Shown: positions 1 to 64,000 of the stretch, one piece after another | Layout of the letters: every line of letters begins with the position of its first letter | How positions within the stretch are numbered: the stretch's first letter is position 1 | Assembly (NCBI GenBank): GCA_964651495.1 | Contig: CAZYWP010000004.1 | Coordinates: forward strand, 1,667-65,666 | DNA: 64,000 nt | Direction of reading: 5' to 3' | Source: an uncultured Eubacteriales bacterium | GTDB lineage: Bacteria; Acidobacteriota; Aminicenantia; Aminicenantales; UBA8522 | Position numbers and translations under genes: made by a program | The notes under the pieces: generated by a model | Told to the model about the DNA's origin: nothing | Seen by the model: only the letters and a program-made list of their open reading frames with translations | The model's database searches: none

Positions 1-892
1 GGCCGCAAATTTCCCTGGCCTTCCGCGGAATTTCGGAGATGGCGTCAACAACGTGCACGCCGGCTTCCCGCAGCCTTTTGACCTTGGTTTCATACGACCC
101 GCGCGAGCCTTCGACGATCGCTCCAGCATGAGAAAAACGCGTCCCCGATTTCGCCGCTTTTCCGCCGATGTAGGCGACGAGCGGCTTGCTGAATTGACCC
201 TTCTCGACCAGATCGGCCACCCGCTCCTCCTGGGTCGTCCCGATCTCCCCGAACATGACGGCGGCTTTCGTCTCCGGGTCGTGCTCAAAAAGCTCCATGA
301 CCTCGGGATGGGAAAGGCCGACAACGGCATCGCCCCCGACATGGATGATCGTGCTCTGGCCGAGGCCCGCCTGGGTAAGATAGTAAGAAATCGCCGAGGT
401 CATCCCGCCGCTCCGCGAGCTGACGCCGATCGTCCCCGGCCGGAACCATTCCCTGGCCCGTTCGGCCCGGCCGCCGATCATGCCGAGGACGGCCTTGCCC
501 GGGCTGACCAGCCCGAGCGTGTTGGGCCCGACAAAACGCGCTCCCTTCTCGCCGGCGCGTGCGGCGATCTCCAGGACATCGTGGATGGGGACCCGGTCGG
601 GGACGATGACCAGGAGCTTCACGCCCCCCTCGATTGCCTCGAGGGCGGCGTTCTTGACGAGCGCGGCGGGGACAAAAATGACGCTGGCGTCAAACGGCCC
701 CTGCTTTTCCCAGGCCTGCGCCACGGAATCATAAACAGGGACGCCGTAAACATCCTGGCCGGCCCGGCCGGGCGTGACCCCGGCGACGAGGTTGGTCCCG
801 TAGTCCTTCATCAGCCGCGTGCGGGCCATCCCCTCCCGGCCGGTGATGCCCTGGATGATGACCCGGGTCTCGCTGTTCACCAAGATAGCCAT
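1..892 (-). CDS. sucD: Succinyl-CoA synthetase alpha-subunit-like protein (CoA-binding / phosphohistidine subunit); 3' end runs off the window
   Basis: Absent from the ORF track because there is no stop inside the window. My reverse-strand translation from the ATG at 892-890 gives MAILVNSETRVIIQGITGREGMARTRLMKDYGTNLVAG. In frame at 160-101 it reads KAAKSGTRFSHAGAIVEGSR, the phosphohistidine loop. The listed + ORF 53..949 is its antisense shadow. Confidence 0.8.
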   Translation of the reverse strand, partial: MAILVNSETRVIIQGITGREGMARTRLMKDYGTNLVAGVTPGRAGQDVYGVPVYDSVAQAWEKQGPFDASVIFVPAALVKNAALEAIEGGVKLLVIVPDRVPIHDVLEIAARAGEKGARFVGPNTLGLVSPGKAVLGMIGGRAERAREWFRPGTIGVSSRSGGMTSAISYYLTQAGLGQSTIIHVGGDAVVGLSHPEVMELFEHDPETKAAVMFGEIGTTQEERVADLVEKGQFSKPLVAYIGGKAAKSGTRFSHAGAIVEGSRGSYETKVKRLREAGVHVVDAISEIPRKAREICG

Positions 893-1017
893 CGGATCAG
901 CCTATCGTCCTATTATTTCTATACATTCTATGTATTTGCTAAACTCTAGTTTGTCACCTTGCCGCGGAGGCGACGGGGCTGCCAGGTTGGCCAGCGAGAG
1001 GCCATCGCCGCCGCTCC

Positions 1018-2589
1018 TCACAGCAGTCCCTTTTTCGCTGCGGCGATCATTTCATCCCTGTACTCCTTGAGCCCGGGAATGGGGAGGCTGATGAAGATGG
1101 CGTCCCGCTCGTGGAACTTGCAGAAGATCTCGCAGGCCAGGCATTCGGTGCACTTCCCCTTCCGAGCCTCCTCCTCCGGAATCGCCAGGACGGGCTTTCC
1201 CTCCTCGAGCTTCAGGATTTTCGGGCCGCAGGCCTCGACACACCCCTTGGTCCGACAGTGGGGGCATTTGGCCTGGTCGAAAGAGATCCGTCCGGTGAAC
1301 GTGTCGAAGCCGTACGCATTCTCGGGAACGGCCGTCTCCGTGAGCGGCCCGACTTCATGGCGGCGGCCGGGCTCCTGGGCGACAAGTGCGTCCAGCCGGC
1401 CGGCGCAGAATTCCGGGGAGTCGTCCCGCCCATAACCTTCGATGACTCCGGGAATATCGCGCCCGTACGTCTGCAGGATCTCGATGGCCTTTTCCTCGAA
1501 ATTCCCGCCCAGCCGGATGACCGCAGGGATTTTTAAATTTTCCTCGTGAAAGGCCTTGACCAGGCCGCGGGCCGAATGGTACTGCTCCTGGCTGGCGACG
1601 CCGGAGCCTGAGGCGAAGTAGCCCCTGATCCCCGGTTGCGAGAGGATGATCTTGGCGGCGCGGTAGACTTTACTGGCCGGCGGGTTGCCGCTCGTGTCGC
1701 AGTAGTTGGCCAGCTTGAAACCGCGGTTGAGGACGGCATCCATGGACATCATCGACCCCCCGCCGCCGGCGCCGTGGAAGCCAATGTACATCTCTCCGCC
1801 GGCGGTGTTTTCCGTCATCTGAAAAAAGTAAAAGGTCCCCCGATAATCCTTTTCCTCGACCCGGTAGGCGATTTTTTCCAGCTCGGTCGGCGGCCGGTCG
1901 AACTCCCGGGCGACCTCGATGCCCAGCTCGGGATGACGGTAGACCGCGTAATCATCGACGACAAGATGGCAGTCGGCGGCATAAACCGCGTCATCCGCAG
2001 TGACCACCAAAGGGTTGATTTCGGCCGAGCGGGCATCTCCGGCGCGCGCGACCTGGTAGAGTCTCATCAGCAGGTCGGAGAGCCGGAGGAGAAGATTCCC
2101 CCCGATTCCGGCCCGGATGAGCAGGTTGCGGGCTTCATACTCGGGAAATCCTTTCCGGACGTCGACGGCCTGCCGGACAATTCTTTCCGGATGCAGCCGG
2201 GCGATCTCTTCGATCCCGCTTCCGCCCGCCGGGCTGAAAACGATGAGCGGCCGCTTGAGGGCGTCATCCAGCACGATCCCGGCAAAGAATTCGGCTTTGA
2301 TGGCCAGCTTTTCTTCGACCAGGATTTTGTCGACGACAAAATTTTCAACCCTCATCCCGAGAAGCTGCCGGGCTTTCTCGGCGGCCTCGGCCGGGCTAGC
2401 CGCGAATTGGATTCCCCCCAAACCGGCTCTCCCGGTCACCCAGACCTGAATTTTCAGGACGACGGGCTTGCCGATCCTTTCGGCGATTCGACGGGCCTCC
2501 TCGGGAGTGGAAGCAACATCGCCGTCCGGGACCGGGATCCCGCCCTGCTTAAGCAGCTTTTTGCCCTGGAATTCAAATAGCCTGGCCAT
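1018..2589 (-). CDS. SucC-like ATP-grasp / CoA-ligase beta subunit fused to a C-terminal 2x[4Fe-4S] ferredoxin-type domain
   Basis: 523-aa ORF. The N-terminus MARLFEFQGKKLLKQGGIPVP and the GFHGAGGGGSMMSMDAV region resemble SucC-type beta subunits. The last ~90 aa carry CPHCRTKGCVEAC and CTECLACEIFC cysteine clusters. ATG at 2589-2587 with AAAGGA upstream. Confidence 0.8.
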   Translation of the reverse strand: MARLFEFQGKKLLKQGGIPVPDGDVASTPEEARRIAERIGKPVVLKIQVWVTGRAGLGGIQFAASPAEAAEKARQLLGMRVENFVVDKILVEEKLAIKAEFFAGIVLDDALKRPLIVFSPAGGSGIEEIARLHPERIVRQAVDVRKGFPEYEARNLLIRAGIGGNLLLRLSDLLMRLYQVARAGDARSAEINPLVVTADDAVYAADCHLVVDDYAVYRHPELGIEVAREFDRPPTELEKIAYRVEEKDYRGTFYFFQMTENTAGGEMYIGFHGAGGGGSMMSMDAVLNRGFKLANYCDTSGNPPASKVYRAAKIILSQPGIRGYFASGSGVASQEQYHSARGLVKAFHEENLKIPAVIRLGGNFEEKAIEILQTYGRDIPGVIEGYGRDDSPEFCAGRLDALVAQEPGRRHEVGPLTETAVPENAYGFDTFTGRISFDQAKCPHCRTKGCVEACGPKILKLEEGKPVLAIPEEEARKGKCTECLACEIFCKFHERDAIFISLPIPGLKEYRDEMIAAAKKGLL

Positions 2590-2611
2590 TCAATCGTCCT
2601 TTACGGGTAAT

Positions 2612-2640
2612 ATTATTGGAATAAAAGGAGCTGAAGTCAA
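2612..2640 (-). promoter_or_regulatory. Candidate sigma70-type promoter of the sucC-like gene
   Basis: Minus strand TTGACT (2640-2635), 17 nt, AATAAT (2617-2612), about 22 nt upstream of the ATG. Pattern match only. Confidence 0.45.
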
Positions 2641-2698
2641 CGTCGGAGAGGGCCGGATGATCGCTTTAAGGTCCGGTCCTCCAGGTTATTCGATGGAA

Positions 2699-2874
2699 GC
2701 ATCTCTGTTTCTGTGATTTGACTCGACGGCCAAGAGAGGGTGGCATGGCGCCAGTCCCCGCACCGCCCGGAGCGTAGGGGACCCCTCTCTTGACGGGTGC
2801 GGAGCGAGGACGGACGGGGACGCGCCGTGACAGGACCCTATTCCAGATCTATGTCATCGCGGAAACAGAGATGC
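2699..2874 (+). repeat. 176-nt structured intergenic repeat, copy 1 (MITE-like element or structured ncRNA)
   Basis: Differs from 39976-40151 at 6 of 176 positions with no indels, while the flanks are unrelated. 19-nt terminal inverted repeat GCATCTCTGTTTCTGTGAT / ATCGCGGAAACAGAGATGC. Several internal GC-rich helices. The strand is assigned only tentatively. Confidence 0.85.
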
Positions 2875-2878
2875 AATT

Positions 2879-3730
2879 TTATTCGATCCAGATTTTGATC
2901 ACTCGGGCCGGGGTCTCCTTGCTCCGGATTTCGATGATATTCCCCTTCATCCTGATGATCTGATCGACGATCCTATCCAGGTCGTATCCTTCCTGCCTGA
3001 GGGCGGCCTTGTCCTTTTCCGGAATCGCGCTCAGGGCCAGGTCGGCTAGCGCCCAGGGAATGCTGAGGTCAAAGGCCGGCTCATCCATGCCCCGGACCGA
3101 GACCCGGATCTTCAGCATTTTGGCGCGCCTAGACGTTCCTCTGTCTTCCACTTCCCTCAGTGAATCCGGTGAGATCCGCAGCAGGGCGATCCTGGCCCTG
3201 TCCTTGAAATCCATGTCTCTTTCCTGCTCGATGATCTGCTTCAGGACGGGGATGGCACGGGCGGCGATCTTTTTATCCTTCACCAGGCTCAACTTCAAGG
3301 CCGCATAATAGCGAACCTTCGAGCTGGGACTGAAGAGCCTCTCCTCGATTTTATCCAGATAATCCTTCTCGCCGTCATTGTAATAGAGATCATAGGCCAG
3401 GTCGATGATTGAAGTTTCCGCCTCCTCGACCAAGCTCTCGTTTTTCTCCGGCGTGAAGAGATAGTCTTCATAAGCCCTCAACGCTCTTTCCTGTTTGCCG
3501 TCCTGTTTCCCAAGGCACTTGGCCCGGTAGAAAATCGCCTGCGGTAACAGACGGCTCCTTGGATACTCCGCCAGGAGCTCTTCCAGCTTGACCTGAGCCT
3601 CCCCCCATTTTTCATCAAACAGGAGGATCTTGGCCTCCTGGAAGGCTTTTACTTCGGCCTGAGTTTGGGCGCCCGACTGAGCGCCGAACAGGCCAACCAA
3701 AAACACGATGAAGAAAAGCGCTTTCCGCAT
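2879..3730 (-). CDS. Secreted TPR/HEAT-like repeat protein, function unknown
   Basis: 283 aa. Signal-peptide-like N-terminus MRKALFFIVFLVGLFGAQSGAQ followed by helical repeat-like sequence. Starts 1 nt after the anti-sigma gene stop, so probably the same operon. Confidence 0.6.
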   Translation of the reverse strand: MRKALFFIVFLVGLFGAQSGAQTQAEVKAFQEAKILLFDEKWGEAQVKLEELLAEYPRSRLLPQAIFYRAKCLGKQDGKQERALRAYEDYLFTPEKNESLVEEAETSIIDLAYDLYYNDGEKDYLDKIEERLFSPSSKVRYYAALKLSLVKDKKIAARAIPVLKQIIEQERDMDFKDRARIALLRISPDSLREVEDRGTSRRAKMLKIRVSVRGMDEPAFDLSIPWALADLALSAIPEKDKAALRQEGYDLDRIVDQIIRMKGNIIEIRSKETPARVIKIWIE

Positions 3731-3731
3731 C

Positions 3732-4529
3732 TCAGACCTCGCTTTCCTGCAATTCCTTTTTTAACAATTTAATTTTTAAAAGCAGATTTTTCTGTTCGAT
3801 CAAGCCCTGGATCTCCCGTCGCTGCTCGTCAGTCAGGCTCTCGCTGACCGGGGAGAGCTCATAGAAGAGCATCTCGATCTGGTCGCAGATGTCTTTCGCT
3901 TTGGCCATCTGGATCCACTCGAGCTGGGGGTTGAGGAATTTTTTCTTGGACAGCAGCTCCCTGGCCCGCTGCGCCGCCGCCTCGCTTAGCCGGAATGGTC
4001 CTGCTTCAGCGGCAGGCTGGGCTAGTTCAAGGAGCACGTACTGGCTTTTTTCCAGGTAAGCCACGGTCTCCCGCCTGGCGATCTCGATGTCCGCCCGGTC
4101 CAGGAACTCCTGGGAAGCGAAGAATTCCCCGCCCCCCGCGTTCCGGCTGAGGCTTCCCCTGAAAACGAAGAACATGGACAGCGCCCCAACCATGACCCCG
4201 AGAAGAAGGCCCGCCAGGACCGGCCTGAACCGGAGAGCGGAGACCCGGATCCGGCGCCGCTCCAGCACGGCCTGCGGCTGGGGCCGATCCCGCCAGACGG
4301 CCCGCACGATTCTCTCCGCCTGAAAACCCCAGTCCACTGAGGCCAGAACCCGGTCCAGCTCGGGATTGAGCACCTCCGCCCGGCGGAGGACTTCCCGGTG
4401 AAGACCGAGCTCCCGGCGGCAGAGCGGGCAGTCCTTGAGATGAGCCCGGACTCTCTCCGCTCTGCGCTCCTCCAGCTCTTCGCCGAGGAAGGCGACCAGG
4501 TCATCCCTGATTTGGCGGCACGTGCTCAT
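3732..4529 (-). CDS. Anti-sigma factor (zf-HC2 type, single-pass membrane)
   Basis: N-terminal H-x3-C-x2-C motif (AHLKDCPLC). One hydrophobic segment (VLAGLLLGVMVGALSMFFVF). The start overlaps the sigma-factor stop (ATGA). Confidence 0.75.
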   Translation of the reverse strand: MSTCRQIRDDLVAFLGEELEERRAERVRAHLKDCPLCRRELGLHREVLRRAEVLNPELDRVLASVDWGFQAERIVRAVWRDRPQPQAVLERRRIRVSALRFRPVLAGLLLGVMVGALSMFFVFRGSLSRNAGGGEFFASQEFLDRADIEIARRETVAYLEKSQYVLLELAQPAAEAGPFRLSEAAAQRARELLSKKKFLNPQLEWIQMAKAKDICDQIEMLFYELSPVSESLTDEQRREIQGLIEQKNLLLKIKLLKKELQESEV

Positions 4530-5107
4530 GTTTCCATCCCCAATTGCGGGCCCAGCAGACGGCGGAGATTCCGCACTGCCTTGAAATGAAGGGACTTGAC
4601 CGTCCCCAGCCTGACGTTCAGGATCTCCGCGATTTCCCTGTAATCGAGCCCGTTATAATGCTTCATGACAAAAACCAGGCGCTGCCGTTCTCCGAGCCGT
4701 TCGAGACCGTGGGAGATGACCCGGCGCAGATCCAAGGACACCGGGTTTGCGCCGCTGCCCGAGGAGGCCAGGACGAGCTCGTCGAGGGGCTTTTCGCTCT
4801 CCATCTCCCGGCGCCTGGCGTAATGCTTGCGGTAATAATCGATGCACAGGTTCTTGGCGATCTGGAGCAGCCAGCCACGGAAATTCCCTTCTTTCTCGTA
4901 GGCGTCGAGCTTCTGATAGAGCCTCATGAATGTCTCCTGGACGATGTCCATGGCATCCTCCTTGTTCCGGAGGACGGAGTAGGCCAGCAAAAAGACCTGC
5001 TGCTGATAATGGAAGACGATCGTTTTGAAGGCTTCCCGGTCGCCGCTTGCGGCCTCCCGAAGCAGAGATTGGATGTCTTCACTTTCCGTTATCCTCGTCT
5101 GTTCCAT
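4526..5107 (-). CDS. ECF-family RNA polymerase sigma factor
   Basis: 193 aa. Region 2-like FMRLYQKLDAYEKEGNFRGWLLQIAKNLCIDYYRK and region 4-like YREIAEILNVRLGTVKSLHFKAVRNLR. Confidence 0.9.
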   Translation of the reverse strand: MEQTRITESEDIQSLLREAASGDREAFKTIVFHYQQQVFLLAYSVLRNKEDAMDIVQETFMRLYQKLDAYEKEGNFRGWLLQIAKNLCIDYYRKHYARRREMESEKPLDELVLASSGSGANPVSLDLRRVISHGLERLGERQRLVFVMKHYNGLDYREIAEILNVRLGTVKSLHFKAVRNLRRLLGPQLGMET

Positions 5108-5217
5108 CCTGGGGTGAATTCTCGGGTTCAGATGGCGTTAGTTCGGCCGGATCAGTATCGCCGATTTCGTTCTCCGTGTCAGCATTGCCTTGCTCATCCG
5201 TGCGTTCCATAGACTAC

Positions 5218-5244
5218 TACGAAGGGTTTTGGCGAAAGGTTCAC
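5218..5244 (-). promoter_or_regulatory. Candidate ECF-type (autoregulatory) promoter
   Basis: Minus strand GTGAAC (GAAC = complement of 5239-5242), 17 nt, CGTA (complement of 5218-5221), about 110 nt upstream of the sigma-factor ATG. It resembles the GAAC-N16/17-CGT pattern of ECF promoters. Pattern match only. Confidence 0.3.
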
Positions 5245-5364
5245 CCCCAAAAAAAACGGCGTTTTTTGAGCCGGCCTCCCTCGCCTGTCAGCGGGCGCAG
5301 AAGTCTGCCCGGTTCAGGAACTTCCTGGGAAATTCCGAAGGGAGGAGTCCGGGAAAAAATCTAT

Positions 5365-5649
5365 CTAAAACTTACCGAAATCTCTTCTCTCTCTTCGCTC
5401 GGGGCCGCGTCCTTCCGTCCTGGGTCTCGCATCGTTGACAATGATGCGGCGGCCGTCAAACTCCGTGCCGTTCAGCTTGCCCTTGGCCTCTTGAGCGCCT
5501 TCCGAGGTGGCCATCTCGACAAAGCCAAACCCGCGTCCCTGGAGGACGTTGACTGAAGTGACTTCTCCGTGCTGGGAAAAAAGCTCTTTCAGCTTGTCCT
5601 CTGTGGTCCCGTAGTTCAGGTTTCCCACGTACAATTTTGCAGCAGACAT
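5365..5649 (-). CDS. RRM-type RNA-binding protein
   Basis: RNP2 LYVGNL and RNP1 RGFGFVEM motifs. I place the start at the internal ATG 5649-5647 (MSAAKLYVGNL), which has AGGAGG 8 nt upstream. The track's 5715 start adds an unlikely 22 aa. Confidence 0.85.
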   Translation of the reverse strand: MSAAKLYVGNLNYGTTEDKLKELFSQHGEVTSVNVLQGRGFGFVEMATSEGAQEAKGKLNGTEFDGRRIIVNDARPRTEGRGPERRERRDFGKF

Positions 5650-5725
5650 AGAAAAAGCCTCCTTGCATTTCCACCGCCATCCCGCCCTGTCGACCAGTCG
5701 GCGGAAGGCCGGCAAAAATCAAAAC

Positions 5726-5754
5726 ATTCTGGCATATCCAGGGGAAGAAATCAA
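5726..5754 (-). promoter_or_regulatory. Candidate promoter of the RRM gene
   Basis: Minus strand TTGATT (5754-5749), 17 nt, CAGAAT (5731-5726). This would give a 5' UTR of roughly 70 nt. Pattern match only. Confidence 0.35.
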
Positions 5755-5790
5755 GCAATTTATGGCCCGGCCCGGCTTCTGGCCGACATA

Positions 5791-5821
5791 TTGACCTTGC
5801 CGCCGCATAAAATGCTATAAT
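5791..5821 (+). promoter_or_regulatory. Candidate promoter of sppA
   Basis: TTGACC (5791-5796), 19 nt, TATAAT (5816-5821) with an extended -10 TG at 5813-5814. GGAG lies upstream of the ATG at 5869. Confidence 0.4.
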
Positions 5822-5868
5822 GGCCAAACTTAAGACGGTCAATTCCGTATTATGAACCTGGAGACGAG

Positions 5869-7581
5869 ATGAAAAAAGGAAAATATGTCCTCCTCATCAT
5901 ATTGATTTTCTTCTTCCTGATTACAGCCACGGTCTTCGCCTTTCTCTACTCTTCGTTCCGCCGGCCCCCTGAAATCAAGCCCGATTCCTACCTCGAAATC
6001 GAGCTTGCCGGGCCGGTCCAGGACTTCTTCGCCCCGGACTTCCTGACGGAGTTCTTTTTCGGCCGGAGGACTCTGTCCATCCATGAGCTGCGGGAGAGCA
6101 TCCGCAAGGCCAGAGTGGACCGCCGCATCCGCTGCCTCCTGCTGCGTCTCGGCTACCTCGAATGCGACTGGGCCAAGGTCAGCGAGATCCGCGACGCCGT
6201 GCTGGATTTCCGCAAGTCGGGAAAGCCCGCCTACGCCTACATCGAGGAGGCCCCCGAGTTCGATAAGGAATATTACCTCGCCACCGCCTGCGACCGGATC
6301 ATCCTCCATCCGCTCGGCTGGCTGGGCGTCAACGGAGTCGGCGGCTGGGTGCCTTTTATCAAAGAGGGGCTGGACAAACTGGGCGTGGAAGCCGAGGTCG
6401 AGCACGTCGAGGAGTTCAAGACCGCCTATAACATGTTCACGGAAAAGGAGCTTACCCCGGCCCACCGGGCAATGATGGAGGCCATCTACGACGACATCTT
6501 CTCCGAGTACGTGCGCGCTGTCTCCGAGGCCAGGAAAAAGACCGAGGCCGAGGTCAGGATGATCATCGACACCGGCCTTTATCAGGGCAAAAACGCCCTC
6601 GACGCCGGGCTCGTCGATGACCTGCTCTACGAGGACGAACTGAGGGCGCTCCTGCAGGACAAGGGGAGAGATCTGCGGCGGGCCCGGCTGGCCGAATATT
6701 CGAGGATCAGCCCGTCGAGCCTGGGAATGGAAACGGGCAGAAAGGTCGCCCTGATCTACGCTATGGGCCCGATCATGAGCGGAGAGGGCGGTTACCAGGT
6801 CATCGGCGGCCGGACGCTCTCGCGCTGGGTCCGCAGAGCCCGGGAGGACCGGTCGGTCGCGGCCATCGTGCTCCGGGTGGACAGCCCGGGCGGCTCGGCC
6901 GTGGCCTCGGATGTCATTTGGCGGGAGATCTTCCTGGCCAAAAAGGAGAAGCCGGTGGTGGTCTCGATGTCCGACGTGGCCGGCTCCGGCGGATACTGGA
7001 TTTCCCTGGCCGCCCACAAGATCGTCGCCCAGCCACAGACGCTGACAGGGTCGATTGGCGTGCTGGCCGGAAAGTTCAACCTGGTTGGGCTATACGAAAA
7101 GCTGGGCATCACGGCCGAAAAAATGACCCGCGGCCGGAGAGCCGACATGTTCTCGACTTTCCGTCCCCTGACTCCGGAGGAAAGGCACTTCTTGAAGGAG
7201 CAGATTCTCTGGACCTACGACCAGTTCCTCAGCAAGGTCGCCGAGGGGCGGAACCTGACCAAAGAAGCGGTGAATGAAATCGGCCGCGGCCGCGTCTGGA
7301 CGGGGCATCAGGCGCGGGAAATCAAGCTGGTGGATGAGCTGGGCGGTCTCGACAGGGCCTTGGAGCTGGCCAAGAGCCTGGCCGGGATCCCGGCCCAGGA
7401 GGACGTCCGATTGGTCGTCTGGCCGAAGAGGACGTCGATCTTCAGCCTGGTTTTTGGCCGGGCAGAGGCAAAGGTCCGGCTTCCCCTATCAGCAGGAATC
7501 GACAAGCTCATTCCTATTCTTAAGGTCTTGGAAAAAGAAAATCCCTGGGCGGTGATGCCCTTCTGGCTTCCCACTCAGTAG
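5869..7581 (+). CDS. sppA: Signal peptide peptidase SppA (67K type, two S49 domains)
   Basis: 570 aa. N-terminal TM segment and two ClpP/S49-like halves, with DSPGGSAVASD and SDVAGSGGYW motifs. Confidence 0.9.
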   Translation: MKKGKYVLLIILIFFFLITATVFAFLYSSFRRPPEIKPDSYLEIELAGPVQDFFAPDFLTEFFFGRRTLSIHELRESIRKARVDRRIRCLLLRLGYLECDWAKVSEIRDAVLDFRKSGKPAYAYIEEAPEFDKEYYLATACDRIILHPLGWLGVNGVGGWVPFIKEGLDKLGVEAEVEHVEEFKTAYNMFTEKELTPAHRAMMEAIYDDIFSEYVRAVSEARKKTEAEVRMIIDTGLYQGKNALDAGLVDDLLYEDELRALLQDKGRDLRRARLAEYSRISPSSLGMETGRKVALIYAMGPIMSGEGGYQVIGGRTLSRWVRRAREDRSVAAIVLRVDSPGGSAVASDVIWREIFLAKKEKPVVVSMSDVAGSGGYWISLAAHKIVAQPQTLTGSIGVLAGKFNLVGLYEKLGITAEKMTRGRRADMFSTFRPLTPEERHFLKEQILWTYDQFLSKVAEGRNLTKEAVNEIGRGRVWTGHQAREIKLVDELGGLDRALELAKSLAGIPAQEDVRLVVWPKRTSIFSLVFGRAEAKVRLPLSAGIDKLIPILKVLEKENPWAVMPFWLPTQ

Positions 7582-10544
7582 GCATAAGTAAAGGGACAAA
7601 TCGTCTTGAATTCGCAGTAGCTGCAGTTATGCCAGTCCGGCCTGGCGGCGAAATTCCTGCCCCGGATTCCCTCTTCAGCCTGTTTGACTTTCTCCCAGCC
7701 CCGCGCCATTTCTTTCTCGCCCTTGCCGGCGCGGCCGACGATGTCCGACTCCAGAAAATGGAGCTGGGTCTCGAGGAGCGGAAGGGCCTGCGTCTTCTGG
7801 AAGGAGAGCGCATAGAGGTCCATCTGCAGACTGTCGGCCGCCCTTTTATCCGCCTCCTTCTGGCTTTTCACTTCGCTGGCCTTATAATCGATGATGACGG
7901 CACCTTTGTCCCGGATATCGATTCGGTCCCAGCGGCCGCTGAACCTGACCTTTCCTTCCTGCCATCTGAAGCTCTTCTCCAAGTGAGCAGGCTTGTGGCC
8001 GGAAGCTTCCTCTCGCCTGAAAAAGCGCATCAGGGCCTTGCGCCCCGCCTTCTTCCGCAGCTTCTCATGCTCGCGGCTCAAGTATCCTTCGTTGACCCAG
8101 GAGCCCGCGTATTCTTCGAACAGCTCGTCCAGCGTCGTTTTCCTCCCGGCCGCTGTCTGGCGCAGGAACGAGTGGATGGTATTGTGGAGGACGCGGCCGA
8201 AAACAAGGCTGTGGTGGGGGAGGACGGGAATCCGCAGGAGATGCCGGAACTTGTACTTAAGCGGGCAAACCAAGTAATCTTCGACCTGAAAATAGCTCAG
8301 GGGCAGCACGTCTTTGACCTTGAGTTCAGTCAATACCCGGTCCTCGGGGCTGCCCAATCCGTACCTCCTGAGCTCTTCCAGAGCCGAGGAGCGCTGGACT
8401 TCATCGGGAAGCTTCGGGATATCCAGCGTTTCGAGGACAAAGGGGCTCACTTTCTTCAGTCGCTTAAGCCCGTAGTCCCTGGCCCAGGTCAAGTGCAGAA
8501 GCGTTTTGGCCCGTGTCATACCCACATAGAAGAGCCTTCTTTCTTCCTGTAGAGAAGTCAGGTCGGAAGACTCGTCTTCGTCTCCGGGACTCTCCGCGGG
8601 AGGGAACTCCTCCTTCAAGATCCCGTCCGGAAACGGGATTTTCTCTCTTCTCTCGCGGCCCGGGAATCGGTCGGCGATCAAGCTCACCAGGAAAACGACG
8701 GCAAACTCAAGGCCCTTCGCCTTGTGGACGGTCAGGACGCTGACCGCCTCCTCTTCCAGCTCGGCCTCGGCCGTGGCCGGATTATCCCCGACTTCCCGGA
8801 GGAGGTCGAGATGCCTAGCGAAGGACTGGATGGAATCGTCATCGGCCAGCCCGGAGAAATTTTTTATCTTTTCAAAGAAGAGGCGAAGGTTCTTGATCTT
8901 CAGCTCCGCCTCCAGGTTTCCGGCTTCGACGAGCCTTTTAATATAGCCGGATTTCTCCAGGAAGGCGAAGACGACCTGCCCGGCATTTTGTGTCTTGGAA
9001 AGCTTGACGAAATAGACCAGGTCCTCGACGATCTTCCTGACCAGGGCCGTCGTCTCCGCCGAAATGGCGAGGTCGAGAGTCCCGGCGGCGACATCCTTGA
9101 AGACGCCGTGCAGCGAGAGATTCCGTTTCCCGGCATAGTTGGAGAGAATGGTCAGGTCATAGAGGTCCATCCCGTAGACCCCCGATTGAGCCAGGAAATA
9201 CAGGCTCCGTCCGTCCTCGAAGTTCGTCAGGGCCTTGATAAAAGAGACGACATCCTTAACCTCATCCTGAGCGTAGAGGCCGCGGCTGCCGGAAAAACGA
9301 AACGGAATCTGCTTCATGTTCAGGGCCCGCAGAAAGGGATCGGCATCGGCGTTCCGCCGCACCAGGATGGCAATGTCTCCGGGCCGATAGCCCTCCGCCA
9401 GTTTTTGAGCGATGATCCCGGCCACCCTGTCGGCCTCGTGGGAGAGCGTGTCGAACTGCAGAAGATGGATGCTCTTGCCGGCCCCGCCCGCAGATGCGGT
9501 GAGCTTCTTATCCACCTTATCCCGGAATTCAAGGCGCCTCGGATTGTTGTGCTGGATCAACCGATAAGCAGAATCAAGAATCTGTTGAGTGGACCGGTAA
9601 TTCTTGGTCAGGACGACTTCTTTGACCTTTATTTTTCCTTCTCTTTTTTCGTAATAGTCCCTGAACTTGAGGATATTGGCCAGCGAAGCTCCCCGGAACC
9701 GGAAAATGCTCTGGTCGTCATCGCCGACGACGGTCAGGTTGTTACGGCGGGCGGCCAGCAGCTTGAGCAGCTCGAACTGAATGTAATTCGTATCTTGAAA
9801 CTCATCGACCAGGATATATTTATACCTCTCCTGAAATTCTCTCAGCACGGAGGGCCGCTGGCGAAAAAGCTCAACCACCAGGCAAACCTGATCTTCGAAA
9901 TCGATCTTACCTTCCCTTTTGAGCAGCCCCTCGTAGGCCTCGAAAACGCGGGCCATCTCCAGGTGTTTGAGGGCGATTTCCTTCTCTGCTTCAGAGCCCG
10001 TCCTCTTCTCCAGCCGGCGGGCATAGGCGAGATATTCCCGGGGACTGATATCCTCCTGCCTCAGCCTCTTCACCGCATCCAACAGTTCCTGGATGTGCCG
10101 GGTGGGAGAGCTCAGAGGACGATAATACCGCAGAGGCAAGCGGAAGAGGTTTTCGCGGAAAAAAATGGCCTGTTCGACGTCGTCGAGAAGCCTGAAATCG
10201 AGGGGGTAGCCGAGGTCCAGGGCGTAGCTGCGCAGCACTCGCTCGCCGAAGGAATTGAAGGTGCTGATAGCGACGAACGAATAGCTGTAGGGGATGAGCT
10301 GGTCAACCCGCTCCTCCATCTCGTTGGCGGCTTTTTCGGTGAAGGTCAAGGCCAGGATCTCATCCGGCCTGGCGATTTTGGCCGATATGAGATAGGCGAT
10401 GCGGTGGGTGATGGCCTTGGTTTTTCCGGTGCCGGCGCCGGCGATGATCAACAGCGGTCCCCGGCCGTGCGTCACAGCCGCTCTCTGATCGGAATTGAGG
10501 CCTTCCAGAAGGTGGCGGGCTTTTTCCGATGACGGCCGAGGCAT
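7575..10544 (-). CDS. UvrD/PcrA-type SF1 helicase fused to a C-terminal Cas4/AddB-like PD-(D/E)XK nuclease with Fe-S cysteines
   Basis: Walker A AGAGTGKT and motif II DEFQDT. The C-terminus has RIDI, IIDYK and QMDLYAL nuclease motifs. It also has C-x2-C-x5-C (CSYCEFKTIC) and an upstream Cys (YLVCPLKY). Confidence 0.85.
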   Translation of the reverse strand: MPRPSSEKARHLLEGLNSDQRAAVTHGRGPLLIIAGAGTGKTKAITHRIAYLISAKIARPDEILALTFTEKAANEMEERVDQLIPYSYSFVAISTFNSFGERVLRSYALDLGYPLDFRLLDDVEQAIFFRENLFRLPLRYYRPLSSPTRHIQELLDAVKRLRQEDISPREYLAYARRLEKRTGSEAEKEIALKHLEMARVFEAYEGLLKREGKIDFEDQVCLVVELFRQRPSVLREFQERYKYILVDEFQDTNYIQFELLKLLAARRNNLTVVGDDDQSIFRFRGASLANILKFRDYYEKREGKIKVKEVVLTKNYRSTQQILDSAYRLIQHNNPRRLEFRDKVDKKLTASAGGAGKSIHLLQFDTLSHEADRVAGIIAQKLAEGYRPGDIAILVRRNADADPFLRALNMKQIPFRFSGSRGLYAQDEVKDVVSFIKALTNFEDGRSLYFLAQSGVYGMDLYDLTILSNYAGKRNLSLHGVFKDVAAGTLDLAISAETTALVRKIVEDLVYFVKLSKTQNAGQVVFAFLEKSGYIKRLVEAGNLEAELKIKNLRLFFEKIKNFSGLADDDSIQSFARHLDLLREVGDNPATAEAELEEEAVSVLTVHKAKGLEFAVVFLVSLIADRFPGRERREKIPFPDGILKEEFPPAESPGDEDESSDLTSLQEERRLFYVGMTRAKTLLHLTWARDYGLKRLKKVSPFVLETLDIPKLPDEVQRSSALEELRRYGLGSPEDRVLTELKVKDVLPLSYFQVEDYLVCPLKYKFRHLLRIPVLPHHSLVFGRVLHNTIHSFLRQTAAGRKTTLDELFEEYAGSWVNEGYLSREHEKLRKKAGRKALMRFFRREEASGHKPAHLEKSFRWQEGKVRFSGRWDRIDIRDKGAVIIDYKASEVKSQKEADKRAADSLQMDLYALSFQKTQALPLLETQLHFLESDIVGRAGKGEKEMARGWEKVKQAEEGIRGRNFAARPDWHNCSYCEFKTICPFTYAY

Positions 10545-10568
10545 GGTCTGGATATCAGAAGGAAACGC

Positions 10569-10886
10569 TCAGCGTTTTTCTTCTTTTCTCTTGACGATCA
10601 CTTTCTCGTCCGGCCTGATCAGCCAGAGTTTTTCCCGGGCTTCCCTCTCCACGGCTTGGGGATTGTTCTTGAGGTCCTCGATTTCCCCTTCCAGCCGGGC
10701 TTTCTCGGCCTCTAAACGTTTGACCTCCTGGAGCAGGATTTCGTAGTTCCGGCGCGCTTTGTAGATCTCGATCAACCCTTTCTTGCCGAAAAGTGAGGAG
10801 ATGAGCAGAACGAGAAAAAAGAAGCCGACAGCGGCCAGAAGGATTTTTCTTCTCAGCGAAGCGCCCTTCCTGTCTTCTCGGGCCAT
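10569..10886 (-). CDS. Septum formation initiator family protein (FtsB/DivIC-like)
   Basis: 105 aa. One TM segment, then a coiled coil and the conserved AVEREAREKLWLIRPDE tail. Confidence 0.7.
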   Translation of the reverse strand: MAREDRKGASLRRKILLAAVGFFFLVLLISSLFGKKGLIEIYKARRNYEILLQEVKRLEAEKARLEGEIEDLKNNPQAVEREAREKLWLIRPDEKVIVKRKEEKR

Positions 10887-12286
10887 CAGTCGAGCCTCTT
10901 GAGGCCGAGGTCGAGCAACCGCTCCAGTTCTTTATTCGTCCCCGCCTCCGCGTAACAGCGGATCAGCGGCTCCGTCCCTGATGGACGAAGGAGGAGCCAG
11001 TCATCGTCTTCGAAATCGAGTTTGATCCCGTCGATCCTCTCGACCGCGACAACCATCCGTCCGCCCAAATACTCGGGGGGATTGATGATGAGGTCCTTCA
11101 GCTTTCTCTCGTTTTTGGGATGGAGGCGGATGCTTCTCTGGCCGCTGGATTTCTTTCCGTATTCGCGGAAAAAGCCGGCCCGCAGCTGGGTCAGGTTTTT
11201 CCCGGTGGCGGCCATCATCTCGGCCACGAGCAGGCCGGCGAAAATTCCGTCCTTCTCGGGCAGGTGGCTTTTCACGGCGAAGCAAGCGCTCTCCTCGCCG
11301 CCGAAGATGATCTGCTTCCGCAGTAAAAGGTCGGCTATGTACTTGAACCCGACGGGAGTCTTAAAAAGCGGCAGGCCGTAGCGCCGGGCGACGCGGTCGA
11401 TCAGGTGAGTGGTGGCAACCGACCTGGCCACGCCGCCCCGCCATCCCTTGACCCGGACAAGATAGTCCAGCAGGAGCGAGAGAATGATATTCTGGCTGAC
11501 GAAACTCCCGGCCTGGTCAAGGATTCCAAACCGGTCTCCGTCGGCGTCCGTGGCAATCCCCAGGTCGCACCCCTTCTCCCGCACCAGCCTTCTGAGCTCC
11601 CGCAGGTTGTCTTCGCTGCAGGAGGGAGTCATGCCGCCGAAATAGGGATCGACGTAACCGTGGATCTCTTCGACTGGTATTTCGTTCTCCTCGAGGATCT
11701 CATCCAGGTACTCCCGGCTCGTCCCGTATAAGAGGTCCACACCAATGCGGAGCTTGGACCTCTGGATGGCCTGGAAATCGATCTTTTTCTGGATGAACTC
11801 CAGGTAATCGGCCTGCAGGTCGATCTTGTCCACGAATTCTGTCCGCGGATAATAGACGCAATGGGGTGGGCACCTAGAAAGACGGTTGATTTCATCCTCG
11901 ATCTTATCGGTTTCATGGGGAAGGGCCGGTGCCCCCGTCTCCAAGTTGAGCTTCAGTCCGTTGTATTCGGGAGGGTTGAATGAGGCGGTGAAATTGATTC
12001 CGGCCTGGGCTTTTCTCCTGATGATCTGCAGCGCCTGGGCCTGCGACGGCGCGTCGCGATCGGCCAGGAGGACGTGGATCTGATCGTGGGAAAGGATCTT
12101 AGCGGCCTCATTGGCGAACCGCTCGGAGAGAAACCGGGTATCAAAATTGACGATGACCGCGATACTCCGGCCGGGGAATCTCTTCTTCAGATAGTTGGCC
12201 ACAGCCCGGACCACGATCCGGACATTGGAGAAGGTGAACTCTTCTCCCATCACGGCGCGCCAGCCCGATGTGCCGAACTTGATCAT
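10886..12286 (-). CDS. Alpha-D-phosphohexomutase (phosphoglucomutase/phosphomannomutase family)
   Basis: Metal loop DADGDR, sugar loop GGEES and phosphate loop RPSGTEP are all present. The phosphoserine loop reads TASFNP rather than the usual TASHNP. Confidence 0.85.
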   Translation of the reverse strand: MIKFGTSGWRAVMGEEFTFSNVRIVVRAVANYLKKRFPGRSIAVIVNFDTRFLSERFANEAAKILSHDQIHVLLADRDAPSQAQALQIIRRKAQAGINFTASFNPPEYNGLKLNLETGAPALPHETDKIEDEINRLSRCPPHCVYYPRTEFVDKIDLQADYLEFIQKKIDFQAIQRSKLRIGVDLLYGTSREYLDEILEENEIPVEEIHGYVDPYFGGMTPSCSEDNLRELRRLVREKGCDLGIATDADGDRFGILDQAGSFVSQNIILSLLLDYLVRVKGWRGGVARSVATTHLIDRVARRYGLPLFKTPVGFKYIADLLLRKQIIFGGEESACFAVKSHLPEKDGIFAGLLVAEMMAATGKNLTQLRAGFFREYGKKSSGQRSIRLHPKNERKLKDLIINPPEYLGGRMVVAVERIDGIKLDFEDDDWLLLRPSGTEPLIRCYAEAGTNKELERLLDLGLKRLD

Positions 12287-12336
12287 CGCGTTCCGGCGCC
12301 CAAGTTAGCACAAGATCAGGCTAAAAGCAAATGGAC

Positions 12337-13071
12337 CTAACGGTCCCTTTTCTTCTGCGCTTCGCCGGTCATCGGCACGAAGCGAACGCCCAAGATCGGG
12401 GCCTGGCGGGGCTTGCCTTTCTCCTTGGTCACCAGGGTCAGCGTCTGGCCGGTGAGTGTGCTTCCCAGCGGGATGATGAGCCGGCCTCCTTCCCTGAGCT
12501 GCTCAAAAAGCACGGGCGGAACATGGCTGGCGGCACAGGTCACAATGATGGCGTCGAAAGGAGCCATTTCCGGCCAGCCCTGATAGCCGTCTCCGCTCTT
12601 GATCTGGACATTCTTGTAGCCCAGGTCCAGCAGAGTCCGGGCGGCCAGCGCCGCCAGGCTCTCGTGGATCTCGATGGACAACACCTGGCCCGCCAGGGCG
12701 CTCAGCACCGCCGCCTGATAACCCGATCCCGTGCCGATCTCGAGGACTCTCTCCCCGCCCTTCAGGCCGAGCCACTGGGTCATCAGGGCAACGATGTAGG
12801 GCTGAGAGATGGTCTGCTGCTCCCCGATAGGAAGAGGGTAATCCTCGTAGGCCTGGTCGCGGTAGGCCGGGGAGACAAAGAGATGGCGGGGGATCTTTCC
12901 CATGACCTCGAGAACACGCGGGTCGGAGATGTCCCGGGAGGCCAGCTGCTCGGTGACCATCCGTCTTCGCTTTTTCTCATAGACGTCCCCCTCCTGGCCG
13001 GCGGCCATGAGGGAACAGGCGGAAACGAAGGCCAGAGTCAGGCTAACCCGCGTCAGCAACTTCTTATTCAT
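12337..13071 (-). CDS. pcm: Protein-L-isoaspartate O-methyltransferase with an N-terminal lipoprotein-like signal
   Basis: SAM-binding [13 protein letters not shown] and [11 protein letters not shown] motifs. The N-terminus [19 protein letters not shown] looks like a lipobox signal peptide. Confidence 0.9.
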
Positions 13072-13162
13072 GGTATTCGCCGCCGGAAGTCACTCTCTAT
13101 TTTTATTTTCTTCCATCTCCACTGAGAAATCAACCGCCCGCCGCCCGTCAATTTCAATAAGA

Positions 13163-13191
13163 AAAAAAGGGGAAGGCCCGGGCCTTTCCCT
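13163..13191 (-). terminator. Rho-independent terminator (minus strand)
   Basis: The minus strand reads GGGAAAGGCCCGGGCCTTCCCC followed by TTTTTTT. That is an 8-9 bp GC-rich stem with one bulged A, a CCGG loop and a 7-U tail. Confidence 0.6.
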
Positions 13192-13397
13192 GATATCATC
13201 TTATCGGATGAGGAGGCGGCGGCGATTTTTCACCTCAAATCTCCTCTCTAGGGGTGATTGACGGCCGGCCGGGGATGGTGTGATTCTAATAGCGCACGGC
13301 GGACTGCCGTCGTGTTGGAGATTATTGTTGACAAGAGAAATGATTTCTGATATTGACTTAGGTAACCTGGTTGGAAGAAGTAAGAGCTGTGCCTTGG

Positions 13398-13901
13398 ATG
13401 GAGAAAAGAGCCGTATACCCAGGCTTTTTCGACCCCATCACCAATGGCCATATCGATATAATCCTGAGAGGGTTGAGGCTGTTCGACAAAATCATCGTGG
13501 CCGTGCTCAAAAATCCCAAAAAGAAGCCGCTTTTTTCGACTAAAGAAAGGGTAGGCATGATCAAGGCGATTTTTGCCCGCGAACCGAGGATCGAGGTCAA
13601 AGCCTTTGACGGGCTGCTGGTCGACTTCGCCCAAGCGAACGAGGCCGACGTCGTCATCCGGGGGCTGCGGGCGGTGTCCGATTTCGAGTACGAGTTCCAG
13701 ATGGCTTTGATGAACCGCAAGCTCAACGCCGAGATCGAAACGCTCTTCATGATGCCCAGCGTCAACTATTCATTCCTCAGCTCCATGCTGGTCAAAGAAG
13801 TGTTTAACCTGGGCGGCTGCGTGAAAGACCTGGTTCCCGAGATTGTGGCCCGAAATCTGAAGCGGAAGCTGGCGAGAGGCAAGTTTATTCTTTCGAATTA
13901 A
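13398..13901 (+). CDS. coaD: Phosphopantetheine adenylyltransferase
   Basis: MEKRAVYPGFFDPITNGHIDII contains the (T/H)xGH nucleotidyltransferase motif. I prefer the internal ATG at 13398 to the track start at 13371. Confidence 0.9.
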   Translation: MEKRAVYPGFFDPITNGHIDIILRGLRLFDKIIVAVLKNPKKKPLFSTKERVGMIKAIFAREPRIEVKAFDGLLVDFAQANEADVVIRGLRAVSDFEYEFQMALMNRKLNAEIETLFMMPSVNYSFLSSMLVKEVFNLGGCVKDLVPEIVARNLKRKLARGKFILSN

Positions 13902-13927
13902 CCTTTAATAAAAAGGTAGGAACAAAC

Positions 13928-15007
13928 ATGCTGGGTTTAAGCCAAGAAAAAGGAATCGTCGGACTGGACATCGGATCTCATTCCGTCAAAGCCGTCGAGC
14001 TCACGTCCAAGAAAAAAGCGGACAGGGACGTCTATTCGGTGGTCAGGATCGGGTACGAGCCGCTGCCCCACGATGCCATCGTCGAGGGGACGATTATCGA
14101 CTCGACGGCCGTCGTCGAGACGATCAAAATGATCTTCGACGAAAACAAGTTCAAAAACAGGAATGTGGTTATCTCCATATCCGGCAACTCCGTGATCATC
14201 AAGAAAATCTCGCTTCCGGCGATGGAGAGACAAGAGCTGGCCGAATCCATCGTCTGGGAAGCCAAGCACAACATTCCCTACCCGTACGAAGAGACCAACG
14301 TGGATTACGCCATCCTCAGGCCGCCGCGGGGGTCGGAGGAGAAAAACCTGGATATCCTCCTGGTCGCCGCCAAGAAGGATAAAATTGCCAACTACAGCAA
14401 TGTGGTCAACCAGGCCCGCAAAAACCTGGTGGCCATTGATGTCGATGTCTTTGCCCTGTCCAACGCCCTCGAAGTCAACTACCCGGAGGCGTTTCAGGCC
14501 AAGAACATCGCTCTCATCAATATCGGCGCCAACATCACCAACGTCGCCATCATCGAGCGGGGGACCATGCAGCTCTTCCGCGACCTTTCTCTGGGAGGAT
14601 TCTTCTTTATCGAGAACATGCGCAAGGAACTGAACATCAGTTTTGACGACGCGGAGAAACTGATCAAGGGCATCCCGGCCAAGGACGTCTCCGCTGAGAA
14701 GGTGGACGAGGTCGTCAATTTCAATGTCAAAGACCTGCTCGACGAAATCGACAAGACCTTCTCGTTCTACGAGGCCGGGGAAAAAAGAGAAAAGAAAATC
14801 GAGCAAATCTACTTGAGTGGTGGGCTGGCCCAGCTTAAGAACGTCGCCAGCGCCTTCGAAAACAAGTTCAACATCAAGACGGAGATCTTCAACGCCTTCC
14901 GCAGCGTCCATTATGACGAGAAGAAACTCGACCCCATCTACGCCCAGGAAATGGCCGCTCTCTTTGGAGTCGCCATCGGGCTCGCCACTCGGAAAACGGA
15001 AAAATAA
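13928..15007 (+). CDS. pilM: Type IV pilus assembly protein PilM
   Basis: 359 aa. Actin-like ATPase fold signature VGLDIGSHSVKAVEL. First gene of a pilMNOPQ-ordered cluster. Confidence 0.9.
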   Translation: MLGLSQEKGIVGLDIGSHSVKAVELTSKKKADRDVYSVVRIGYEPLPHDAIVEGTIIDSTAVVETIKMIFDENKFKNRNVVISISGNSVIIKKISLPAMERQELAESIVWEAKHNIPYPYEETNVDYAILRPPRGSEEKNLDILLVAAKKDKIANYSNVVNQARKNLVAIDVDVFALSNALEVNYPEAFQAKNIALINIGANITNVAIIERGTMQLFRDLSLGGFFFIENMRKELNISFDDAEKLIKGIPAKDVSAEKVDEVVNFNVKDLLDEIDKTFSFYEAGEKREKKIEQIYLSGGLAQLKNVASAFENKFNIKTEIFNAFRSVHYDEKKLDPIYAQEMAALFGVAIGLATRKTEK

Positions 15008-15008
15008 A

Positions 15009-15644
15009 ATGATCAGGATCAACCTCTTAAAGCCGGAATCCAAGGAAATCAGGGAAGCGCCCGCCATCGCCGGGCCGGAGATCAAAGCCACAAAGGCTTT
15101 CCCCCTCACCACCATCGTCATCCTGTTCATCGCCGCCGTGCTCGCCGCGGCATTCTTCCTGCAGAAGCGGATGATCAGCCAGGAGAAAACCCGGCTCCAG
15201 ACCGCTCAGGAAGAAAAGGCCAAACTCCAGTATGTCGTCGCCAAGCTGGAGGAGCTGGAGCAGCAGAAGGCCGTTTATGAGAAGAAGATCAACCTCATCA
15301 ACCAGCTGCGGGCGCAGCAGGACAGCGCCGTCAGGATTATGGACGAGCTCAGCAGGAAGCTCCCCGACTGGGTCTGGCTGACCGAGCTCAGCTGCGACGG
15401 TCAGACCATCCAGCTCAAGGGCAACGCGCTCTCCAATAACCTGATCGCCGACTACATCTACAACCTCGAGAACAGCCCCCACTTCGCCAACGTCAACTTG
15501 ATCTCCTCCGCCCAGAAATCGGGCCGGAACACGCAATACCTCGAGTTCTCGATGACGTTGGGCTATGTCCTTCCCGAGGCCGCCCTGGCGCAGCCAAAGC
15601 CGGAGGCCAAAACGAAGGCCAAGCCGCAGGCGAAAAAAAGGTGA
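15009..15644 (+). CDS. pilN: Type IV pilus assembly protein PilN
   Basis: True start MIRINLLKPE at ATG 15009, 1 nt after the pilM stop. Single TM segment then a coiled coil. The track's 14817 start lies inside pilM in another frame. Confidence 0.85.
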   Translation: MIRINLLKPESKEIREAPAIAGPEIKATKAFPLTTIVILFIAAVLAAAFFLQKRMISQEKTRLQTAQEEKAKLQYVVAKLEELEQQKAVYEKKINLINQLRAQQDSAVRIMDELSRKLPDWVWLTELSCDGQTIQLKGNALSNNLIADYIYNLENSPHFANVNLISSAQKSGRNTQYLEFSMTLGYVLPEAALAQPKPEAKTKAKPQAKKR

Positions 15645-15649
15645 GCACC

Positions 15650-16231
15650 ATGAAAAACTGGTCCTGGTACGGTTATATCTTATTGGCCGTGATCGTCTTC
15701 GCGCTCTCATTTTTTTTCTATTTTAAGCCCCAAAACGTCGAGCTGGAAAAGATTAAGAGCGAGAGGCAGAAAGTAGAGCAGGAAGTGGCGCAGCTCCTGG
15801 AGAAGAAAAAACAGCTGGACCTGGTCGAAGCGGAGCTGGCCGGACTCAACAGCACGCTGAAAGAGCTCGAACAGATCATTCCCCTGAGGAAGGAGACCGA
15901 TGTCATCCTCCGGCGTATCCAGCAGATGGCCTTCGATTCCCGGCTGGACATCATCAAGTTCACTCCCAAGGGATTGATCAACCAGGAGTTCTACTCGGAA
16001 TGGCCGATCCCGATTGAAATCCGGGGAAGCTACCACAACCTGGCCGCTTTCTTCGACCGCCTGAGCAAGTTCGCCCGGCTTTTTAATATCGATATCTTCT
16101 CCATCAAAACCCTGGCCAACCAGACAGAAGACCTGACGGTCTCCTCCACCTTCACGGCCAAGACCTACATCTTCCTCGAAGAGTCCGTCGAAGCCCCGGC
16201 CAGCCCGCAGGAGAAGAGGAGGGCACAATGA
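15650..16231 (+). CDS. pilO: Type IV pilus assembly protein PilO
   Basis: MKNWSWYGYILLAVIVF TM segment, a coiled coil, and FFDRLSKFARLFNI typical of PilO. ATG 15650 has AAGGTGAG upstream. The GTG at 15641 is an alternative start. Confidence 0.8.
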   Translation: MKNWSWYGYILLAVIVFALSFFFYFKPQNVELEKIKSERQKVEQEVAQLLEKKKQLDLVEAELAGLNSTLKELEQIIPLRKETDVILRRIQQMAFDSRLDIIKFTPKGLINQEFYSEWPIPIEIRGSYHNLAAFFDRLSKFARLFNIDIFSIKTLANQTEDLTVSSTFTAKTYIFLEESVEAPASPQEKRRAQ

Positions 16232-16683
16232 AAAAGACCGCTGTCCTTTTGCTCTGCTTCGGTCTTCTCGGCGGGTGCGGCCTCCTCTCCGCCCAGGAAG
16301 AGAAGAGCCTTCCCGGGAGAGAGCCGTTGATCGACCTCCAGACCAAGCTCCCCACCTATGACCCGGCGGGACGCCGCGACCCATTCAAGAACCTGCTGGG
16401 CGGAAAAGAGCTCAAGGAGAAAACGGCTCCCGGCGAGGTGCCGCAGCTTTTCATCGATGATATCGCGCTTATCGGGATCGTCAAGTACAAGAAAAAATTC
16501 ACTGCCATCCTCAGCGGCCCGCAGGGATTTCCCTATTACTTCGGCGTGGGTGATAAGCTGTCCGACGGTTTCATCCTGGCGATCAACGACAGCCAGGTCA
16601 TCTTTCGCAAAATTAATGAAAGGGGCATCCCATTGACCAAACCCAAGGATATTGTCAAAGAAATCAATCCGGAGGAGCGTTAA
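16228..16683 (+). CDS. pilP: PilP-like pilus assembly lipoprotein
   Basis: Lipobox LLGGC, a YDPAGRRDPF motif and a C-terminal beta-domain. ATGA overlap with the pilO stop. Confidence 0.75.
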   Translation: MKKTAVLLLCFGLLGGCGLLSAQEEKSLPGREPLIDLQTKLPTYDPAGRRDPFKNLLGGKELKEKTAPGEVPQLFIDDIALIGIVKYKKKFTAILSGPQGFPYYFGVGDKLSDGFILAINDSQVIFRKINERGIPLTKPKDIVKEINPEER

Positions 16684-16685
16684 AC

Positions 16686-18977
16686 ATGAAAAGGAAAACA
16701 TTTTGGCTGCTTCTCACCAGTTTTTGCCTCGCGGTCTTCCTGGCCGGAAGCGTTCAAACCCCTTCCTCGAATGTCACGATAAATAAAATTTCCGTCCAGC
16801 CCGGAAAACTGAACACCAAGATAGTCCTGGAAACGGATGCCGCCCTGGCCACGCCCAGAACATCTTATGCCCTCGACGCTTCCAAGACGGTCATCGTCGA
16901 GATCGACGGGGTGAACACCGGCCAGCAGCCCCAAATCCAGATGGCCGAACGGGATCTCGTGACCGGACTCAAGGTGGAGAAGGCGGGGCCCAATGCCCTC
17001 CGTCTCCTCGTTCAGCTACGCGAGCTCGTCCCCTGCCGGGTAACTACAGGACAGAGTCAGACGGTCGTCGAGCTCAACAAGATTCAGCGGGAGCAGGGGG
17101 ATTATATCATCGAGCCGGCGACTCAAGAGCAACTCGGCCGGGCCGGGAACAGTGCCGTTTTCATGAACAAAGTCAGCGTCGAAGACCGGGACGGTGAACT
17201 CCGGTTCACTGCCAAGCTGAGCCGGGAAACCGCCGCCCAGGTCTTTTCCCTGGAAAACCCGCTGCGCCTGGTGATCGACGTTTTCAATGCGGTCTACGAA
17301 GAATCGGCGGCTGTTTATCCGGTTGATAAACAGGGGCTGAAGAAAATGCGCGTGGCCCAGTTTCAGCTCGGCGATCCCCATGCCATCACCCGGATCGTTT
17401 TCGACCTCACCGAGCCGAAATTCTATCGCCTTCGCTCCGACGGTGGTGAGCTCGTCATCTCCTTCCCGCACGAAAAAAGTGCCGTCCTGACGGCCGCCGC
17501 CCAGCCGGCGCCTCCACCGCCTCCGGCGATGAGCCAGCCGAAGCCGGAAATTCAGGCGAAAACTCAAGAATCCAATCACCTGACAGCTCCCGTTCCGCCC
17601 GCCCCCGCCAAAGCGGACAACGGAAAGAACGGCAAGCAGGAATCGGCCCCGGAGCCGGTTCCTATCCAGGAACAGCAAGAACAGAGGTACCAACCCAGGA
17701 CGATCAACGAAAGAGAGACCCGCTATGCCGGCGAGGTCATCACCCTGAAGTTCAAGGATGCGGACCTCCGTGACGTCATCCTCTACCTGGGCGATTTCGC
17801 CAACCTGAACGTGGTCTTTGACCCCGAAGTTCGGGGCGTCGTCACCTGCAACCTCGAAAACGTGCCCTGGGATCAGGCCCTCGACATCCTTCTTCGGAAT
17901 AACAAGCTGGGCAAGGTGCTCGAGGGGAATGTCCTGCGCATCGCCCCGGTCAGCGTTTTGACCAGGGAGGATGAGGAGCAGAGAAAGCTCCGGGAAAGCA
18001 AGGAACTGGCGGGCCCGCTGATCGTCAAGACGATCACCCTGTCCTACTCCAAGGCCAGGGACGTCATGGCGCTCTTGACCACAAAAAAGACTGAGCGGGG
18101 CGAGATCACCGTCGACGACCGAACCAACACGCTGATCATCTCCGACGTCAAGGAAAACCTGGACCTTCTGGAAAAACTCCTCTCCGTCCTGGACACCCCC
18201 ACCCCCCAGGTATCGATCGAAGCGCGGATCGTCGAGGCCACCTCGACCTTCGTCCGAAACCTCGGTATCCAGTGGGGCTTCAATGCGATCGCCGACCCGT
18301 TCTACGGCAACCAGACGAGCCTCCAGTTCCCTAATAAGATCCTGGTTGACGGAGCTATGATTCCGCAGGGCATCGTGACCAAGGGAGTCGGCGGGCCGCT
18401 GGGCGGCTACGCCATCAACCTTCCCGCTCCGGCTTTCACAACGGCCCTGGGTTTCTCCTTTGCCAATGTCCTCGACACCTTCCGTCTCGACATGGCGATC
18501 ACCGCTCTGGAAACCTCGGGCGAAGGCCGGATCATCTCCAGCCCGAAAGTGACAACACAGAATAACCAGGAAGCCGAGATTATCCAGGGGCGGCAGATCC
18601 CGGTCCAGACGGTGGCCAACTTCACCGTCACGACCAGATACGTCAACGCTGCCCTAGAACTCAGGGCGACGCCCCAGATCACGGCCGAAGGGACCATCAT
18701 CATGACCATCGAGATCCAGAACAACGCGGCCGACTTCGCCAACCTGGTCAACGGAATCCCGCCGATCACGACGCAGAGCGCCAGCACGACCGTCATGGTC
18801 CCCGACGGAGGGACCACGGTCATCGGCGGAATTTACCGGACGGAAGATTCCATCACCCGGGACAAGGTCCCCTTCCTCTGGTCGATTCCGATCCTCGGCA
18901 ACCTTTTCAAATCCTATGCCCGGACGAAACAAAACAGGGAGTTGCTCATCTTTATAACTCCCCGCATCATTAAATAA
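16686..18977 (+). CDS. pilQ: Type IV pilus secretin PilQ
   Basis: 763 aa. N-terminal AMIN-like repeats, a Pro/Ala-rich linker, and a C-terminal secretin domain ending VPFLWSIPILGNLFKS...LLIFITPRII. Confidence 0.9.
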   Translation: MKRKTFWLLLTSFCLAVFLAGSVQTPSSNVTINKISVQPGKLNTKIVLETDAALATPRTSYALDASKTVIVEIDGVNTGQQPQIQMAERDLVTGLKVEKAGPNALRLLVQLRELVPCRVTTGQSQTVVELNKIQREQGDYIIEPATQEQLGRAGNSAVFMNKVSVEDRDGELRFTAKLSRETAAQVFSLENPLRLVIDVFNAVYEESAAVYPVDKQGLKKMRVAQFQLGDPHAITRIVFDLTEPKFYRLRSDGGELVISFPHEKSAVLTAAAQPAPPPPPAMSQPKPEIQAKTQESNHLTAPVPPAPAKADNGKNGKQESAPEPVPIQEQQEQRYQPRTINERETRYAGEVITLKFKDADLRDVILYLGDFANLNVVFDPEVRGVVTCNLENVPWDQALDILLRNNKLGKVLEGNVLRIAPVSVLTREDEEQRKLRESKELAGPLIVKTITLSYSKARDVMALLTTKKTERGEITVDDRTNTLIISDVKENLDLLEKLLSVLDTPTPQVSIEARIVEATSTFVRNLGIQWGFNAIADPFYGNQTSLQFPNKILVDGAMIPQGIVTKGVGGPLGGYAINLPAPAFTTALGFSFANVLDTFRLDMAITALETSGEGRIISSPKVTTQNNQEAEIIQGRQIPVQTVANFTVTTRYVNAALELRATPQITAEGTIIMTIEIQNNAADFANLVNGIPPITTQSASTTVMVPDGGTTVIGGIYRTEDSITRDKVPFLWSIPILGNLFKSYARTKQNRELLIFITPRIIK

Positions 18978-18988
18978 GGGGTGCAGCC

Positions 18989-19573
18989 ATGAGAAACTTA
19001 AAAAAACTTCTCAGCCTTTCGTTGCTCCTGACGGTGGCCTTCCTTCTCAATTCCTGCAATCCCATCGAGGACGATACGAAATCGAGCAGCCTGCTCATTA
19101 TCGAGAGCATCCTGGGGCAGGACGCCGAGGGCGCTGAAGCGAATTATCTGCAGTCGGACGTTCTCAAGGAAGATTCCGTTTTTGCCGACGTGGCTGTCGC
19201 CAATGTCCGCGCGGCCACCCTTGACCCAGTTCCGCTCCTGGGGGCGTCGCAGTACAACGACATCATGTTGACGCGCTACACCGTCTCTTACAGCCGGACC
19301 GACGGCAAAAACACGCCGGGCGTGGACGTCCCGTATCCCTTCGAGGGATCCCTGTCCGCCCTGATCAAAGTGGGCTCGGCGACGTCCTTCGGTTTTGTGG
19401 TTGTCAGGGAAGTGGCCAAGCTGGAACTGCCCTTGATCCGCCTGGCGGACGGCCGGGCGGAAGGCGTCCTGACGTGCACGGCCAAGATCGACCTTTACGG
19501 CCACGACCTGACGAACAACAACGTCAAAGCCACCGGCTATCTGACCGTTCATTTCGCCAATTATGTTGATTAA
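18989..19573 (+). CDS. Lipoprotein of unknown function, co-oriented just downstream of pilQ
   Basis: 194 aa. Signal plus lipobox (LLLTVAFLLNSC). I recognise no motif. Starts 12 nt after the pilQ stop. Confidence 0.6.
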   Translation: MRNLKKLLSLSLLLTVAFLLNSCNPIEDDTKSSSLLIIESILGQDAEGAEANYLQSDVLKEDSVFADVAVANVRAATLDPVPLLGASQYNDIMLTRYTVSYSRTDGKNTPGVDVPYPFEGSLSALIKVGSATSFGFVVVREVAKLELPLIRLADGRAEGVLTCTAKIDLYGHDLTNNNVKATGYLTVHFANYVD

Positions 19574-19583
19574 GGTGAATCAC

Positions 19584-20399
19584 ATGAAGACAAACAAGAC
19601 ATCCATCCTGCTGGCCATCGTTCTGGTCTTGAGCGTTATCACCTTTAATTCCTGCAAGCGGAACGCGGTCGAAGAGCCAGATCCGCTGGGGCCTTCGACG
19701 TTCGCCATCGTCCTGAACCTGAACGCCAGCCCGAACGTCCTGTTCGCCGGGCTCCTCCAGCGCCAGATGAGCGCGGTCACGGCGACATTAAAAAAATTCG
19801 ACGGGAGCTCCGTCAGCAACCGAACCGTCTTCTTCGAGGTCGTGGACAACACGGGAACCCGGCTCGACCTGGGCTATTTCGAGGGCGACATGGCCATCCA
19901 TACTCAGAACACCGACGGCAGCGGCACGGTCCGGGTCAACTACTACGGGCCTCTCTCGGAAGAGATCGTCGCCAACGGCACGATTTATATCAGGGCCACT
20001 GTCGCTTGGGAAGGCGCCCAATTCATCTCCGATTTGACGCCTCTCTACGTCATCCGGGACGCCGACGAGATCCTTTTTGAGGCGGAAGCCGTTCCTGACA
20101 TCCTTTATGCCGGCCTGACCAACCCGACGGCCGAAATCCGGGGCAAAGTCACCGTGGGCGGCCAGCCGCTCAAAGACTATCCGGTCTATTTCATGGTCGA
20201 CAAGAGCCAGGACCTCGGCCGGTTTTCCGACGGCAAGAGGAACACTTATGCTTACACCAACGCCGACGGGATCGCCGCGGTGACCTATATCGGCCCGGCT
20301 TTCTATGAAATCCTGACTAATACAACGGTCACCATCCGCGTCCAGGTCACTCAGGACATTTACAAGGACGTCACAATCCAGGTTATTCGGCAGAGGTAA
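19584..20399 (+). CDS. Lipoprotein with two bacterial Ig-like (Big_1-like) domains
   Basis: Start MKTNKTSILL at 19584 with AAGGTG upstream. Lipobox VITFNSC. Two repeats of the pattern ...V.F.V.D..G......TD..G.A.V.Y.GP. Confidence 0.6.
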   Translation: MKTNKTSILLAIVLVLSVITFNSCKRNAVEEPDPLGPSTFAIVLNLNASPNVLFAGLLQRQMSAVTATLKKFDGSSVSNRTVFFEVVDNTGTRLDLGYFEGDMAIHTQNTDGSGTVRVNYYGPLSEEIVANGTIYIRATVAWEGAQFISDLTPLYVIRDADEILFEAEAVPDILYAGLTNPTAEIRGKVTVGGQPLKDYPVYFMVDKSQDLGRFSDGKRNTYAYTNADGIAAVTYIGPAFYEILTNTTVTIRVQVTQDIYKDVTIQVIRQR

Positions 20400-20438
20400 A
20401 GCGCAACTGGGCCGGAGCGGGACGACCGGGCTCGGGCT

Positions 20439-22589
20439 CTATTCGATGAAAACAAGTGAGCGCTTCGAGCTCGTTCCCTGCAGGGCGGGTCGGAGCGACC
20501 TGGCCAGCTCTCCCCGGTTCCCCGATTTCAGGATTACCTGAACACGGTGGCGGCCTCTGATCCTGGAGACCGGCGCAAGAGATGGGCCGAAGACCTTGAT
20601 CCTATCCCCTGAGCTCCTGGCCCGGGCGGCAAATTGCCTGGCCGCCGCGGCCACCCGGCGCAGGTTTTCCCCATGGAAAACGACCTCTGCCAGGGAAGAA
20701 AACGGCGGATAGTCAAGAAGCCGGCGGTATCGGATTTCCTGCCGGTAAAAAGCCCGGTAATCACCACGGACCGCCTCCCGGATGCTGAAATGCCCCGGGT
20801 CGGCGGTCTGGATCAGGATTTCGGAATCCTCTCCCCGGCGCAAAAACCGGAAAGCGCGAGAGATCGCCTGATAGGCTTTCTGTCCCGAACGGAAGTCGGC
20901 TAGGTGAAGCACGGTCTCGGGATGAAGCAGGCCGACGAGCGAAACCAGAGGCAGGCCGCTCTGATGGGCCAGGAGTTGTGTCCCGGCCAGGATGTCGATA
21001 TCGCCGCCGCTGAACCGGGCAATAATCCTCTCCTTATCTTCTTTCCGGCCGGCTTCGTCGGTAGCAAAGACCTCGACCCGAATCCGGGGGAAAAGCTTTT
21101 TCAGCTCCTCCGCCAGAGCCTCCACGCCCTCCCCCCTTTTGACGACAAGGCGGCCGCCGCAGCGCGGGCATGTTCCGCTGGCGGGAACAGAATTCCGGCA
21201 GTAGTGGCAGACAAGCCTGCCCTCCCGCTTGTGGTATGACAGGGCCAGGTCGCAACGGTTGCAGCGCGGCACAAAACCGCACTTCGCGCAGACAAGATGG
21301 GAGGCGTAGCCGCGGCGGTTGAAGAAAAGAAGGATCGGTTCCTTTTTATCCAGGCGGTCCTGGATGGCCAGCCTCAGCCGGGAAGAAACCACGCCGGGGT
21401 CTTTCCGGCTGTCGACGACGACCGTCCGGGGAAGCTGAGAAGCTGTTGTCAGGTCGATCAGGCAGCGCCCTTTTTCGGCCCGATAATAATTTTCCACAGT
21501 CGGCATGGAGCTGCCGTAAACCAGGACGGCCTTTTCTTCCCTGGCTCTCAGCCCGGCGGCCCTCCGGATATCGAACGGAAGGCCCTCTTGTTGGGAGTAG
21601 GACTCGTCGTGCTCTTCATCGAGGATGATGAGACGAACATCGTCCACCGGCGCCAAGAGGGCCGACCGGGTTCCGACCACGACTTCAACCCGCGCTTCTT
21701 TGACCTTCCGCCATTCGGTCTCTCTCTGTCGGCCCGTCATCCGGCTGTGAAGGAGCGCGGCCTTCTCCCCCAGTCGCCTCCTCAGCTTTTCCATCACCGC
21801 CGGGGTGAGGGCGATTTCAGGAATCAGGTAGAGAACCCTCCCCCCGCCGGAGAGGACATCCCTGATGAGCCGGATGTAGACCGGCTCGCGCCGCTCGGGC
21901 GGACCAAATAACATCCATTCCGAAAATTGCCGCCCGGCGACAGACTCGATCACGGCTGCGGCGGCCCGCTGCAGGCCTTCGTCGAGGGAGAAATCCAATT
22001 CGAGCTGAGCCGGAGCTTTTTCCTCACCCAGCTCTTTTCTCCTCCGCACCCGCTTGACCTCTTTCTCGACCGCCACCAGCTCGTTCTTTTGCATCCGGGC
22101 GAGCAGCGCCGGGATGCTCTTCACCCGGCATTTTTTCTCCAGAAAACGGAGGGAGCGCGGTTTCTCCGCTAGGCAGGACGCCACTTCTTTCTCTTCTCCG
22201 GAGAGCGCTCCCTGGTCCAGGGCCAGGCAGCCCCGTTCCGTCAGCGCGACCAGGGCCGTGCTTCTGAGCAGAAACGTCGGCGGCACAGCAGCCTGCAGCA
22301 CTTCCCCCCAGGAAATGAGGTAGTAGCGGCTTAATTTGCCGCTGAACGAAAGGAAGGCCGGGGAGAACAGCGAGGCTTCATCCAGCACCTCGGCAACCGG
22401 TTTGAGCTTCAGGCCGCCGGCCGGCCTTTTGCGGCGCAGCCCGACCACAAACCCGGTCAGCGTTCTCGACCCGAACGGGACGAGCACCCGGACACCGACC
22501 TTGGCTCTCTCCCCAAGTTCCGGGGGGACCGAATAGGTAAAAGTGTGTTCAAGCGGGAGGGGCAGGATGACATCGGCGTAGAGGTTCAT
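20439..22589 (-). CDS. priA: Primosomal protein N' (PriA) with a degenerate Walker A motif
   Basis: 716 aa. DEEH box (LIILDEEHDESY), PEIALTP, and an intact Cys-rich Zn region (CAKCGFVPRCNRCD...CHYCRN...CPRCGG). The P-loop position reads GPPERREPVY instead of GxxGSGKT. Confidence 0.9.
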   Translation of the reverse strand: MNLYADVILPLPLEHTFTYSVPPELGERAKVGVRVLVPFGSRTLTGFVVGLRRKRPAGGLKLKPVAEVLDEASLFSPAFLSFSGKLSRYYLISWGEVLQAAVPPTFLLRSTALVALTERGCLALDQGALSGEEKEVASCLAEKPRSLRFLEKKCRVKSIPALLARMQKNELVAVEKEVKRVRRRKELGEEKAPAQLELDFSLDEGLQRAAAAVIESVAGRQFSEWMLFGPPERREPVYIRLIRDVLSGGGRVLYLIPEIALTPAVMEKLRRRLGEKAALLHSRMTGRQRETEWRKVKEARVEVVVGTRSALLAPVDDVRLIILDEEHDESYSQQEGLPFDIRRAAGLRAREEKAVLVYGSSMPTVENYYRAEKGRCLIDLTTASQLPRTVVVDSRKDPGVVSSRLRLAIQDRLDKKEPILLFFNRRGYASHLVCAKCGFVPRCNRCDLALSYHKREGRLVCHYCRNSVPASGTCPRCGGRLVVKRGEGVEALAEELKKLFPRIRVEVFATDEAGRKEDKERIIARFSGGDIDILAGTQLLAHQSGLPLVSLVGLLHPETVLHLADFRSGQKAYQAISRAFRFLRRGEDSEILIQTADPGHFSIREAVRGDYRAFYRQEIRYRRLLDYPPFSSLAEVVFHGENLRRVAAAARQFAARARSSGDRIKVFGPSLAPVSRIRGRHRVQVILKSGNRGELARSLRPALQGTSSKRSLVFIE

Positions 22590-23257
22590 TTCTTGCCGAG
22601 GGCGGCCATGACCTTCTGCATATCCTGCCAGACCAGCCTCTTGATGATTTTGTCGCCTTCATTCCGGATGAGGTAGGACGGATGGAAGGTGGGCATGACC
22701 AGGATCTCGCCGTGGGGGTGGAAAGTGCCTCGGAGCGCGGACATGCCGGCGGCGGAGGGGATGAAGAAATCGGTGGCCACTTTGCCCAGGGTTACGATGA
22801 TCCGGGGGGCGATGGCCTCGATCTGGACGAGCAGGTAGCCCCGGCAGCTGTCGATTTCCGGGCGAAGCGGGGTCCGATTTTTGGGTGGGCGGCACTTGAC
22901 AATGTTGGTGATGTAGACCTCGTCCCGCTTAAACCCCATCGCCTCGATGATCTTGGTCAGGAGCTGGCCGGCCCGGCCGACGAACGGCCGGCCCTGGATA
23001 TCCTCATCGGCTCCCGGCGCCTCTCCGACAAACATGAGCCGGGAGTCATAGCTCCCCTCTCCGGGCACGGCGAGCTTTCGTGTCGCTGCGAGAAGACAGA
23101 GGCGGCAGCCGAGGACTTTCTCTTCCAGGGCATGAAGAACGGACGTTTTCGGCTGTATCTTGGTCCCTGCCGAAGAGACAAAGTCCACTCCCAGGTCCGA
23201 GAAAAAGCGGAGCTGCTCCTCCAGGTGATCGAGCAGTCGTCTACTTCTTTTGGCCAA
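22586..23257 (-). CDS. Uracil-DNA glycosylase, family 4
   Basis: [23 protein letters not shown] and HPSYLIR motifs. The track start is a TTG that overlaps the coaBC 3' end by 17 nt, so the start is uncertain. Confidence 0.85.
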
Positions 23258-24440
23258 GCAAGACCTCGACCTGGTCCAGGATGACCCGGCTGACCTCCCG
23301 CTTGCTCAACTTCCCCGTTTCGAGAATGACGCCGGCCGAACCCATCAGGATCACCCGGTTGAAATCCGATTCGAAACCAATGCCCTCGCCGGAGACATCG
23401 TTGGCCACGATGAGGTCCAGCTTCTTCTCCTCGAGCTTTCTCCGGGCGTTGTCAATGATGTTTTCGGTCTCGGCCGCAAACCCGACGATCACCTTGCGCC
23501 GTCGTCCGCGGGACCGGCTCAGGGTTTCGAGAATGTCCGCCGTCCTGACGAGATCGACCTTTCGGAGAGCCTTCGTTTTCTTGATTTTTTGTCCTGCCGG
23601 GGAGGCCGGCCGGAAGTCCGACACGGCCGCGGCCATGATCACGGCATCCGCCCGGGAGAATTTCTCCTCGACTTCCGCGAGCATTTCAGCGGCGGTCTGC
23701 ACCATCTTCCTCTCTACCCCTAAAGGAGGGTCAAGCGCCGTGGGACCGGAGACGAGGAGCACTTCCGCTCCCCTCCAGGCGGCTTCGGCAGCCAGCTCGT
23801 AACCCATTTTGCCGGAAGAGCGGCTGGACAGGAATCGCACCGGGTCGATCGGTTCGCGGGTCGGACCGGCCGTGATAAGGAAGCTTTTTGCTTTCAGGCT
23901 TTCACTCTTGTCCAGGAGTTGCAGGCCTCGATCGACGATTGCCTGGGCAGAAGCCAGCCTTCCCCACCCTTCTTCCCGGCAGGCTAGATACCCTTTCTCG
24001 GGCAGGATGAACTCCACTCCGGCCGAGCGCAGGCTCCGGATATTGGCCTGCGTCTGGGGATGGAGATACATCGCCTGGTTCATGGCCGGAGCGATCAACA
24101 CCGGACGGCGCACAGCCAGATAGAAAGTGGACAGAAAATCGTCGGCTACCCCGGAGGCGAATTTGGCGATGATATTGGCCGTAGCCGGCGCCACCAGGAG
24201 GAGGGATATTTCTTCGGCCAGAGAGATGTGGGCGATCCGGTCCGAGTCCTCGTCGCCGAAGAGCTCGACGATGGCCTTCCGGCCGGAAAGCGAGCTGAAC
24301 AGGCGCGGCGAAATGAGTTGTGCGGCATTCCGGGTCATGATGACCTGGACCTGGACGTCCTTCTTCTGGAAGCCGCGGAGAATCTCGCAGGCCTTGTAAA
24401 TGCTGATCGAAGACGATACTCCCAGGGCGATTTTTTTCAT
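23241..24440 (-). CDS. coaBC: Bifunctional phosphopantothenoylcysteine decarboxylase / phosphopantothenate-cysteine ligase
   Basis: 399 aa. N-terminal flavoprotein domain (MKKIALGVSSSISIYKA) and a C-terminal CoaB domain (ITAGPTREPIDPVRFLSSRSSGKMG). Confidence 0.9.
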   Translation of the reverse strand: MKKIALGVSSSISIYKACEILRGFQKKDVQVQVIMTRNAAQLISPRLFSSLSGRKAIVELFGDEDSDRIAHISLAEEISLLLVAPATANIIAKFASGVADDFLSTFYLAVRRPVLIAPAMNQAMYLHPQTQANIRSLRSAGVEFILPEKGYLACREEGWGRLASAQAIVDRGLQLLDKSESLKAKSFLITAGPTREPIDPVRFLSSRSSGKMGYELAAEAAWRGAEVLLVSGPTALDPPLGVERKMVQTAAEMLAEVEEKFSRADAVIMAAAVSDFRPASPAGQKIKKTKALRKVDLVRTADILETLSRSRGRRRKVIVGFAAETENIIDNARRKLEEKKLDLIVANDVSGEGIGFESDFNRVILMGSAGVILETGKLSKREVSRVILDQVEVLLGQKK

Positions 24441-24449
24441 GCTCTTTGT

Positions 24450-25049
24450 CTATCCCTTGCCGAAGTTCTCCAGAATGGGCTTGATCTCCGCTCTCCGGGC
24501 GGCCAGGCGCGACCGGTGACAGAGGATGATGGAGGCCAGCTTATCGGCGGCGTCACCCAGGTCGTCGTTGATCATGATATAATCAAAGCGGCTGTAATCC
24601 TTGACTTCTTCCCTGGCCACGGCCAGCCTTTCCCGGATCGCCGCCGCGCTGTCCGAGCGCCGGCGCTGGAGCCGTTTTTTCAGGGCGTCGAAACTCGGCG
24701 GCAGGACGAAGATGAAGACCGCGTTCTTGATTTTTTCTTTGACCTGCCTGGCTCCCTGGACATCGATGTCCAGGATCAAGTCCCCCTTCTTCCCTTTTTT
24801 GAGTTCTTTCTTGGACGTCCCGTACTGCGCGCCGTGGACGACCGCCCACTCGACGAACTGGCCCCGTTTCGCCATTTTCTGGAACTCGTCCGGACTGACA
24901 AAATAATAGTCCCTGCCCTCAACCTCCCCCTCTCTTTTTTTCCGGGTGGTGTGGGACACGGAAAAACGCGCCCCCTTCAGGACGGCCAAGACCAGACCGA
25001 TCAGGGTCGATTTCCCGCTCCCCGACGGGCCTGAAACGACATAGATCAT
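24450..25049 (-). CDS. gmk: Guanylate kinase
   Basis: MIYVVSGPSGSGKSTL P-loop. I prefer ATG 25049 to the track's GTG at 25064, which overlaps the yicC stop. Confidence 0.9.
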   Translation of the reverse strand: MIYVVSGPSGSGKSTLIGLVLAVLKGARFSVSHTTRKKREGEVEGRDYYFVSPDEFQKMAKRGQFVEWAVVHGAQYGTSKKELKKGKKGDLILDIDVQGARQVKEKIKNAVFIFVLPPSFDALKKRLQRRRSDSAAAIRERLAVAREEVKDYSRFDYIMINDDLGDAADKLASIILCHRSRLAARRAEIKPILENFGKG

Positions 25050-25060
25050 TGGCTTCGACC

Positions 25061-25936
25061 TCACTCGATGTTTTGAACGTGCTGGCGGATGCTCTCGACT
25101 TCGCCTTTGATGGCCAGGCTGGCCCGGACAATCCCGATATCCTGGCTCTTGGAATTGATCGTGTTCACTTCCCGCGAAATCTCCTGGGAGAGGAAATCCA
25201 GCATCTTTCCCACCGGTTCTTCTCTCTCCTGGCCGGCCAATTCCTCAAACGCCGCCAGGTGGCTCTGCAGCCGCAAAATCTCCTCGGCGATATCGGCCTT
25301 TTGGGCCAGCAAAGCGGCCTCCCCCTCCAGCTTTCCGTCCTGGAGAGAGCTCCCCCCGTTCATTTCCTTCAGGCGTTCCCTCAGCTTGTCGAGAAGGACA
25401 AAGGGCTGGGTTTTGGCCTTTTTTTCGATCCGCCTGAGCCCCTCTCTGATCATGCCGAGATGGCGCTTGATCCGCCGCGCCGTCTCCCGGCCTTCCCGGC
25501 GCCGTTGCTTGAGTACGTCTTCGAGCGTCCGGTCGAAGCTCCGCTCCAGAAAGGCGGCCTCTTCTGCGGTCAGGTCCTTTCTCCTCAGCTCGACGACCTG
25601 GGGAATCCGGAATATGTTGTCAACCGATAAACTGGCTGCCTTCCCCATCCGCCGGGAGGCCTTTTCCAGGGTCGAGAGAATCTTTTCGAGAAGGCCGTCG
25701 TTGATCATGATTACCCAGCCCGCCGGGTCGATGGTCAGGAGGTCGAGCGAGGCCTCCACCCTTCCCCGCTGGAGTTTCTTCTGGGCCAGGATCCGCAGCC
25801 GCCCCTCGAGCTCTCCGAGCGGCGCGCCCTTGTAGCTCCAGTCGAAGAAGCGATGGTTGAGGCTCTTGATCGTGATTTTGGCGCGGAGGCCTGCGGCGGC
25901 AAAGTCCCTTCCGGCGTAGCCGGTCATGCTTCTCAC
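25061..25936 (-). CDS. yicC: YicC-family protein
   Basis: 291 aa. The N-terminus (M)RSMTGYAG matches my recollection of the conserved YicC start. C-terminal DUF1732-like SQEISREVNTINSKS motif. GTG start overlaps the upstream stop. Confidence 0.85.
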   Translation of the reverse strand: MRSMTGYAGRDFAAAGLRAKITIKSLNHRFFDWSYKGAPLGELEGRLRILAQKKLQRGRVEASLDLLTIDPAGWVIMINDGLLEKILSTLEKASRRMGKAASLSVDNIFRIPQVVELRRKDLTAEEAAFLERSFDRTLEDVLKQRRREGRETARRIKRHLGMIREGLRRIEKKAKTQPFVLLDKLRERLKEMNGGSSLQDGKLEGEAALLAQKADIAEEILRLQSHLAAFEELAGQEREEPVGKMLDFLSQEISREVNTINSKSQDIGIVRASLAIKGEVESIRQHVQNIE

Positions 25937-27738
25937 CGGCCTCCCTCCATTTCCTCCGGGAACTGCAGGTCGTAGAGCTTTCTGTAGATGCCGTTTTTCT
26001 GGTAGAGCTCGTCGTGCGTCCCGGATTCGGCGATGCAGCCGTTGTCGACCACGAAGATCTGGTCGGCCGTCCGGATTGTTGAGATCCGATGGGCGATGAC
26101 CAGCGTCGTCCGGCCCCGCATGGCGTTGGCCAGGGCCGTCTGGACCAGTCTCTCGGACTCGGTATCGAGCGCCGAGGTCGCCTCGTCGAGGACAAGGAGG
26201 GGCGGATCCTTGAGCAGGGCCCGGGCGATGGCCAGCCGCTGTCGCTGCCCGCTCGACAACAGGCCGCCTTTTTCTCCGACCGGGGTGTCATAACCCTGGG
26301 GAAGCTCCATGACGAACTCGTGCGCCTTGGAGGCCTTGGCGACTTCGATGATCCTCTCCAGCGGCGCCTCCTCCAGGCCGTAGGCGATGTTGTTGCGCAC
26401 AGTATCGTTAAAAAGGATGGTCTCCTGGGTCACCAGTCCTATCTGGGCGCGCAAGGAGGACAGGGTCACCTCCCGGATGTCGATCCCGTCGATGCAGATT
26501 CTTCCCGCCGTCGGCTCATAGAAACGCGCCAGGAGGTTGATGATTGTGGTCTTGCCGGCGCCGCTGAGGCCGACAAAGGCGGCCGTCTCACTCGGACGGA
26601 CAGAAAAAGTGATGTCGGAGAGCGTCGGGCGCGCTTCGTTGTAGCAGAACGAGACTTCCTCGAACTTGACTTCTCCCCTGACGGGGGGGAGAGGATAAGC
26701 GGTCGGGCTGTCCTGAATCTGGGGCGGGATATCGAGCACTTCCCGCACCCGCTGGTGGCAGGCGACCGCCTGCTGGATGACGTTGTTGGCGCGGTTGAGG
26801 CGGTTGATGGGGGTGTACATCATGAAAATGGCCATGACGAAGGCGCCGAAGTCGCCCGGGCTGATCGCTCCGGTGGCGATCCGGCGCGTTCCGACATACA
26901 GGATGAAGGCACCGACGAGGCCGCCGATGAACTCCATGAACGGCGAGGAGAGGCTGCCGATCCAGGCCAGTTTCAGGCTCGTCTTCAGATAGTCGGTCGT
27001 AGCCTGGAGGAATTTTTTGATCTCGAACTGCTCGGTGCCGAAGGCTTTGACGATCCTGTTTCCAGTGATGGTCTCATGGAGGAGGCTGTAGATCTGGGAC
27101 ATTTTTCTCTGGCCGACAAGGCTCTTTCTCTTGAGCTGCCGGCTGAAGGCGGCCAGCGGGACCACGGCCAGAGGAGTGATGACAAACGAAACAACAGCCA
27201 GGCGCAGGTCGATGATGAAAACGCCGACGAGGAGGGCGATAAGGATAAACAGCTCCTCGACGAAATCGGCCAGGCTGCCCGAGATGGCCTGATGGATTTT
27301 ATCGACGTCGCTGGTCAGACGGGACATCAAATCGCCCGTCAGCGCCCGGTCGAAAAATCCCGGGGACTGAAAAATCAGGTGAGAATAGAGCTCGTCCCGC
27401 AGCCGCTTGACAGCCCGGTGGCCCACGGATTTCATGAAAAAGGAAGACATAAACGTGAACAGCCCCTTGCCAAAAATGACAATCAGAAGAAGGAGGGGCA
27501 AAAATTGATAGAGCTGGTCTTCTCTGATGTTGAGGGTCCTGAAAATAAAGTCCATGAAGCGGGCCTTCTCCGGAATGGCGTCAGCCTTGGTCAGATGGAA
27601 AAGCCTGTCCATGATCGGCTGGACCAGGTTGACGAAGACGTAGGTGAAGAAGGCGACAAAAAAAGAGGAGAAAAAAGAGAGCAGGAGGAGCCTTTTTTCC
27701 TCCAACGCCAGCTTGAAGAGGGCAAAAGTCTCTTTCAT
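25933..27738 (-). CDS. ABC exporter, fused permease/ATPase (MsbA-like)
   Basis: 601 aa. Six-TM N-terminal half, Walker A GLSGAGKTT, signature LSSGQRQR and Walker B LLVLDEATSALD. Confidence 0.85.
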   Translation of the reverse strand: MKETFALFKLALEEKRLLLLSFFSSFFVAFFTYVFVNLVQPIMDRLFHLTKADAIPEKARFMDFIFRTLNIREDQLYQFLPLLLLIVIFGKGLFTFMSSFFMKSVGHRAVKRLRDELYSHLIFQSPGFFDRALTGDLMSRLTSDVDKIHQAISGSLADFVEELFILIALLVGVFIIDLRLAVVSFVITPLAVVPLAAFSRQLKRKSLVGQRKMSQIYSLLHETITGNRIVKAFGTEQFEIKKFLQATTDYLKTSLKLAWIGSLSSPFMEFIGGLVGAFILYVGTRRIATGAISPGDFGAFVMAIFMMYTPINRLNRANNVIQQAVACHQRVREVLDIPPQIQDSPTAYPLPPVRGEVKFEEVSFCYNEARPTLSDITFSVRPSETAAFVGLSGAGKTTIINLLARFYEPTAGRICIDGIDIREVTLSSLRAQIGLVTQETILFNDTVRNNIAYGLEEAPLERIIEVAKASKAHEFVMELPQGYDTPVGEKGGLLSSGQRQRLAIARALLKDPPLLVLDEATSALDTESERLVQTALANAMRGRTTLVIAHRISTIRTADQIFVVDNGCIAESGTHDELYQKNGIYRKLYDLQFPEEMEGGR

Positions 27739-28778
27739 GACGAAGACCGGTCGTGGGGCTTGCGCTGGAAGAGGATTTTGGCGATTTCCCAGGCGTTCAA
27801 GGCCGACCCCCTGGTCAGGTTATCCGTGATCGTCCAGATCCAGAAGGCGTTGGGAAGGGCTTCCTCTTTTTTAATCTGTCCGATGAAGATGGACTCTTTT
27901 CCGGCCACGGAAATCGCGGTAACCGGACAGGCGGCCGTGGCAGGCCCGACCTTGAAAAAGGGACTTGCCCGATAAAGCCGGGCCAGGTCCTCGATCCTCG
28001 CCGCGGCGGCAAGCTCGACGTAAACCATGATCGCGTAGGTATGGAAAATCGAAGCCTGGATAAGGGAGAGCGAAAGGGGAAAGCCGGGGACGGCAAGCAC
28101 GCGCTTGATTTCGGCGGCAATCCGCCTTTCCTCCGAGGAGAAACCGCTGGCGTCCGGAGCTTCGGTATGGGACAGGAGGTTGAAAGCGATCTGCTGCTTG
28201 AAGACGTTCTTCTTGAGCGCCGAGCTGGAAAGGAGGGCGGCGCTCTGGCTGGCCAGTTCCTCGATGCCGGACTCCTCAAAGGCCGAGACGGGCTGCAGGA
28301 CGAAGGCGATCGCCCTGGACAAGCCGAATTTGCGGCCGAGCCGGTCGAACAGCGATGACAGGATGATCGTGACGGGATGAGGATTGGCAATAAGGTGAAA
28401 ATGCTTAGCCGCCAGGATCTGATCATTCACCCCGGCGACGATCAGCGGGACATCCTCATCCGCGTTGAAGGTCGCCGCTAAATCGACAGCCTGGAATTTC
28501 TTGGCGGCGGCCAGCCGCCCGAACGTCCGGTTCGCCCTCTCGTCGGAGGCCAGGAATACGAGGTCCAGCCCTTCCAAGGAGCCCGCGTCGGGATGACGGA
28601 TGACCTTGGGCTCATCCTGAAACTGGGTCAGTTTGCTGTACTCTTCATCGACATCCGGGTCGAAAAACTCAATCTGGGTCAGGGGAAATCTCTTGACGCT
28701 GAGGATATTCTTGATCTCTTTTCCGCGCAGGGAATCCGGGCCGATCAGGGCGACCCGGAATGTCTTCTTGGCTTTCAT
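27735..28778 (-). CDS. Aspartate-semialdehyde dehydrogenase-like protein lacking the catalytic cysteine
   Basis: 347 aa, collinear with Asd (QIAFN, SDNL..GAALN-like TDNLTRGSALN). The active-site stretch IANPNCST reads IANPHPVT. The Rossmann loop reads GPDSLRG. Its stop overlaps the ABC exporter start. Confidence 0.75.
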   Translation of the reverse strand: MKAKKTFRVALIGPDSLRGKEIKNILSVKRFPLTQIEFFDPDVDEEYSKLTQFQDEPKVIRHPDAGSLEGLDLVFLASDERANRTFGRLAAAKKFQAVDLAATFNADEDVPLIVAGVNDQILAAKHFHLIANPHPVTIILSSLFDRLGRKFGLSRAIAFVLQPVSAFEESGIEELASQSAALLSSSALKKNVFKQQIAFNLLSHTEAPDASGFSSEERRIAAEIKRVLAVPGFPLSLSLIQASIFHTYAIMVYVELAAAARIEDLARLYRASPFFKVGPATAACPVTAISVAGKESIFIGQIKKEEALPNAFWIWTITDNLTRGSALNAWEIAKILFQRKPHDRSSS

Positions 28779-28793
28779 GATCGGGGCGAACGG

Positions 28794-29015
28794 TCAGCCC
28801 GTTTTGCGTAGCTCCGACATCATCAGGTACATTCTGTCTTTGAGGGCCAGCTTGCGCTTCTTGATCAGCCTTTCCTCGAGCCTTTCTTCCTCTGTCAGGA
28901 AGGCCTTGGCCTTGAAGCGTTCGAGCTTTTTCTCGAGCTGCTGGTGCTCATGGTTAAGCTTCCTGAAGGCGTCGCTTTGACGGAGCATCCGGTCTTTCAG
29001 TTCTTTTTCATCCAT
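28794..29015 (-). CDS. Small coiled-coil protein, DUF465/YdcH-like
   Basis: Start MDEKELKDRM at 29015 with GGGAG upstream. The ...HEHQQLEKKLERF...LTEEERLEERLIKKRKLALKD pattern is typical of DUF465 as I recall it. Confidence 0.55.
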   Translation of the reverse strand: MDEKELKDRMLRQSDAFRKLNHEHQQLEKKLERFKAKAFLTEEERLEERLIKKRKLALKDRMYLMMSELRKTG

Positions 29016-29059
29016 CCACAGAACTCCCTCGGAAAGGATATCATAAGACCGAGGCGAAT

Positions 29060-30169
29060 TCAATTTGGGGGGATTCGGCGGCTGCGGGCCTCAGCAAAAA
29101 TCATCTCCAACCGCTCGGCCAGGGCTGCCCAGGTGAAACCCTGGATTATGTCGTGGGCGGCCCGGCCGAGCCGCCGGCGCAGGTCATCATCCCGGATCAG
29201 CCTCCGGATCTGGCGACGGAGGAAGAACGGATGGCCGAATGGAACGACAAGGGCGGTTTTTTCGTGGAAGGCGAAATCCCGGGTGCCGCTCCGGGTACAG
29301 ACGACGGGAAGCCCGCAGGCCATAGCCTCGGCCGCACTGTTGGCCCAGCCGGCGCGCCTCTCGGCGCTGACAAAGGCATCGGCCTGGGAGAAGAGCCAAG
29401 CCATGCGGCTCTGCGGCAGATCAAGATAAAAATCATGAGGAATCGATGTTTTGATGAGCGGGCGCGGATCGCGCCTGTGCTCGCCCACCAGGCTGTCGAA
29501 AAAAATCAGCCGGACGCCGGGAAATTCCCCGCCCAGCCGCTCGACCGCTTTGATCACCTGATGGATGCCTTTTCTCCTTTTGTAGATTCGTCCATAGCAT
29601 AGAATGCGGAATTCCCTGCCCAAGGACGGCCCTGTCGACCGCTCCTTCGCCGACTCCCCGGCCGGACTCGCCTCCTCCTCGGATGCAGTTTGACGGTCCG
29701 ACGCCCGGGTGGGCAGACTCGGACCCGGCCAGGGATAAAAAATCCCCGGGTTGATCCCGCCGACCGCCCGCCGGCAAACGACGTCATATTTTCTCTCGAC
29801 CCGCCGGCAAATCCCCTCGGAGCAGCCGAGAAATTGAAAATTCCTCCTGGCGACCTCCCGTTCTTTTTTATGCCCTTCGAGGACAAAATAAAAGAACTTC
29901 GCCCCGGCCGCGAGTCGGTCGAAAAAGGGCAGGATGGAATACTCGCTGCAGAGTCCGATGTCGAAACGGTCCTCGTCCAAGGCGCTGAACGGCCGGACAG
30001 AACCGATGAACTCCAGCCACCCGGGCTTCTCCCCTTTTGGCGTGAAAAGGACAAAGTCATGGCCTCGCCGGCTGAGCTCGTTCCCGATCTCGAGATAGCG
30101 GCGCACACCGCCATAGACCTCGACATGGGGAAGCAGGGCAGCGATCCTCATCTGAGCCGAACGTACCAT
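29060..30169 (-). CDS. Glycosyltransferase, GT-B fold (family 4-like)
   Basis: 369 aa. The C-terminal half has the ...SAERRAGWANSAAEAMACGLPVV... motif of retaining GT4 enzymes. An alternative ATG lies at 30151. Confidence 0.8.
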   Translation of the reverse strand: MVRSAQMRIAALLPHVEVYGGVRRYLEIGNELSRRGHDFVLFTPKGEKPGWLEFIGSVRPFSALDEDRFDIGLCSEYSILPFFDRLAAGAKFFYFVLEGHKKEREVARRNFQFLGCSEGICRRVERKYDVVCRRAVGGINPGIFYPWPGPSLPTRASDRQTASEEEASPAGESAKERSTGPSLGREFRILCYGRIYKRRKGIHQVIKAVERLGGEFPGVRLIFFDSLVGEHRRDPRPLIKTSIPHDFYLDLPQSRMAWLFSQADAFVSAERRAGWANSAAEAMACGLPVVCTRSGTRDFAFHEKTALVVPFGHPFFLRRQIRRLIRDDDLRRRLGRAAHDIIQGFTWAALAERLEMIFAEARSRRIPPN

Positions 30170-30309
30170 GACTCCGCTCTCCCGTCAAGGCATGGATGTG
30201 GAGTTCGTCGGGCCATCGTATTTTCTCAGGCGGAGGAAGTCAGGCGCCTGGCCCCCTGCTCAGTCTTTTCCATCAGTAGATTCAGGTTTCGATTTTTTGA
30301 CCCGCAGCA

Positions 30310-30338
30310 TTGACATTCCCGGAGGGCAAAAATATACT
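30310..30338 (+). promoter_or_regulatory. Promoter of tRNA-Phe
   Basis: TTGACA (30310-30315), exactly 17 nt, TATACT (30333-30338), about 37 nt upstream of the tRNA 5' end. Confidence 0.6.
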
Positions 30339-30375
30339 ATTAACCGCGTTAAGAATTTGCCCGTCCGACAGAGAT

Positions 30376-30448
30376 GGCGAGGTAGCTCAGTCGGTAGAGC
30401 GAGGGACTGAAAATCCCTGCGTCGGCGGTTCAATTCCGTCCCTCGCCA
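30376..30448 (+). tRNA. tRNA-Phe (anticodon GAA)
   Basis: Manual cloverleaf fold. Acceptor GGCGAGG/CCTCGCC, D arm GCTC-AGTCGGT-AGAGC, anticodon arm AGGGA-CTGAAAA-TCCCT, T arm GGCGG-TTCAATT-CCGTC. CCA is not encoded. Confidence 0.95.
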
Positions 30449-30455
30449 TTCCCCC

Positions 30456-31328
30456 CTATTTCCCGCCGATCAGCGAATTGATGATCTCCCTGACCGGCCC
30501 GCCGAATTCCGGGTGTTTCAAGGCCAGGGCGATTGTCCCCTCCAAGAAACCCAGCTTGTTCCCGCAGTCATAGCGGGTTCCCTCGAATAAATACCCGTAC
30601 ACCGGTTGGCTGTCCAGCAAAACGCGGATCGCATCGGTGATCTGAATTTCGCCCCGCGAGTCCACCGGTGTGTTTCTGATGGCCTCAAAAATCTCCGGCG
30701 TGAAGACATATCTCCCCAGGATCCCCAAGTCCGAAAACGCTTTCTCCGGCCCGGGCTTCTCAAGCATATCGGCCACTTCGAAAACCCGCTCGGAAAGCTG
30801 CTTCTTAACCTTGATAATGCCGTATTTCTTGGTCCCCTCCTTGTCCACCCGGCCCAGGACAATAACGGTCGCCCGCTTCTCCACGAACACATCGATGAGC
30901 TGCCGGATGCAGGGCACGGGGCAGTCATAGATATCATCGGGCGTCAGCGCCGCCACCGGCTCGCCCGCCGCAAACCCCTCCCCCATCAGGATGGCATGGC
31001 CCAGGCCGAGCATCTGCGCCTGACGGATGAAGGAAAACTTGGCCAGCTCGGAAATCCCCCGGACTTGCTCCACCAGGTCGAGCCTCCCCTTTTCCCGGAG
31101 AAAGCCTTCCAGCTCCGGACTGCGGTCGAAATGGTCCTCCATGGCCGCCTTGCCCCGGCTGGTGATGATCGCGATCTCATCGAGGCCGGCTCCCGCCGCT
31201 TCCTCGACGGTGTATTGAATGAGCGGCTTGTCGATCACCGTGAGCATCTCTTTGGGCTGCGCTTTGGTCGCCGGGAGAAACCGCGTCCCAAACCCGGCTG
31301 CGGGAATGATCGCTTTTCGCACCTTCAT
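30456..31328 (-). CDS. galU: UTP--glucose-1-phosphate uridylyltransferase
   Basis: MKVRKAIIPAAGFGTRFLPATKAQPKEML N-terminal signature. 290 aa. Confidence 0.9.
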   Translation of the reverse strand: MKVRKAIIPAAGFGTRFLPATKAQPKEMLTVIDKPLIQYTVEEAAGAGLDEIAIITSRGKAAMEDHFDRSPELEGFLREKGRLDLVEQVRGISELAKFSFIRQAQMLGLGHAILMGEGFAAGEPVAALTPDDIYDCPVPCIRQLIDVFVEKRATVIVLGRVDKEGTKKYGIIKVKKQLSERVFEVADMLEKPGPEKAFSDLGILGRYVFTPEIFEAIRNTPVDSRGEIQITDAIRVLLDSQPVYGYLFEGTRYDCGNKLGFLEGTIALALKHPEFGGPVREIINSLIGGK

Positions 31329-31374
31329 ATCAGTAAACCGCCCGTCAAGCCGATCGCATAAACCTTCGTCAGAA

Positions 31375-32721
31375 TTAAAATTTATAGCTGATCGAGAGGT
31401 TCGGAACGAACATCTTCATGTCATAGACTCCGGGCATCGACGACTCATATTCTGGGTCGAGGAGCCATTTGGCAAAATCGACGTCTCTCTCCTTGCCCAT
31501 GAGATATTCAAACCCGAAGTCAAGCACCAGGCCGCCCAGGTCATACCCCAGACCGATGGTGAAGACATGAAAATCATAACTCGGCAGAAGAATATTCAGA
31601 GTTTTGTTGGGAGCCGGGGCGGGATCATAATAATAGCCGGCGCGAAGTCCCACATTCTGATAGAGCATGTACTCGCCGCCGAACCGGATCTGGAGTGCGT
31701 CTTTCCATTTGAGCGGCGTGATATTATTCCCCGCGGCCGTCATGAACAGGCTCCAGGAAATATCTTTGAAGTTGGTTTCGATCTCGTCGAGCTGCGACCA
31801 GTGCGTCCACTGCAGGTCGGCGGTCAACGTCAGGTCGGTCATCGGACGGAGAGCCACACCGGCGGCGACCCACCAGGGCCAAGTGATCTCTCTCTCGGAG
31901 TCGGACGTCTCTTTATAGCCGAGCAGGGTGACGTTGGAGATGGTCGTTTCGCCCTTGAAATTCACCTTGCTGGGGGTCCTGATGGTCGCGCCGAAGCTGA
32001 GCATATCGCTGGCCTTCACCAGGACTCCAAAGGTCGCCCCGAACCCCCATCCGTTTTGACTGTCCTCGTACTGGCCAAGATCAACCACATAAGGATCTAC
32101 GGAAATTTCCGCCGCGCCGGCCCATCTCTTAAGCGAAAACATCCCGTAATTGATGTTGAGAGCCGCGCCTATGGAGACCATTTCATTGACCTGGTAGGCG
32201 ATAGCCGGGGAAAAAGTCAACAGCCCGACCCGGCTTTCCCAGAGATTGGCAGAACTTGTCTGCGTGGAAGGAAGCCCCAAGGAAAAGTTTTGCAGGCCGA
32301 CGAAATCCTCGCCGTCCCAGGCCGCTCCGAGCCCGGAGGGCACATAGACGGCGATGCCGGCCACGAGGGACTCACTGAAAGGATAATAATACGCCGCCAT
32401 GCCCGAAAGATAATGCTTGCTCTGAGATTCAGCGTCGACGATGGTCAGCAGTTGGGCGGTCTGGGTCGGCGCCTGCATCAGATAAGTCGAGGAAGGGATG
32501 ACATCCGTCCCGTAGAAACCGAAGTACTGTTTCTTGAACTGGGCGATCCCCGCCGGGTTCCAGTAGACCGCGCTGAAGTCATCGGCCAGCCCGACGAACG
32601 CCCCTCCCATGGACAGGGCACGCGTGCCCAGGCTGTTGAGGTTTAACCCGTTGGCCAGAGCGAGAGAGCTGAGGCCGAAGCAAAGAACGAGAACAAGCCA
32701 TGCCGTGGTTTTTGTCTTCAT
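31375..32721 (-). CDS. Outer-membrane beta-barrel transporter, FadL/OmpP1/TodX family
   Basis: Signal peptide, then the GTRALSMGGAFVGLADDFSAVYWNPAG N-terminal hatch motif. Alternating beta-strand pattern with a terminal aromatic residue (SISYKF). Confidence 0.8.
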   Translation of the reverse strand: MKTKTTAWLVLVLCFGLSSLALANGLNLNSLGTRALSMGGAFVGLADDFSAVYWNPAGIAQFKKQYFGFYGTDVIPSSTYLMQAPTQTAQLLTIVDAESQSKHYLSGMAAYYYPFSESLVAGIAVYVPSGLGAAWDGEDFVGLQNFSLGLPSTQTSSANLWESRVGLLTFSPAIAYQVNEMVSIGAALNINYGMFSLKRWAGAAEISVDPYVVDLGQYEDSQNGWGFGATFGVLVKASDMLSFGATIRTPSKVNFKGETTISNVTLLGYKETSDSEREITWPWWVAAGVALRPMTDLTLTADLQWTHWSQLDEIETNFKDISWSLFMTAAGNNITPLKWKDALQIRFGGEYMLYQNVGLRAGYYYDPAPAPNKTLNILLPSYDFHVFTIGLGYDLGGLVLDFGFEYLMGKERDVDFAKWLLDPEYESSMPGVYDMKMFVPNLSISYKF

Positions 32722-32844
32722 CTAACCTCCTGACGGAATTCCGGATTTCTCTCCTTATTATTTCTATATGTTTACTATATTATGGGACAAATTGCAATCG
32801 CCCTCCCCGACTTTGGGAGAGCGGCCGGGTGCGAAATCCGCCCC

Positions 32845-35424
32845 CTACTCTTTCTTGAAGACGAGCTTCTGGTCCTTGTCCGTATCGATCTTGACCGTAT
32901 CACCTTCCCCGTAGATTCCTTCCAGGAGCCGGAGCGCCAAGGGATTCTGGATGTCCTGCTGGATGGCCCGCTTCAGCGGCCGCGCTCCGTAGACCGGGTC
33001 AAAGCCCCGCTCGGCCAGCCGCTCTTTGGCCCTTGGCGATATCTCCAGGCGGATATGTCTCTCCTCTAACCGGCGCCGTAGTCCGTCAAGCTGGATGTCG
33101 ACGATCTTGAGCAGAGTCGCCTTGTCGAGCGCCCGAAAAATAACGATCTCATCGATGCGGTTGAGGAATTCCGGCCGGAACGAGCTCTCCAGGATCTTTT
33201 TGACCTCGTGCTCCATGGTCTCATAATCCTGGCTGAACTCTTTGATCAGCGTGCTCCCGAGATTGGAGGTCATGATGATGATGGTGTTGCGGAAATCGAC
33301 CGTCCTTCCCTTCCCATCCGTCAGCCGGCCGTCGTCCAGGATCTGGAGGAGGACATTGAAGATGTCCGGATGGGCCTTTTCAACTTCGTCCAGGAGGACG
33401 ATTGAATACGGGCGCCTCTTGACGGCCTCGGTCAGCTGGCCGCCCTCCTCGTACCCGACATATCCGGGGGGCGCCCCGACGAGGCGCGACACGGTATGCT
33501 TCTCCATGTATTCCGACATATCGAGCCGGACCATGGCCCTCTCGTCGCTGAACAGGAACTCGGCCAGGGCGCGCGCCAGCTCCGTCTTCCCGACACCGGT
33601 GGGCCCGAGAAAGATAAACGAGCCGAGGGGCCGCGCCGCATCCTGGATTCCGGCTCTGGCCCGCCGGATTGTGTCCGCGACCACCCTCAGGGCATGGTCT
33701 TGGCCGACCACCCTCCGGCGCAGGGTGTCCTCCATCCGGATCAGCCGTTCCACGTCGCCCTCGAGCATCCTGGACAGGGGGATTCCCGTCCAGCGCGAGA
33801 CGACTTCGGCCACGTCCTCCTCGTCCACCTCCTCTTTGAGCATCTTCCCCTTCTGCTGGACCTGGGCCAGCCGGCCGGAGACCTTCTCCATCTCTTTGGA
33901 CGTCTCGACCAGCTGGCCGTAGCGGATTTCGGCCACGCGCTCAAGATCTCCCCGGCGCTCGGCGCTCTGCTCCTCCACTTTGAGGGCATCCTGCCGCTCC
34001 TTCAGCTTCTTCATCGCTTCGATCAGCTCTTTCTCCTGCTGCCAGTGGACTTTGAGGGAGGCGCTTTTTTCCCGCAGTTCGGCCAGTTCCTGGCTCAGCT
34101 TCTCCAGCCTCTCCTGGGAACTCGCGTCCCTCTCCTTTTTCAGAGCCTGCCGCTCCACTTCAAGCTGCAGGATGCGGCGCTCGAGCTCGTCGATCTCCTC
34201 CGGCAGGCTGTCGATGGCGATGCGGATGCGGGAGGCGGCCTCATCGACCAGGTCGATGGCTTTATCGGGAAGATAGCGTCCGGAGATATAGCGTCCGGAC
34301 AGGGTGGCCGCGGCGACGAGCGCCGCATCCTTGATCTTGACGCCGTGATGGACCTCGTATTTCTCTTTCAGGCCCCGGAGAATCGAAATCGTCTCCTCCA
34401 CCGAAGGCTCGCCGACCAGAACCTGCTGGAACCTCCGCTCCAGGGCGGCGTCTTTTTCGATGTATTTCTTATACTCATTGAGAGTGGTCGCGCCGACGCA
34501 GCGGAGCTCGCCGCGGGCCAGCGGCGGCTTGAGCATGTTGGACGCGTCGACCGCTCCCTCGGCCGCCCCGGCACCGATGATGGTGTGGAGCTCGTCGATG
34601 AAGAGGATGATCTCTCCGCTGGCCTCCTTGATCTCCTTGAGGAGGGCCTTCAGCCGGTCCTCGAACTCTCCCCTGTATTTCGTCCCGGCCACGAGGGCGC
34701 CGATGTCCAGGGCGATGAGGCGTTTGTTCCGCAGCGACTGAGGAACGTCTCCGTTGGCGATGCGCTGGGCCAACCCCTCGACAATGGCCGTTTTGCCGAC
34801 TCCCGCCTCGCCGATGAGCACGGGGTTGTTCTTGGTGCGCCGGGAGAGGACCTGGATGACCCGCCGGACCTCGTCTTCCCGGCCGATGACCGGGTCGAGC
34901 TTTCCCTCGCGGGCCAGGGCGGTCAGGTCCCTGGCATATCTCTGGAGGACCTGGTACTTGCCTTCAGGCTGCGGGTCGGTGATTCGTTGCGTCCCGCGCA
35001 GGGAGGCCAAGGCCTGGAGCACCGCCTCCTCCCGGACGCCGTTCTCCTCGAGAAGGCGGGCCGCCTGGCTCGTCTTGTCCTTGAGCATCGCCAGCAAGAG
35101 ATGCTCGGTCGAAACATATTCATCCTTCAGCTGATCGGCTTCCTTCTGGGCTTCGGTCATCGCCCGGCGGAGAGCAGAGGAGACATACGCTTCTGCCCCC
35201 TGGACTTGCGGCACACTCCGGAGCGACTCCTCGAGTCTTTCCCGGATCCTCGCCGCATCCGCCCCGATCTTGGACAGGACCGCTCCCACGATGTTCTCTT
35301 CCTGGTCGAGAAAGCTCCAGAGCAGGTGTTCCGGCCTCACTTCCTGATGGCCCATCTCTTCGGCTTTCGCCTGGGCCGCCTGGATGGCCTCCTGCGACAT
35401 CACGGTGAATTTATCCCATTTCAT
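32845..35424 (-). CDS. clpB: Chaperone disaggregase ClpB
   Basis: Two AAA+ modules ([13 protein letters not shown] and [11 protein letters not shown]) with a long middle coiled coil. I prefer the ATG at 35424 ([15 protein letters not shown]), which has AAGGAGAG upstream, to the track start at 35505. Confidence 0.95.
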
Positions 35425-35543
35425 CTGACTCTCTCCTTGTCTTTTTAGTATGCCAAAAATCCGGCGCTTTTGAAAAGACGCCGAGGGAAAAATATTTCTT
35501 GACAAAATATTAGAATGCGCTATTTTTTTCCTGGGAGCAAGTT

Positions 35544-35873
35544 ATGGAAGAGATCGAAATCACGAGCTGGCTGACCCTGGACGCGATCAAGAAAAGGGCC
35601 AAAATCGAGGAGACCGTCGGCAACCTGCAGACGGAGCACAGCATGTCTGTTTTCTGCACCATCGAGGACGACTACCTGGAACTCTACTACAGCGACTCGG
35701 CGGCCAACTATCTGCGCCGCTACGAAGTCCGGGATGAATTCGACCTGGCCATGGAGCAAAGGAAGGAAGAGGACGGCGAGGCTCCCTACGAGGAAGAAGA
35801 GCGCGATTACGACGAGGACTGCGAGGAAGAGGAAGAATTCGACAGCGTCGAGGACGAGACGGACCGCTCCTGA
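35544..35873 (+). CDS. Small protein with a strongly acidic C-terminal tail, function unknown
   Basis: 109-aa ORF with GGGAG 8 nt upstream. The C-terminal 45 aa are mostly E/D. I recognise no motif. Coding status rests on the ORF, the SD and its position divergent from clpB. Confidence 0.5.
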   Translation: MEEIEITSWLTLDAIKKRAKIEETVGNLQTEHSMSVFCTIEDDYLELYYSDSAANYLRRYEVRDEFDLAMEQRKEEDGEAPYEEEERDYDEDCEEEEEFDSVEDETDRS

Positions 35874-35927
35874 TCTCGGTCTTCCGCGGTCTGTAAAAAT
35901 GAAGGGGGGATGCTCACGGACGGGGCG

Positions 35928-38555
35928 TCACGTCTTCCTGAGTTTTTCCTTGAGTTGATGCAGGAAGTTCAGCGCCTCGAGGGGAGTCAGGGCAGAGATA
36001 TCTGAAGTGTCGATTTCTGCTTTGATCTCCAGCAGCCGCTCCCGTTCTCGATCTTCCCTGAAGAGCAGGAGCTGAGCCCTGTCCCGCCAGCGCCGGGCGC
36101 GGTAGGCCAGGCGCGGCAGCCCGGATTCATCGAGCTCGAGTTTCTCTAAGTTGGACAGGACTTCCTTGGACCGGTCGATGACGGCTGGGGGGATGCCGGC
36201 CAGCTTGGCGACCTGAATTCCGTAGCTCTGGTCGGACGGCCCGGGCGCGATCTTTCTGAGGAAAATGATCCCGTCTTTCCATTCCTGGACCGAGACATGG
36301 TGATTTTTGATCCGCTTCATGGTCCGGGCCAAATCGGTCAGCTCGTGATAATGGGTGGCGAAGAGCGTCCTGGCCCGGATATCCTCTTTCTCGTGAAGGT
36401 ATTCCGCCACCGCCCAGGCGATGCTCAACCCGTCGAAGGTGCTCGTTCCTCGGCCGACCTCATCGAGCAGGATGAGGCTCCGCGGAGTGGCGTTGTTCAG
36501 GATGTTGGCCGTCTCGAGCATCTCGACCATGAACGTGGACTGGCCGACATTGAGGAAATCCATGGCCCCGATGCGGGTGAAGATTCGGTCGACCACACCC
36601 AGCTCCGCTGCTGCTGCCGGGACGAATGATCCCATCTGGGCCAGGATCGAGACCAGTGCCGTCTGCCTCAGATAGGTCGACTTTCCCCCCATGTTCGGCC
36701 CGGTGATGATGAGGATTTGGTTATCGTCGCGGTCCAGCCGGGTATCGTTGGGGATAAAAGGCTCGCCCGTGGTCATCTCGATGACCGGATGCCGCCCGTC
36801 TCTGATCGAGATCCGGTCCTGGCCGTCGACAACCGGCCGGCAGTAATTCCTCTGGGCGGCCAGCTCAGCCAGGGAAGACAGGACGTCGAGGCGGGCGACG
36901 GCGGCGGTTATCCGCTGCAGCCGCTCGGTCTCCCGGGCGACCCTCTCGCGGACCTCGAGATAGAGCCGGTGTTCGACCTCGGCTATCATTTCCTCGGCCG
37001 TGAGGACTTTCTCTTCGTACTCCTTGAGTTCAGGCGTGAGGAACCGTTCCGAGCCGAGCAGCGTCTGCTTCCTTATATAATCCGCCGGGATGAGGTGCAG
37101 GTTGGGCTTGGTCACCTCGATGTAATAACCAAAAATCTTGTTATGGCGAACCTTGAGAGAGGAGATCCCCGTTCGTTCGCGTTCCCTTTTCTCCAGCTGG
37201 GAGATGAACGACTTGCCGGACCGGCTGATTTCGCTGAGCTCGTCGAGCTCAGGATTATATCCCCGCTTGATGATCCCACCCTCGGTCAGCAGAAAGGCCG
37301 GCTCGTCGAGGATGGCGCCGTCGATGAGCCGGACGAGGTCCGCAGCGCTGTCCCAGCCGGAATAAGTTTCGGCATTCAGGCGGGACGATAGCGTTCGCAG
37401 CAAGCCCTGGATTTCGGGCAGGGGCAGAAGAGATCTCTTCAGGGCGATCAGGTCGCGCGGATGGGCGGCGGCCAGGGAGATCTTTCCCGTGAGCCGCTCC
37501 AGGTCGAGGATTCCCTTCAGAAGTTCCCGCAGCTCTCGGCGTTCGACGGTCAGTCCGAGCCATTCTTCGACGGCATCCAGCCTGGCGGTGATGGCGGCCG
37601 GGTCGAGGAGAGGCTCGAGGAGCCAGTTCTTCAGCAGGCGGGCGCCGATGGACGTGACGGTCTGATCGATGACGTCGAGGAGCGAATCCTTCACCCGGCC
37701 GTCCCTCAGGTTCCTGACGAGCTCGAGGTTTCTTATGGTGGAGGCGTCGAGGGTCATGTGCTGACTGGCGTGGAAATAGCTGATTTTCCGGACCAGGGAC
37801 AGAGTATCTTTCCGGACTTTCTTCAGGTAATAGAGCAGGCCGCCTCCGGCCGAGACGGCCAGCCTCTTCCCTTCTAGGCCGAACCCAGCCAGCGAGCCGA
37901 CCTCGAAGTGCTGCAGGAGCAGGGTTTGAGTGTGGGCGTAATCGAAGACCCAGGCTTCGACGGGACTGCGGAGAAATGGAGCCAAGTCATTTTCGGCCGT
38001 AATCCGCTGGACCGTCGCGTCTTGGTCTGCAGAAAAGACCACCTCCTTCGGCGCCGCGCGGAAGAGCTCATCGGCCAGGTTCCTCAGCTCGCCGCCCGTC
38101 CCCTCGGTCACGCGGAGACTGCCCGATGCCAGGTCGATCAGGGCCAGCCCCCACCCTTTTTCCTCGATGCAGAGGCCGGCGATGAAGACGCTCTCCTTGG
38201 CGCCTTCTATCTCCACCTCTACGGCCGTGCCCGGCGTCAGGACCTTGACCACATCGCGCTTCACCACTCCCCTGGCTGTCCTGGGGTCTTCGACCTGCTC
38301 ACAGACGGCCACTTTGAAGCCTTTCTTGAGGAGCTTGGCCAGGTAGGGGTTGACGGCATGATAGGGGACTCCGCACATCGGAATTTTCTGGCGGGAAGTC
38401 AGGGCGATCTCCAGGATAGGAGAAGCGATCTTGGCATCCTCATAGAACATTTCGTAGAAATCGCCCAGCCGGAAGAAGAGGATCGCATCCTGGTGGTCCT
38501 TTTTGATGCGGAGGTACTGATTCATCATCGGGGTGGTGAGGTTTTCGCGCGACAT
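35928..38555 (-). CDS. mutS: DNA mismatch repair protein MutS
   Basis: 875 aa. TPMMNQYLRIKKDHQDAILFFRLGDFYEMF N-terminus, Walker A GPNMGGKST, DEVGRGTSTFDG. Confidence 0.95.
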   Translation of the reverse strand: MSRENLTTPMMNQYLRIKKDHQDAILFFRLGDFYEMFYEDAKIASPILEIALTSRQKIPMCGVPYHAVNPYLAKLLKKGFKVAVCEQVEDPRTARGVVKRDVVKVLTPGTAVEVEIEGAKESVFIAGLCIEEKGWGLALIDLASGSLRVTEGTGGELRNLADELFRAAPKEVVFSADQDATVQRITAENDLAPFLRSPVEAWVFDYAHTQTLLLQHFEVGSLAGFGLEGKRLAVSAGGGLLYYLKKVRKDTLSLVRKISYFHASQHMTLDASTIRNLELVRNLRDGRVKDSLLDVIDQTVTSIGARLLKNWLLEPLLDPAAITARLDAVEEWLGLTVERRELRELLKGILDLERLTGKISLAAAHPRDLIALKRSLLPLPEIQGLLRTLSSRLNAETYSGWDSAADLVRLIDGAILDEPAFLLTEGGIIKRGYNPELDELSEISRSGKSFISQLEKRERERTGISSLKVRHNKIFGYYIEVTKPNLHLIPADYIRKQTLLGSERFLTPELKEYEEKVLTAEEMIAEVEHRLYLEVRERVARETERLQRITAAVARLDVLSSLAELAAQRNYCRPVVDGQDRISIRDGRHPVIEMTTGEPFIPNDTRLDRDDNQILIITGPNMGGKSTYLRQTALVSILAQMGSFVPAAAAELGVVDRIFTRIGAMDFLNVGQSTFMVEMLETANILNNATPRSLILLDEVGRGTSTFDGLSIAWAVAEYLHEKEDIRARTLFATHYHELTDLARTMKRIKNHHVSVQEWKDGIIFLRKIAPGPSDQSYGIQVAKLAGIPPAVIDRSKEVLSNLEKLELDESGLPRLAYRARRWRDRAQLLLFREDRERERLLEIKAEIDTSDISALTPLEALNFLHQLKEKLRKT

Positions 38556-38565
38556 CGGCGCCTAA

Positions 38566-38594
38566 ACTATACAGACAGGCAGGCAAATTATCAA
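38566..38594 (-). promoter_or_regulatory. Candidate mutS promoter placing the TSS within a few nt of the ATG
   Basis: Minus strand TTGATA (38594-38589), 17 nt, TATAGT (38571-38566). Only 10 nt (TTAGGCGCCG, no SD) separate the -10 from the ATG at 38555. Confidence 0.5.
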
Positions 38595-38657
38595 GAAAGG
38601 CTCAGGGTTGGGGTCGTCAGCACGCTGATTCTCCCCAGCGAGGAAACAGCCGTCCTG

Positions 38658-39530
38658 TTATCCCCAGATATTATACTTCTTGACCATGTGGTGGGGATGA
38701 TAGGAGGTCTTGGCCCGGCGAAGGCCGGGGTTGCCGTTGTCCTGCTCGCGGTTGATGAACCGGAAGTCGGACCAGGAGTTTTTGCTGAATTCACGGTTCA
38801 TTAACTGGCTGAGCCCATCATAAGCCGGGTGGGCGATTTCGATGTGGACGAGAGCCGCATCCGGGGAAAATCCAGCGCCGATCGAGAAGGCGGCGATATC
38901 TCCCTCGACCTCGATGGCTCCGCCCACCAGGCCCACATCGGCAAAGTGCTGGAACGCCTCCTCGATGACCTGCTTCCAGACGCCGGTGATAAACCCGTCG
39001 GTCGCGGCTTTGGCCCGGATCCACTCACCCAGCAGCCGGCGGCAGCTCTCGACGTGCTCGGGCGAGAGCTTGAGGTAGCGGAAGCCGTGAGTTTTTTCAA
39101 ACTTCCGGATGCGGTTCCGCTTTCCGTCGTATTTTTTCCCCCTCAGATAGATTAGGTCTTCGGCCCGATAGACATAATCAAAATTGTCCCGGTCGGGCTC
39201 ACAGCGGAAGCGGCGGCCGAATTTCAAGGCGAACTCTTCGGGAACCCGGGAAATCCGGGGAGCAAAAGAGAAACACGTCTCTATGGTCTCCTCTATCCTG
39301 TTTCCGCCGATCGGTTGGAGGAAATAGGCCGGCTCGGATGGCGGCGCGCAGAGGATGCAGAGGTTGCCGTGGATGAAGGTAAATTTGGGACGTTCGAAAT
39401 TCCTCCAGAGAAAAATATTGCCGAAATTGACTTCGCAAGCCTCTGAGGGATGGCGGGATATGAGAGACTCAACGACGGTCTTATCCTTGAGCTCAATCGG
39501 CTTAAATTCCGGAAACCGCGGCTGGTTCAT
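38658..39530 (-). CDS. Stand-alone DUF2156 protein (homologous to the aminoacyl-tRNA-dependent transferase domain of MprF/LysX)
   Basis: 290 aa. Assigned from my recollection of the DUF2156 pattern (NFGNIFLWR...YLRGKKYDGKRNRIRKF...). No TM flippase domain. ATGA overlap with the upstream GNAT gene. Confidence 0.7.
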   Translation of the reverse strand: MNQPRFPEFKPIELKDKTVVESLISRHPSEACEVNFGNIFLWRNFERPKFTFIHGNLCILCAPPSEPAYFLQPIGGNRIEETIETCFSFAPRISRVPEEFALKFGRRFRCEPDRDNFDYVYRAEDLIYLRGKKYDGKRNRIRKFEKTHGFRYLKLSPEHVESCRRLLGEWIRAKAATDGFITGVWKQVIEEAFQHFADVGLVGGAIEVEGDIAAFSIGAGFSPDAALVHIEIAHPAYDGLSQLMNREFSKNSWSDFRFINREQDNGNPGLRRAKTSYHPHHMVKKYNIWG

Positions 39531-39934
39531 CGCTTTTTTATGACCATCACCCGGCAGAGTTCACGCCTGCAACCCTCGCACCAGTCGGCTTTTTTGACCA
39601 TCGAGGCCGGGATAACGTCCGCCTCGCGGAACCCGAACCTGGCAAAATAGCCCGGGATCACCGTGGCTAGATAGATTTCAGCTTTGACCGCCCTGAGAAG
39701 AGCGCGGACCAGACGCGTCCCCAGCCCGCGGCCGCGCCGGGTCCCCTCCACGCCGAGCGCGCAGAGCTCCAGGCCGTCAGGGTGCTTTTTGAGCCCGCAG
39801 ATGCCGAGGACCTTCTCCCCGTCTGCCGCCACCCAGAAATCATCCGCGGCCATGCCCGCGTAGTCAAGATTCAATCTCTGAGCCAGGGTGAGGATCTGAG
39901 GAAAATCAGGCTGACGGGCTTTTCTGATGCGCAT
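39527..39934 (-). CDS. GNAT-family N-acetyltransferase
   Basis: Acetyl-CoA motif RRGRGLGTRLVRAL. I prefer ATG 39934 (MRIRKARQPDF). The track start at 39979 lies inside the repeat element. Confidence 0.8.
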   Translation of the reverse strand: MRIRKARQPDFPQILTLAQRLNLDYAGMAADDFWVAADGEKVLGICGLKKHPDGLELCALGVEGTRRGRGLGTRLVRALLRAVKAEIYLATVIPGYFARFGFREADVIPASMVKKADWCEGCRRELCRVMVIKKR

Positions 39935-39941
39935 CGCCGCT

Positions 39942-39950
39942 ATTATAACA
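39942..39950 (-). promoter_or_regulatory. Candidate extended -10 element of the GNAT/DUF2156 operon
   Basis: Minus strand TGTTATAAT. Only 7 nt (AGCGGCG, no SD) lie before the ATG at 39934, which is consistent with a leaderless mRNA. There is no good -35. Confidence 0.4.
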
Positions 39951-39975
39951 TGATTAGCGCGGGCTGCTCGCGGAG

Positions 39976-40151
39976 GCATCTCTGTTTCCGTGATTTGGCT
40001 CGACGGCCAAGAGAGGGTGGCATGGCGCCAGTCCCCGCACCGCCCGGAGCGAAGGGGACCCCTCTCTTGACGGGTGCGGAGCGAGGACGGACGGGGACGC
40101 GCCGTGACAGGACCCTATTCCAGATCTATGTTATCACGGAAACAGAGATAC
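39976..40151 (+). repeat. 176-nt structured intergenic repeat, copy 2
   Basis: Same length and orientation as 2699-2874, with 6 substitutions. Terminal inverted repeat of 17 perfect bp (ATCTCTGTTTCCGTGAT / ATCACGGAAACAGAGAT). Confidence 0.85.
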
Positions 40152-40171
40152 GATTGCTGCCCGCGGCAGGT

Positions 40172-40200
40172 TTGACAAGAAAGGGACGCTGTAGTATACC
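40172..40200 (+). promoter_or_regulatory. Candidate pgsA promoter
   Basis: TTGACA (40172-40177), 17 nt, TATACC (40195-40200). Only 8 nt (TCAGAAAA, no SD) lie before the ATG at 40209. Confidence 0.45.
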
Positions 40201-40208
40201 TCAGAAAA

Positions 40209-40736
40209 ATGAATGCGCCCCTGGCCCTGACCTTTCTTCGCATTCTTTCTATTCCCATCCTGGTCATTGTCCTGATGGTCGATTTCAAAGACCAGGAGAT
40301 CACCGCGTTTGCCATATTTCTCCTGGCTACGCTTACCGACATGCTGGACGGGCTCTGGGCCCGGAAAAAAAAACAGGTCACCGTCCTAGGCCAGCTTCTC
40401 GACCCGACCGCCGACAAACTCCTCGTCGCCTCGGTCCTCGTCTGCCTGGTCGGCAGAGGAGCCGTGCCGGCCTGGATGGCGGTGATCATCATCGGCCGGG
40501 AGATCGCCGTCACCGGGTTTCGGGCCATGGCCTCCTCCAAGGGCATCAACATCCCGGCTTCTCCGTTCGGGAAAATCAAGATGATCCTGGAGACGGTGAC
40601 CATCTGTTTTCTGCTTCTGGGCGAAAAAAACCTGGGCTCTCTCTATTCTCTTTCTCGTTTAGGACTCTGGCTCGCCATCGTCGCGGCTTTGATCTCGGCG
40701 GCGCAGTACTATGTGAAATTCGGCCGGACTGTTTTA

Positions 40737-40751
<15 letters not shown>
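40209..40751 (+). CDS. pgsA: CDP-diacylglycerol--glycerol-3-phosphate 3-phosphatidyltransferase
   Basis: CDP-alcohol phosphotransferase motif DMLDGLWARKKKQVTVLGQLLDPTADK. Four hydrophobic segments. 180 aa. Confidence 0.9.
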
Positions 40752-41669
<918 letters not shown>

Positions 41670-41679
41670 CGTTTTCCCT

Positions 41680-42369
41680 TTATTTAATCTGTTCGAGGCA
41701 GTCCGTTTTGACCCTGATGTCCGCCCGGCCGCGCAGGCTCCGGAGCCAGGACGCCACCTGCTGCTCCGTCTTTTTTTTCTTGACCTGGGCCTCGATATCA
41801 TCCAGAACCTGGGTCATCGGCCTCGGCTTTCTTCCCAGGGCTGTTTCTGTCCGAACATAGACCTCGCCGTAATACTTCTCGATTTCCTGCAGATTGACGT
41901 CCACATTCTGACTGAAGCGGAGGCGGATGATCTTTTCATAGCGCAGTTTGTCCTGGAGATAGGTTTCCAGGTCCGCTTCCTCGAGGCCGAAGGCCCCCAA
42001 CTTCCGCCGCCATTCCTCCGGGTCAAACCCCTTCTTCAGATCAGCCAGAAGAGCGGCAACCTCCTCGCCCGTGACCGGGATATTTTCCCGGACCATCCCG
42101 ATGAGGACTTTCTGGTCGATCACCCCCTCCAGAATTTGCCGGACAGGGCTCGGCGATTCATCGCCCGCCGCCTCGGGTCGGATGGAAAATGCCAGAAGAA
42201 TCCGGATATCCGTCAGGGTGATGATCTGAGCATCGACCTCGGCGACGATGCAATCGACGACCTGGGGATAGCCCGGGCAGGTCAGGAGGAGAAGGAGCGC
42301 GGCCGCCCGGGCCGGCAGCGGCACCAGGCTAAACAGTTTAGAAAATATGGCCGATAGTAATGAAAACAA
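41680..42369 (-). CDS. Periplasmic chaperone-like protein with a SurA N-terminal-type domain (no PPIase domain)
   Basis: 229 aa, signal-like N-terminus, IVAEVDAQIITLTDIR pattern. TTG start with AGGGGA upstream that overlaps the bamA 3' end by 32 nt. The start is uncertain (alternative GTG at 42324). Confidence 0.55.
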   Translation of the reverse strand: MFSLLSAIFSKLFSLVPLPARAAALLLLLTCPGYPQVVDCIVAEVDAQIITLTDIRILLAFSIRPEAAGDESPSPVRQILEGVIDQKVLIGMVRENIPVTGEEVAALLADLKKGFDPEEWRRKLGAFGLEEADLETYLQDKLRYEKIIRLRFSQNVDVNLQEIEKYYGEVYVRTETALGRKPRPMTQVLDDIEAQVKKKKTEQQVASWLRSLRGRADIRVKTDCLEQIK

Positions 42370-45136
42370 TCGGTTTCCCCTTTCTCTCGGGATTCGTCAG
42401 GTTCCAGCCGAGCTCGAGCCTGACCGGCCCGAGAGGAGTTCGATAACGGACGCCGAAACCCAGCGCGTGTTCCAGGTCCAGCAGGCTAAAATCGCTCCTG
42501 TTGAAGAAAATATTGCCGGCATCATAGAAGACCACAGCCGACAAGGCCGGCAGGGCGGAAACAACGGGAAATGCCGTTTCGAAATTGAACAGCAGGAGGG
42601 CCTTTCCTCCGATCGGATTCCCGGAAACCGGATCCCGCGGGCCCAGCCCGTCGAAGTCGTGGCCGCGGAAGGAGTTGCTCCCTCCGGCAAAAAAGCGCTC
42701 GTGGATCGGCATTCGCCCCATGCCGAGACCGAACCGGAAGGTGGAGCTGAGGTTGACTTTCGGAGCGAGAATAAAGAAGCGCTGGATTTTGAACACACCT
42801 TTCAGGAAATCGGATTCCGTTTGGAAGAGAGGAAATGCCCACTCCACGGCCAGACTGGCAAAATATCCCGTTTCCGGGTTGAAGGCGTCGTTTCTCTTTT
42901 CCCGGATGAAGCTTGAGGAAAAAGACGTTGCCGAATAGGGATAGAACTGGCGGTCGATCTCGGACGGAGTCACCTCGAGATAAGTCAGCGTCGTCCGGGA
43001 GTATCTCAACGTCATCAGCATGGTCAGACGGCCAAAGATAGACCTGATCCCGGTCAGGCTGAGGCCCTCTCTTTCAAACCCGAAGCTCTCGCGGTCCTCT
43101 TCCTCGATCCAGGCATTGAGATAGGTTTGGAGAGGAAAATCGAACAGGAAGTAAGGCTGCTCCCAGCTGATAACAGCCCTCTTCTCAGCCAGGCTGAACT
43201 GGCTGACAAAACTCAGGCTGGCGGCCCGGCCGAACATATTGCTGCGCATAAACTCCGCCGTGCCCCGCAGCCGAAGATCGATATCAAAAAGCGCCGAAGT
43301 CCAGGGCTCGTTCTTGGTTTCGAATCCGACGCCCAGGCTGGCATAGTTCCTCTCCCCTTCCCGGACCGAGATGATCAAGTTTTCCGCCCCTCGGGAGACG
43401 GGGACCTCTTCCACCTTCACTTCCGAGAAAACGCCCAGTTTTTCCAGGTTTCGCTTCGAGGCCTGGATCCTATCGGCCAGAGCGGCGTCGCCCTCCCCGA
43501 TCCTCAGCTCCCTCATGATGGCGCCCCGGCGGGTGACCAGGTTCCCTGTGACAATCAGGTTCTGGATTTTCACCGCATCGCCTTCCGCGATCAGGAACCT
43601 GACCTGGAAGAGGTCATCTCCCTGAGCTTCGGCTCTTGTTTCGATACGCGTTCCCCTCACCCCCTGGTCGAGATAAAATGTTTCCAATTTCCCGACTTCT
43701 CTCTGAATCTCAGGCGGAAAATAGGGGCCTCCTTCGAGGAGGCTGAGACGGGAGCGGAGAGCCTCTGGAGTCAACAGGGACGCACCCTCGATCGAGATAT
43801 TTTTGATCCGCTCCTGTTTTCCCTCCTCGACATCGTAAACGGCGGTGGCTTTACCGTTGTCGGGGATAAAATTCAAGGCGACCCGGATATCGGGGAAGCC
43901 CTCGACCTGATAAATGGCCTTGATCTCGCGGGGCAGCTCAAAAACCCTTTTCCCGTCGATCGTCCCCAAAAAAAGGATTCTCTCCGGCAGAGCCAGCTTC
44001 CGCTTCAGCCCGGACTCGCTGAAATGGCTCAACCCGTCAAAACGAACGGCACGGATCTTGAACTTCTGGCCAGTGCTGACCGCATGAATAATCCGGATCA
44101 CCGAGTTCACTCTCTCGATGGATGACTTGATGGAAGCAAATATAAAGCCCTTTTCCCGAAGATAGGACAGGATCCGCACCTCGCCTTCATTGACCCCCCA
44201 TTCCTCGAAGATCCGTTCTTCCCAGATCGGCTCGACCAGCTGGCGTGGCACGTCCGCGCCTTGGATAACGATTTCGATCCGCTCGCCCGGATTGATGCGC
44301 AGGGTCAGGGCAACGGTCCCCAGCCGGTCATCCAATCGTTCGTCCGCCAGTTCGACCTCGGCACGCCGATAACCCAGCCGTGAATAGAGCCGCCTCAACC
44401 GTTCCGTGTCCGCTTCGAGCTCGATTGGGATATAGGCGTCTCCCTCCCGGACCTTCATTTCTTTTCTCAGGTCACTCGGGCTGACAACTCCCCCGCCGAC
44501 AATTGCGATGGTCCCGACGCGCGCGCGCACCCCGGCCTGAACGATAAAAATGATATCCACTTCCGGAGCCTGCGGGTCTCGGTTCAGGATCGTTTCGATA
44601 CGGGGATAGAAGTAGCCTGCTGCGTTCAAGAAGCGGACCAGTTCCTCCCGCGCCCGCTCCAGCCGCTCGTCTGAATAGTAACTGTCTTCACGGAGGGAGT
44701 AGAGAGCATCGCGCAAGCGGCGGCTCGACGTTCCTGCCTGGCCGCGGAAACGGATTTCCCGGATCAGCAGCTTGTGGGTGAGGAGAAAACGCAGGGCGAT
44801 TCTGTCTTCCCCGCTTCGTTCCACCCGGACGTCAGAGAAAAGGCCGGTTTGATAAATTTGTTTGATACAGTCGGAGACATTCTTCAGAGAGAATGGATCA
44901 CCGGGTTGGATGAATATCAGGTTTGCTATGTTTTCTCCGCCGGGACGGCCGTCCACCCAGACCGTGACTTCAGAGACCGGCGGGGCGGGGCCATCACCCG
45001 CCAGAAGGCGCGAACTGCAGCAGATCAGGACAAGCGCACCCAGGCAGACTACGAGAGGTCTGATCCCGGCCCTTCGGCCGGGGCTTTTAAAACCGGCGGC
45101 GGATCTTAACATCGAAACTGACCCGTCCGAACTCAT
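42338..45136 (-). CDS. bamA: Outer membrane protein assembly factor BamA
   Basis: 932 aa. Repeated POTRA-like modules and a C-terminal Omp85 barrel ending ...GKPIVFITIGHIF. Confidence 0.9.
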   Translation of the reverse strand: MSSDGSVSMLRSAAGFKSPGRRAGIRPLVVCLGALVLICCSSRLLAGDGPAPPVSEVTVWVDGRPGGENIANLIFIQPGDPFSLKNVSDCIKQIYQTGLFSDVRVERSGEDRIALRFLLTHKLLIREIRFRGQAGTSSRRLRDALYSLREDSYYSDERLERAREELVRFLNAAGYFYPRIETILNRDPQAPEVDIIFIVQAGVRARVGTIAIVGGGVVSPSDLRKEMKVREGDAYIPIELEADTERLRRLYSRLGYRRAEVELADERLDDRLGTVALTLRINPGERIEIVIQGADVPRQLVEPIWEERIFEEWGVNEGEVRILSYLREKGFIFASIKSSIERVNSVIRIIHAVSTGQKFKIRAVRFDGLSHFSESGLKRKLALPERILFLGTIDGKRVFELPREIKAIYQVEGFPDIRVALNFIPDNGKATAVYDVEEGKQERIKNISIEGASLLTPEALRSRLSLLEGGPYFPPEIQREVGKLETFYLDQGVRGTRIETRAEAQGDDLFQVRFLIAEGDAVKIQNLIVTGNLVTRRGAIMRELRIGEGDAALADRIQASKRNLEKLGVFSEVKVEEVPVSRGAENLIISVREGERNYASLGVGFETKNEPWTSALFDIDLRLRGTAEFMRSNMFGRAASLSFVSQFSLAEKRAVISWEQPYFLFDFPLQTYLNAWIEEEDRESFGFEREGLSLTGIRSIFGRLTMLMTLRYSRTTLTYLEVTPSEIDRQFYPYSATSFSSSFIREKRNDAFNPETGYFASLAVEWAFPLFQTESDFLKGVFKIQRFFILAPKVNLSSTFRFGLGMGRMPIHERFFAGGSNSFRGHDFDGLGPRDPVSGNPIGGKALLLFNFETAFPVVSALPALSAVVFYDAGNIFFNRSDFSLLDLEHALGFGVRYRTPLGPVRLELGWNLTNPERKGKPIVFITIGHIF

Positions 45137-48100
45137 TTCGCGTGCCCACCAGGGAGAATTCGTTGCTGATGTCCCATTCCAGCCGGATAATCTCCTCCGT
45201 CTGTCTCGTCAGGTTGGTGGAATAATTGATGTAAAAGTCCCGGGAAATTTTCTTTCCCACTGTCAGTCGGGCCGTCATTTCCGCTGAAGAGCCCATGAGA
45301 AAGGGATCAATCCGGAAGCGGTCCAGGCTGAAGATCTGTTCCGCTCTCCGGGCTGCCTCCTCAGTCAGCTGGAAGGATAAAAGCGAGGCGGTGCTGAGCT
45401 GGGTGCTGGTCTCGGCCGAATACGACCTCTTAAAGGCCTCTCCCAAAGCAAGGAGGGCAAGAACATCCTCCGGGGGGAGCGGCGGGGACGAGCTGAATTC
45501 GGGTTTCAGTTGATCGAGCAGCCCGGTGAGAGTGAAGGTGACCCGGTAATCCTTGACATAGGTCTCGCCCCGGAAATCGAGGTAAGGTTCAATGGACGCC
45601 GGGTTGAAGAAACTGACCCGGCCCCGAAGGATCTGAAATTTCCGGTCCTGGAAGAAAACTTCACCGGAGAGGGTCTCGATATTTCCCAGGACGATCGGCG
45701 CCTGGACGCTGCCGGAGACGGTCAAGTCGAACCGGCCTCGCACCCGCCCCAGAGAATTCTCCATCCAGGCATTGTCCTCGCCTCGCAAACGAAGGTTAAG
45801 CGTGAGGTCATCAAAAAAGCCGGGCGGGCGCTGGACAGTGGGATCTGGGGTCGAGGAGAAGGCCAGCTTTTCATAGATTTCCCTCCTCCAGGAAAGCCTT
45901 TGGACGATGAAATCGCCGTCCAGGACGAAGCGGCTTTCGTCTTTGAGCAGCCTCAGGGAAACATCTGTCAGGGCCCGCGTCCGGTCGAGCGGAGAGAGGA
46001 GCAATCGTTCGCCTTCGGCTGTAACATCGATCCTTTCCACCCCGCCCCTCCCCAGCCGGATTTCACCCCCGCCCTGAATGTCTCCGCCGCCGAGCTTGCC
46101 CTTGATAGACCGGATCGAAGCCTGTCCGTTCTTCACCAGAATCAGGCCGGAGTAATCGGTCAGAGCATGGGCGAACTGGGGAAAGGGCAGGAGCGCACCC
46201 TGAAAATCCACTCCACCGCTGACGTCAAGACGGGGCAGGGTCCCGCGGACCTCGCCGATGTAATTCAGCTTGCCCTCCGCTCCCTTCCAGGGCAGGAGAA
46301 GGTCGAGGTTGCTGAAGCTTCCCTTGATACCGATCTCCAGAGCGTCCTTGACCAGCGGAATTTTCGCCTCGACCGAGAAGGGGTTGTCCCCGGTGAGGAA
46401 ATTCCCCTTGACGCGCAGTCCCAGTATATTCTTGGCCAGGTTGAGTCCGACCTCGCCCTCTGCCTCGGTCGGCTGGAGAAGGGCCAAACGCAAGTTCTTG
46501 GTCCCAAATCTGCCAGCAGCCGACTCCCCTTCCCTGGCTTCATTCCCTCTGAGCCGCAAAAAGAGCCTTCCGGATAGGCTGGGGCTGAAAGATGAAAGGT
46601 CGATATTTTCGGCCTCCAGGTCGAGCTCGAGGGCCTGGGTTTTCAATTCCAGGCGCCAGGAGCTGGAGATCTTGCCTCCGTAAAGTTCGCAGGTCAGCTG
46701 GGGAAAGACTAAATAATTGCCGTCCCAAGTGAGCCGGCCGGCGACATTGTGCAGCTCCTGGCGACTGAACTCGAGCCGGGGACTGGAAAAATCCCCATCG
46801 ACCCTGATCGCCTTATCCCGCTGGCTGACTTTGAACTCTCCGGCCGCCCGGCCCTCGAGGGGAAGCCGGAGGTTCAGGCCGGGAAGAATTCTTGCGACCT
46901 CCCCTTCGGCAAGACGAATGGCGACATCCAGGCCTTCGGCTCCCGAGAGCAGGTCGATATGGCCCCGAAAGGCGGGGTCATCGATGTCGAACCGGCCGGT
47001 GACAGTCTCCTTGATGACCTCGACCGAGCCGGTCGCCGCGGCCACATCATACCGGTCGAATCCGGCGGGCGAGAGGTCAAAATTCATCCGCACCTCGGGC
47101 GAGGAGAGCGGGCCACTGATTCGAACCACTGCCCGGCCCCGGCCCCGGATTTCGGGAAAGGTCAGAGGATTGGGGAGAACAAGGGACGTGAAATCCCGGC
47201 CGCCCTTGATGTCGCCGACATCCCCCTGGATGGTCACATCAACGCTGCTTCCGACGACCACTTTGCCGCTGACTTCCATCCGGCCGAAGCTCGTTTCGAG
47301 CTGCGGGGAGGAGAATCCGATATCCGCTTTGCGGTCCCAGGTGAACTGAACGGGACCGCGGAAAGGATACCTGCCCGGAGCTGGCTCCAGGCTCTGGTCG
47401 CGAAACTCGATATCGGCCTGGAACCGCCTGTCATCCAGGTCAAAACTTCCCCAGGCGGGCGACTGGACCGGCCAGGGCAGGGAAACGTAAGCAAGGATCG
47501 GGTCGAGATGGAAACCCTGCACTTCGCCCCGGACTCTCCCGGATTCGACCCGGATCAGGACCCGCTCCGTCCCTGTCTTTTTGAGGATGTCCAGGTCGAT
47601 GGCGAGCCCCGCCTTCGGCGCCAGCTCTAATCGTCCTCTGATTTTTCCCAGAGGGATTTGATTCAGTTCGAGGCCGTCAGCGGACAGGCTCGAAGAGATT
47701 CGGATCCCGGTCTTGGTGCGGATGAGATCGCCGTCTCCCTGGATCCGGCCTTTCCATTCCAAAGGCAGGGCGATTATCCGGCTCAGGGTTTCCATCTCCG
47801 CGCTGACGGAAGTCCTGAGCTGACCTTCCGGCTCCGGCAGCCCGGACAGGCTGCCCCTGGCCTTGATCAATATGTGAGGGCCGTGAAAGACGAATTTCTT
47901 GATCTCCAGCTGGTTGCCGCGGCCGGCCGCCACGAGGTTGATCCTGCCGGTCAGGGGCTCCCGGCTCGAGCCAAGCCATAAAGTGGAATCCTCCGCCTCG
48001 GCCCGGAAAGTCAAGGAATCCCCCTTATATCTGAGAGTGGCCCGGACGCCCTTGACCTGAGCGCTGGCCGTCTTTCCCCAGTAATAAAGCTCCCCCCCGG

Positions 48101-48491
48101 TCACCACGGCCTTTTCCAGGACGAAGGGAATGGGCAGGGTCAGCTTCAGCCCCAGTTTCTTTCCGCTTCCCTCTCCGGTTTCCGAGATTCTCAAGACCGG
48201 CTTTTGGATCACGATCGACAGCGGCTTCTCATTTCTGAAGAGAGACGCAAACGGCAGACTAACCGAGACCCGCTGGGCCGAGAAGAAGGGAGCGAGCGAG
48301 ACGGTCCGGACGTCATCCAGGACGACTGACGGGGGAAAGAGACGGAGATGGATGCGGTTGTAGGCTAGGACCGATTGGATTCTCTTGCTCACCTGGCCGA
48401 CGATGAAGTTCCGGAGATAGAGGCTTCCTCCGAGCAGCAACGCCACCAGGACCGAGAAGGCGACAAGGGACTTGATTCGTCTTCGGGTCAT
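45087..48491 (-). CDS. tamB: TamB-like translocation and assembly module protein (AsmA-like, C-terminal DUF490)
   Basis: 1134 aa. N-terminal signal anchor, long beta-rich repeats, and a C-terminus ...FYINYSTNL...IRLEWDISNEFSLVGTRNEFGRVSFDVKIRRRF typical of TamB. Confidence 0.85.
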   Translation of the reverse strand: MTRRRIKSLVAFSVLVALLLGGSLYLRNFIVGQVSKRIQSVLAYNRIHLRLFPPSVVLDDVRTVSLAPFFSAQRVSVSLPFASLFRNEKPLSIVIQKPVLRISETGEGSGKKLGLKLTLPIPFVLEKAVVTGGELYYWGKTASAQVKGVRATLRYKGDSLTFRAEAEDSTLWLGSSREPLTGRINLVAAGRGNQLEIKKFVFHGPHILIKARGSLSGLPEPEGQLRTSVSAEMETLSRIIALPLEWKGRIQGDGDLIRTKTGIRISSSLSADGLELNQIPLGKIRGRLELAPKAGLAIDLDILKKTGTERVLIRVESGRVRGEVQGFHLDPILAYVSLPWPVQSPAWGSFDLDDRRFQADIEFRDQSLEPAPGRYPFRGPVQFTWDRKADIGFSSPQLETSFGRMEVSGKVVVGSSVDVTIQGDVGDIKGGRDFTSLVLPNPLTFPEIRGRGRAVVRISGPLSSPEVRMNFDLSPAGFDRYDVAAATGSVEVIKETVTGRFDIDDPAFRGHIDLLSGAEGLDVAIRLAEGEVARILPGLNLRLPLEGRAAGEFKVSQRDKAIRVDGDFSSPRLEFSRQELHNVAGRLTWDGNYLVFPQLTCELYGGKISSSWRLELKTQALELDLEAENIDLSSFSPSLSGRLFLRLRGNEAREGESAAGRFGTKNLRLALLQPTEAEGEVGLNLAKNILGLRVKGNFLTGDNPFSVEAKIPLVKDALEIGIKGSFSNLDLLLPWKGAEGKLNYIGEVRGTLPRLDVSGGVDFQGALLPFPQFAHALTDYSGLILVKNGQASIRSIKGKLGGGDIQGGGEIRLGRGGVERIDVTAEGERLLLSPLDRTRALTDVSLRLLKDESRFVLDGDFIVQRLSWRREIYEKLAFSSTPDPTVQRPPGFFDDLTLNLRLRGEDNAWMENSLGRVRGRFDLTVSGSVQAPIVLGNIETLSGEVFFQDRKFQILRGRVSFFNPASIEPYLDFRGETYVKDYRVTFTLTGLLDQLKPEFSSSPPLPPEDVLALLALGEAFKRSYSAETSTQLSTASLLSFQLTEEAARRAEQIFSLDRFRIDPFLMGSSAEMTARLTVGKKISRDFYINYSTNLTRQTEEIIRLEWDISNEFSLVGTRNEFGRVSFDVKIRRRF

Positions 48492-48522
48492 TCTTCAGCC
48501 AGGAATCAATATACCATGAAAC

Positions 48523-49014
48523 TCATTCAACGCTGAAGAGGATGGAGCCTGCCTCGACATAATCGCCGGCCGAGAAATGAATCCGGCTGATGCGGCCGGG
48601 CCGGGGCGACTTGATCTCGTTCTGCATCTTCATCGCTTCGAGGACCAGGACCGGCTGGCCTTCTTTAACTGAATCTCCCGCCGCCGCCAGAACCTGGACG
48701 ATCCGGCCCGGCATCGTGATCTTGACATCCTTTTTCCTGGCCCGGCCTTTGTCCTCTCTCAGGATGCCGACCGCCGACCTTTTCTCCACCTGGAAGTTCC
48801 GGCCGTTTACGATCACCGAATGAGAGACGGTGTTGGAGTTGACGATGATATTGAACACCCTTCCGTCCACATTCAAGAGAAGCTCGTCCCGGCCGATGAA
48901 CTCAACGGAGACAGCGTATGATTTGTCCCCGACCCGCGCCTGGAAAACGTTCTTCCCTTTCTCCTCGAACCCGACCTTGAATTCCCGCTGCCCCAGCCAG
49001 AATTGGAAATTCAT
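48523..49014 (-). CDS. Biotin carboxyl carrier-type protein (biotinyl domain)
   Basis: C-terminal biotinylation motif VLEAMKMQNEI. The ~90-aa N-terminal domain is unassigned. Confidence 0.8.
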   Translation of the reverse strand: MNFQFWLGQREFKVGFEEKGKNVFQARVGDKSYAVSVEFIGRDELLLNVDGRVFNIIVNSNTVSHSVIVNGRNFQVEKRSAVGILREDKGRARKKDVKITMPGRIVQVLAAAGDSVKEGQPVLVLEAMKMQNEIKSPRPGRISRIHFSAGDYVEAGSILFSVE

Positions 49015-49015
49015 C

Positions 49016-50515
49016 TCACAGCCTGCCGTTCAGGTGTTCCATTCTTCCCTGAATCTTCCACGGATTTCCCCCTGGTTTCTCCCCGGGCTTCTCCTGTCTC
49101 TTAGCGTCCAGACGGCTCTTGATCCCGGCGGCGATCAAGGCGGCGATTTCCTCGGCCGGGTCCTCTCGGTCCCGCTCTTTCTCCAATTCGGAGATGAAAT
49201 GAGTGGTGTACCGGCCGGCCAGGAAGCGGGGATGGACGAGCATCCTCTCAAAAAAGGGGATGGTCGTCTTGATTCCGTACACTTGGTATTCGGCAAGAGC
49301 CCTCAACATCCGCCGGATGGCCTCTTCCCGCGACTTTCCCCAGGTGATGAGCTTGGAAAGGAGGGGATCATAATCGAGAGGAACGTCATAGCCCTGGTAA
49401 ATCCCGCTGTCGTCCCTCACTCCCAGCCCGGCCGGGGTGTGAAGATAGACGATCTTCCCCGGCGACGGCATAAAGTCGTTCGCCGGGTCCTCGGCCATGA
49501 TCCGGCATTCTATGGCGTGGCCCTGCGGCTTGATCTCCGCCTGGCGGTACGTCAGGGGAAGGCCGGCGGCAATCTCCAGCTGGCACCTGACCAGGTCGAT
49601 CCCCGTCACCATTTCGGTGATTGGATGCTCTACCTGAAGGCGGGCATTCATCTCCAGAAAATAAAAATTGCGCTCCCCGTCGACAATGAACTCGACCGTC
49701 CCGGCGTTTCGGTAGCCGATGCTAGCCGCGGCCTTGGTCGCCACCTCGCCCATCGCCCGGCGCGTTTCGTCATCCAGGAACGGCGAAGGCGTCTCTTCCA
49801 GGACCTTCTGGTAGCGGCGCTGCATGGAGCACTCCCTCTCCCCGAGAGAGACGACGCTCCCGAAATCATCGGCCAGGATCTGGATCTCGATGTGGTGCGG
49901 ATCACTGATGTATTTTTCGATGTAGATGGCGGGGTCAGCAAAACTCGACAGGGCCTCCGAGCGCGCGAGCTGAAAGGCGGAAAGAAGGTCGTCTTCCGAT
50001 TTGACCAGCCTCAGTCCTTTCCCTCCTCCGCCGGCCGCGGCTTTGAGGAGGAGCGGATACCCCACCTCCCGGGCCGTTCTTCGCAGCTCCTTTTCATCGC
50101 TGACGGGCTCCAGCGTCCCCGGAATGATAGGAACCCCGGCTTCAACCATCCTTTTCCGGGCCGAAGTCTTCTCCCCCATCAGCCGCATGGGCTCGGAAGG
50201 GGGGCCGATGAAAACGATCCCCTCTTCCTCGCATCTCTTGACGAACCGGGGATTCTCGGCCAGAAAACCATAGCCGGGATGAATGGCCTCGGCGCGGCAC
50301 CTTTTGGCCGTCTCGATCAGCCTCTCGATGTGGAGATAGCTCTCCGCGGGCGCGGCCTCCCCGATCCAGTAGGCTTCTTCGGCCAATCTCACGTGGAGGG
50401 CTTGGCGGTCGGCATCGGAATAGACGGCCGCCGGGATAACCTTCATCTCCCGGCAGGCGCGGATGACCCGGACGGCGATCTCGCCCCGGTTGGCGATTAA
50501 TATCTTCTTGAACAT
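49016..50515 (-). CDS. accC: Biotin carboxylase subunit of an acyl-CoA carboxylase
   Basis: MFKKILIANRGEIAVRVIRAC N-terminus and ATP-grasp motifs. 499 aa. Confidence 0.95.
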   Translation of the reverse strand: MFKKILIANRGEIAVRVIRACREMKVIPAAVYSDADRQALHVRLAEEAYWIGEAAPAESYLHIERLIETAKRCRAEAIHPGYGFLAENPRFVKRCEEEGIVFIGPPSEPMRLMGEKTSARKRMVEAGVPIIPGTLEPVSDEKELRRTAREVGYPLLLKAAAGGGGKGLRLVKSEDDLLSAFQLARSEALSSFADPAIYIEKYISDPHHIEIQILADDFGSVVSLGERECSMQRRYQKVLEETPSPFLDDETRRAMGEVATKAAASIGYRNAGTVEFIVDGERNFYFLEMNARLQVEHPITEMVTGIDLVRCQLEIAAGLPLTYRQAEIKPQGHAIECRIMAEDPANDFMPSPGKIVYLHTPAGLGVRDDSGIYQGYDVPLDYDPLLSKLITWGKSREEAIRRMLRALAEYQVYGIKTTIPFFERMLVHPRFLAGRYTTHFISELEKERDREDPAEEIAALIAAGIKSRLDAKRQEKPGEKPGGNPWKIQGRMEHLNGRL

Positions 50516-52066
50516 TTACAGTGGGATGTTGCCGTGTTTCCTGGGCGGATTCTTGTCCCGTTTGTTCTCCAGCATCCGGAGGGCGGCGATGAGCTTGGGC
50601 CGGGTAGAGCGCGGCTCGATGACCTCGTCAAGATACCCTTTTTCGCAGGCGATATAGGGATTGGCGAATTTCTCGCGGAACTCGGCAATCCTGGCCTGCC
50701 TGACGGTCTCGGATGCCGATTTCGCTTCGAACTCGCGCTTGTAGACGATCTTCACCGCCCCTTCGGGCCCCATCACGGCGATCTCGGCCGTGGGATAGGC
50801 GAAATTGATGTCGGCCCGGATATGCTTGGAGGCCATGACGCAATACGCCCCGCCGTAGGCCTTGCGGGTGATGACCGTGACTTTGGGCACGGTGGCCTCG
50901 GCAAAGGCGTACAGAAGCTTGGCGCCATGTCGGATGATGCCGCCGTGTTCCTGGGCGACGCCCGGAAGAAACCCGGGGACATCCTCGAACGTGATCAGGG
51001 GAATGTTAAAGGCATCGCAAAAGCGGACGAAACGGGCACCCTTATCGGAGGCGTTGATATCCAGGGCCCCCGCCAGATGGTCCGGCTGGTTGGCCACCAC
51101 GGCGACCGGCTTCCCGGCTAGACGGCCGAAACCGATGACAATGTTCTTGGCCCATTCCGCCTGAACCTCCAGGAAGTTGCTGTCATCCACCACTTCCTTG
51201 ATCACTCTGCGGATGTCATAGGGCAGGTAGGGGTCGTCCGGGACGATCAGGTTCATGTCTTCGCTCGTCCGGTCCCACGGGTCGGATGTCTCCTTCTCCG
51301 GGGGGTCCTCGAGGTTGTTGTTGGGAATGTATGACAGGAGCTCCCGGATGAGCGAAAGGGCATGCGGCTCGTTTTCGGCGGCGAAATGAGCCACGCCGCT
51401 CAGGGCGTTGTGGGTCTCCGCGCCGCCCAGTTCCTCCATGCTGACGTCTTCATGGGTGACCGCTTTGATGACGTCGGGTCCGGTGATGAACATATTGCTG
51501 ATCTCTTTGGTCATGATGACGAAATCGGTGATGGCGGGGGAATAGACCGCCCCGCCCGCGCAGGGCCCCATGATGGCGGAAATCTGCGGGATGACTCCGG
51601 AGGCCAGAACGTTGCGCAGAAAAATATCCGCGTACCCGCCCAGGCTGGCCACTCCCTCCTGAATGCGCGCCCCACCCGAATCATTGAGCCCGATGAGGGG
51701 CGCTCCGACCTTCATGGCCAGGTCCATGATCTTGACGATCTTGGCGGCGTTGGCGGCGCTGAGGGACCCCCCGAAGACTGTGAAGTCCTGGGCGAAAACG
51801 AAGACCTGGCGGCCCTCGATCCGGCCGTAGCCGGAAACGACGCCGTCTCCGTGAATCCGCTTTTTTTCCATCCCAAAATCCTGGCTGTCGTGGACGACGA
51901 GCTTGTCCATCTCCTCGAAAGACCCCTCATCCAGGAGAAGGCTGATCCTTTCCCGCGCGGTCAGCTTGCCGGCCTGGTGCTGCTTCCCGATCCGGTCGGC
52001 GCCGCCGCCCAGCTCGGCCAGCCTGTTTTTTTCCCGGAGGTTGCCGATTTTTTTCTCGATGCTCAT
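50516..52066 (-). CDS. Acyl-CoA carboxylase carboxyltransferase subunit (PccB/AccD5-like)
   Basis: 516 aa, two crotonase-like halves, [10 protein letters not shown] motif. Starts immediately upstream of accC with no gap. Confidence 0.9.
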
Positions 52067-52088
52067 GTTGACCTATCCGCAGATGAGA

Positions 52089-52733
52089 TTACTTTTTCAC
52101 CTTTCCCCAGTCTTGCAAAAATTTTTCCATTCCGCTGTCGGTCAGAGGATGCTTGACCAGCTTGGCGATCACGGAAAAGGGGATGGTGGCGATGTCCGCC
52201 CCGAGGAGAGCCGCATCGACCACTTGCCGGGGATGACGGATGCTGGCCACGATGACCTCGGTCTCGAAGCCGTAGTTGTCGAAAATGATGAGGATTTCTT
52301 TGACCAGGCCCATGCCTTCCTGGGAAATGTCGTCCAGGCGCCCGATGAACGGGCTGACGTAGCGCGACCCGGCCTTGGCCGCGAGAAGGGCCTGGGTGGA
52401 GGAAAAAACCAGAGTGGTGTTGACACTGATGCCCTCTTGAGCCAGAACCCGCGTCGCTTTGAGGCCGTCCAGCCCAACGGGAATCTTGACCACGACGTTG
52501 GGCGCGATCTTGGCCAATTCCCGGGCCTCGGGGATGATCTCCTCGGCTCTGGTCATGACACACTCAACGCTGACCGGGCCGGGACAGACCCGGCAGATCT
52601 CCTTGATGAGGTCCTCAAAACGCGCGCTCTCCTTGGAACAGAGAGACGGATTGGTGGTGACTCCGTCCAGGATTCCCCATCCGGCCACATCCCTGATTTC
52701 AGTTAGGTTCGCGGTGTCCAGAAAAAATTTCAT
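52089..52733 (-). CDS. Transaldolase / fructose-6-phosphate aldolase family (short type)
   Basis: MKFFLDTANLTEIRDVAGWGILDGVTTNPSL and the VVKIP Schiff-base lysine region. 214 aa. Confidence 0.9.
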   Translation of the reverse strand: MKFFLDTANLTEIRDVAGWGILDGVTTNPSLCSKESARFEDLIKEICRVCPGPVSVECVMTRAEEIIPEARELAKIAPNVVVKIPVGLDGLKATRVLAQEGISVNTTLVFSSTQALLAAKAGSRYVSPFIGRLDDISQEGMGLVKEILIIFDNYGFETEVIVASIRHPRQVVDAALLGADIATIPFSVIAKLVKHPLTDSGMEKFLQDWGKVKK

Positions 52734-52887
52734 CGGTCCTCCCTAACGTCTGCTCATTCTTGCATCGGCTTCGCCGGTTTCGGCCTCCGCTCTCCGCCGG
52801 AACTTCCGGCCTTCAACCTGTCTTTTCTCATCTGCGTCAGAACGCAGATCCCGCCAGCCGGCCCGCCCACAGTCTTCCGATCGTTGT

Positions 52888-53655
52888 CTATGAATCGATT
52901 TTCCTGACCGTGTTGGACAGGGTCCCGATTCCCTCGATCTGGACATCCACCCGGTCCCCGGGCGTCAGCGGGCCGATCCCGGCCGGAGTCCCCGTCGTTA
53001 TGATATCGCCGGGCAGAAGAGTCATCACCCCGGAGATAAAGCGGATGAGCCTGGGCACGGGAAAAATCATGTTCGCGGTGCTGGCGGACTGTCTGAGCTT
53101 TCCGTTGAGGAATGTCTTGACCCGCAGCCGGGAAGGGTCAAGTCCCGTGGCGATGCAGGGCCCGACCGGGGCAAACGTATCGAACGATTTAGCCCGGGTG
53201 AACTGAACATCTTTCTGCTGAAGGTCACGAGCGGTGACGTCGTTCAGGCAGGTGTAGCCGAGGATGTAGGGGCTTACATCGTCATCTTCCTCGATATCCT
53301 TCGCCATTTTTTTAATGACCACGGCCAACTCCCCTTCATAGTCGACCCGCCAGCTGGTCTTGGGATAAATGATCGCCTCATGGGGGCCGATGACCGCCGA
53401 GGGCGGCTTCAGGAAAATCAACGGCTCTTCCGGAAGCCGGCGTCCCATTTCCCGGCCGTGGGCCCGGTAATTCGTTCCGACCGCGACGATCTTACTGGGA
53501 TCGACCGGGGGCAGAAGGGAGACCGAGCCGATAGCGATCCCCTTCTCCGCGATCCTGAATTCGGCGAAAATGGACCCTTCGATCGGGTAGAGCGTTTCTG
53601 TTTTGAGCGCGCCGTACAGTGTTTTCCCGCGGTGTTTGAAGCGGTAGATCTTCAA
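52888..53655 (-). CDS. Fumarylacetoacetate hydrolase (FAH) family protein
   Basis: 255 aa. YEGELAVVI and GDIITTGTPAGIG motifs. TTG start overlaps the upstream stop (TTGA). Confidence 0.85.
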   Translation of the reverse strand: MKIYRFKHRGKTLYGALKTETLYPIEGSIFAEFRIAEKGIAIGSVSLLPPVDPSKIVAVGTNYRAHGREMGRRLPEEPLIFLKPPSAVIGPHEAIIYPKTSWRVDYEGELAVVIKKMAKDIEEDDDVSPYILGYTCLNDVTARDLQQKDVQFTRAKSFDTFAPVGPCIATGLDPSRLRVKTFLNGKLRQSASTANMIFPVPRLIRFISGVMTLLPGDIITTGTPAGIGPLTPGDRVDVQIEGIGTLSNTVRKIDS

Positions 53656-54740
53656 GCCGGACCATCCCTCATGACACCGCTCGCCGGACTGGATTTCGGG
53701 CTCTCATTCCCGGCGGTGTCCAAAGCAGTTATAGCATAAACATATCGCTTGTTCTTTTCAACTCCGGAATCGGAATAGGAGTTCTCGGTCGCGGCCAGCT
53801 CTTGGAGAAGTGCAAACGCGGCCTGTTTCTCCTCTCTGCGCCAGACCCTGTAGCCCGCGAGATCGGGCTCCGGGCCGGCCTCCCAGCTCAAGGCGATAAC
53901 GCCCGCCCCGGCCACGGCCGTCAGGCCCGTCGGCGCCGCCGGGGGAAAAACGTCTTTGGCTTCGACTTCGACGACTTCCGAGTCCTCGCTCTCCGCCAGA
54001 GGTCGGGAACCCGAGGCCGCCGCCCGGATAAAATAGCGGTAGGTCCGGCCGAAAACGATATCTCCGTCACGAAATTCCAGTCCCTTGACCGGGGAAGGAT
54101 TTACAGCCGCCGCCGTCGCTTTCTCTTCCGAGCGATAGATGTTGTAGGCGAACGGCTCGGCCGCGACGGCCGCCTCAGTTTTCACCGCGGAGGCCTCCCA
54201 GCGGACCTCGATATGATCCGAAAAGACTGTGGCCCGGACGCGGCGGGGCGGGTCCGGCATCGCCCGGACCTCGATGGAACGGGGCTCCGAAAAATCGGAA
54301 ACCCGTTTTTTTGCATCCTGGGCCCTCAGGGCGAAGGTCAAGATCCTGGTGCCGTCTCCACCCTTCTCCGGAACATGCACATAGGATAGTCCGGCTTCCG
54401 TTCCGCCGTCGCGGAGAGGCGATGCCGGCTGACTTTGCTTGACCCTGGCCAGGAGCTCCGCCCGGCCCCGGAAATCCTCTATTGACACTTCCTCTTTAGA
54501 GGTCTCCTTGTCTTCGGCCATCCAGATTTCGACCTCGGAAACGGACGGCAGGGGATTCCCGTCCACGTAAGCGGACGGGTTGGTCCAGGTCAGAATGACC
54601 TGCCCCCCCCGCTGACTCAAGGTCAGGTTCTGGACCGGCTGGGGAACGCGGACGAGTGGCGGCAGGAGCGGACCCTTCTTGCCGCAGAAGGAAAAAAGAA
54701 GGCCGCAGAATAAGGAGAGCAGAATGGCGCGCCTGATCAT
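53652..54740 (-). CDS. Lipoprotein with three fibronectin type III-like domains, function unknown
   Basis: Lipobox LLFSFCG. Three repeats of the PxxV..L.......v.L.W pattern. I prefer the ATG at 54740 (it overlaps the hslU stop as TGATG) to the TTG at 54743. Confidence 0.55.
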   Translation of the reverse strand: MIRRAILLSLFCGLLFSFCGKKGPLLPPLVRVPQPVQNLTLSQRGGQVILTWTNPSAYVDGNPLPSVSEVEIWMAEDKETSKEEVSIEDFRGRAELLARVKQSQPASPLRDGGTEAGLSYVHVPEKGGDGTRILTFALRAQDAKKRVSDFSEPRSIEVRAMPDPPRRVRATVFSDHIEVRWEASAVKTEAAVAAEPFAYNIYRSEEKATAAAVNPSPVKGLEFRDGDIVFGRTYRYFIRAAASGSRPLAESEDSEVVEVEAKDVFPPAAPTGLTAVAGAGVIALSWEAGPEPDLAGYRVWRREEKQAAFALLQELAATENSYSDSGVEKNKRYVYAITALDTAGNESPKSSPASGVMRDGPA

Positions 54741-56131
54741 CAAAGGATGAACCGCCGGAGGTCCTGGTCCTTGAGGATGTCCTCGAGCTGCCTCTCGACG
54801 TAAGCCTTGTCGATCAGGATGTTTTTCTCCTTGATGTCCGGGGCGGCGAAGGAAATCTCCTCCATGACCTTCTCGAGGATCGTGTGAAGGCGGCGGGCTC
54901 CGATGTTTTCCGATTCCTCGTTGACTTTCTCGGCGATCTCGGCGATGACGTCGACCGCGTCCGGGCTGAACTCGACCCCCACGCCTTCGGTCTCCATCAG
55001 GGCCATATATTGCTTGATCAGGGCATTCTCCGGCTCGACGAGGATGCGGATGAAATCCTCCGTGTGCAGGGAGGTCAGCTCGACACGGATAGGAAACCGG
55101 CCCTGAAGTTCGGGGATCAAGTCGGACGGCTTGGAGACGTGAAAGGCGCCCGCCCCGATGAAGAGAATGTGGTCGGTCCGGACCAGGCCGTAGCGGGTGT
55201 TGACCGTCGTCCCCTCGATAATCGGCAGCAGGTCGCGCTGCACGCCCTCCCGGCTCACCTCGGGTCCGTGTCCCGACTCGCGGCCGGCGATCTTGTCGAC
55301 TTCGTCCAGGAAGATGATTCCCGAGTGCTCGACCCGCTCGACGGCCAGCCGGGATACCTGGTCCATGTCCACCAGGCGCTTTTCCTCGTCTTCCATCAGG
55401 AATTCCCGGGCTTCCTTGATCTTGATTTTTCTCTTCTTGGATTTTCCGCCCAGAAAACCGGGAATGATTTCCTGGATATGGATGCCGATCTCCTCCACTC
55501 CGGCATTGGAAAAAATCTCGAACGGCGAGCTCATTTTCTCCTTGATTTCGACCTCGATCAGGCGTTCTTCGAGGAGGCCGTCCTGGAGCTGCCGGCGCAG
55601 CTTTTCCCGGGTTTCCTGGAAGCGGGCGTAATCGCCTTCGGCCAGGACGTTCTCTTTTCGGCGCAACGGCGGCAGGAGGAGGTCGAGGATCTTCTCTTCG
55701 ACGTTGGTCACGGCCTTATCCCTGATCTCCGCAATTTTTTCCTGTTTGACCATGTCGAAGGAGATGCGGACGAGGTCCCGGATCATGGATTCGACATCCC
55801 GGCCCACATATCCGACTTCGGTGAACTTGCTGGCCTCGATCTTGAGAAAGGGCGAGGAGGTCAGCTTGGCCAGGCGGCGGGAAATCTCGGTCTTTCCGAC
55901 CCCGGTAGGTCCGATCATCAGGATGTTCTTGGGAGCGATTTCATCGGCCAGCTCGGGGGGCAGCTTGCGGCGCCGGTAGCGGTTCCGCAGGGCGATGGCG
56001 ACTGCCCGCTTGGCCGCCCTCTGGCCGATGATGTACTTGTCCAGCTCGGCGACGATTTCCTTCGGCGTCAGCTCGGTTTCTCTCGCCTCAGCGGCGGGAT
56101 TTTCCGTTGATTTGAGCAGCGCGACAGCCAT
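54740..56131 (-). CDS. hslU: ATP-dependent protease ATPase subunit HslU
   Basis: [17 protein letters not shown] and Walker [11 protein letters not shown]. 463 aa. Confidence 0.95.
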
Positions 56132-56659
56132 TCACAGCTCCTCGACGACGACCTGATCGTTAGTATAAACACAGATGCCGGCGCTGATAAGCAGGGCCTC
56201 GAGAGCGATCTCCTTGGCCGAGAGGTCGGCGTACTTGATGAGGGCCCGCGCCGCCGCCAGAGCGTACGGCCCGCCAGAGCCGATGGCGATGATCCCGTCG
56301 TCCGGCTCGACGACGTCCCCCGTCCCCGAAATCAGGAAGGCGCTGTTTTTGTCGGCCACGACGAGCAGAGCTTCGAGCTGCCGCAGGGCTTTGTCCAGAC
56401 GCCAGTCCTTGGCCAGCTCGATCGCCGCCCGGGACAGGTTGCCGCGGTATTCTTCCAGCTTGTTCTCGAACCGGGAGAAGAGGGCAAAGGCATCTGAGGT
56501 GGCGCCGGCAAACCCGGCCAGGACCTTGTCCTTGTGCAGCCGGCGGATTTTTCTGGCCGTCTGCTTGAGGATGGTCTGGCCCATCGAGACCTGGCCGTCG
56601 CCGGCCATGGCCAGCTGCCCTTTATGCCGAACACAAATGACTGTCGTTGCGCGTATCAT
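56132..56659 (-). CDS. hslV: ATP-dependent protease subunit HslV
   Basis: [24 protein letters not shown]. The catalytic TT is preceded by 4 residues, as I recall for Bacillus CodW. 175 aa. Confidence 0.95.
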
Positions 56660-56680
56660 GCCTCATCCTTTCCCGAGATC

Positions 56681-56709
56681 ATGATAAACCACCCCCGCGG
56701 CAATGTAAA
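56681..56709 (-). promoter_or_regulatory. Candidate hslVU promoter
   Basis: Minus strand TTTACA (56709-56704), 17 nt, TATCAT (56686-56681). AAAGGATGAGG lies upstream of the ATG. Confidence 0.45.
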
Positions 56710-56752
56710 GCCAGGCAGGAGCAAGCATCTTCTATGATGATGTGATGGGGGC

Positions 56753-56781
56753 GGGTCCTGTCGCGTCCCCGACTCGTCCTC
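56753..56781 (-). repeat. Fragment related to the 3' core of the 176-nt repeat
   Basis: The minus strand reads GAGGACG-AGT-CGGGGACGCG-ACAGGACCC. The element reads GAGGACG-GA-CGGGGACGCG-CCGTG-ACAGGACCC (2806-2838). Three collinear exact blocks of 7, 10 and 9 nt. The fragment begins at the last base of the ydbL-like stop codon. Confidence 0.45.
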
Positions 56782-57356
56782 TAGGATTTCTTGACCCAGG
56801 TTCCGTCCTCGTTTTGGACCCACCAGCCAGGCTGGGAGTTGCGAATCCAACTCTCGGCGAAAATTTTTTGGATGCGCGGGATCTGGCTGGACTCGATGTT
56901 CAGAGCTCCGGCCACCTCGGCGTAGAGGCTCTTCCGGTCCGCATTCTCCTCTTTGGCGAGGCTGCGGAGGTCGGCCTTTTCCTTGAGCGACAGGCCGGCT
57001 TCCTCCCTGATTTCGATAAACCCGTTGTTGGCCTCGCCCAGGCTGCCCCGTTCGAAAAGGGGCTGGAGCTTGGGGAAGCGGGCTCGGAGCGACTCCTTGA
57101 GGGCCCGGATCGCCGGGCTGGACACCTCGGTTTCCTGTTGGGCATGAGCCGCCGGAACGAAGGAAAAGGAACCGGAGAGAACAGAATCCGTGCCCTTGTC
57201 CTTCTCTTTTTCGGCCGGCCGGCGGACGTCCTCGACGATTTCATCGGCCGCTTTCTTGACCGTGGCTTCAGGGAAGTAGATGTTGATAGTGACACACGCC
57301 CAGACGATGAATACAGACGCGCCCGCGAGAATCCATCCGACTGTTTTTTTTCTCAT
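56781..57356 (-). CDS. YdbL (DUF1318)-like protein with an N-terminal YnbE-like lipoprotein segment (possible fusion)
   Basis: Start MRKKTVGW at ATG 57356. VWAC lipobox-like cysteine followed by VTINIYFPE. An internal ...FVPAAHAQQ signal-cleavage-like remnant. The C-terminal LGEANNGFIEI...ENADRKSLY...GWWVQNEDGTWVKK matches the YdbL pattern. Confidence 0.65.
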   Translation of the reverse strand: MRKKTVGWILAGASVFIVWACVTINIYFPEATVKKAADEIVEDVRRPAEKEKDKGTDSVLSGSFSFVPAAHAQQETEVSSPAIRALKESLRARFPKLQPLFERGSLGEANNGFIEIREEAGLSLKEKADLRSLAKEENADRKSLYAEVAGALNIESSQIPRIQKIFAESWIRNSQPGWWVQNEDGTWVKKS

Positions 57357-57452
57357 CTTGCCTCTCTCCAGAAGAAAAATCATTCCTCTATTATTATATG
57401 GATAGAACTGCCAAAAGAAAAATATCAGCTGCGGAATTTGGGAGGTGAGTGT

Positions 57453-60400
57453 TCAATATTTTTTTGAGTCACCGATTCTTTTCAGCCGGCTGACCATATC
57501 TTTGAAACTGATCATCTTGCTCGGGTCCCGGTTGATGATATTGATCCCGAACGGCCTGGCCCTGCGGACGAGATACTCGACGCCGTCCTCCTCGATCAGA
57601 CCGCCGAGCAGGAAGACGTCATTCTTCAACGAACACTGGATCCCGATCCTCTCGTAGGGAAACGCGGGGACAAAGCGCAGGAAAAATGACTGCGAGGGGA
57701 CGGCACCCTCCCCCTGGCTGAGAATGGTTAGGCTGTCGACGGCTTTCAGGCTGAATGTCTGCCGGACCCCCTCTTTTTTCACCGACTCAAGCCTGAAGCG
57801 GAAGCTCTCCGGCTGGCCGTAGGAGAAGGCCAGCCCCTCGATCTCCCCCCTGACAATCCCCGTCACCCGGCCAAAGGGGAGAGCATTGGTCATTTGTTCC
57901 AGGTCCAGACCGGCAAAGGAGACGTCCAGTATGGTCGTCCGTCTCCTGGAAAACGGCCGCTCCAGCCGCAGATTCCGGAGCGTTACGGTGCCGGAGAAAA
58001 GGCTGCCCCTGGCTTCACCCTGCAGGGCAATCTTATCCGAGCTGATTTCCACAGAGGGAAAATCGGCCGAGAAGCCGCCGGTCAAGAGGCTTCCGGCGGG
58101 CGCGGGGAGGACCCGAGCGAGATCGCCGTCTCGAAAGACGAGCGAGGTCCGGCCTTCAACCCGAAAGCCGTAGGGATCGACAGTGAAGGTCGTGGCGCCG
58201 AACGATGCCCGGCCTCCCCAGAGATCGATGGCCACCGGCCGGATCTGCCAGCGGTTGGGGAAACTCGATATTTCGAGCCGGAGCGGTCCGAGCGTCAACC
58301 CGGAGCCGCGCACCTCTACCACCCGGAAATATCCTCCGTTTTCCTCCTTGGGTTCTGCCTGCTTCGTTTCCAACCCGCCCCGCACAAAACAAACGGGCAG
58401 CCGGGCTTCTATGCCGGCGAGGGTCGGAATCCCGTTTCTTCCTCCGATGCTGCCGTTCTGAACTTGGATTTGTCCGACATAGGAGAACAAATCGCCGGCC
58501 CTCTGCAGCCGGGCGTCGGAGCTCAGGGCGCCGCTCCAGGCAGCCGCAAACCCGACTTTCCCGCCCGGTCCTCCGATAAGGGCCAGCAGAGAGGCCGGAT
58601 CCTCGAGTAAGACGGAGACTTGAAGGTCGAAGGAGGCGGGATTCCCGGCTTTCGCATATCCCGTCACGCCGGCCCGCCCGACGGGAAGAAGCGAGAGTTC
58701 CAGCGCCTCGATAGCGACACTCCGGGCGGGAACGACATATTCGCCGCGCCACCGGCCCCGGAGCGGATGGGCCGCCCAATCGACGTAGTATTCCCTCCAG
58801 AGGGTCTCCCCATTGGCCAAACTGAAAGAGCAGTCGAGGGAAAGAGCCCGGCCGGAGGGCGAATAGCCGCCGGAGAAGCGGAGCTCGGGCGCGAGTCCCT
58901 CGGCGGTGGCGGTGGACCCCGGGTTGTTGAACTGGAGGCCTTCGGCAGAGAAGGTGCCGCTCCCTTCCCATTTTCGCTCCGGCCGCGTTATCTCTTCGGC
59001 CGCGACCTCGAAGGCGACTTTTCCCCCAGGATTCCAGCTCGAAACCCCGGCCGGCACAAAGGGATGGAAAAACCGAAGCGTCCGGCCGAGGTCCAGGGCG
59101 GAGCTTCGGACGCGGATCGATCGTTTGCTTCCGAATCCCAGTCCGACCTCTGCCTGAATATGGAACGGGGAAAAATCGCGGCACTCCAGTTTCAGGGAGT
59201 CGAAGAAAAGCCGCCTCTTGCTTCGCTCCAAACGACCCTGGCCTTCGGCCGCGACATCGGCCAGGATTCTCTCTTCTCCCCCGATGCGGAGGCGCACTTC
59301 TTCCGCCTTTCCTTGGATGGAGGGAAGGAAGAGGAGCGAGGGGGTCAGGCGGAGCTCGACCCCCGCCGAGATGTTCCGAACGCTCAGGTTCCGGGTAATC
59401 AAATCTCCCTTCCTCAGGGCGAGCCGGCCCGCCGTCTCGATCTCCGGAAGAACACCCTTAACAGTCAAAACTCCGGAGAGGGAAGACCTCCAGGTGAATT
59501 CACGCCCGGAATAGGAAAATCCGGCATCGTTGAACGACGTCCTGAGCCGGACTTCCGTCCTCGGGCCGCGCTCCCTGGTGTGCCGCAACTCTCCTTCCAC
59601 GGCGATCTCGCCTCCGACCTCCAGGGCAGCCAGCCGGGATGAAAGATAGGGTTTCAGGCGCTCAAGGATGGCGGCCGGGGAAAGAGAGGCGCGGAGACTC
59701 CAGTCAAGCGAAGAGTTTTTCCCCAGGCGGACCTGGAGAGGGCCCGAAGCCCGGGCCAGCGAAGGCAGGGCGATGTCGAGCTCGGAAAAGGAGAGCCGGT
59801 TTTCTTCCTCGAGGTACTCGCAGCGCATCTTGAGGGCGATTTCCTCCGCCGGGGAAACCTCGGTATTGTTCCACATCCCCCGCGGCGAGCCGACCGTCAC
59901 CTCGCCCCTAAAAGCCGGCCTTCCCGCGAGCTGGAGCTCTCCCGCCGACCGCAGCGACCCGGAAAAAGACAGCCTGTCCCGGTCAGAACCGAAAGCGGTC
60001 CGCACAGCGCTCATGGAGAACAGGAATACCCCCCGTTGGTCAGAGGAACGGAGGTCGAGGTCCGCCCCGACCATCTCGGCCCGGCCTCCCGGGAAGGACA
60101 TCTCCACTCCCGCATTCCTGATTTGCAGCGGGCCCAGGCGTTGCAGGCCCTCGGCCGCCGACTTCCAATCGATTCTCTGTCTTTTCGCCGGGTCCACGCT
60201 TATCCGGAGCAGGGCATTTTCGACGGTTATCTCGGTGAAGAGCGGCCGATGGCGGGAGAACAGCCTGCCCAGGCTTCCCCCCGCCTTGATCCTGCCCAGC
60301 TCCAGACTCAGGTCCTGTCCCCTAAATGTTCCCGCCGCCTTCAGCCCGTCGACCTCGACTTGCAGCGGAAAAAGCCGGTAATCCAGTTTCTCGGCAGCAA

Positions 60401-60557
60401 TAATAAACCCGGTCCGCCGACTAAAATAGGAGAAGAGAAGCTTCTTCGTCAGCGGCTTATCAAGTATGAGTACAGTCAGAACGGCGAGGGCCAGGCCAAG
60501 CGCAGTCAAGACGGCCAGGCCGAAAAGACGCAATACCCTCTTCCGATGGCGGCGCAT
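57453..60557 (-). CDS. YdbH-like AsmA-family protein (large periplasm-spanning beta-rich protein)
   Basis: 1034 aa. N-terminal signal anchor and long repetitive beta-rich sequence. It sits directly upstream of the ydbL-like gene, as in the E. coli ydbH-ynbE-ydbL operon. The family call comes from architecture and synteny. Confidence 0.7.
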   Translation of the reverse strand: MRRHRKRVLRLFGLAVLTALGLALAVLTVLILDKPLTKKLLFSYFSRRTGFIIAAEKLDYRLFPLQVEVDGLKAAGTFRGQDLSLELGRIKAGGSLGRLFSRHRPLFTEITVENALLRISVDPAKRQRIDWKSAAEGLQRLGPLQIRNAGVEMSFPGGRAEMVGADLDLRSSDQRGVFLFSMSAVRTAFGSDRDRLSFSGSLRSAGELQLAGRPAFRGEVTVGSPRGMWNNTEVSPAEEIALKMRCEYLEEENRLSFSELDIALPSLARASGPLQVRLGKNSSLDWSLRASLSPAAILERLKPYLSSRLAALEVGGEIAVEGELRHTRERGPRTEVRLRTSFNDAGFSYSGREFTWRSSLSGVLTVKGVLPEIETAGRLALRKGDLITRNLSVRNISAGVELRLTPSLLFLPSIQGKAEEVRLRIGGEERILADVAAEGQGRLERSKRRLFFDSLKLECRDFSPFHIQAEVGLGFGSKRSIRVRSSALDLGRTLRFFHPFVPAGVSSWNPGGKVAFEVAAEEITRPERKWEGSGTFSAEGLQFNNPGSTATAEGLAPELRFSGGYSPSGRALSLDCSFSLANGETLWREYYVDWAAHPLRGRWRGEYVVPARSVAIEALELSLLPVGRAGVTGYAKAGNPASFDLQVSVLLEDPASLLALIGGPGGKVGFAAAWSGALSSDARLQRAGDLFSYVGQIQVQNGSIGGRNGIPTLAGIEARLPVCFVRGGLETKQAEPKEENGGYFRVVEVRGSGLTLGPLRLEISSFPNRWQIRPVAIDLWGGRASFGATTFTVDPYGFRVEGRTSLVFRDGDLARVLPAPAGSLLTGGFSADFPSVEISSDKIALQGEARGSLFSGTVTLRNLRLERPFSRRRTTILDVSFAGLDLEQMTNALPFGRVTGIVRGEIEGLAFSYGQPESFRFRLESVKKEGVRQTFSLKAVDSLTILSQGEGAVPSQSFFLRFVPAFPYERIGIQCSLKNDVFLLGGLIEEDGVEYLVRRARPFGINIINRDPSKMISFKDMVSRLKRIGDSKKY

Positions 60558-60613
60558 GGCTTCAGTCCCTAAGTATTTTATAATATTTCTGACCCAAGAG
60601 CCTACTCCCTCTC

Positions 60614-60642
60614 TTCAAAGAACCGGCAAATCCCGGTATAAT
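60614..60642 (+). promoter_or_regulatory. Candidate promoter of the cohesin-like lipoprotein gene
   Basis: TTCAAA (60614-60619), 17 nt, TATAAT (60637-60642). 15 nt without an SD precede the ATG at 60658. Confidence 0.45.
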
Positions 60643-60657
60643 GTCTTTCCGACCGCC

Positions 60658-61179
60658 ATGATGCGCACCAAGCGAATGTCATTCAGAGTGCTCCTCGCGA
60701 CCCTTATTCTCATCTGCTCGGGGTGCAAGAAGAACCCGATCACCGCGACCATTTCCCCCGGCCAGGAGACGATCATGGTCATCTGCTCCCCCGCCTCCGG
60801 CGGCCCGGACGCCATCATCACGATCGCCGTGGCGATTGCGGGAAATAACAAGGAAATCCGGGTTTTCGGACTGGACGTGGATTACGACGGCCAGATGTTC
60901 GAGTTCGATTCCGCCGGCAAGGGAAGTCTGACAGACACCTGGGCGACCGTCGACGGAAACGAGTTCGCCTCCGGGACGCTCAAAGTCGGCGGCTACGTGG
61001 GCGGGGGAAGCCCCATTCCCATTAGCAGCAACGGCACGCTGGGGCTGGTCAAGTTGAAGGTCACCGGAGCCCAGTACGGCAACGGACAGCAGAGCCAGGT
61101 CTGGATCAGACAGTACACGGATGACATTGCGGGATTCACGCCCGAATCGGCCTCTGCAGTTTTCACGCTGAAGAAGTGA
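60658..61179 (+). CDS. Lipoprotein with a cohesin-like beta-sandwich domain
   Basis: Start MMRTKRMSFRVLLATLILICSGC (lipobox). ...IRVFGLDVDYDGQMFEF...GTLGLVKLKV... resembles type-I cohesin modules. The track start at 60466 lies inside ydbH on the other strand. Confidence 0.55.
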   Translation: MMRTKRMSFRVLLATLILICSGCKKNPITATISPGQETIMVICSPASGGPDAIITIAVAIAGNNKEIRVFGLDVDYDGQMFEFDSAGKGSLTDTWATVDGNEFASGTLKVGGYVGGGSPIPISSNGTLGLVKLKVTGAQYGNGQQSQVWIRQYTDDIAGFTPESASAVFTLKK

Positions 61180-61245
61180 CCCGCCGGAAATTTTCCCTTG
61201 CCAAATCCCTCCCGATATAGAATAATAATAACTCAGAGGGTGTTT

Positions 61246-61587
61246 ATGCCGGTCAGCTTCAGAGAAAAAGGCGAGGTCGTGATCCTCGACCTGTCCGGGG
61301 AGATCCGGTTCTCCGAAGCAATCTTTCCCTCCCTGAAAAAACTGATCGTCGAGCAGCTCGCCTCCGGGAAAAAGAACATCCTGCTCAATTTCGAAAAAGT
61401 CGAGTTCATCGACAGCTACGGGATCGGCGACATCGTGGCCGCACATACGGCCGTCCAGGAGAAAAAGGGGAAGCTGAAACTGGCCCACCTCTCCCACAAA
61501 ATCTGGCTGATCTTCTATTACTCCGGCCTGACCCGGATCCTGGAGATTTTCGACAGCGAGGATAAAGCCCTCAGCAGCTTTCTCTGA
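61246..61587 (+). CDS. STAS-domain protein (anti-sigma factor antagonist family)
   Basis: Start MPVSFREKGEVVILDLSGEI at 61246 with GAGGG upstream. ...LLNFEKVEFIDSYGIG... matches the SpoIIAA/RsbV-type pattern, including the conserved Ser. Confidence 0.8.
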   Translation: MPVSFREKGEVVILDLSGEIRFSEAIFPSLKKLIVEQLASGKKNILLNFEKVEFIDSYGIGDIVAAHTAVQEKKGKLKLAHLSHKIWLIFYYSGLTRILEIFDSEDKALSSFL

Positions 61588-61657
61588 GGATGTTCCCCGG
61601 CGGCCGGCGCCAGCGACTAAATCTTACTGAACCTATATAATTTATCGAAATTGTATG

Positions 61658-63328
61658 CTACGGGGTCTTCTCTTTAGGGCCAAGATTGTCCCTGGCCGTG
61701 AGGGCCGCCGGCCCGACTTCAGGCGCCAGCCGGTAAGGGACATCAGCCCGGCGCAGGTCGTTTCCCCAGAAGACGATGTTCCGGCTCGTTCCGCCCCGGA
61801 CGTCGAAAAAGATCCCTGTTCCGGGCAGGGCCGTGTTGTGCCTGGCGGTCATGTCCTCGACCCGGTTGAGCACAACCGCCGCTGCCCCTGGTCCCGGCCC
61901 GGCCGGACGGCCGGCCAACCCATCGAGGTCCAGGCCCTGAATATCCTCGAGATAGAGGGCGCTCCTCCAGCGCTCATAGACCGGCGTGCCCCAGGCGACC
62001 TCGATATCCCTCAGCCTGAGGTTTTTGACCCGCTGGAAAACGAGGGCGTGGACGGCTTTGTCGTACGGCGCAGCCGGGTCATGGGAAATAAAAAGCTTAA
62101 CGTTTTCCATGGTGATTCCATCGAGCCAGTTCTCAGGGTGTCCGCTGCAGACGCTCGAGCCGTATCCACGGGCGATCACATTCTGAATCAGGATATTGCG
62201 GATGGAACCCGCCGGCCGGTCGTCCTCTTTTTTCCAGTTCCTGTGCACCTCGCTCCTCTTCTTGATGTTGAAATGGAACGGCTCGCCGTCGCCCCACCAG
62301 AACCAGTCGTGGCGCCGACATTCGATGACCAGGTTAGAGAGCACGACATTGTTGACCTCGCCTCCGTCGAAGTTCATGAAGGCGATACCCCGGTTGGAGC
62401 CGGTGATGACGCAATTGTCGATGGTCACGTTCCGGATGGCGTTCATGTTCCCGTCGCAGAACTTGACGGCGCTCGAGGCCGAGGACAGACGGCAGTTGGT
62501 CACGGTGATATTCTCGCAGGGCCGGGCCGGGCCGAACCAGTTCATGGAATAGAACACCAGAGCGTCGTCACCGGTCTCGATGGTCGAGTTGGAGATGCGC
62601 AGGTCTTTGCATCCGTCAGGATCGATGCCGTCCGCCCAGACGCCCTCTTTCAGGCTGGAGCGAATGTAAACGCCGTCGATGACCAGCCGCTCGCAGCCGT
62701 AAGGATGGATCGTCCAGGAGGGCGAATCGATGAACGACAGGCCGCTGATCCGGACGTCTTGGCATCTCAGGAGGAGGACCAGTTTGCCGAACTGATCGGC
62801 CCTGGGGAAGGAACGGAGCAAGGGCTTGCCCAGCTTTTCCATCTCGACCTGGTTCGGGTAGATGAAGTCATCGTGGAAATCCCCTTTCAGCCGCCATTCG
62901 TAAGCCCCTCCCCCGTCGATCGTCCCCCGCCCCTCTAAGGTTATGTTGACCAGATCCTCTCCATAGAAGAGCGCGTCCTGGTCAAATTCATTTTTGTCCC
63001 TGCTGGAAAAGACCGTCGCGCCGGCGTCAACAAAGAACCGGACATGGCTGCGCAGACGGATCGTCCCCGCCGTATACTCACCCGGTGGCAGATAGACCAT
63101 CCCGCCGCCGGACGCCGCGCAGGCATCGACCGCTTTCTGGATGGCAGCCCGGGCGCTGTCGGCCTTCTTCCCGCTGGCGCCGAAATCCTTAACGTTGAAG
63201 ACCGCCGGCCCCGCCGCCGCGACGAAAGGCTCCACCCCGGCCCGAACCGGAGCAAGGGCAAAAGCGAGAGCCATGGTGATCAGGGCGGCAAGATAACTGC
63301 GGCTCCTCCTAAAGGCTCGCTCTTCCAT
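61658..63328 (-). CDS. Secreted right-handed beta-helix glycoside hydrolase (GH28 / pectate-lyase-superfamily-like)
   Basis: Signal peptide, N-terminal FNVKDFGASGKKADSARAAIQKAVDAC...YLPPGEYTAG, then repeated beta-helix coils with NxTIxNC-type turns. Strong SD AAGGAGG. Confidence 0.8.
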   Translation of the reverse strand: MEERAFRRSRSYLAALITMALAFALAPVRAGVEPFVAAAGPAVFNVKDFGASGKKADSARAAIQKAVDACAASGGGMVYLPPGEYTAGTIRLRSHVRFFVDAGATVFSSRDKNEFDQDALFYGEDLVNITLEGRGTIDGGGAYEWRLKGDFHDDFIYPNQVEMEKLGKPLLRSFPRADQFGKLVLLLRCQDVRISGLSFIDSPSWTIHPYGCERLVIDGVYIRSSLKEGVWADGIDPDGCKDLRISNSTIETGDDALVFYSMNWFGPARPCENITVTNCRLSSASSAVKFCDGNMNAIRNVTIDNCVITGSNRGIAFMNFDGGEVNNVVLSNLVIECRRHDWFWWGDGEPFHFNIKKRSEVHRNWKKEDDRPAGSIRNILIQNVIARGYGSSVCSGHPENWLDGITMENVKLFISHDPAAPYDKAVHALVFQRVKNLRLRDIEVAWGTPVYERWRSALYLEDIQGLDLDGLAGRPAGPGPGAAAVVLNRVEDMTARHNTALPGTGIFFDVRGGTSRNIVFWGNDLRRADVPYRLAPEVGPAALTARDNLGPKEKTP

Positions 63329-63523
63329 TCTTCCTCCTTATTCTCTGCTTGAATTCTTATGCTCTGCTTGCTCGCCGGGATCCCAGGCTTGCATCGATCC
63401 GACCGTCGTTACTCTTTTCGCACGAATTTCAAAAATCTTCAAGCTCCGACCCGGCTCTGACACCCTTGGGTTTGACCGCTATGTCTTTGTATGGTAATTA
63501 ATAGCACGGTTGAGTTCGCAGGC

Positions 63524-64000
63524 ATGTTTCGGTTCAAGTCTCCCTTTCAGCAAAACTTCAGGCAAGCGCTGATCCTTCTTCTTTTTCTCGCCTTGACCTT
63601 GCTGATGACCTATCCCCTCCTGTTCAACCTGGAACGGGGAGTCCGGGATCCGGGCGATCCCCTCCTCAACAGCTGGATTCTCGCCTGGGACGTCAAGAAG
63701 ATCGTCAGCCTGGACTGGAAGGGCTTTTTTGACGCTAACATATATTTCCCCAACAAGAGAACCTTGGCCTATTCCGAATTTCTTTTCACTCAGTCGCTCT
63801 TTGCCCTCCCGGTATTGCTGATTTCGGGAAATCCGATCCTCGCCTATAATGTCGTCTTTCTCCTCGCCTTCATCACCTCCGGGTTCGGCATGTATCTCCT
63901 GGCCTCGTCCCTGACCAAGAACACCGCCGCCGGAATCATCGCCGGCATCATCTATGCGTTCTCTCCTTTCATGTTTGCTCATCTCCCTCATCTCCAGGTT
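63524..64000 (+). CDS. Polytopic membrane protein, probably a GT-C-type glycosyltransferase; 3' end runs off the window
   Basis: Absent from the ORF track because it is open-ended. My translation from ATG 63524 gives MFRFKSPFQQNFRQALILLLFLALTLLMTYPLLFNLERGVRDPGDPLLNSWILAWDVKKI...FSPFMFAHLPHLQV, with several TM segments. The listed - ORF 63479..63991 is its antisense shadow. Confidence 0.55.
   Translation, partial: MFRFKSPFQQNFRQALILLLFLALTLLMTYPLLFNLERGVRDPGDPLLNSWILAWDVKKIVSLDWKGFFDANIYFPNKRTLAYSEFLFTQSLFALPVLLISGNPILAYNVVFLLAFITSGFGMYLLASSLTKNTAAGIIAGIIYAFSPFMFAHLPHLQV

Follow-up and report, generated by a model that had tools for sequence, protein, structure and literature searches.

Results

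The window, a 64-kb stretch of DNA, harbors two 176-nt stretches at 2699-2874 and 39976-40151 which, on direct comparison, have equal length, no indels and 6 differences (at 2712, 2721, 2775, 2855, 2859 and 2873 in the numbering of copy 1), within 100-nt flanks that are unrelated (22% and 27% identity); all of this had been claimed in the preliminary description and holds. The gene downstream of copy 1 has a Pfam match to ATP-grasp_2/citrate-binding, i.e. it is sucC/ACL-like, in agreement with the earlier assignment, and the 283-aa protein neighboring copy 1, previously read as a TPR protein, has no match in Pfam. Copy 2 lies in the spacer between the genes for a GNAT protein and pgsA. Extension of the repeat added 4 nt per side, giving 184 nt with 8 differences, so that the length of 176 nt is right for the stretch but not for the full element, which occupies 2695..2878 (copy 1) and 39972..40155 (copy 2), both on the + strand. 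For copy 1, these bounds are marked by the repeat extension, a conserved terminal G and a target site duplication (TSD) directly outside. Given the 184-nt bounds and the position of the TSD, copy 1 abuts the stop codon of the CDS at 2879..3730 (- strand) and does not lie 4 nt beyond it, as had been stated; this TAA at 2879-2881 (- strand) falls within the duplicated 9-mer. There is no ORF inside the 184-nt element, with the mechanical ORFs 2468..2716 and 2790..2963 merely crossing its edges. Both strands of the 176-nt repeat fold far better than shuffles, with z = -5.3 on the + strand and z = -4.2 on the - strand.

The terminal inverted repeats (TIRs) of 19 nt noted earlier are present, with 4 matches in the window vs. 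0.03 expected by chance, and the full TIR is 23 bp. In copy 1, the left TIR is at 2695..2717 (GGAAGCATCTCTGTTTCTGTGAT, + strand) and the right one at 2856..2878 (AATTGCATCTCTGTTTCCGCGAT as read on the - strand); those of copy 2 are at 39972..39994 (GGAGGCATCTCTGTTTCCGTGAT, + strand) and 40133..40155 (AATCGTATCTCTGTTTCCGTGAT, - strand reading). The TIR is conserved across the family (consensus GRAAGCATCTCTGTTTCCGTGAT), the ends reading G[G/T/C]AAGCATC with G as the terminal base in 75 of 92 family ends. Both elements are bracketed by 9-bp direct repeats, matching at 9/9 positions for copy 1 (TTATTCGAT at 2686..2694 and again at 2879..2887) and at 8/9 for copy 2 (GCTGCTCGC at 39963..39971, GCTGCCCGC at 40156..40164). 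In a near-identical strain contig (L003), with an identical pgsA protein and 97-98% DNA identity, the GNAT-pgsA spacer carries one copy of the 9-mer (ACTGCTCGC) and is missing exactly the element plus one 9-mer; the orthologous site is also empty in a syntenic contig of ~69% identity (L039). For copy 1, an exact look-up of the ATP-grasp protein for an empty-site relative returned no record. Among 25 complete elements, 9 have 9-bp flanks matching at 7 or more positions at the 4-nt-extended boundary, compared with none of the 25 at each of six shifted boundary offsets, although the other 16, with 6 matches or fewer, count against reading the repeats as a miniature inverted-repeat transposable element (MITE). 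Mismatches between TIR arms comprise 58 transversions, 34 changes giving G.U on the + strand and 21 giving G.U on the - strand, a sequence pattern suggesting that the arms behave as protein-recognized DNA and not as RNA stems. Five short-read contigs from three samples all end inside the element, as multi-copy repeats do, and a multi-copy element explains why short-read assemblies of such genomes break at these sites. The combination of TIRs, a 9-bp TSD and an empty site with a single 9-mer identifies the element as a non-autonomous TIR transposon. We conclude that the two repeats are, in all likelihood, copies of a small non-coding mobile element of 184 bp, i.e. a MITE, and that the insertion is recent. 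The MITE-like reading offered earlier was thus right in kind, with regard to TIRs, TSD, empty site, copy number and lack of an ORF.

At least ~150 relatives were recovered in public scans, from Aminicenantes-type MAGs as well as from metagenomes. The TIR scan of species-representative genomes yielded ~30 family loci, mostly in Aminicenantes or Saccharicenans MAGs and many at contig ends, and the core scan of metagenomes at least 120. Some 20 Proteobacteria matches in the genome scan were coding sequence of the AhcY N-terminus (IAETEMPGLMALRE) and were discarded, and the sole match in the viral collection was a chance coding match. An autonomous element with the family TIRs was found neither in the window, nor in 183 fetched loci, nor among PLSDB plasmids, where TIR and whole-element BLAST queries matched at chance level only. 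No candidate parent IS emerged from ORFs inward of any non-MITE TIR match, from TIR pairs 300-5000 bp apart in the fetched loci, from generic GNAAGC-ended inverted repeats 600-4000 bp apart, or from the ORFs of L169 and L058. Since no autonomous element was found, mobilization in trans and the transposase family are things we infer, and since no transposase was seen between family TIRs, the element is not assigned to an IS family.

With respect to target choice, a TTGA(C) hexamer lies exactly 9+7 nt from the element in 22 of 92 independent ends; expressed as an offset, TCAA starts at -24 in 22/92 unique ends vs. a mean of 0.56 at other offsets, the exact TTGA hexamer thus occurring at only about a quarter of ends. 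Among the 25 complete elements, the hexamer is on exactly one side in 13 and on both sides in 0. Hexamers facing the left end number 9, those facing the right end 10. As a statistical pattern in sequence, about half of the complete members read, from either end, 9-bp duplication, 7 nt and then TTGA(C/A/T). Beyond the hexamers, the best -10-like match averages 4.3/6 (4 or more in 18 of 22), compared with 3.0/6 at ends lacking a hexamer (4 or more in 22 of 70). The hexamer is usually the -35 box of a sigma70-like promoter directed away from the element. For copy 2, a pgsA promoter-like site, TTGACA-N17-TATACC (40172..40200, + strand), has its -35 hexamer starting 16 nt past the right end and is conserved in L003, L039 and L057. 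The last of these, a syntenic Aminicenantes MAG that is a distant relative, harbors another, different member of the family, likewise spaced 16 nt from the TTGACA of the orthologous pgsA promoter. Copy 1 has TTGATC at 2895..2900 (+ strand), 16 nt (9-bp TSD plus 7) past its right end; this hexamer falls within the 3' end of a coding sequence and has no -10 box. The 5' sides of genes are overrepresented in the flanks (81 vs. 58). The positional rule of the family is a fixed distance from the TTGAC hexamer, and adjacency to a stop codon, which had been taken as a clue, is incidental.

The interior of the element harbors a ~100-nt GC-rich core that is far better conserved across homologues than the linkers and TIRs, its arms being nearly invariant and the linkers variable. 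In copy 1 this core (2738..2838, + strand) comprises 101 nt with 75% GC and an apex of type iii, scoring 104.9 bits against covariance model R1, and includes helices P2 (2744-2751 with 2822-2829) and P3 (2754-2760 with 2815-2821); the core of copy 2 (40015..40115, + strand) scores 104.6 bits. In the core alignment, 90.6% of the cells are paired, a level attained by none of 500 shuffles; the figure is 81.3% for the shuffles and 39-47% for slid controls. Changes on both sides are present in 22 of 26 core pairs, bearing in mind that the aligned cores share ancestry, so that cell counts overstate independent events. Wobbles are more frequent on the + strand (78 G.U) than on the - strand (23 A.C mismatches, equivalent to - strand wobbles). 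The covariation alignment was fitted to the model, and most of its sequences had been picked through an exact match to a 19-mer of the 3' arm, a choice that biases the wobble counts. Compensatory changes were also present outside the scan pattern (e.g., CCCCG/CGGGG to CCCCA/TGGGG and CCCCT/AGGGG), as was a compensatory TGCCT/AGGCA pair in L120. Of 71 copies, 51 fold better as the + strand and 19 as the - strand.

The four helices listed in the preliminary description are all exactly complementary, and the long-range helix of GGCGC-CA-GTCCCCG with CGGGGACGCGCC is further backed by covariation across homologues. The rival local helix CAAGAGAGGG/CCCTCTCTTG depends on linker sequence seen only in the window copies and is absent from the closest same-apex homologues (L072, L075, L076, L122, L173, L175 and L176). 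As this local helix is not conserved in homologues, the idea of a switch-like RNA with competing helices fails. Searches of Rfam returned one tRNA only for the whole window at gathering scores, no match to the element up to E=10, and, for four core-only loci up to E=1, none on the core and one weak unrelated match elsewhere in L078, so that the element belongs to no Rfam family; with the covariation, the earlier suggestion of an unrecognized structured RNA family is right in part, and for the inner ~100 nt alone. A K-turn or SRP-like internal loop was considered and rejected, the defining GA/AG pairs and SRP domain IV motifs being absent and the Rfam SRP models giving no match. A conserved internal promoter or intrinsic terminator was not found in the element family, and the sequence GTGACA-N17-TATGTT in copy 2 was dismissed as a promoter since its relatives have no conserved -10. 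The orientation of the core is random relative to genes: it is sense to the 3' region of the upstream gene in 28 cases and antisense in 30, and the downstream gene is sense to the core in 39, with the opposite arrangement in 42. This randomness argues against the switch idea as well as against a riboswitch, leader or 3'-UTR role, and the core is not a gene-specific cis-regulator.

The 23-bp TIRs are carried by the window copies and 22 other loci, whereas no TIR is detectable at 34 of the 71 independent core loci. These core-only copies are bare hairpins of ~115 nt without visible duplications. They are no more diverged than the others (22.0 vs. 22.3 of 24 positions) and give no promoter-distance signal. 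Equal conservation together with the missing promoter-distance peak rules out their origin by decay in situ and implies that the core spreads or persists by means other than this TIR system.

Discussion

In our assessment, the element represents a new family of MITEs, set apart by its unusual targeting and by the structured module that it carries as a passenger. As a working scheme, we surmise that a transposase encoded elsewhere binds both 23-bp TIRs and that insertion would proceed via a 9-bp staggered cut, the repair of which would leave the 9-bp direct repeats. We further propose that the transposition complex reads the TTGAC-like hexamer, or the factor bound to it, and cuts 7 bp upstream; a cut at this position would park the element around -52, immediately beyond the core promoter. 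Copy 2 lies in the gap between the putative divergent promoters of GNAT and pgsA. The interior constitutes a module in its own right, a rod-like GC-rich hairpin of ~100 nt that is kept by compensatory changes and also occurs without TIRs. With the least certainty, we speculate that this hairpin functions in a single strand, whether ssDNA or RNA, where it might serve as a fold-back aiding mobilization, or be a passenger that spreads or is selected independently. That the core is more conserved than the transposase-binding ends, covaries and is present without those ends runs opposite to what is usual for MITEs and suggests a hairpin module obeying selective or replicative rules of its own. In its boldest form, the proposal has two parts, namely that this is "promoter-homing" transposition, in which the transposase reads the -35 hexamer or the bound sigma70-RNA polymerase and inserts 7 bp upstream, and that the core is a new structured single-strand class (RNA or ssDNA). 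We regard the two parts holding jointly as rather improbable.

Several other explanations have to be weighed against a MITE with a maintained hairpin. One takes the core to be functionless and traces its conservation and mosaic distribution to concerted evolution, copies undergoing template switching or gene conversion with one another at a strong GC hairpin, combined with recent bursts and horizontal spread of the family; we consider this somewhat unlikely. The modular make-up of the family fits such a view, as the same TIRs occur with unrelated interiors (types B and C, L029), the same core occurs with different TIR variants and linkers, the chimeras L009, L084, L094 and L152 carry no more of the core than its 3' arm, and foreign hairpin modules are nested in the apex; the random orientation relative to genes is likewise in its favor. 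However, identical or nearly identical cores are found beside linkers with differences at the majority of their positions, in contigs whose flanks are unrelated, and conversion across organisms would require repeated transfer. Furthermore, of the frequent changes at paired positions, almost all preserve wobbles or are compensated, with the disruptive changes being singletons. A second reading sees in the repeats two paralogous copies of a structured ncRNA gene or cis-regulatory RNA, with putative transcription of the + strand and the inverted repeat as closing stem. To its credit are the covariation of the core, including the compensatory changes outside the scan pattern and in L120, the excess of + strand wobbles and the better folding of that strand, the conservation of the core amid variable linkers and its occurrence alone; such an RNA, matching no known family, would have to be novel. 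That insertions are polymorphic and flanked by a 9-bp duplication nevertheless indicates that the whole unit moves as DNA, and the supposed closing stem has no wobble preference (58 transversions vs. 55 transitions). Random orientation, the lack of a conserved internal promoter or intrinsic terminator in the family and the non-conserved competing helix also weigh against it, and on balance we deem an RNA of this kind improbable.

It might also be argued that the repeats are REP/REPIN-type or other hairpin elements moved by a single-strand transposase (HUH/Y1, RAYT-like) in place of a DDE-type TIR transposase. Bare hairpins do account for about half of the core copies, the arms are conserved with a variable apex, and strand-biased wobbles are what one would expect of a hairpin acting in one strand. 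Single-strand transposases (IS200/IS605 and RAYT systems), however, are not known to make target duplications of the type seen here, where 9 of 25 complete elements have 9-bp duplications exactly at the TIR termini. In addition, no RAYT or TnpA gene was seen beside any copy examined, and the arms, on reading of the sequence, lack the short internal palindrome and GTAG-type tetranucleotide typical of REPs. This mode of movement thus appears very unlikely for the element.

To our knowledge, no bacterial IS or MITE family has a target set by its distance to a -35 box. If the spacing rule reflects true targeting, it would illustrate how transposons are able to proliferate in compact genomes while sparing genes. 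Elements at about -52 of many promoters would occupy the region of upstream activator and UP-element contacts and could therefore rewire regulation. If the two-part proposal is true, the promoter-homing system would be a prokaryotic analogue of the safe-haven targeting of the Ty3/Tf1 type, and the core would spread alone as bare hairpins, nest in TIR elements and itself host further nested hairpins, possibly as a mobilization cofactor or a selected small RNA.

Correia/NEMIS of Neisseria, ERIC/IRU of enterobacteria and RUP of Streptococcus pneumoniae are bacterial MITEs with a rod-like fold-back structure. The present family resembles them in its size (~100-200 bp), lack of an ORF, TIRs, TSD, many intergenic copies, strain polymorphism and a long hairpin involving the whole element. 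An ERIC/Correia-type element, as suggested earlier, is therefore apt for the kind, a miniature element, but not for membership in the ERIC or Correia families, to which, as with RUP, no sequence similarity is apparent, searches of Rfam and of plasmid and phage-type collections having given none. The duplication is 9 bp without a TA rule in the present family vs. a TA dinucleotide in Correia, ERIC and RUP. Unlike these, it has a target set by the spacing from a TTGAC hexamer, an Aminicenantes-like host and an interior that is more conserved than the TIRs and also occurs without them. Duplications of 9 bp are typical of IS4 and ISLre2 (PMC8024623), a feature shared by the present family. Ends of IS66/ISBst12 start with GTAAGCG/GTAA and are reportedly accompanied by 8-bp duplications (PMC11946415, PMC12898284), with inverted repeats of 20-30 bp starting with GTAAGCG and an 8-bp direct repeat in the case of IS66 (PMC11946415). 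Several ends in our family read GTAAGCATC..., in partial resemblance to the IS66 terminus GTAAGCG. Derivation from the IS66 family, a lead that came from the GTAAGC terminus, is weakened by the 9-bp vs. 8-bp duplication and by ISGka4 on pHTA426, the one IS66-like element inspected, whose TIRs are unrelated (GTYGTAWCTATTCAGCCC). The core-only copies are similar to REPINs in being ~100-nt hairpins with conserved inverted arms and a variable middle, intergenic and high in copy number. Points of difference from REPINs are the TIRs and TSDs of the window copies, the failure to see a RAYT and arms devoid of a REP-type internal palindrome. With regard to targeting, integration in eukaryotes can be directed by promoters or the transcription machinery, as for Ty3 (Pol III start sites) and Tf1 (Pol II promoters), and TnsD guides Tn7 to an attachment site at a fixed distance from glmS. 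In common with these systems, the present family inserts at a fixed distance from a landmark beside genes, thereby avoiding gene disruption, but the type of element and the host domain are different, the landmark is a -35-like hexamer and the orientation is not fixed. Given how common MITEs are, one more family from an uncultured lineage would by itself be routine; it is the spacing rule together with the conserved interior that sets this one apart.

Results

The two repeats of the window, copy 1 at 2695-2878 and copy 2 at 39972-40155, are copies of a strain-polymorphic miniature inverted-repeat transposable element (MITE) of 184 bp. The preliminary description had placed them at 2699-2874 and 39976-40151, two stretches of 176 nt that align without gaps and differ at 6 positions; this identity held, with the differences at 2712, 2721, 2775, 2855, 2859 and 2873, but the 176-nt bounds did not, with similarity spanning 184 nt. 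The flanks are unrelated, as had been described (22% and 27% identity over 100 nt per side), and the 19-nt terminal inverted repeat (TIR) reported there has four matches in the window, with no others when up to 3 mismatches are allowed (0.03 in shuffles). A G stands 4 positions outward of GCATC in 75 of the 92 independent ends; with the terminus placed at this G, the inverted repeat is 23 bp long, GRAAGCATCTCTGTTTCCGTGAT. Directly outside the 184-nt unit are 9-base direct repeats, TTATTCGAT on both sides of copy 1 and GCTGCTCGC and GCTGCCCGC at copy 2, and an ORF search found no ORF of the element's own. Among 25 complete elements, 9 had flanks that agreed at 7 or more of 9 bases when the boundary was set at the terminal G, vs. 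none when it was moved 1-3 nt in either direction. A contig from a different sample (L003), found by way of its identical pgsA protein, matches the window at 97-98% DNA identity, and its GNAT-pgsA spacer is that of the window minus exactly the element and one copy of the 9-mer; this spacer is an empty site. The pgsA-side site is likewise empty in a more distant, syntenic contig (L039, ~69% identity). Together, TIRs, 9-bp duplications, an empty site and the lack of an own ORF are the defining features of a MITE, bearing out the MITE-like reading proposed earlier. The element interior is also the end point of five short-read contigs from three samples; assemblies typically break at multi-copy repeats.

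A metagenome scan with a 19-mer from the interior of the window copies yielded at least 120 loci. The TIR scan, run on one genome per species, returned 56 loci, comprising about 30 family members, about 20 coding coincidences in proteobacterial ahcY and some other chance matches. In many Proteobacteria the TIR pattern, GCATCTCTGTTTCYGCGAT, also fits, on the reverse strand, the conserved segment that encodes the N terminus of S-adenosylhomocysteine hydrolase (..IAETEMPGLMALRE..); these loci (L015, L016, L026, L027, L032, L035-L037, L043, L046, L055, L056, L059, L060) are not family members, and the coincidence contaminates pattern scans for the TIR. A single match in a viral contig was likewise a chance coding match. 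No full-length insertion sequence with family ends was found in the window, the fetched loci or plasmids. Family hosts are mostly Candidatus Aminicenantes, Saccharicenans and Acidobacteriota MAGs, with a few labelled Eubacteriales/Clostridiales and one Nitrospirota. L039 (CAZKEW010000001.1), which carries the label 'uncultured Eubacteriales bacterium', shares synteny with the window across >7 kb (nucleotide identity 67-72%), as does an Aminicenantes MAG contig (L057). On these grounds the source organism is probably Aminicenantes-like, and doubt falls on some MAG labels; several MAGs with family members may have been misassigned to 'Eubacteriales/Clostridiales', and the seeming spread of the family across phyla may be an artefact.

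Where these elements land was analyzed by aligning 92 non-redundant ends (L007-L183) on the terminus. TCAA, which is TTGA read outward from the element, begins at -24 in 22 of the 92 ends and at -23 in 5 more, vs. a mean of 0.56 and a maximum of 3 at other offsets, the spacing rule being element end, 9-bp target-site duplication, 7 nt and TTGA(C/A/T). The hexamer was present on exactly one side in 13 of 25 complete elements and on both sides in none, with the left end facing it in 9 cases and the right end in 10. Boxes resembling a -10 element lie 16-18 nt past the hexamer (mean best match 4.3/6 vs. 3.0/6 at other ends), with matches of at least 4/6 at 18 of 22 hexamer ends vs. 22 of 70 other ends; being far commoner after hexamers, they indicate that most hexamers are outward-reading sigma70-type -35 boxes. 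Gene 5' sides are over-represented in the flanks (81 vs. 58). We infer targeting by the transposition machinery, as post-insertion selection acting on random insertions would give no spike at a single offset.

Copy 2 exemplifies this rule, its right end being followed by GCTGCCCGC, GGCAGGT and TTGACA-N17-TATACC upstream of pgsA (40156-40200). This promoter is conserved in L003, L039 and L057, the first two without any element at the site; in L057 (6870-7200), an element with a different interior (type C) ends 16 nt from the orthologous TTGACA, as does copy 2 (type A). The most economical reading of these sequences is that the two are independent insertions at one site. On the opposite side, the GNAT gene (minus strand, start codon at 39934) has an extended -10, TGTTATAAT, separated from its ATG by just 7 nt (39934-39971), suggesting that the mRNA is leaderless or nearly so. 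Copy 2 separates this promoter from that of pgsA, which is divergent, and leaves both uninterrupted. Copy 1 likewise has TTGATC 16 nt from its end; this hexamer falls within the end of a coding region and has no -10 box, a hint, from one case, that the sequence of the hexamer is what gets read and not an active promoter. Copy 1 adjoins an apparent minus-strand operon (2879-5107) encoding an ECF sigma factor (4526..5107), a zf-HC2 anti-sigma factor (3732..4529) and, last and directly adjoining the element, a 283-aa protein (2879..3730) with no Pfam match, leaving its earlier 'TPR' label without Pfam support. Past the left end of copy 1 by 54 nt lies the sigma70-like promoter TTGACT-17-AATAAT of the ATP-grasp/citrate-binding gene (2640..2612, minus strand).

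The repeat folds more stably than shuffled sequence on both strands (plus -88.8 kcal/mol, z -5.3; minus -80.8 kcal/mol, z -4.2), and every helix listed previously is exactly complementary. Within it is a ~100-nt GC-rich core (2738..2838 in copy 1), whose arms, GGGTGGCAYGGCGCCAGTCCCCGC ... GCGAGGACGGACGGGGACGCGCCGTGACAGGACCC, are almost invariant among 46 standard-length elements, vs. ~20-nt linkers to the TIRs in which most positions differ; the apex has three main versions, at times with large nested hairpins. RNAalifold predicted a rod of four helices, in which the long-range pairing of 2747-2760 with 2815-2826, noted from the sequence earlier, corresponds to the conserved P2/P3. The suggestion of a switch fared less well: the linker on which its competing local helix, CAAGAGAGGG/CCCTCTCTTG, relies is confined to the window copies, which leaves the switch without comparative support. 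Outside the scan pattern, the pair next to GGGT/ACCC was seen in all four Watson-Crick forms and the last P3 pair as G-C, A-U and U-A. In 35 sequences including diverged bystander copies, 90.6% of the cells paired vs. 81.3% in column shuffles (0/500 reaching the observed value) and 39-47% in slid controls, with changes on both sides in 22 of 26 core pairs, these figures being subject to an alignment fitted to the model, selection of most sequences by an exact 3'-arm 19-mer and shared ancestry of the copies. In the same 35 cores and under the same caveats, G.U pairs on the plus strand numbered 78 vs. 23 A.C mismatches (wobbles of the minus strand), and the more stable strand was plus in 51 of 71 copies and minus in 19. 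Mismatches between the TIR arms (58 transversions, 34 transitions to G.U on the plus strand and 21 on the minus strand) lack this wobble preference, which fits DNA sites recognised by protein better than an RNA stem. In the window, a covariance model derived from 48 cores matched the two copies and nothing else. No Rfam family matched the core; the sole Rfam match in the window is a tRNA (30376-30448, 71.4 bits, anticodon loop CUGAAAA).

The core also occurs alone. TIRs flank the core on both sides at 22 of 71 independent core loci, on one side at 15 and on neither at 34. In TIR-less copies similarity ends 6-10 nt outside the core, and the bare dispersed unit (L072, L075, L078, L097, L118, L120, L127, L136, L143, L161, L183) comprises the ~100-nt core and a covarying basal stem of 6-10 bp, without TIRs or a visible duplication. 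We rejected decay of MITE copies in place as their origin because they are as conserved as TIR-enclosed cores (22.0 vs. 22.3 of 24 positions) and lack the TTGAC peak at the expected distance, found in 10 of 56 TIR-bearing ends. Some contigs carry two cores in the same orientation 190-290 nt apart (L021:4298-4704, L088:6704-7007, L104:6343-6671, L149:8370-8705, L167:2231-2625); these could be repeated insertions at one hotspot or local duplications.

Conversely, family TIRs enclose interiors other than the window type, namely a ~225-nt type B (L013, L017, L033, L047, L050), a ~175-nt type C (L053, L057) and others (e.g., L029), and some elements join a type-B-like left half to only the 3' arm of the core (L009, L084, L094, L152). 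Type C is a diverged core homologue that the covariance model also detects (50 and 27.7 bits). The same 23-bp TIRs around such differing interiors point to recombination between family members. The core apex of nine loci (L070, L080, L086, L108, L121, L124, L151, L164, L180) hosts an additional small palindromic module, CGGAGACAC...GTGTCTCCG, which itself contains a CCCTCCC/GGGAGGG or CCCCCTTGA/TCAAGGGGG hairpin; in most of these loci the minus strand is 3-17 kcal/mol more stable than the plus strand, the reverse of the core alone, with L070 the exception. The picture is one of hairpin modules that recombine with or insert into one another.

Discussion

We propose that a DDE-type transposase supplied in trans would bind the 23-bp ends and cut the target with a 9-bp stagger, 7 bp upstream of a -35-like hexamer, which would put the element at about -52 and spare the core promoter. 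The core is presumed to act in one strand, the weakest point of this scheme; it could fold back to bring the ends together in single-stranded DNA or, alternatively, could be an RNA or DNA module under selection of its own. The random orientation of the core with respect to neighbouring genes speaks against its being a riboswitch, leader or 3'-UTR element, and the core contains no conserved internal promoter or intrinsic terminator. A serious alternative is that the core is a neutral hairpin under concerted evolution. The interior is unusual in being more conserved than the ends, in covarying and in occurring alone.

MITEs are a known kind of element, and the finding is a new family of them in an uncultured lineage. 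What is unusual is its fixed spacing to -35 boxes, for which we are aware of no described bacterial precedent; the main value of the finding is in a targeting rule open to direct test and in the core. As to a parent transposon, the GTAAGC-like terminus resembles that of IS66, but the duplication differs, being 9 bp in this family vs. 8 bp in IS66, as also in ISBst12 (PMC11946415, PMC12898284), and the IS66-like element examined has ends unrelated to the family TIRs. The IS4 and ISLre2 families typically make 9-base duplications (PMC8024623).

What the first reader, a model, noticed from the sequence alone, without database searches (positions are those of the whole stretch)
39976..40151. Copy 2 of the repeat: substitutions cluster in the closing stem and mostly preserve pairing, and the element sits between two divergent promoters
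Five of the 6 differences between the copies fall in the roughly 44 nt that form the terminal stem. Only one (2775 T versus A) falls in the ~130-nt core, and it lies in a predicted loop. Four stem differences keep pairing on the plus strand:
- 2712 T versus C and 2859 G versus A turn two T:G pairs of copy 1 into C:G and T:A in copy 2.
- 2721 A versus G and 2855 C versus T turn G:C and A:T into G:T pairs.
These four are tolerated only if the plus strand is read as RNA, because they would be A:C mismatches on the minus strand. The sixth difference (2873 G versus 40150 A) does the opposite: it gives C:A on plus and G:U on minus. So the evidence is 4 to 1 from a very small sample, and transitions alone could mimic it. 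Context argues the other way. If my promoter calls are right, copy 2 lies between the GNAT -10 (39942-39950) and the pgsA -35 (40172-40177). That places it in a non-transcribed spacer, as expected for an inserted element. The ORF-track start of the GNAT gene (ATG at 39979-39977) is formed by the element's first bases (GCAT). The same bases occur in copy 1 with no ORF, so that start is an artefact.
Basis: partly seen in the sequence, partly recalled or inferred. Interest (0 to 1): 0.6.

Follow-up and report, generated by a model that had tools for sequence, protein, structure and literature searches.

The report
Promoter-homing miniature transposon with folded core
The repeat is a 184-bp non-coding jumping element (a MITE) that landed 16 bp upstream of the pgsA promoter without damaging either neighbouring promoter; that is an ordinary kind of selfish DNA, but it carries a conserved inner module that folds on one strand only and whose role is unknown.

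Summary
Copy 2 is a recent insertion of a 184-bp MITE (39972-40155) with 23-bp terminal inverted repeats (TIRs) and a 9-bp target-site duplication (TSD).

- **Insertion proven.** A 97-98% identical contig (L026) has the empty site with the target once. Three other samples carry a different family member after the same 9-mer, so the site was hit twice independently.
- **Targeting.** Across the family, a TTGAC box lies exactly 16 nt outward from an element end in 15 of 52 ends, on either side. Together with the 9-bp TSD, terminal G...C and near-perfect TIRs, this matches published ISKra4-group (Mutator-like) insertion sequences. No autonomous partner was found.
The 4-to-1 count in the terminal stem does not hold up: 15 copies give 16 G.T, 10 A.C and 44 other mismatches.
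- **Core.** The ~105-nt core does fold strand-specifically: 30 G.T against 0 A.C, with compensatory changes and no Rfam match. It occurs in many metatranscriptomes. Its function is unknown.
- **Context.** The promoter calls and the artefactual GNAT start are supported.

The parts
39972..40155 (+). Copy 2 of the MITE, full element (184 bp)
   Evidence: the repeat finder. The boundaries are fixed by the empty-site contig: L026 1-546 matches window 39427-39972, and L026 538-1161 matches window 40157-40781.
39963..39971 (.). Left copy of the 9-bp target-site duplication (GCTGCTCGC)
   Evidence: The empty site L026 has aCTGCTCGC once.
40156..40164 (.). Right copy of the 9-bp target-site duplication (GCTGCCCGC, 8/9 match)
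39972..39994 (+). Left terminal inverted repeat, GGAGGCATCTCTGTTTCCGTGAT
   Evidence: The same TIR frames many other short elements.
40133..40155 (-). Right terminal inverted repeat (reverse complement AATCGTATCTCTGTTTCCGTGAT)
40012..40121 (+). Conserved structured core module; the folding strand is the window plus strand
   Evidence: Covariance model R1 hit, 110.4 bits. Structure and covariation.
40172..40177 (+). pgsA -35 box TTGACA, starting 16 nt beyond the element end; the targeted promoter
   Evidence: Present in the empty site. Conserved in relatives. Family-wide offset-16 motif.
40195..40200 (+). Likely pgsA -10 (TATACC, 17-nt spacer), 8 nt before the ATG at 40209, which implies a leaderless mRNA
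   Evidence: Sequence and conservation of the register in relatives. Inference; not called by the consensus scan.
40209..40751 (+). pgsA (CDP-alcohol phosphatidyltransferase, 180 aa)
   Evidence: Pfam PF01066.
39942..39950 (-). GNAT extended -10 (TGtTATAAT), 7 nt before the true start
   Evidence: conserved in relatives.
39527..39934 (-). GNAT acetyltransferase gene with its true 135-aa start at 39934
   Evidence: Gene calls on L026 and L123-L126; Pfam PF00583.
39935..39979 (-). Artefactual 15-codon N-terminal extension of the GNAT ORF, whose ATG lies in the element (39979-39977)
   Evidence: One search compared.
2695..2878 (+). Copy 1 of the MITE (core 2735-2844)
2686..2694 (.). Copy 1 left TSD, TTATTCGAT
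   Evidence: 9/9 match.
2879..2887 (.). Copy 1 right TSD, TTATTCGAT; it contains the stop codon (TAA on the minus strand) of the 283-aa gene
2895..2900 (+). TTGATC box at offset 16 from the end of copy 1. It lies inside the 3' end of a convergent gene, so it matches the target motif but is not a promoter.

Best explanation
Copy 2 is a non-autonomous DNA transposon (MITE) of 184 bp. A DDE transposase supplied in trans cut the target with a 9-bp stagger and pasted the element in, which duplicated GCTGCTCGC.

The transposase is most probably of the ISKra4 group of prokaryotic Mutator-like enzymes. These place an element end about 16 bp upstream of a sigma-70-type -35 box. Here the box is TTGACA of the pgsA promoter.

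The duplication restores the flanking sequence on both sides, so the pgsA promoter and the divergent GNAT extended -10 promoter both stay intact. The two promoters are simply pushed 193 bp apart.

The differences between the two window copies are neutral transitions accumulating in the arms. The arms are constrained only as transposase-binding TIRs.

The ~105-nt core is under purifying selection to fold as a single strand of the window plus strand. It most likely folds as RNA made by read-through or pervasive transcription.

Shown:
- the insertion, the TSD and the empty site;
- independent re-use of the same site;
- the target motif;
- strand-specific covariation of the core;
- presence of the core in RNA libraries.

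Inferred:
- the identity of the transposase family;
- that the folded molecule is RNA rather than single-stranded DNA;
- any function of the core.
For: **Insertion.** L026 is 97-98% identical in the flanks, lacks the element and has the target once. Its two matches to the window overlap by exactly 9 nt.

**Family-wide TSD.** A 9-bp TSD lies exactly 4 nt outside GCATC/GATGC. Of 32 TIR pairs, 14 match at 8/9 or better and 6 are perfect. None of 124 shifted controls reaches 7/9.

**Second, independent hit at the same nucleotide.** L124, L125 and L126 (three samples) carry a different TIR and core variant after ACTGCTCGC.

**Target motif.** A match of 4/5 or better to TTGAC sits at offset 16 in 15 of 52 ends, against 0-3 at other offsets (p about 1e-12). 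It occurs on either side, and on both sides in L088.

**Published ISKra4-group behaviour (PMC3942029).**
- Insertion about 16 bp from sigmaA -35 boxes.
- Promoters on both sides when the IRs are 83-100% complementary.
- DR of 8-9 bp.
- IR of 18-39 bp with a terminal C.
- ISAcce1 IR GGGTGCATTTAATTTCCGCGA compared with ours GGAAGCATCTCCGTTTCCGTGA.

**Core.**
- RNAalifold structure with 6 pairs showing double changes.
- 857 Watson-Crick cells, 30 G.T, 0 A.C and 11 other.
- 98.8% of cells paired, against 38-50% for slid partners; covariation score reached by 0 of 500 shuffles.

**Arms.** 16 G.T, 10 A.C and 44 other mismatches. Fisher test, core against arms: p=0.00015.

**RNA.** More than 18 metatranscriptomes hold core words, with contig depth up to 61 in an activated-sludge RNA run.
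Against: - No transposase-bearing element with these TIRs was found in about 165 fetched loci. The ISKra4 attribution therefore rests on four behavioural features plus a partial IR resemblance.
- Both window copies lie where no known host promoter drives plus-strand transcription into them, and no conserved internal promoter was seen.
- The RNA evidence comes from undirected contigs and could include DNA carry-over.
- Copies were collected with an exact 20-mer of the core, which inflates the apparent invariance of that stretch.
- Copies within one genome are not independent events.
Confidence: 0.8

Rival explanations
1. The core folds as single-stranded DNA, not RNA. One strand of the element is exposed during copy-out/paste-in transposition or during replication, and the fold-back brings the two ends together or is recognised by a protein. 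On this reading the strand bias reflects the strand that becomes single-stranded.
For: The G.T-only bias is equally expected for a DNA hairpin on one strand. Insertions sit upstream of promoters that fire away from the element, so transcription into it is not guaranteed. p-MULT elements transpose through circular intermediates (PMC3942029). No conserved internal promoter was found.
Against: The core is found in many independent metatranscriptomes, in one at depth 61. The same TIR shell works with unrelated or very short cargos (69-111 nt), so the core is not needed for mobility. Long forms without TIRs exist.
Confidence: 0.22
2. The core has no function. Its conservation reflects recent amplification from one master copy and gene conversion, and the fold is a by-product of a palindromic origin.
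For: Many copies come from a few genomes. The collection was biased by the 20-mer query. The apparent cross-phylum spread is largely a labelling artefact.
Against: Substitutions are not uniform. P2 and the arms vary freely, while the internal loops that were not used as the query stay nearly invariant. Of 41 non-Watson-Crick cells in the helices, 30 are G.T and none is A.C. There are stepwise compensatory series: G-C to G.U to A-U at columns 76/154, and C-G to U.G to U-A at columns 77/153. Diverged homologues keep the helices with changed sequence (L107, L101).
Confidence: 0.1
3. The element is moved by a different DDE family that also makes 9-bp duplications (IS4/Tn5-like, IS5/IS903-like or IS1-like), and the TTGAC preference is simply that enzyme's sequence-specific target motif.
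For: No ISKra4-type transposase was linked directly. Copy 1 sits 16 nt from TTGATC inside a coding region with no -10 box. IS903 is known, from my own knowledge, to have a symmetric target preference around a 9-bp duplication.
Against: All four published ISKra4-group traits are met, including two-sided -35 targeting at 16 bp and a terminal C. By my own inspection of the flanks printed (not tallied by a script), most targeted boxes are followed by a -10 at 17 nt. The IR resembles ISAcce1.
Confidence: 0.12
4. The repeat is a chromosomal structured-RNA gene or cis-regulatory leader, not a mobile element.
For: High predicted stability on both strands (z about -5 to -6). Covariation in the core.
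Against: There is an empty site and a TSD, and a different element at the same site. Copies sit next to unrelated genes with no recurrent neighbour. The element lies upstream of, not inside, the transcription units. No Rfam family matches.
Confidence: 0.02

Closest known systems
ISKra4-group insertion sequences (p-MULT 4, prokaryotic Mutator-like DDE transposons; Guerillot et al. 2014, PMC3942029), e.g. ISAcce1, ISKra2/4/5/6, ISCasp2/3
   Same: 9-bp direct repeats. Inverted repeats of 18-39 bp ending in C. Nearly perfect complementarity between left and right IR. An element end about 16 bp from a sigmaA -35 box, with promoters found on either side. The IR of ISAcce1 shares GG..GCAT and TTTCCGYGA with this element.
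   Different: This element is 184 bp with no transposase gene. No autonomous partner with the same ends was found here. The paper does not mention MITE derivatives. IRs of described members start GGGTGC or GGGCGT, whereas ours starts GGAAGC.
[quoted passage not shown]
   Same: Insertion 15-17 bp upstream of sigmaA promoter -35 boxes, with 8-9 bp duplications (PMC3942029).
   Different: Those insert in one orientation because their IRs are dissymmetric, and they are 1.1-52 kb autonomous elements. Here insertion is two-sided and the element is miniature.
Fold-back bacterial MITEs with RNA-level effects: Correia/NEMIS of Neisseria, ERIC, and QMITE1/2 of Coxiella (review PMC10969869)
   Same: Short, non-coding, with TIR plus core. 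The transcript folds into a long hairpin. QMITE2 has DRs of 7-9 bp, TIRs of 23-29 bp and a core of 113-145 bp, and gives rise to sRNAs.
   Different: No sequence relationship was tested or expected. Those families are not promoter-homing. No covariation-supported, strand-specific core that is exchanged between shells has been described for them in the review.
Pack-MULEs of plants (cargo-carrying non-autonomous Mutator elements)
   Same: Non-autonomous elements of the Mutator superfamily that carry varying internal cargo between conserved ends and prefer the 5' ends of genes (cited in PMC3942029).
   Different: They are eukaryotic, their cargo is gene fragments rather than a small structured module, and there is no fixed 16-bp geometry.

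Membership tests
MITE (non-autonomous DDE transposon) | Terminal inverted repeats | tested here: met
   23-bp TIR GGARGCATCTCTGTTTCCGTGAT at both ends.
MITE (non-autonomous DDE transposon) | Target-site duplication of fixed length | tested here: met
   9 bp: 9/9 at copy 1 and 8/9 at copy 2. Of 32 family pairs, 14 match at 8/9 or better, against 0 of 124 controls at 7/9 or better.
MITE (non-autonomous DDE transposon) | Orthologous empty site | tested here: met
   L026. Related species L127, L128, L134 and L138 have short empty spacers.
MITE (non-autonomous DDE transposon) | Small, non-coding, multicopy | tested here: met
   184 bp. Two copies in the window, further copies in metagenomes, and 14 or more core copies in one Aminicenantes MAG. 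The only ORFs are frames running through the repeat itself.
MITE (non-autonomous DDE transposon) | Autonomous partner with matching ends | tested here: inconclusive
   None found among the fetched loci.
ISKra4 group (p-MULT 4) mobilised element | DR of 8-9 bp | tested here: met
   One search compared with PMC3942029.
ISKra4 group (p-MULT 4) mobilised element | IR of 18-39 bp with a conserved terminal C, and left/right IRs nearly perfectly complementary | tested here: met
   The ends are 5'-GG...CC-3'. The 19-nt GCATC...GTGAT blocks are 18/19 complementary in copy 2, 17/19 in copy 1 and 19/19 in L030; the outermost 4 nt pair only partly in the window copies.
ISKra4 group (p-MULT 4) mobilised element | Element end 13-17 bp from a sigmaA -35 box, on either side | tested here: met
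   15 of 52 ends have TTGAC (4/5 or better) at offset 16, on both sides. For copy 2 this is TTGACA at 40172.
ISKra4 group (p-MULT 4) mobilised element | Cognate transposase with the p-MULT 4 / ISKra4 signature | not testable with these tools
The supplement sequences are truncated at 400 nt.
Structured non-coding RNA family | Match to a curated family (Rfam 15) | tested here: not met
   No hit, even at E<=10 on the element or E<=5 on the long forms.
Structured non-coding RNA family | Covariation-supported, strand-specific secondary structure | tested here: met
   for the core only. Not met for the terminal stem.
Structured non-coding RNA family | Evidence of a defined transcript (promoter, ends, strand) | tested here: inconclusive
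   The core is present in many metatranscriptome contigs, but without strand information. RNA contigs run through the TIRs into the flanks. No conserved promoter or terminator was found.

The most novel reading that the evidence does not exclude
The ~105-nt core is a previously undescribed structured RNA that travels as exchangeable cargo inside promoter-homing Mutator-like MITEs. It also exists in a free-standing long form of about 300 nt (L064, L048). On this reading it would be a functional RNA module, for example a protein-binding or catalytic scaffold, that spreads through Aminicenantes and other Acidobacteriota genomes by hitch-hiking on transposon shells.
Probability: 0.3. Interest if true: 0.7.

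Novelty: new variant of a known kind. Interest (0 to 1): 0.45.

Why it matters
For annotation, the finding is mostly housekeeping:
- The GNAT gene start should be 39934.
- The 274-bp GNAT-pgsA spacer is an 80-bp spacer plus an insertion.
- Both flanking genes appear to be transcribed as leaderless mRNAs from conserved promoters.

For transposon biology, the locus gives a clean natural experiment. One promoter-upstream site is seen empty, filled by one MITE, and filled by a different MITE of the same superfamily. This extends the promoter-homing behaviour published for ISKra4-type insertion sequences to miniature derivatives in uncultured Aminicenantes.

The open item is the core. Strand-specific covariation of this strength (30 G.U against 0 A.C) in an element with no Rfam match is the usual signature of a functional RNA. 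Because it is mobile and multicopy, it would be easy to test.

Tried and rejected
Copy number in the window's own genome and a family-based search for the transposase could not be done.
- An exact 25-mer of the window-type core in genome contigs gave no hits.
- A TIR-gap-TIR pattern in genome contigs gave 24 hits, all chance; only the 10-mers matched.
- Rfam at gathering and permissive thresholds on the element, on 12 loci and on the long forms gave nothing.
- No protein recurs next to the elements.
- No autonomous partner was found among relaxed TIR pairs 0.7-4 kb apart.
- The core is absent from viral contigs.
- A literature search by sequence gave nothing relevant.

**Ideas rejected on the evidence**
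- That the core spreads between Aminicenantes and Clostridia: the 'Eubacteriales' and 'Clostridiales' records have Aminicenantes-like pgsA and synteny.
- That 56753-56781 is a truncated relative of the core: the covariance model finds no hit at E<=1.

**Ideas considered by eye and dropped without a formal test**
- A 6S-like RNA, because there is no central bubble in the common form.
- A sigma-54 promoter at TGGCAC, because those positions covary as helix P2.
- An HDV-like or hammerhead ribozyme, because the topology and core motifs are wrong.

**Unresolved**
- 'Solo' cores as MITEs in other shells: the arms pair, but no duplication is detectable.

Full report
**1. The observation**

The window holds two direct copies of a 184-nt sequence, at 2695-2878 and 39972-40155, that are 176/184 identical.

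Five lie in the terminal arms. One (2775/40052) lies in an unpaired position of the core.

The pairing statements are right:
- T2712.G2861 and T2714.G2859 are wobbles in copy 1 and become C-G and T-A in copy 2.
- C39977/A40150 is a C.A mismatch.
- The two G.T pairs claimed for copy 2 depend on a helix that the minimum-energy fold of copy 2 replaces with a local hairpin.

The clustering of differences in the arms exceeds chance (p=0.005). Both strands fold about equally well (-89.4 and -89.3 kcal/mol; z -4.9 and -6.1). Folding energy therefore says nothing about which strand matters.

**2. It is an insertion**

An exact-protein look-up of pgsA returned a 1,161-nt contig (L026) from another sample. 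In it the GNAT and pgsA genes are 80 nt apart, against 274 nt in the window.
- L026 1-546 matches window 39427-39972.
- L026 538-1161 matches window 40157-40781.
- Both matches are 97-98% identical, and they overlap by 9 nt in L026.

The empty site reads aCTGCTCGC once. The window has GCTGCTCGC to the left and GCTGCCCGC to the right of the element. Copy 1 is flanked by a perfect TTATTCGAT/TTATTCGAT.

Across the family the duplication is always 9 bp at exactly this register. Of 32 TIR pairs, 14 match at 8/9 or better and six are perfect. None of 124 shifted controls reaches 7/9.

**3. The same nucleotide was hit twice**

Looking up the 135-aa GNAT protein gave four more contigs, all broken inside an element.
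- One (L123) is identical to the window.
- Three, from three other samples (L124, L125, L126), have flanks about 97% identical to the window and similar to the empty-site lineage. After the same ACTGCTCGC they carry a clearly different family member: AGAC|GCATCTCCAACTCCGTAAT...GGGTGGCGTGGTTCGGGG.

The site therefore exists in three states: empty, window-type element, and a second element type.

More distant relatives carry yet other hairpin repeats just upstream of the same conserved pgsA -35 box (L142, L144, L145, L153).

**4. Target choice and the likely transposase**

I collected copies with three scans: a TIR-anchored metagenome scan, a core 20-mer scan and a TIR scan. I then scored the flanks outward from every element end.
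- The 9-bp duplicated site has no consensus.
- A match of 4/5 or better to TTGAC sits at offset 16 in 15 of 52 ends, against 0-3 at every other offset (p about 1e-12).
- The box occurs on either side of the element, and on both sides in L088.
- By my own inspection of the printed flanks (not tallied by a script), most boxes are followed by a -10-like hexamer 17 nt later.

For copy 2 the box is the pgsA TTGACA (40172-40177), which is already present in the empty site. For copy 1 it is TTGATC, inside the 3' end of a convergent gene, so the box alone can suffice.

Guerillot et al. 2014 (PMC3942029) describe exactly this behaviour for the ISKra4 group of prokaryotic Mutator-like transposons:
- insertion about 16 bp from sigmaA -35 boxes;
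- promoters on both sides when the two IRs are 83-100% complementary;
- direct repeats of 8-9 bp;
- IRs of 18-39 bp with a terminal cytosine.

Their table lists ISAcce1 with a 9-bp DR and the IR GGGTGCATTTAATTTCCGCGA. This resembles GGAAGCATCTCCGTTTCCGTGA.

I could not link a transposase directly. The family attribution is therefore an inference from four behavioural traits. I put it at about 0.7.

Earlier notes of this scan reach the same attribution for other MITE families. I treated those notes as leads only.

**5. Effect on the neighbours**

The duplication restores the original sequence up to each end, so both core promoters are untouched.
- The GNAT promoter is an extended -10 (TGtTATAAT, 39950-39942 on the minus strand), 7 nt from the ATG at 39934.
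- The pgsA promoter is TTGACA-17-TATACC, 8 nt from the ATG at 40209.
- Both arrangements are conserved in relatives, which implies leaderless mRNAs.
- The 150-aa GNAT ORF that starts at 39979 uses a CAT supplied by the element. Gene callers choose the 135-aa form on the empty-site contig and on contigs that break inside the element.

**6.

A third near-identical copy (L030) has a perfect TIR. It polarises the five stem differences as transitions away from that state: four give G.T on the plus strand and one gives C.A. By chance, four or more of five occurs with p=0.19.

In 15 family members with clear TIRs, the arms hold 16 G.T, 10 A.C and 44 other mismatches. There is no strand bias and there are many non-pairing changes. 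The arms behave as transposase-binding DNA repeats, not as an RNA helix.

**7. The core is different**

A 29-copy alignment (A2, A3) gives a consensus hairpin:
- helix P1: GGGU/ACCC plus a closing pair;
- helix P2: CACGGCGC/GCGCCGUG;
- helix P3: GUCCCCG/CGGGGAC;
- invariant internal loops: ACGCCCGNAGCG opposite GGAGCGAGGACGGA;
- a variable apical domain.

In the helices there are 857 Watson-Crick cells, 30 G.T cells at 12 different pairs, no A.C cell and 11 others. The binomial p for 12 against 0 pairs is 0.0005, and Fisher's test against the arms gives p=0.00015.

There are stepwise compensatory series:
- G-C to G.U to A-U at columns 76/154;
- C-G to U.G to U-A at columns 77/153;
- G-C to U-A at columns 78/152;
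- five pair types at the closing pair.

With the named structure, 98.8% of cells pair, against 38-50% when the partners are slid. No shuffle of 500 reaches the observed covariation score.

A covariance model (R1) finds only the two copies in the window. It also finds diverged homologues elsewhere that keep the helices with changed sequence, or that carry apical inserts of 60-94 nt.

Caveats:
- The copies were fished with an exact 20-mer from the 3' half of the core.
- Copies within one genome are not independent.

**8. RNA or DNA**

No Rfam family matches, and the sequence is not in the searched literature.

Words of the core occur in more than 18 metatranscriptomic runs, from sediment, nine activated-sludge runs, digesters and biofilm. 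Laid contigs reach depth 61 in one activated-sludge RNA run. In a sediment run they extend through the TIRs into the flanks. This looks like read-through transcription rather than a discrete small RNA.

Contigs carry no strand. Two adapter-bearing records from runs of an unnamed organism both have the plus strand in the read-2 direction. That would mean a plus-strand RNA only if the libraries are dUTP-stranded, which is not on record.

No conserved internal promoter or terminator was found. The same TIR shell also frames unrelated cargos of 69 to about 545 nt, so the core is not needed for mobility.

My estimates for the core are:
- RNA: about 0.55
- single-stranded DNA: about 0.25
- no function: about 0.1

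**9. Distribution**

The core first seemed to occur in both Aminicenantes and Clostridia. However, the records titled 'uncultured Eubacteriales' or 'Clostridiales' have pgsA 71-76% identical to the window's, the same as named Aminicenantes MAGs. Where the upstream region was read (the CAZKEW, CAYGXD and CAZOKP records), they also show the same divergent gene-pgsA arrangement. Those labels look wrong.

The family is essentially an Aminicenantes/Acidobacteriota one. There are outliers (Terriglobales L064, a Bathyarchaeia MAG L094), and the TIR shell also turns up in Zixibacteria, Nitrospirota and others.

Two loci (L064, L048) hold both halves of the core around a 115-150-nt structured insert and have no TIR. 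This is a possible free-standing long form.

**10. Verdict**

The finding is a real, recent insertion of a promoter-homing MITE.
- The element itself is a new miniature variant of a known kind. ISKra4-type targeting is published, but MITE derivatives are mentioned neither in that paper nor in the 2024 review of prokaryotic MITEs (PMC10969869).
- The conserved core is the part that remains unexplained and is worth a directed experiment.

Noticed in passing
window 39932-39950 and 40172-40211: Both divergent genes look leaderless. The GNAT -10 ends 7 nt before its ATG, and the pgsA -10 ends 8 nt before its ATG, with no Shine-Dalgarno sequence. The geometry is conserved in about 25 relatives.
   Followed up: partly
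window 2879-2887: Copy 1 inserted immediately after the stop codon of the 283-aa gene. The 9-bp duplication contains the last two codons and the stop (ATC GAA TAA on the minus strand), so the gene stayed intact. That gene follows an ECF sigma factor and a zf-HC2 anti-sigma gene.
   Followed up: partly
L124:1-96, L125:1-96, L126:1-101: A second, different MITE of the same superfamily (TIR GCATCTCCAACTCCGTAAT, core variant GGGTGGCGTGGTTCGGGG) occupies the same 9-bp target upstream of pgsA in three other samples. The contigs break inside it, so the right junction is unseen.
   Followed up: partly
L128, L130, L131, L132, L134 and other records titled 'uncultured Eubacteriales' or 'Clostridiales bacterium': These MAGs encode pgsA 71-76% identical to the window's. 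L128, L130 and L134 also share the divergent gene-pgsA arrangement of Aminicenantes MAGs. The taxonomic labels in the record titles appear to be wrong.
   Followed up: partly
L064 about 4330-4730 (minus strand); L048 about 640-1000: Long forms: both halves of the conserved core surround a 115-150-nt structured insert. They are closed by CCGGACGGGTGG...GGACCCGTCCGG, have no GCATC TIRs and match no Rfam family.
   Followed up: partly
L142, L144, L145, L153, upstream of pgsA (locus positions about 1350-1470): Another hairpin repeat family (…AATGGGGACGTTTC…GAAACGTCCCCATT…) sits just upstream of the same pgsA -35 box in more distant Aminicenantes relatives. The site is a recurrent landing pad.
   Followed up: no
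L088:2285-2361; L091:1544-1662; L114; L116; L067:1741-2006; L100:3837-4051; L090:3094-3422: The same TIR shell carries quite different cargos of 69-321 nt, each with its own 9-bp duplication. Conversely, the core occurs in hairpins with other arms (L042, L050, L051, L055, L058). Shell and cargo appear to be exchangeable.
   Followed up: partly
L117:5400-5710: A MITE copy in the JAFNEO01 Aminicenantes MAG is interrupted inside its left arm by another element with its own inverted repeat (GGGGTCAGGTCTCAACA...).
   Followed up: no
window 40104-40132: The consensus scan calls a promoter-like site inside the right part of copy 2, facing outward (GTGACA-17-TATGTT). Copy 1 has TATGTC and the common family variant has GATGTC, so the site is not conserved.
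   Followed up: partly
It is probably chance or too fragmentary to call.
   Followed up: yes
runs X26 and X28 laid on window 39981-40137: Two small runs of an unnamed organism hold short inserts of the element with sequencing adapters still attached, one at depth 51. Both have the window plus strand in the read-2 direction. The library type is not on record.
   Followed up: partly
L009:3724-4317 and L003:78-665 (Pirellulaceae MAG): There is a tandem array with a period of about 194 nt whose units share a 12-nt palindromic word with the TIR. It is unrelated to the element and was hit by chance.
   Followed up: no
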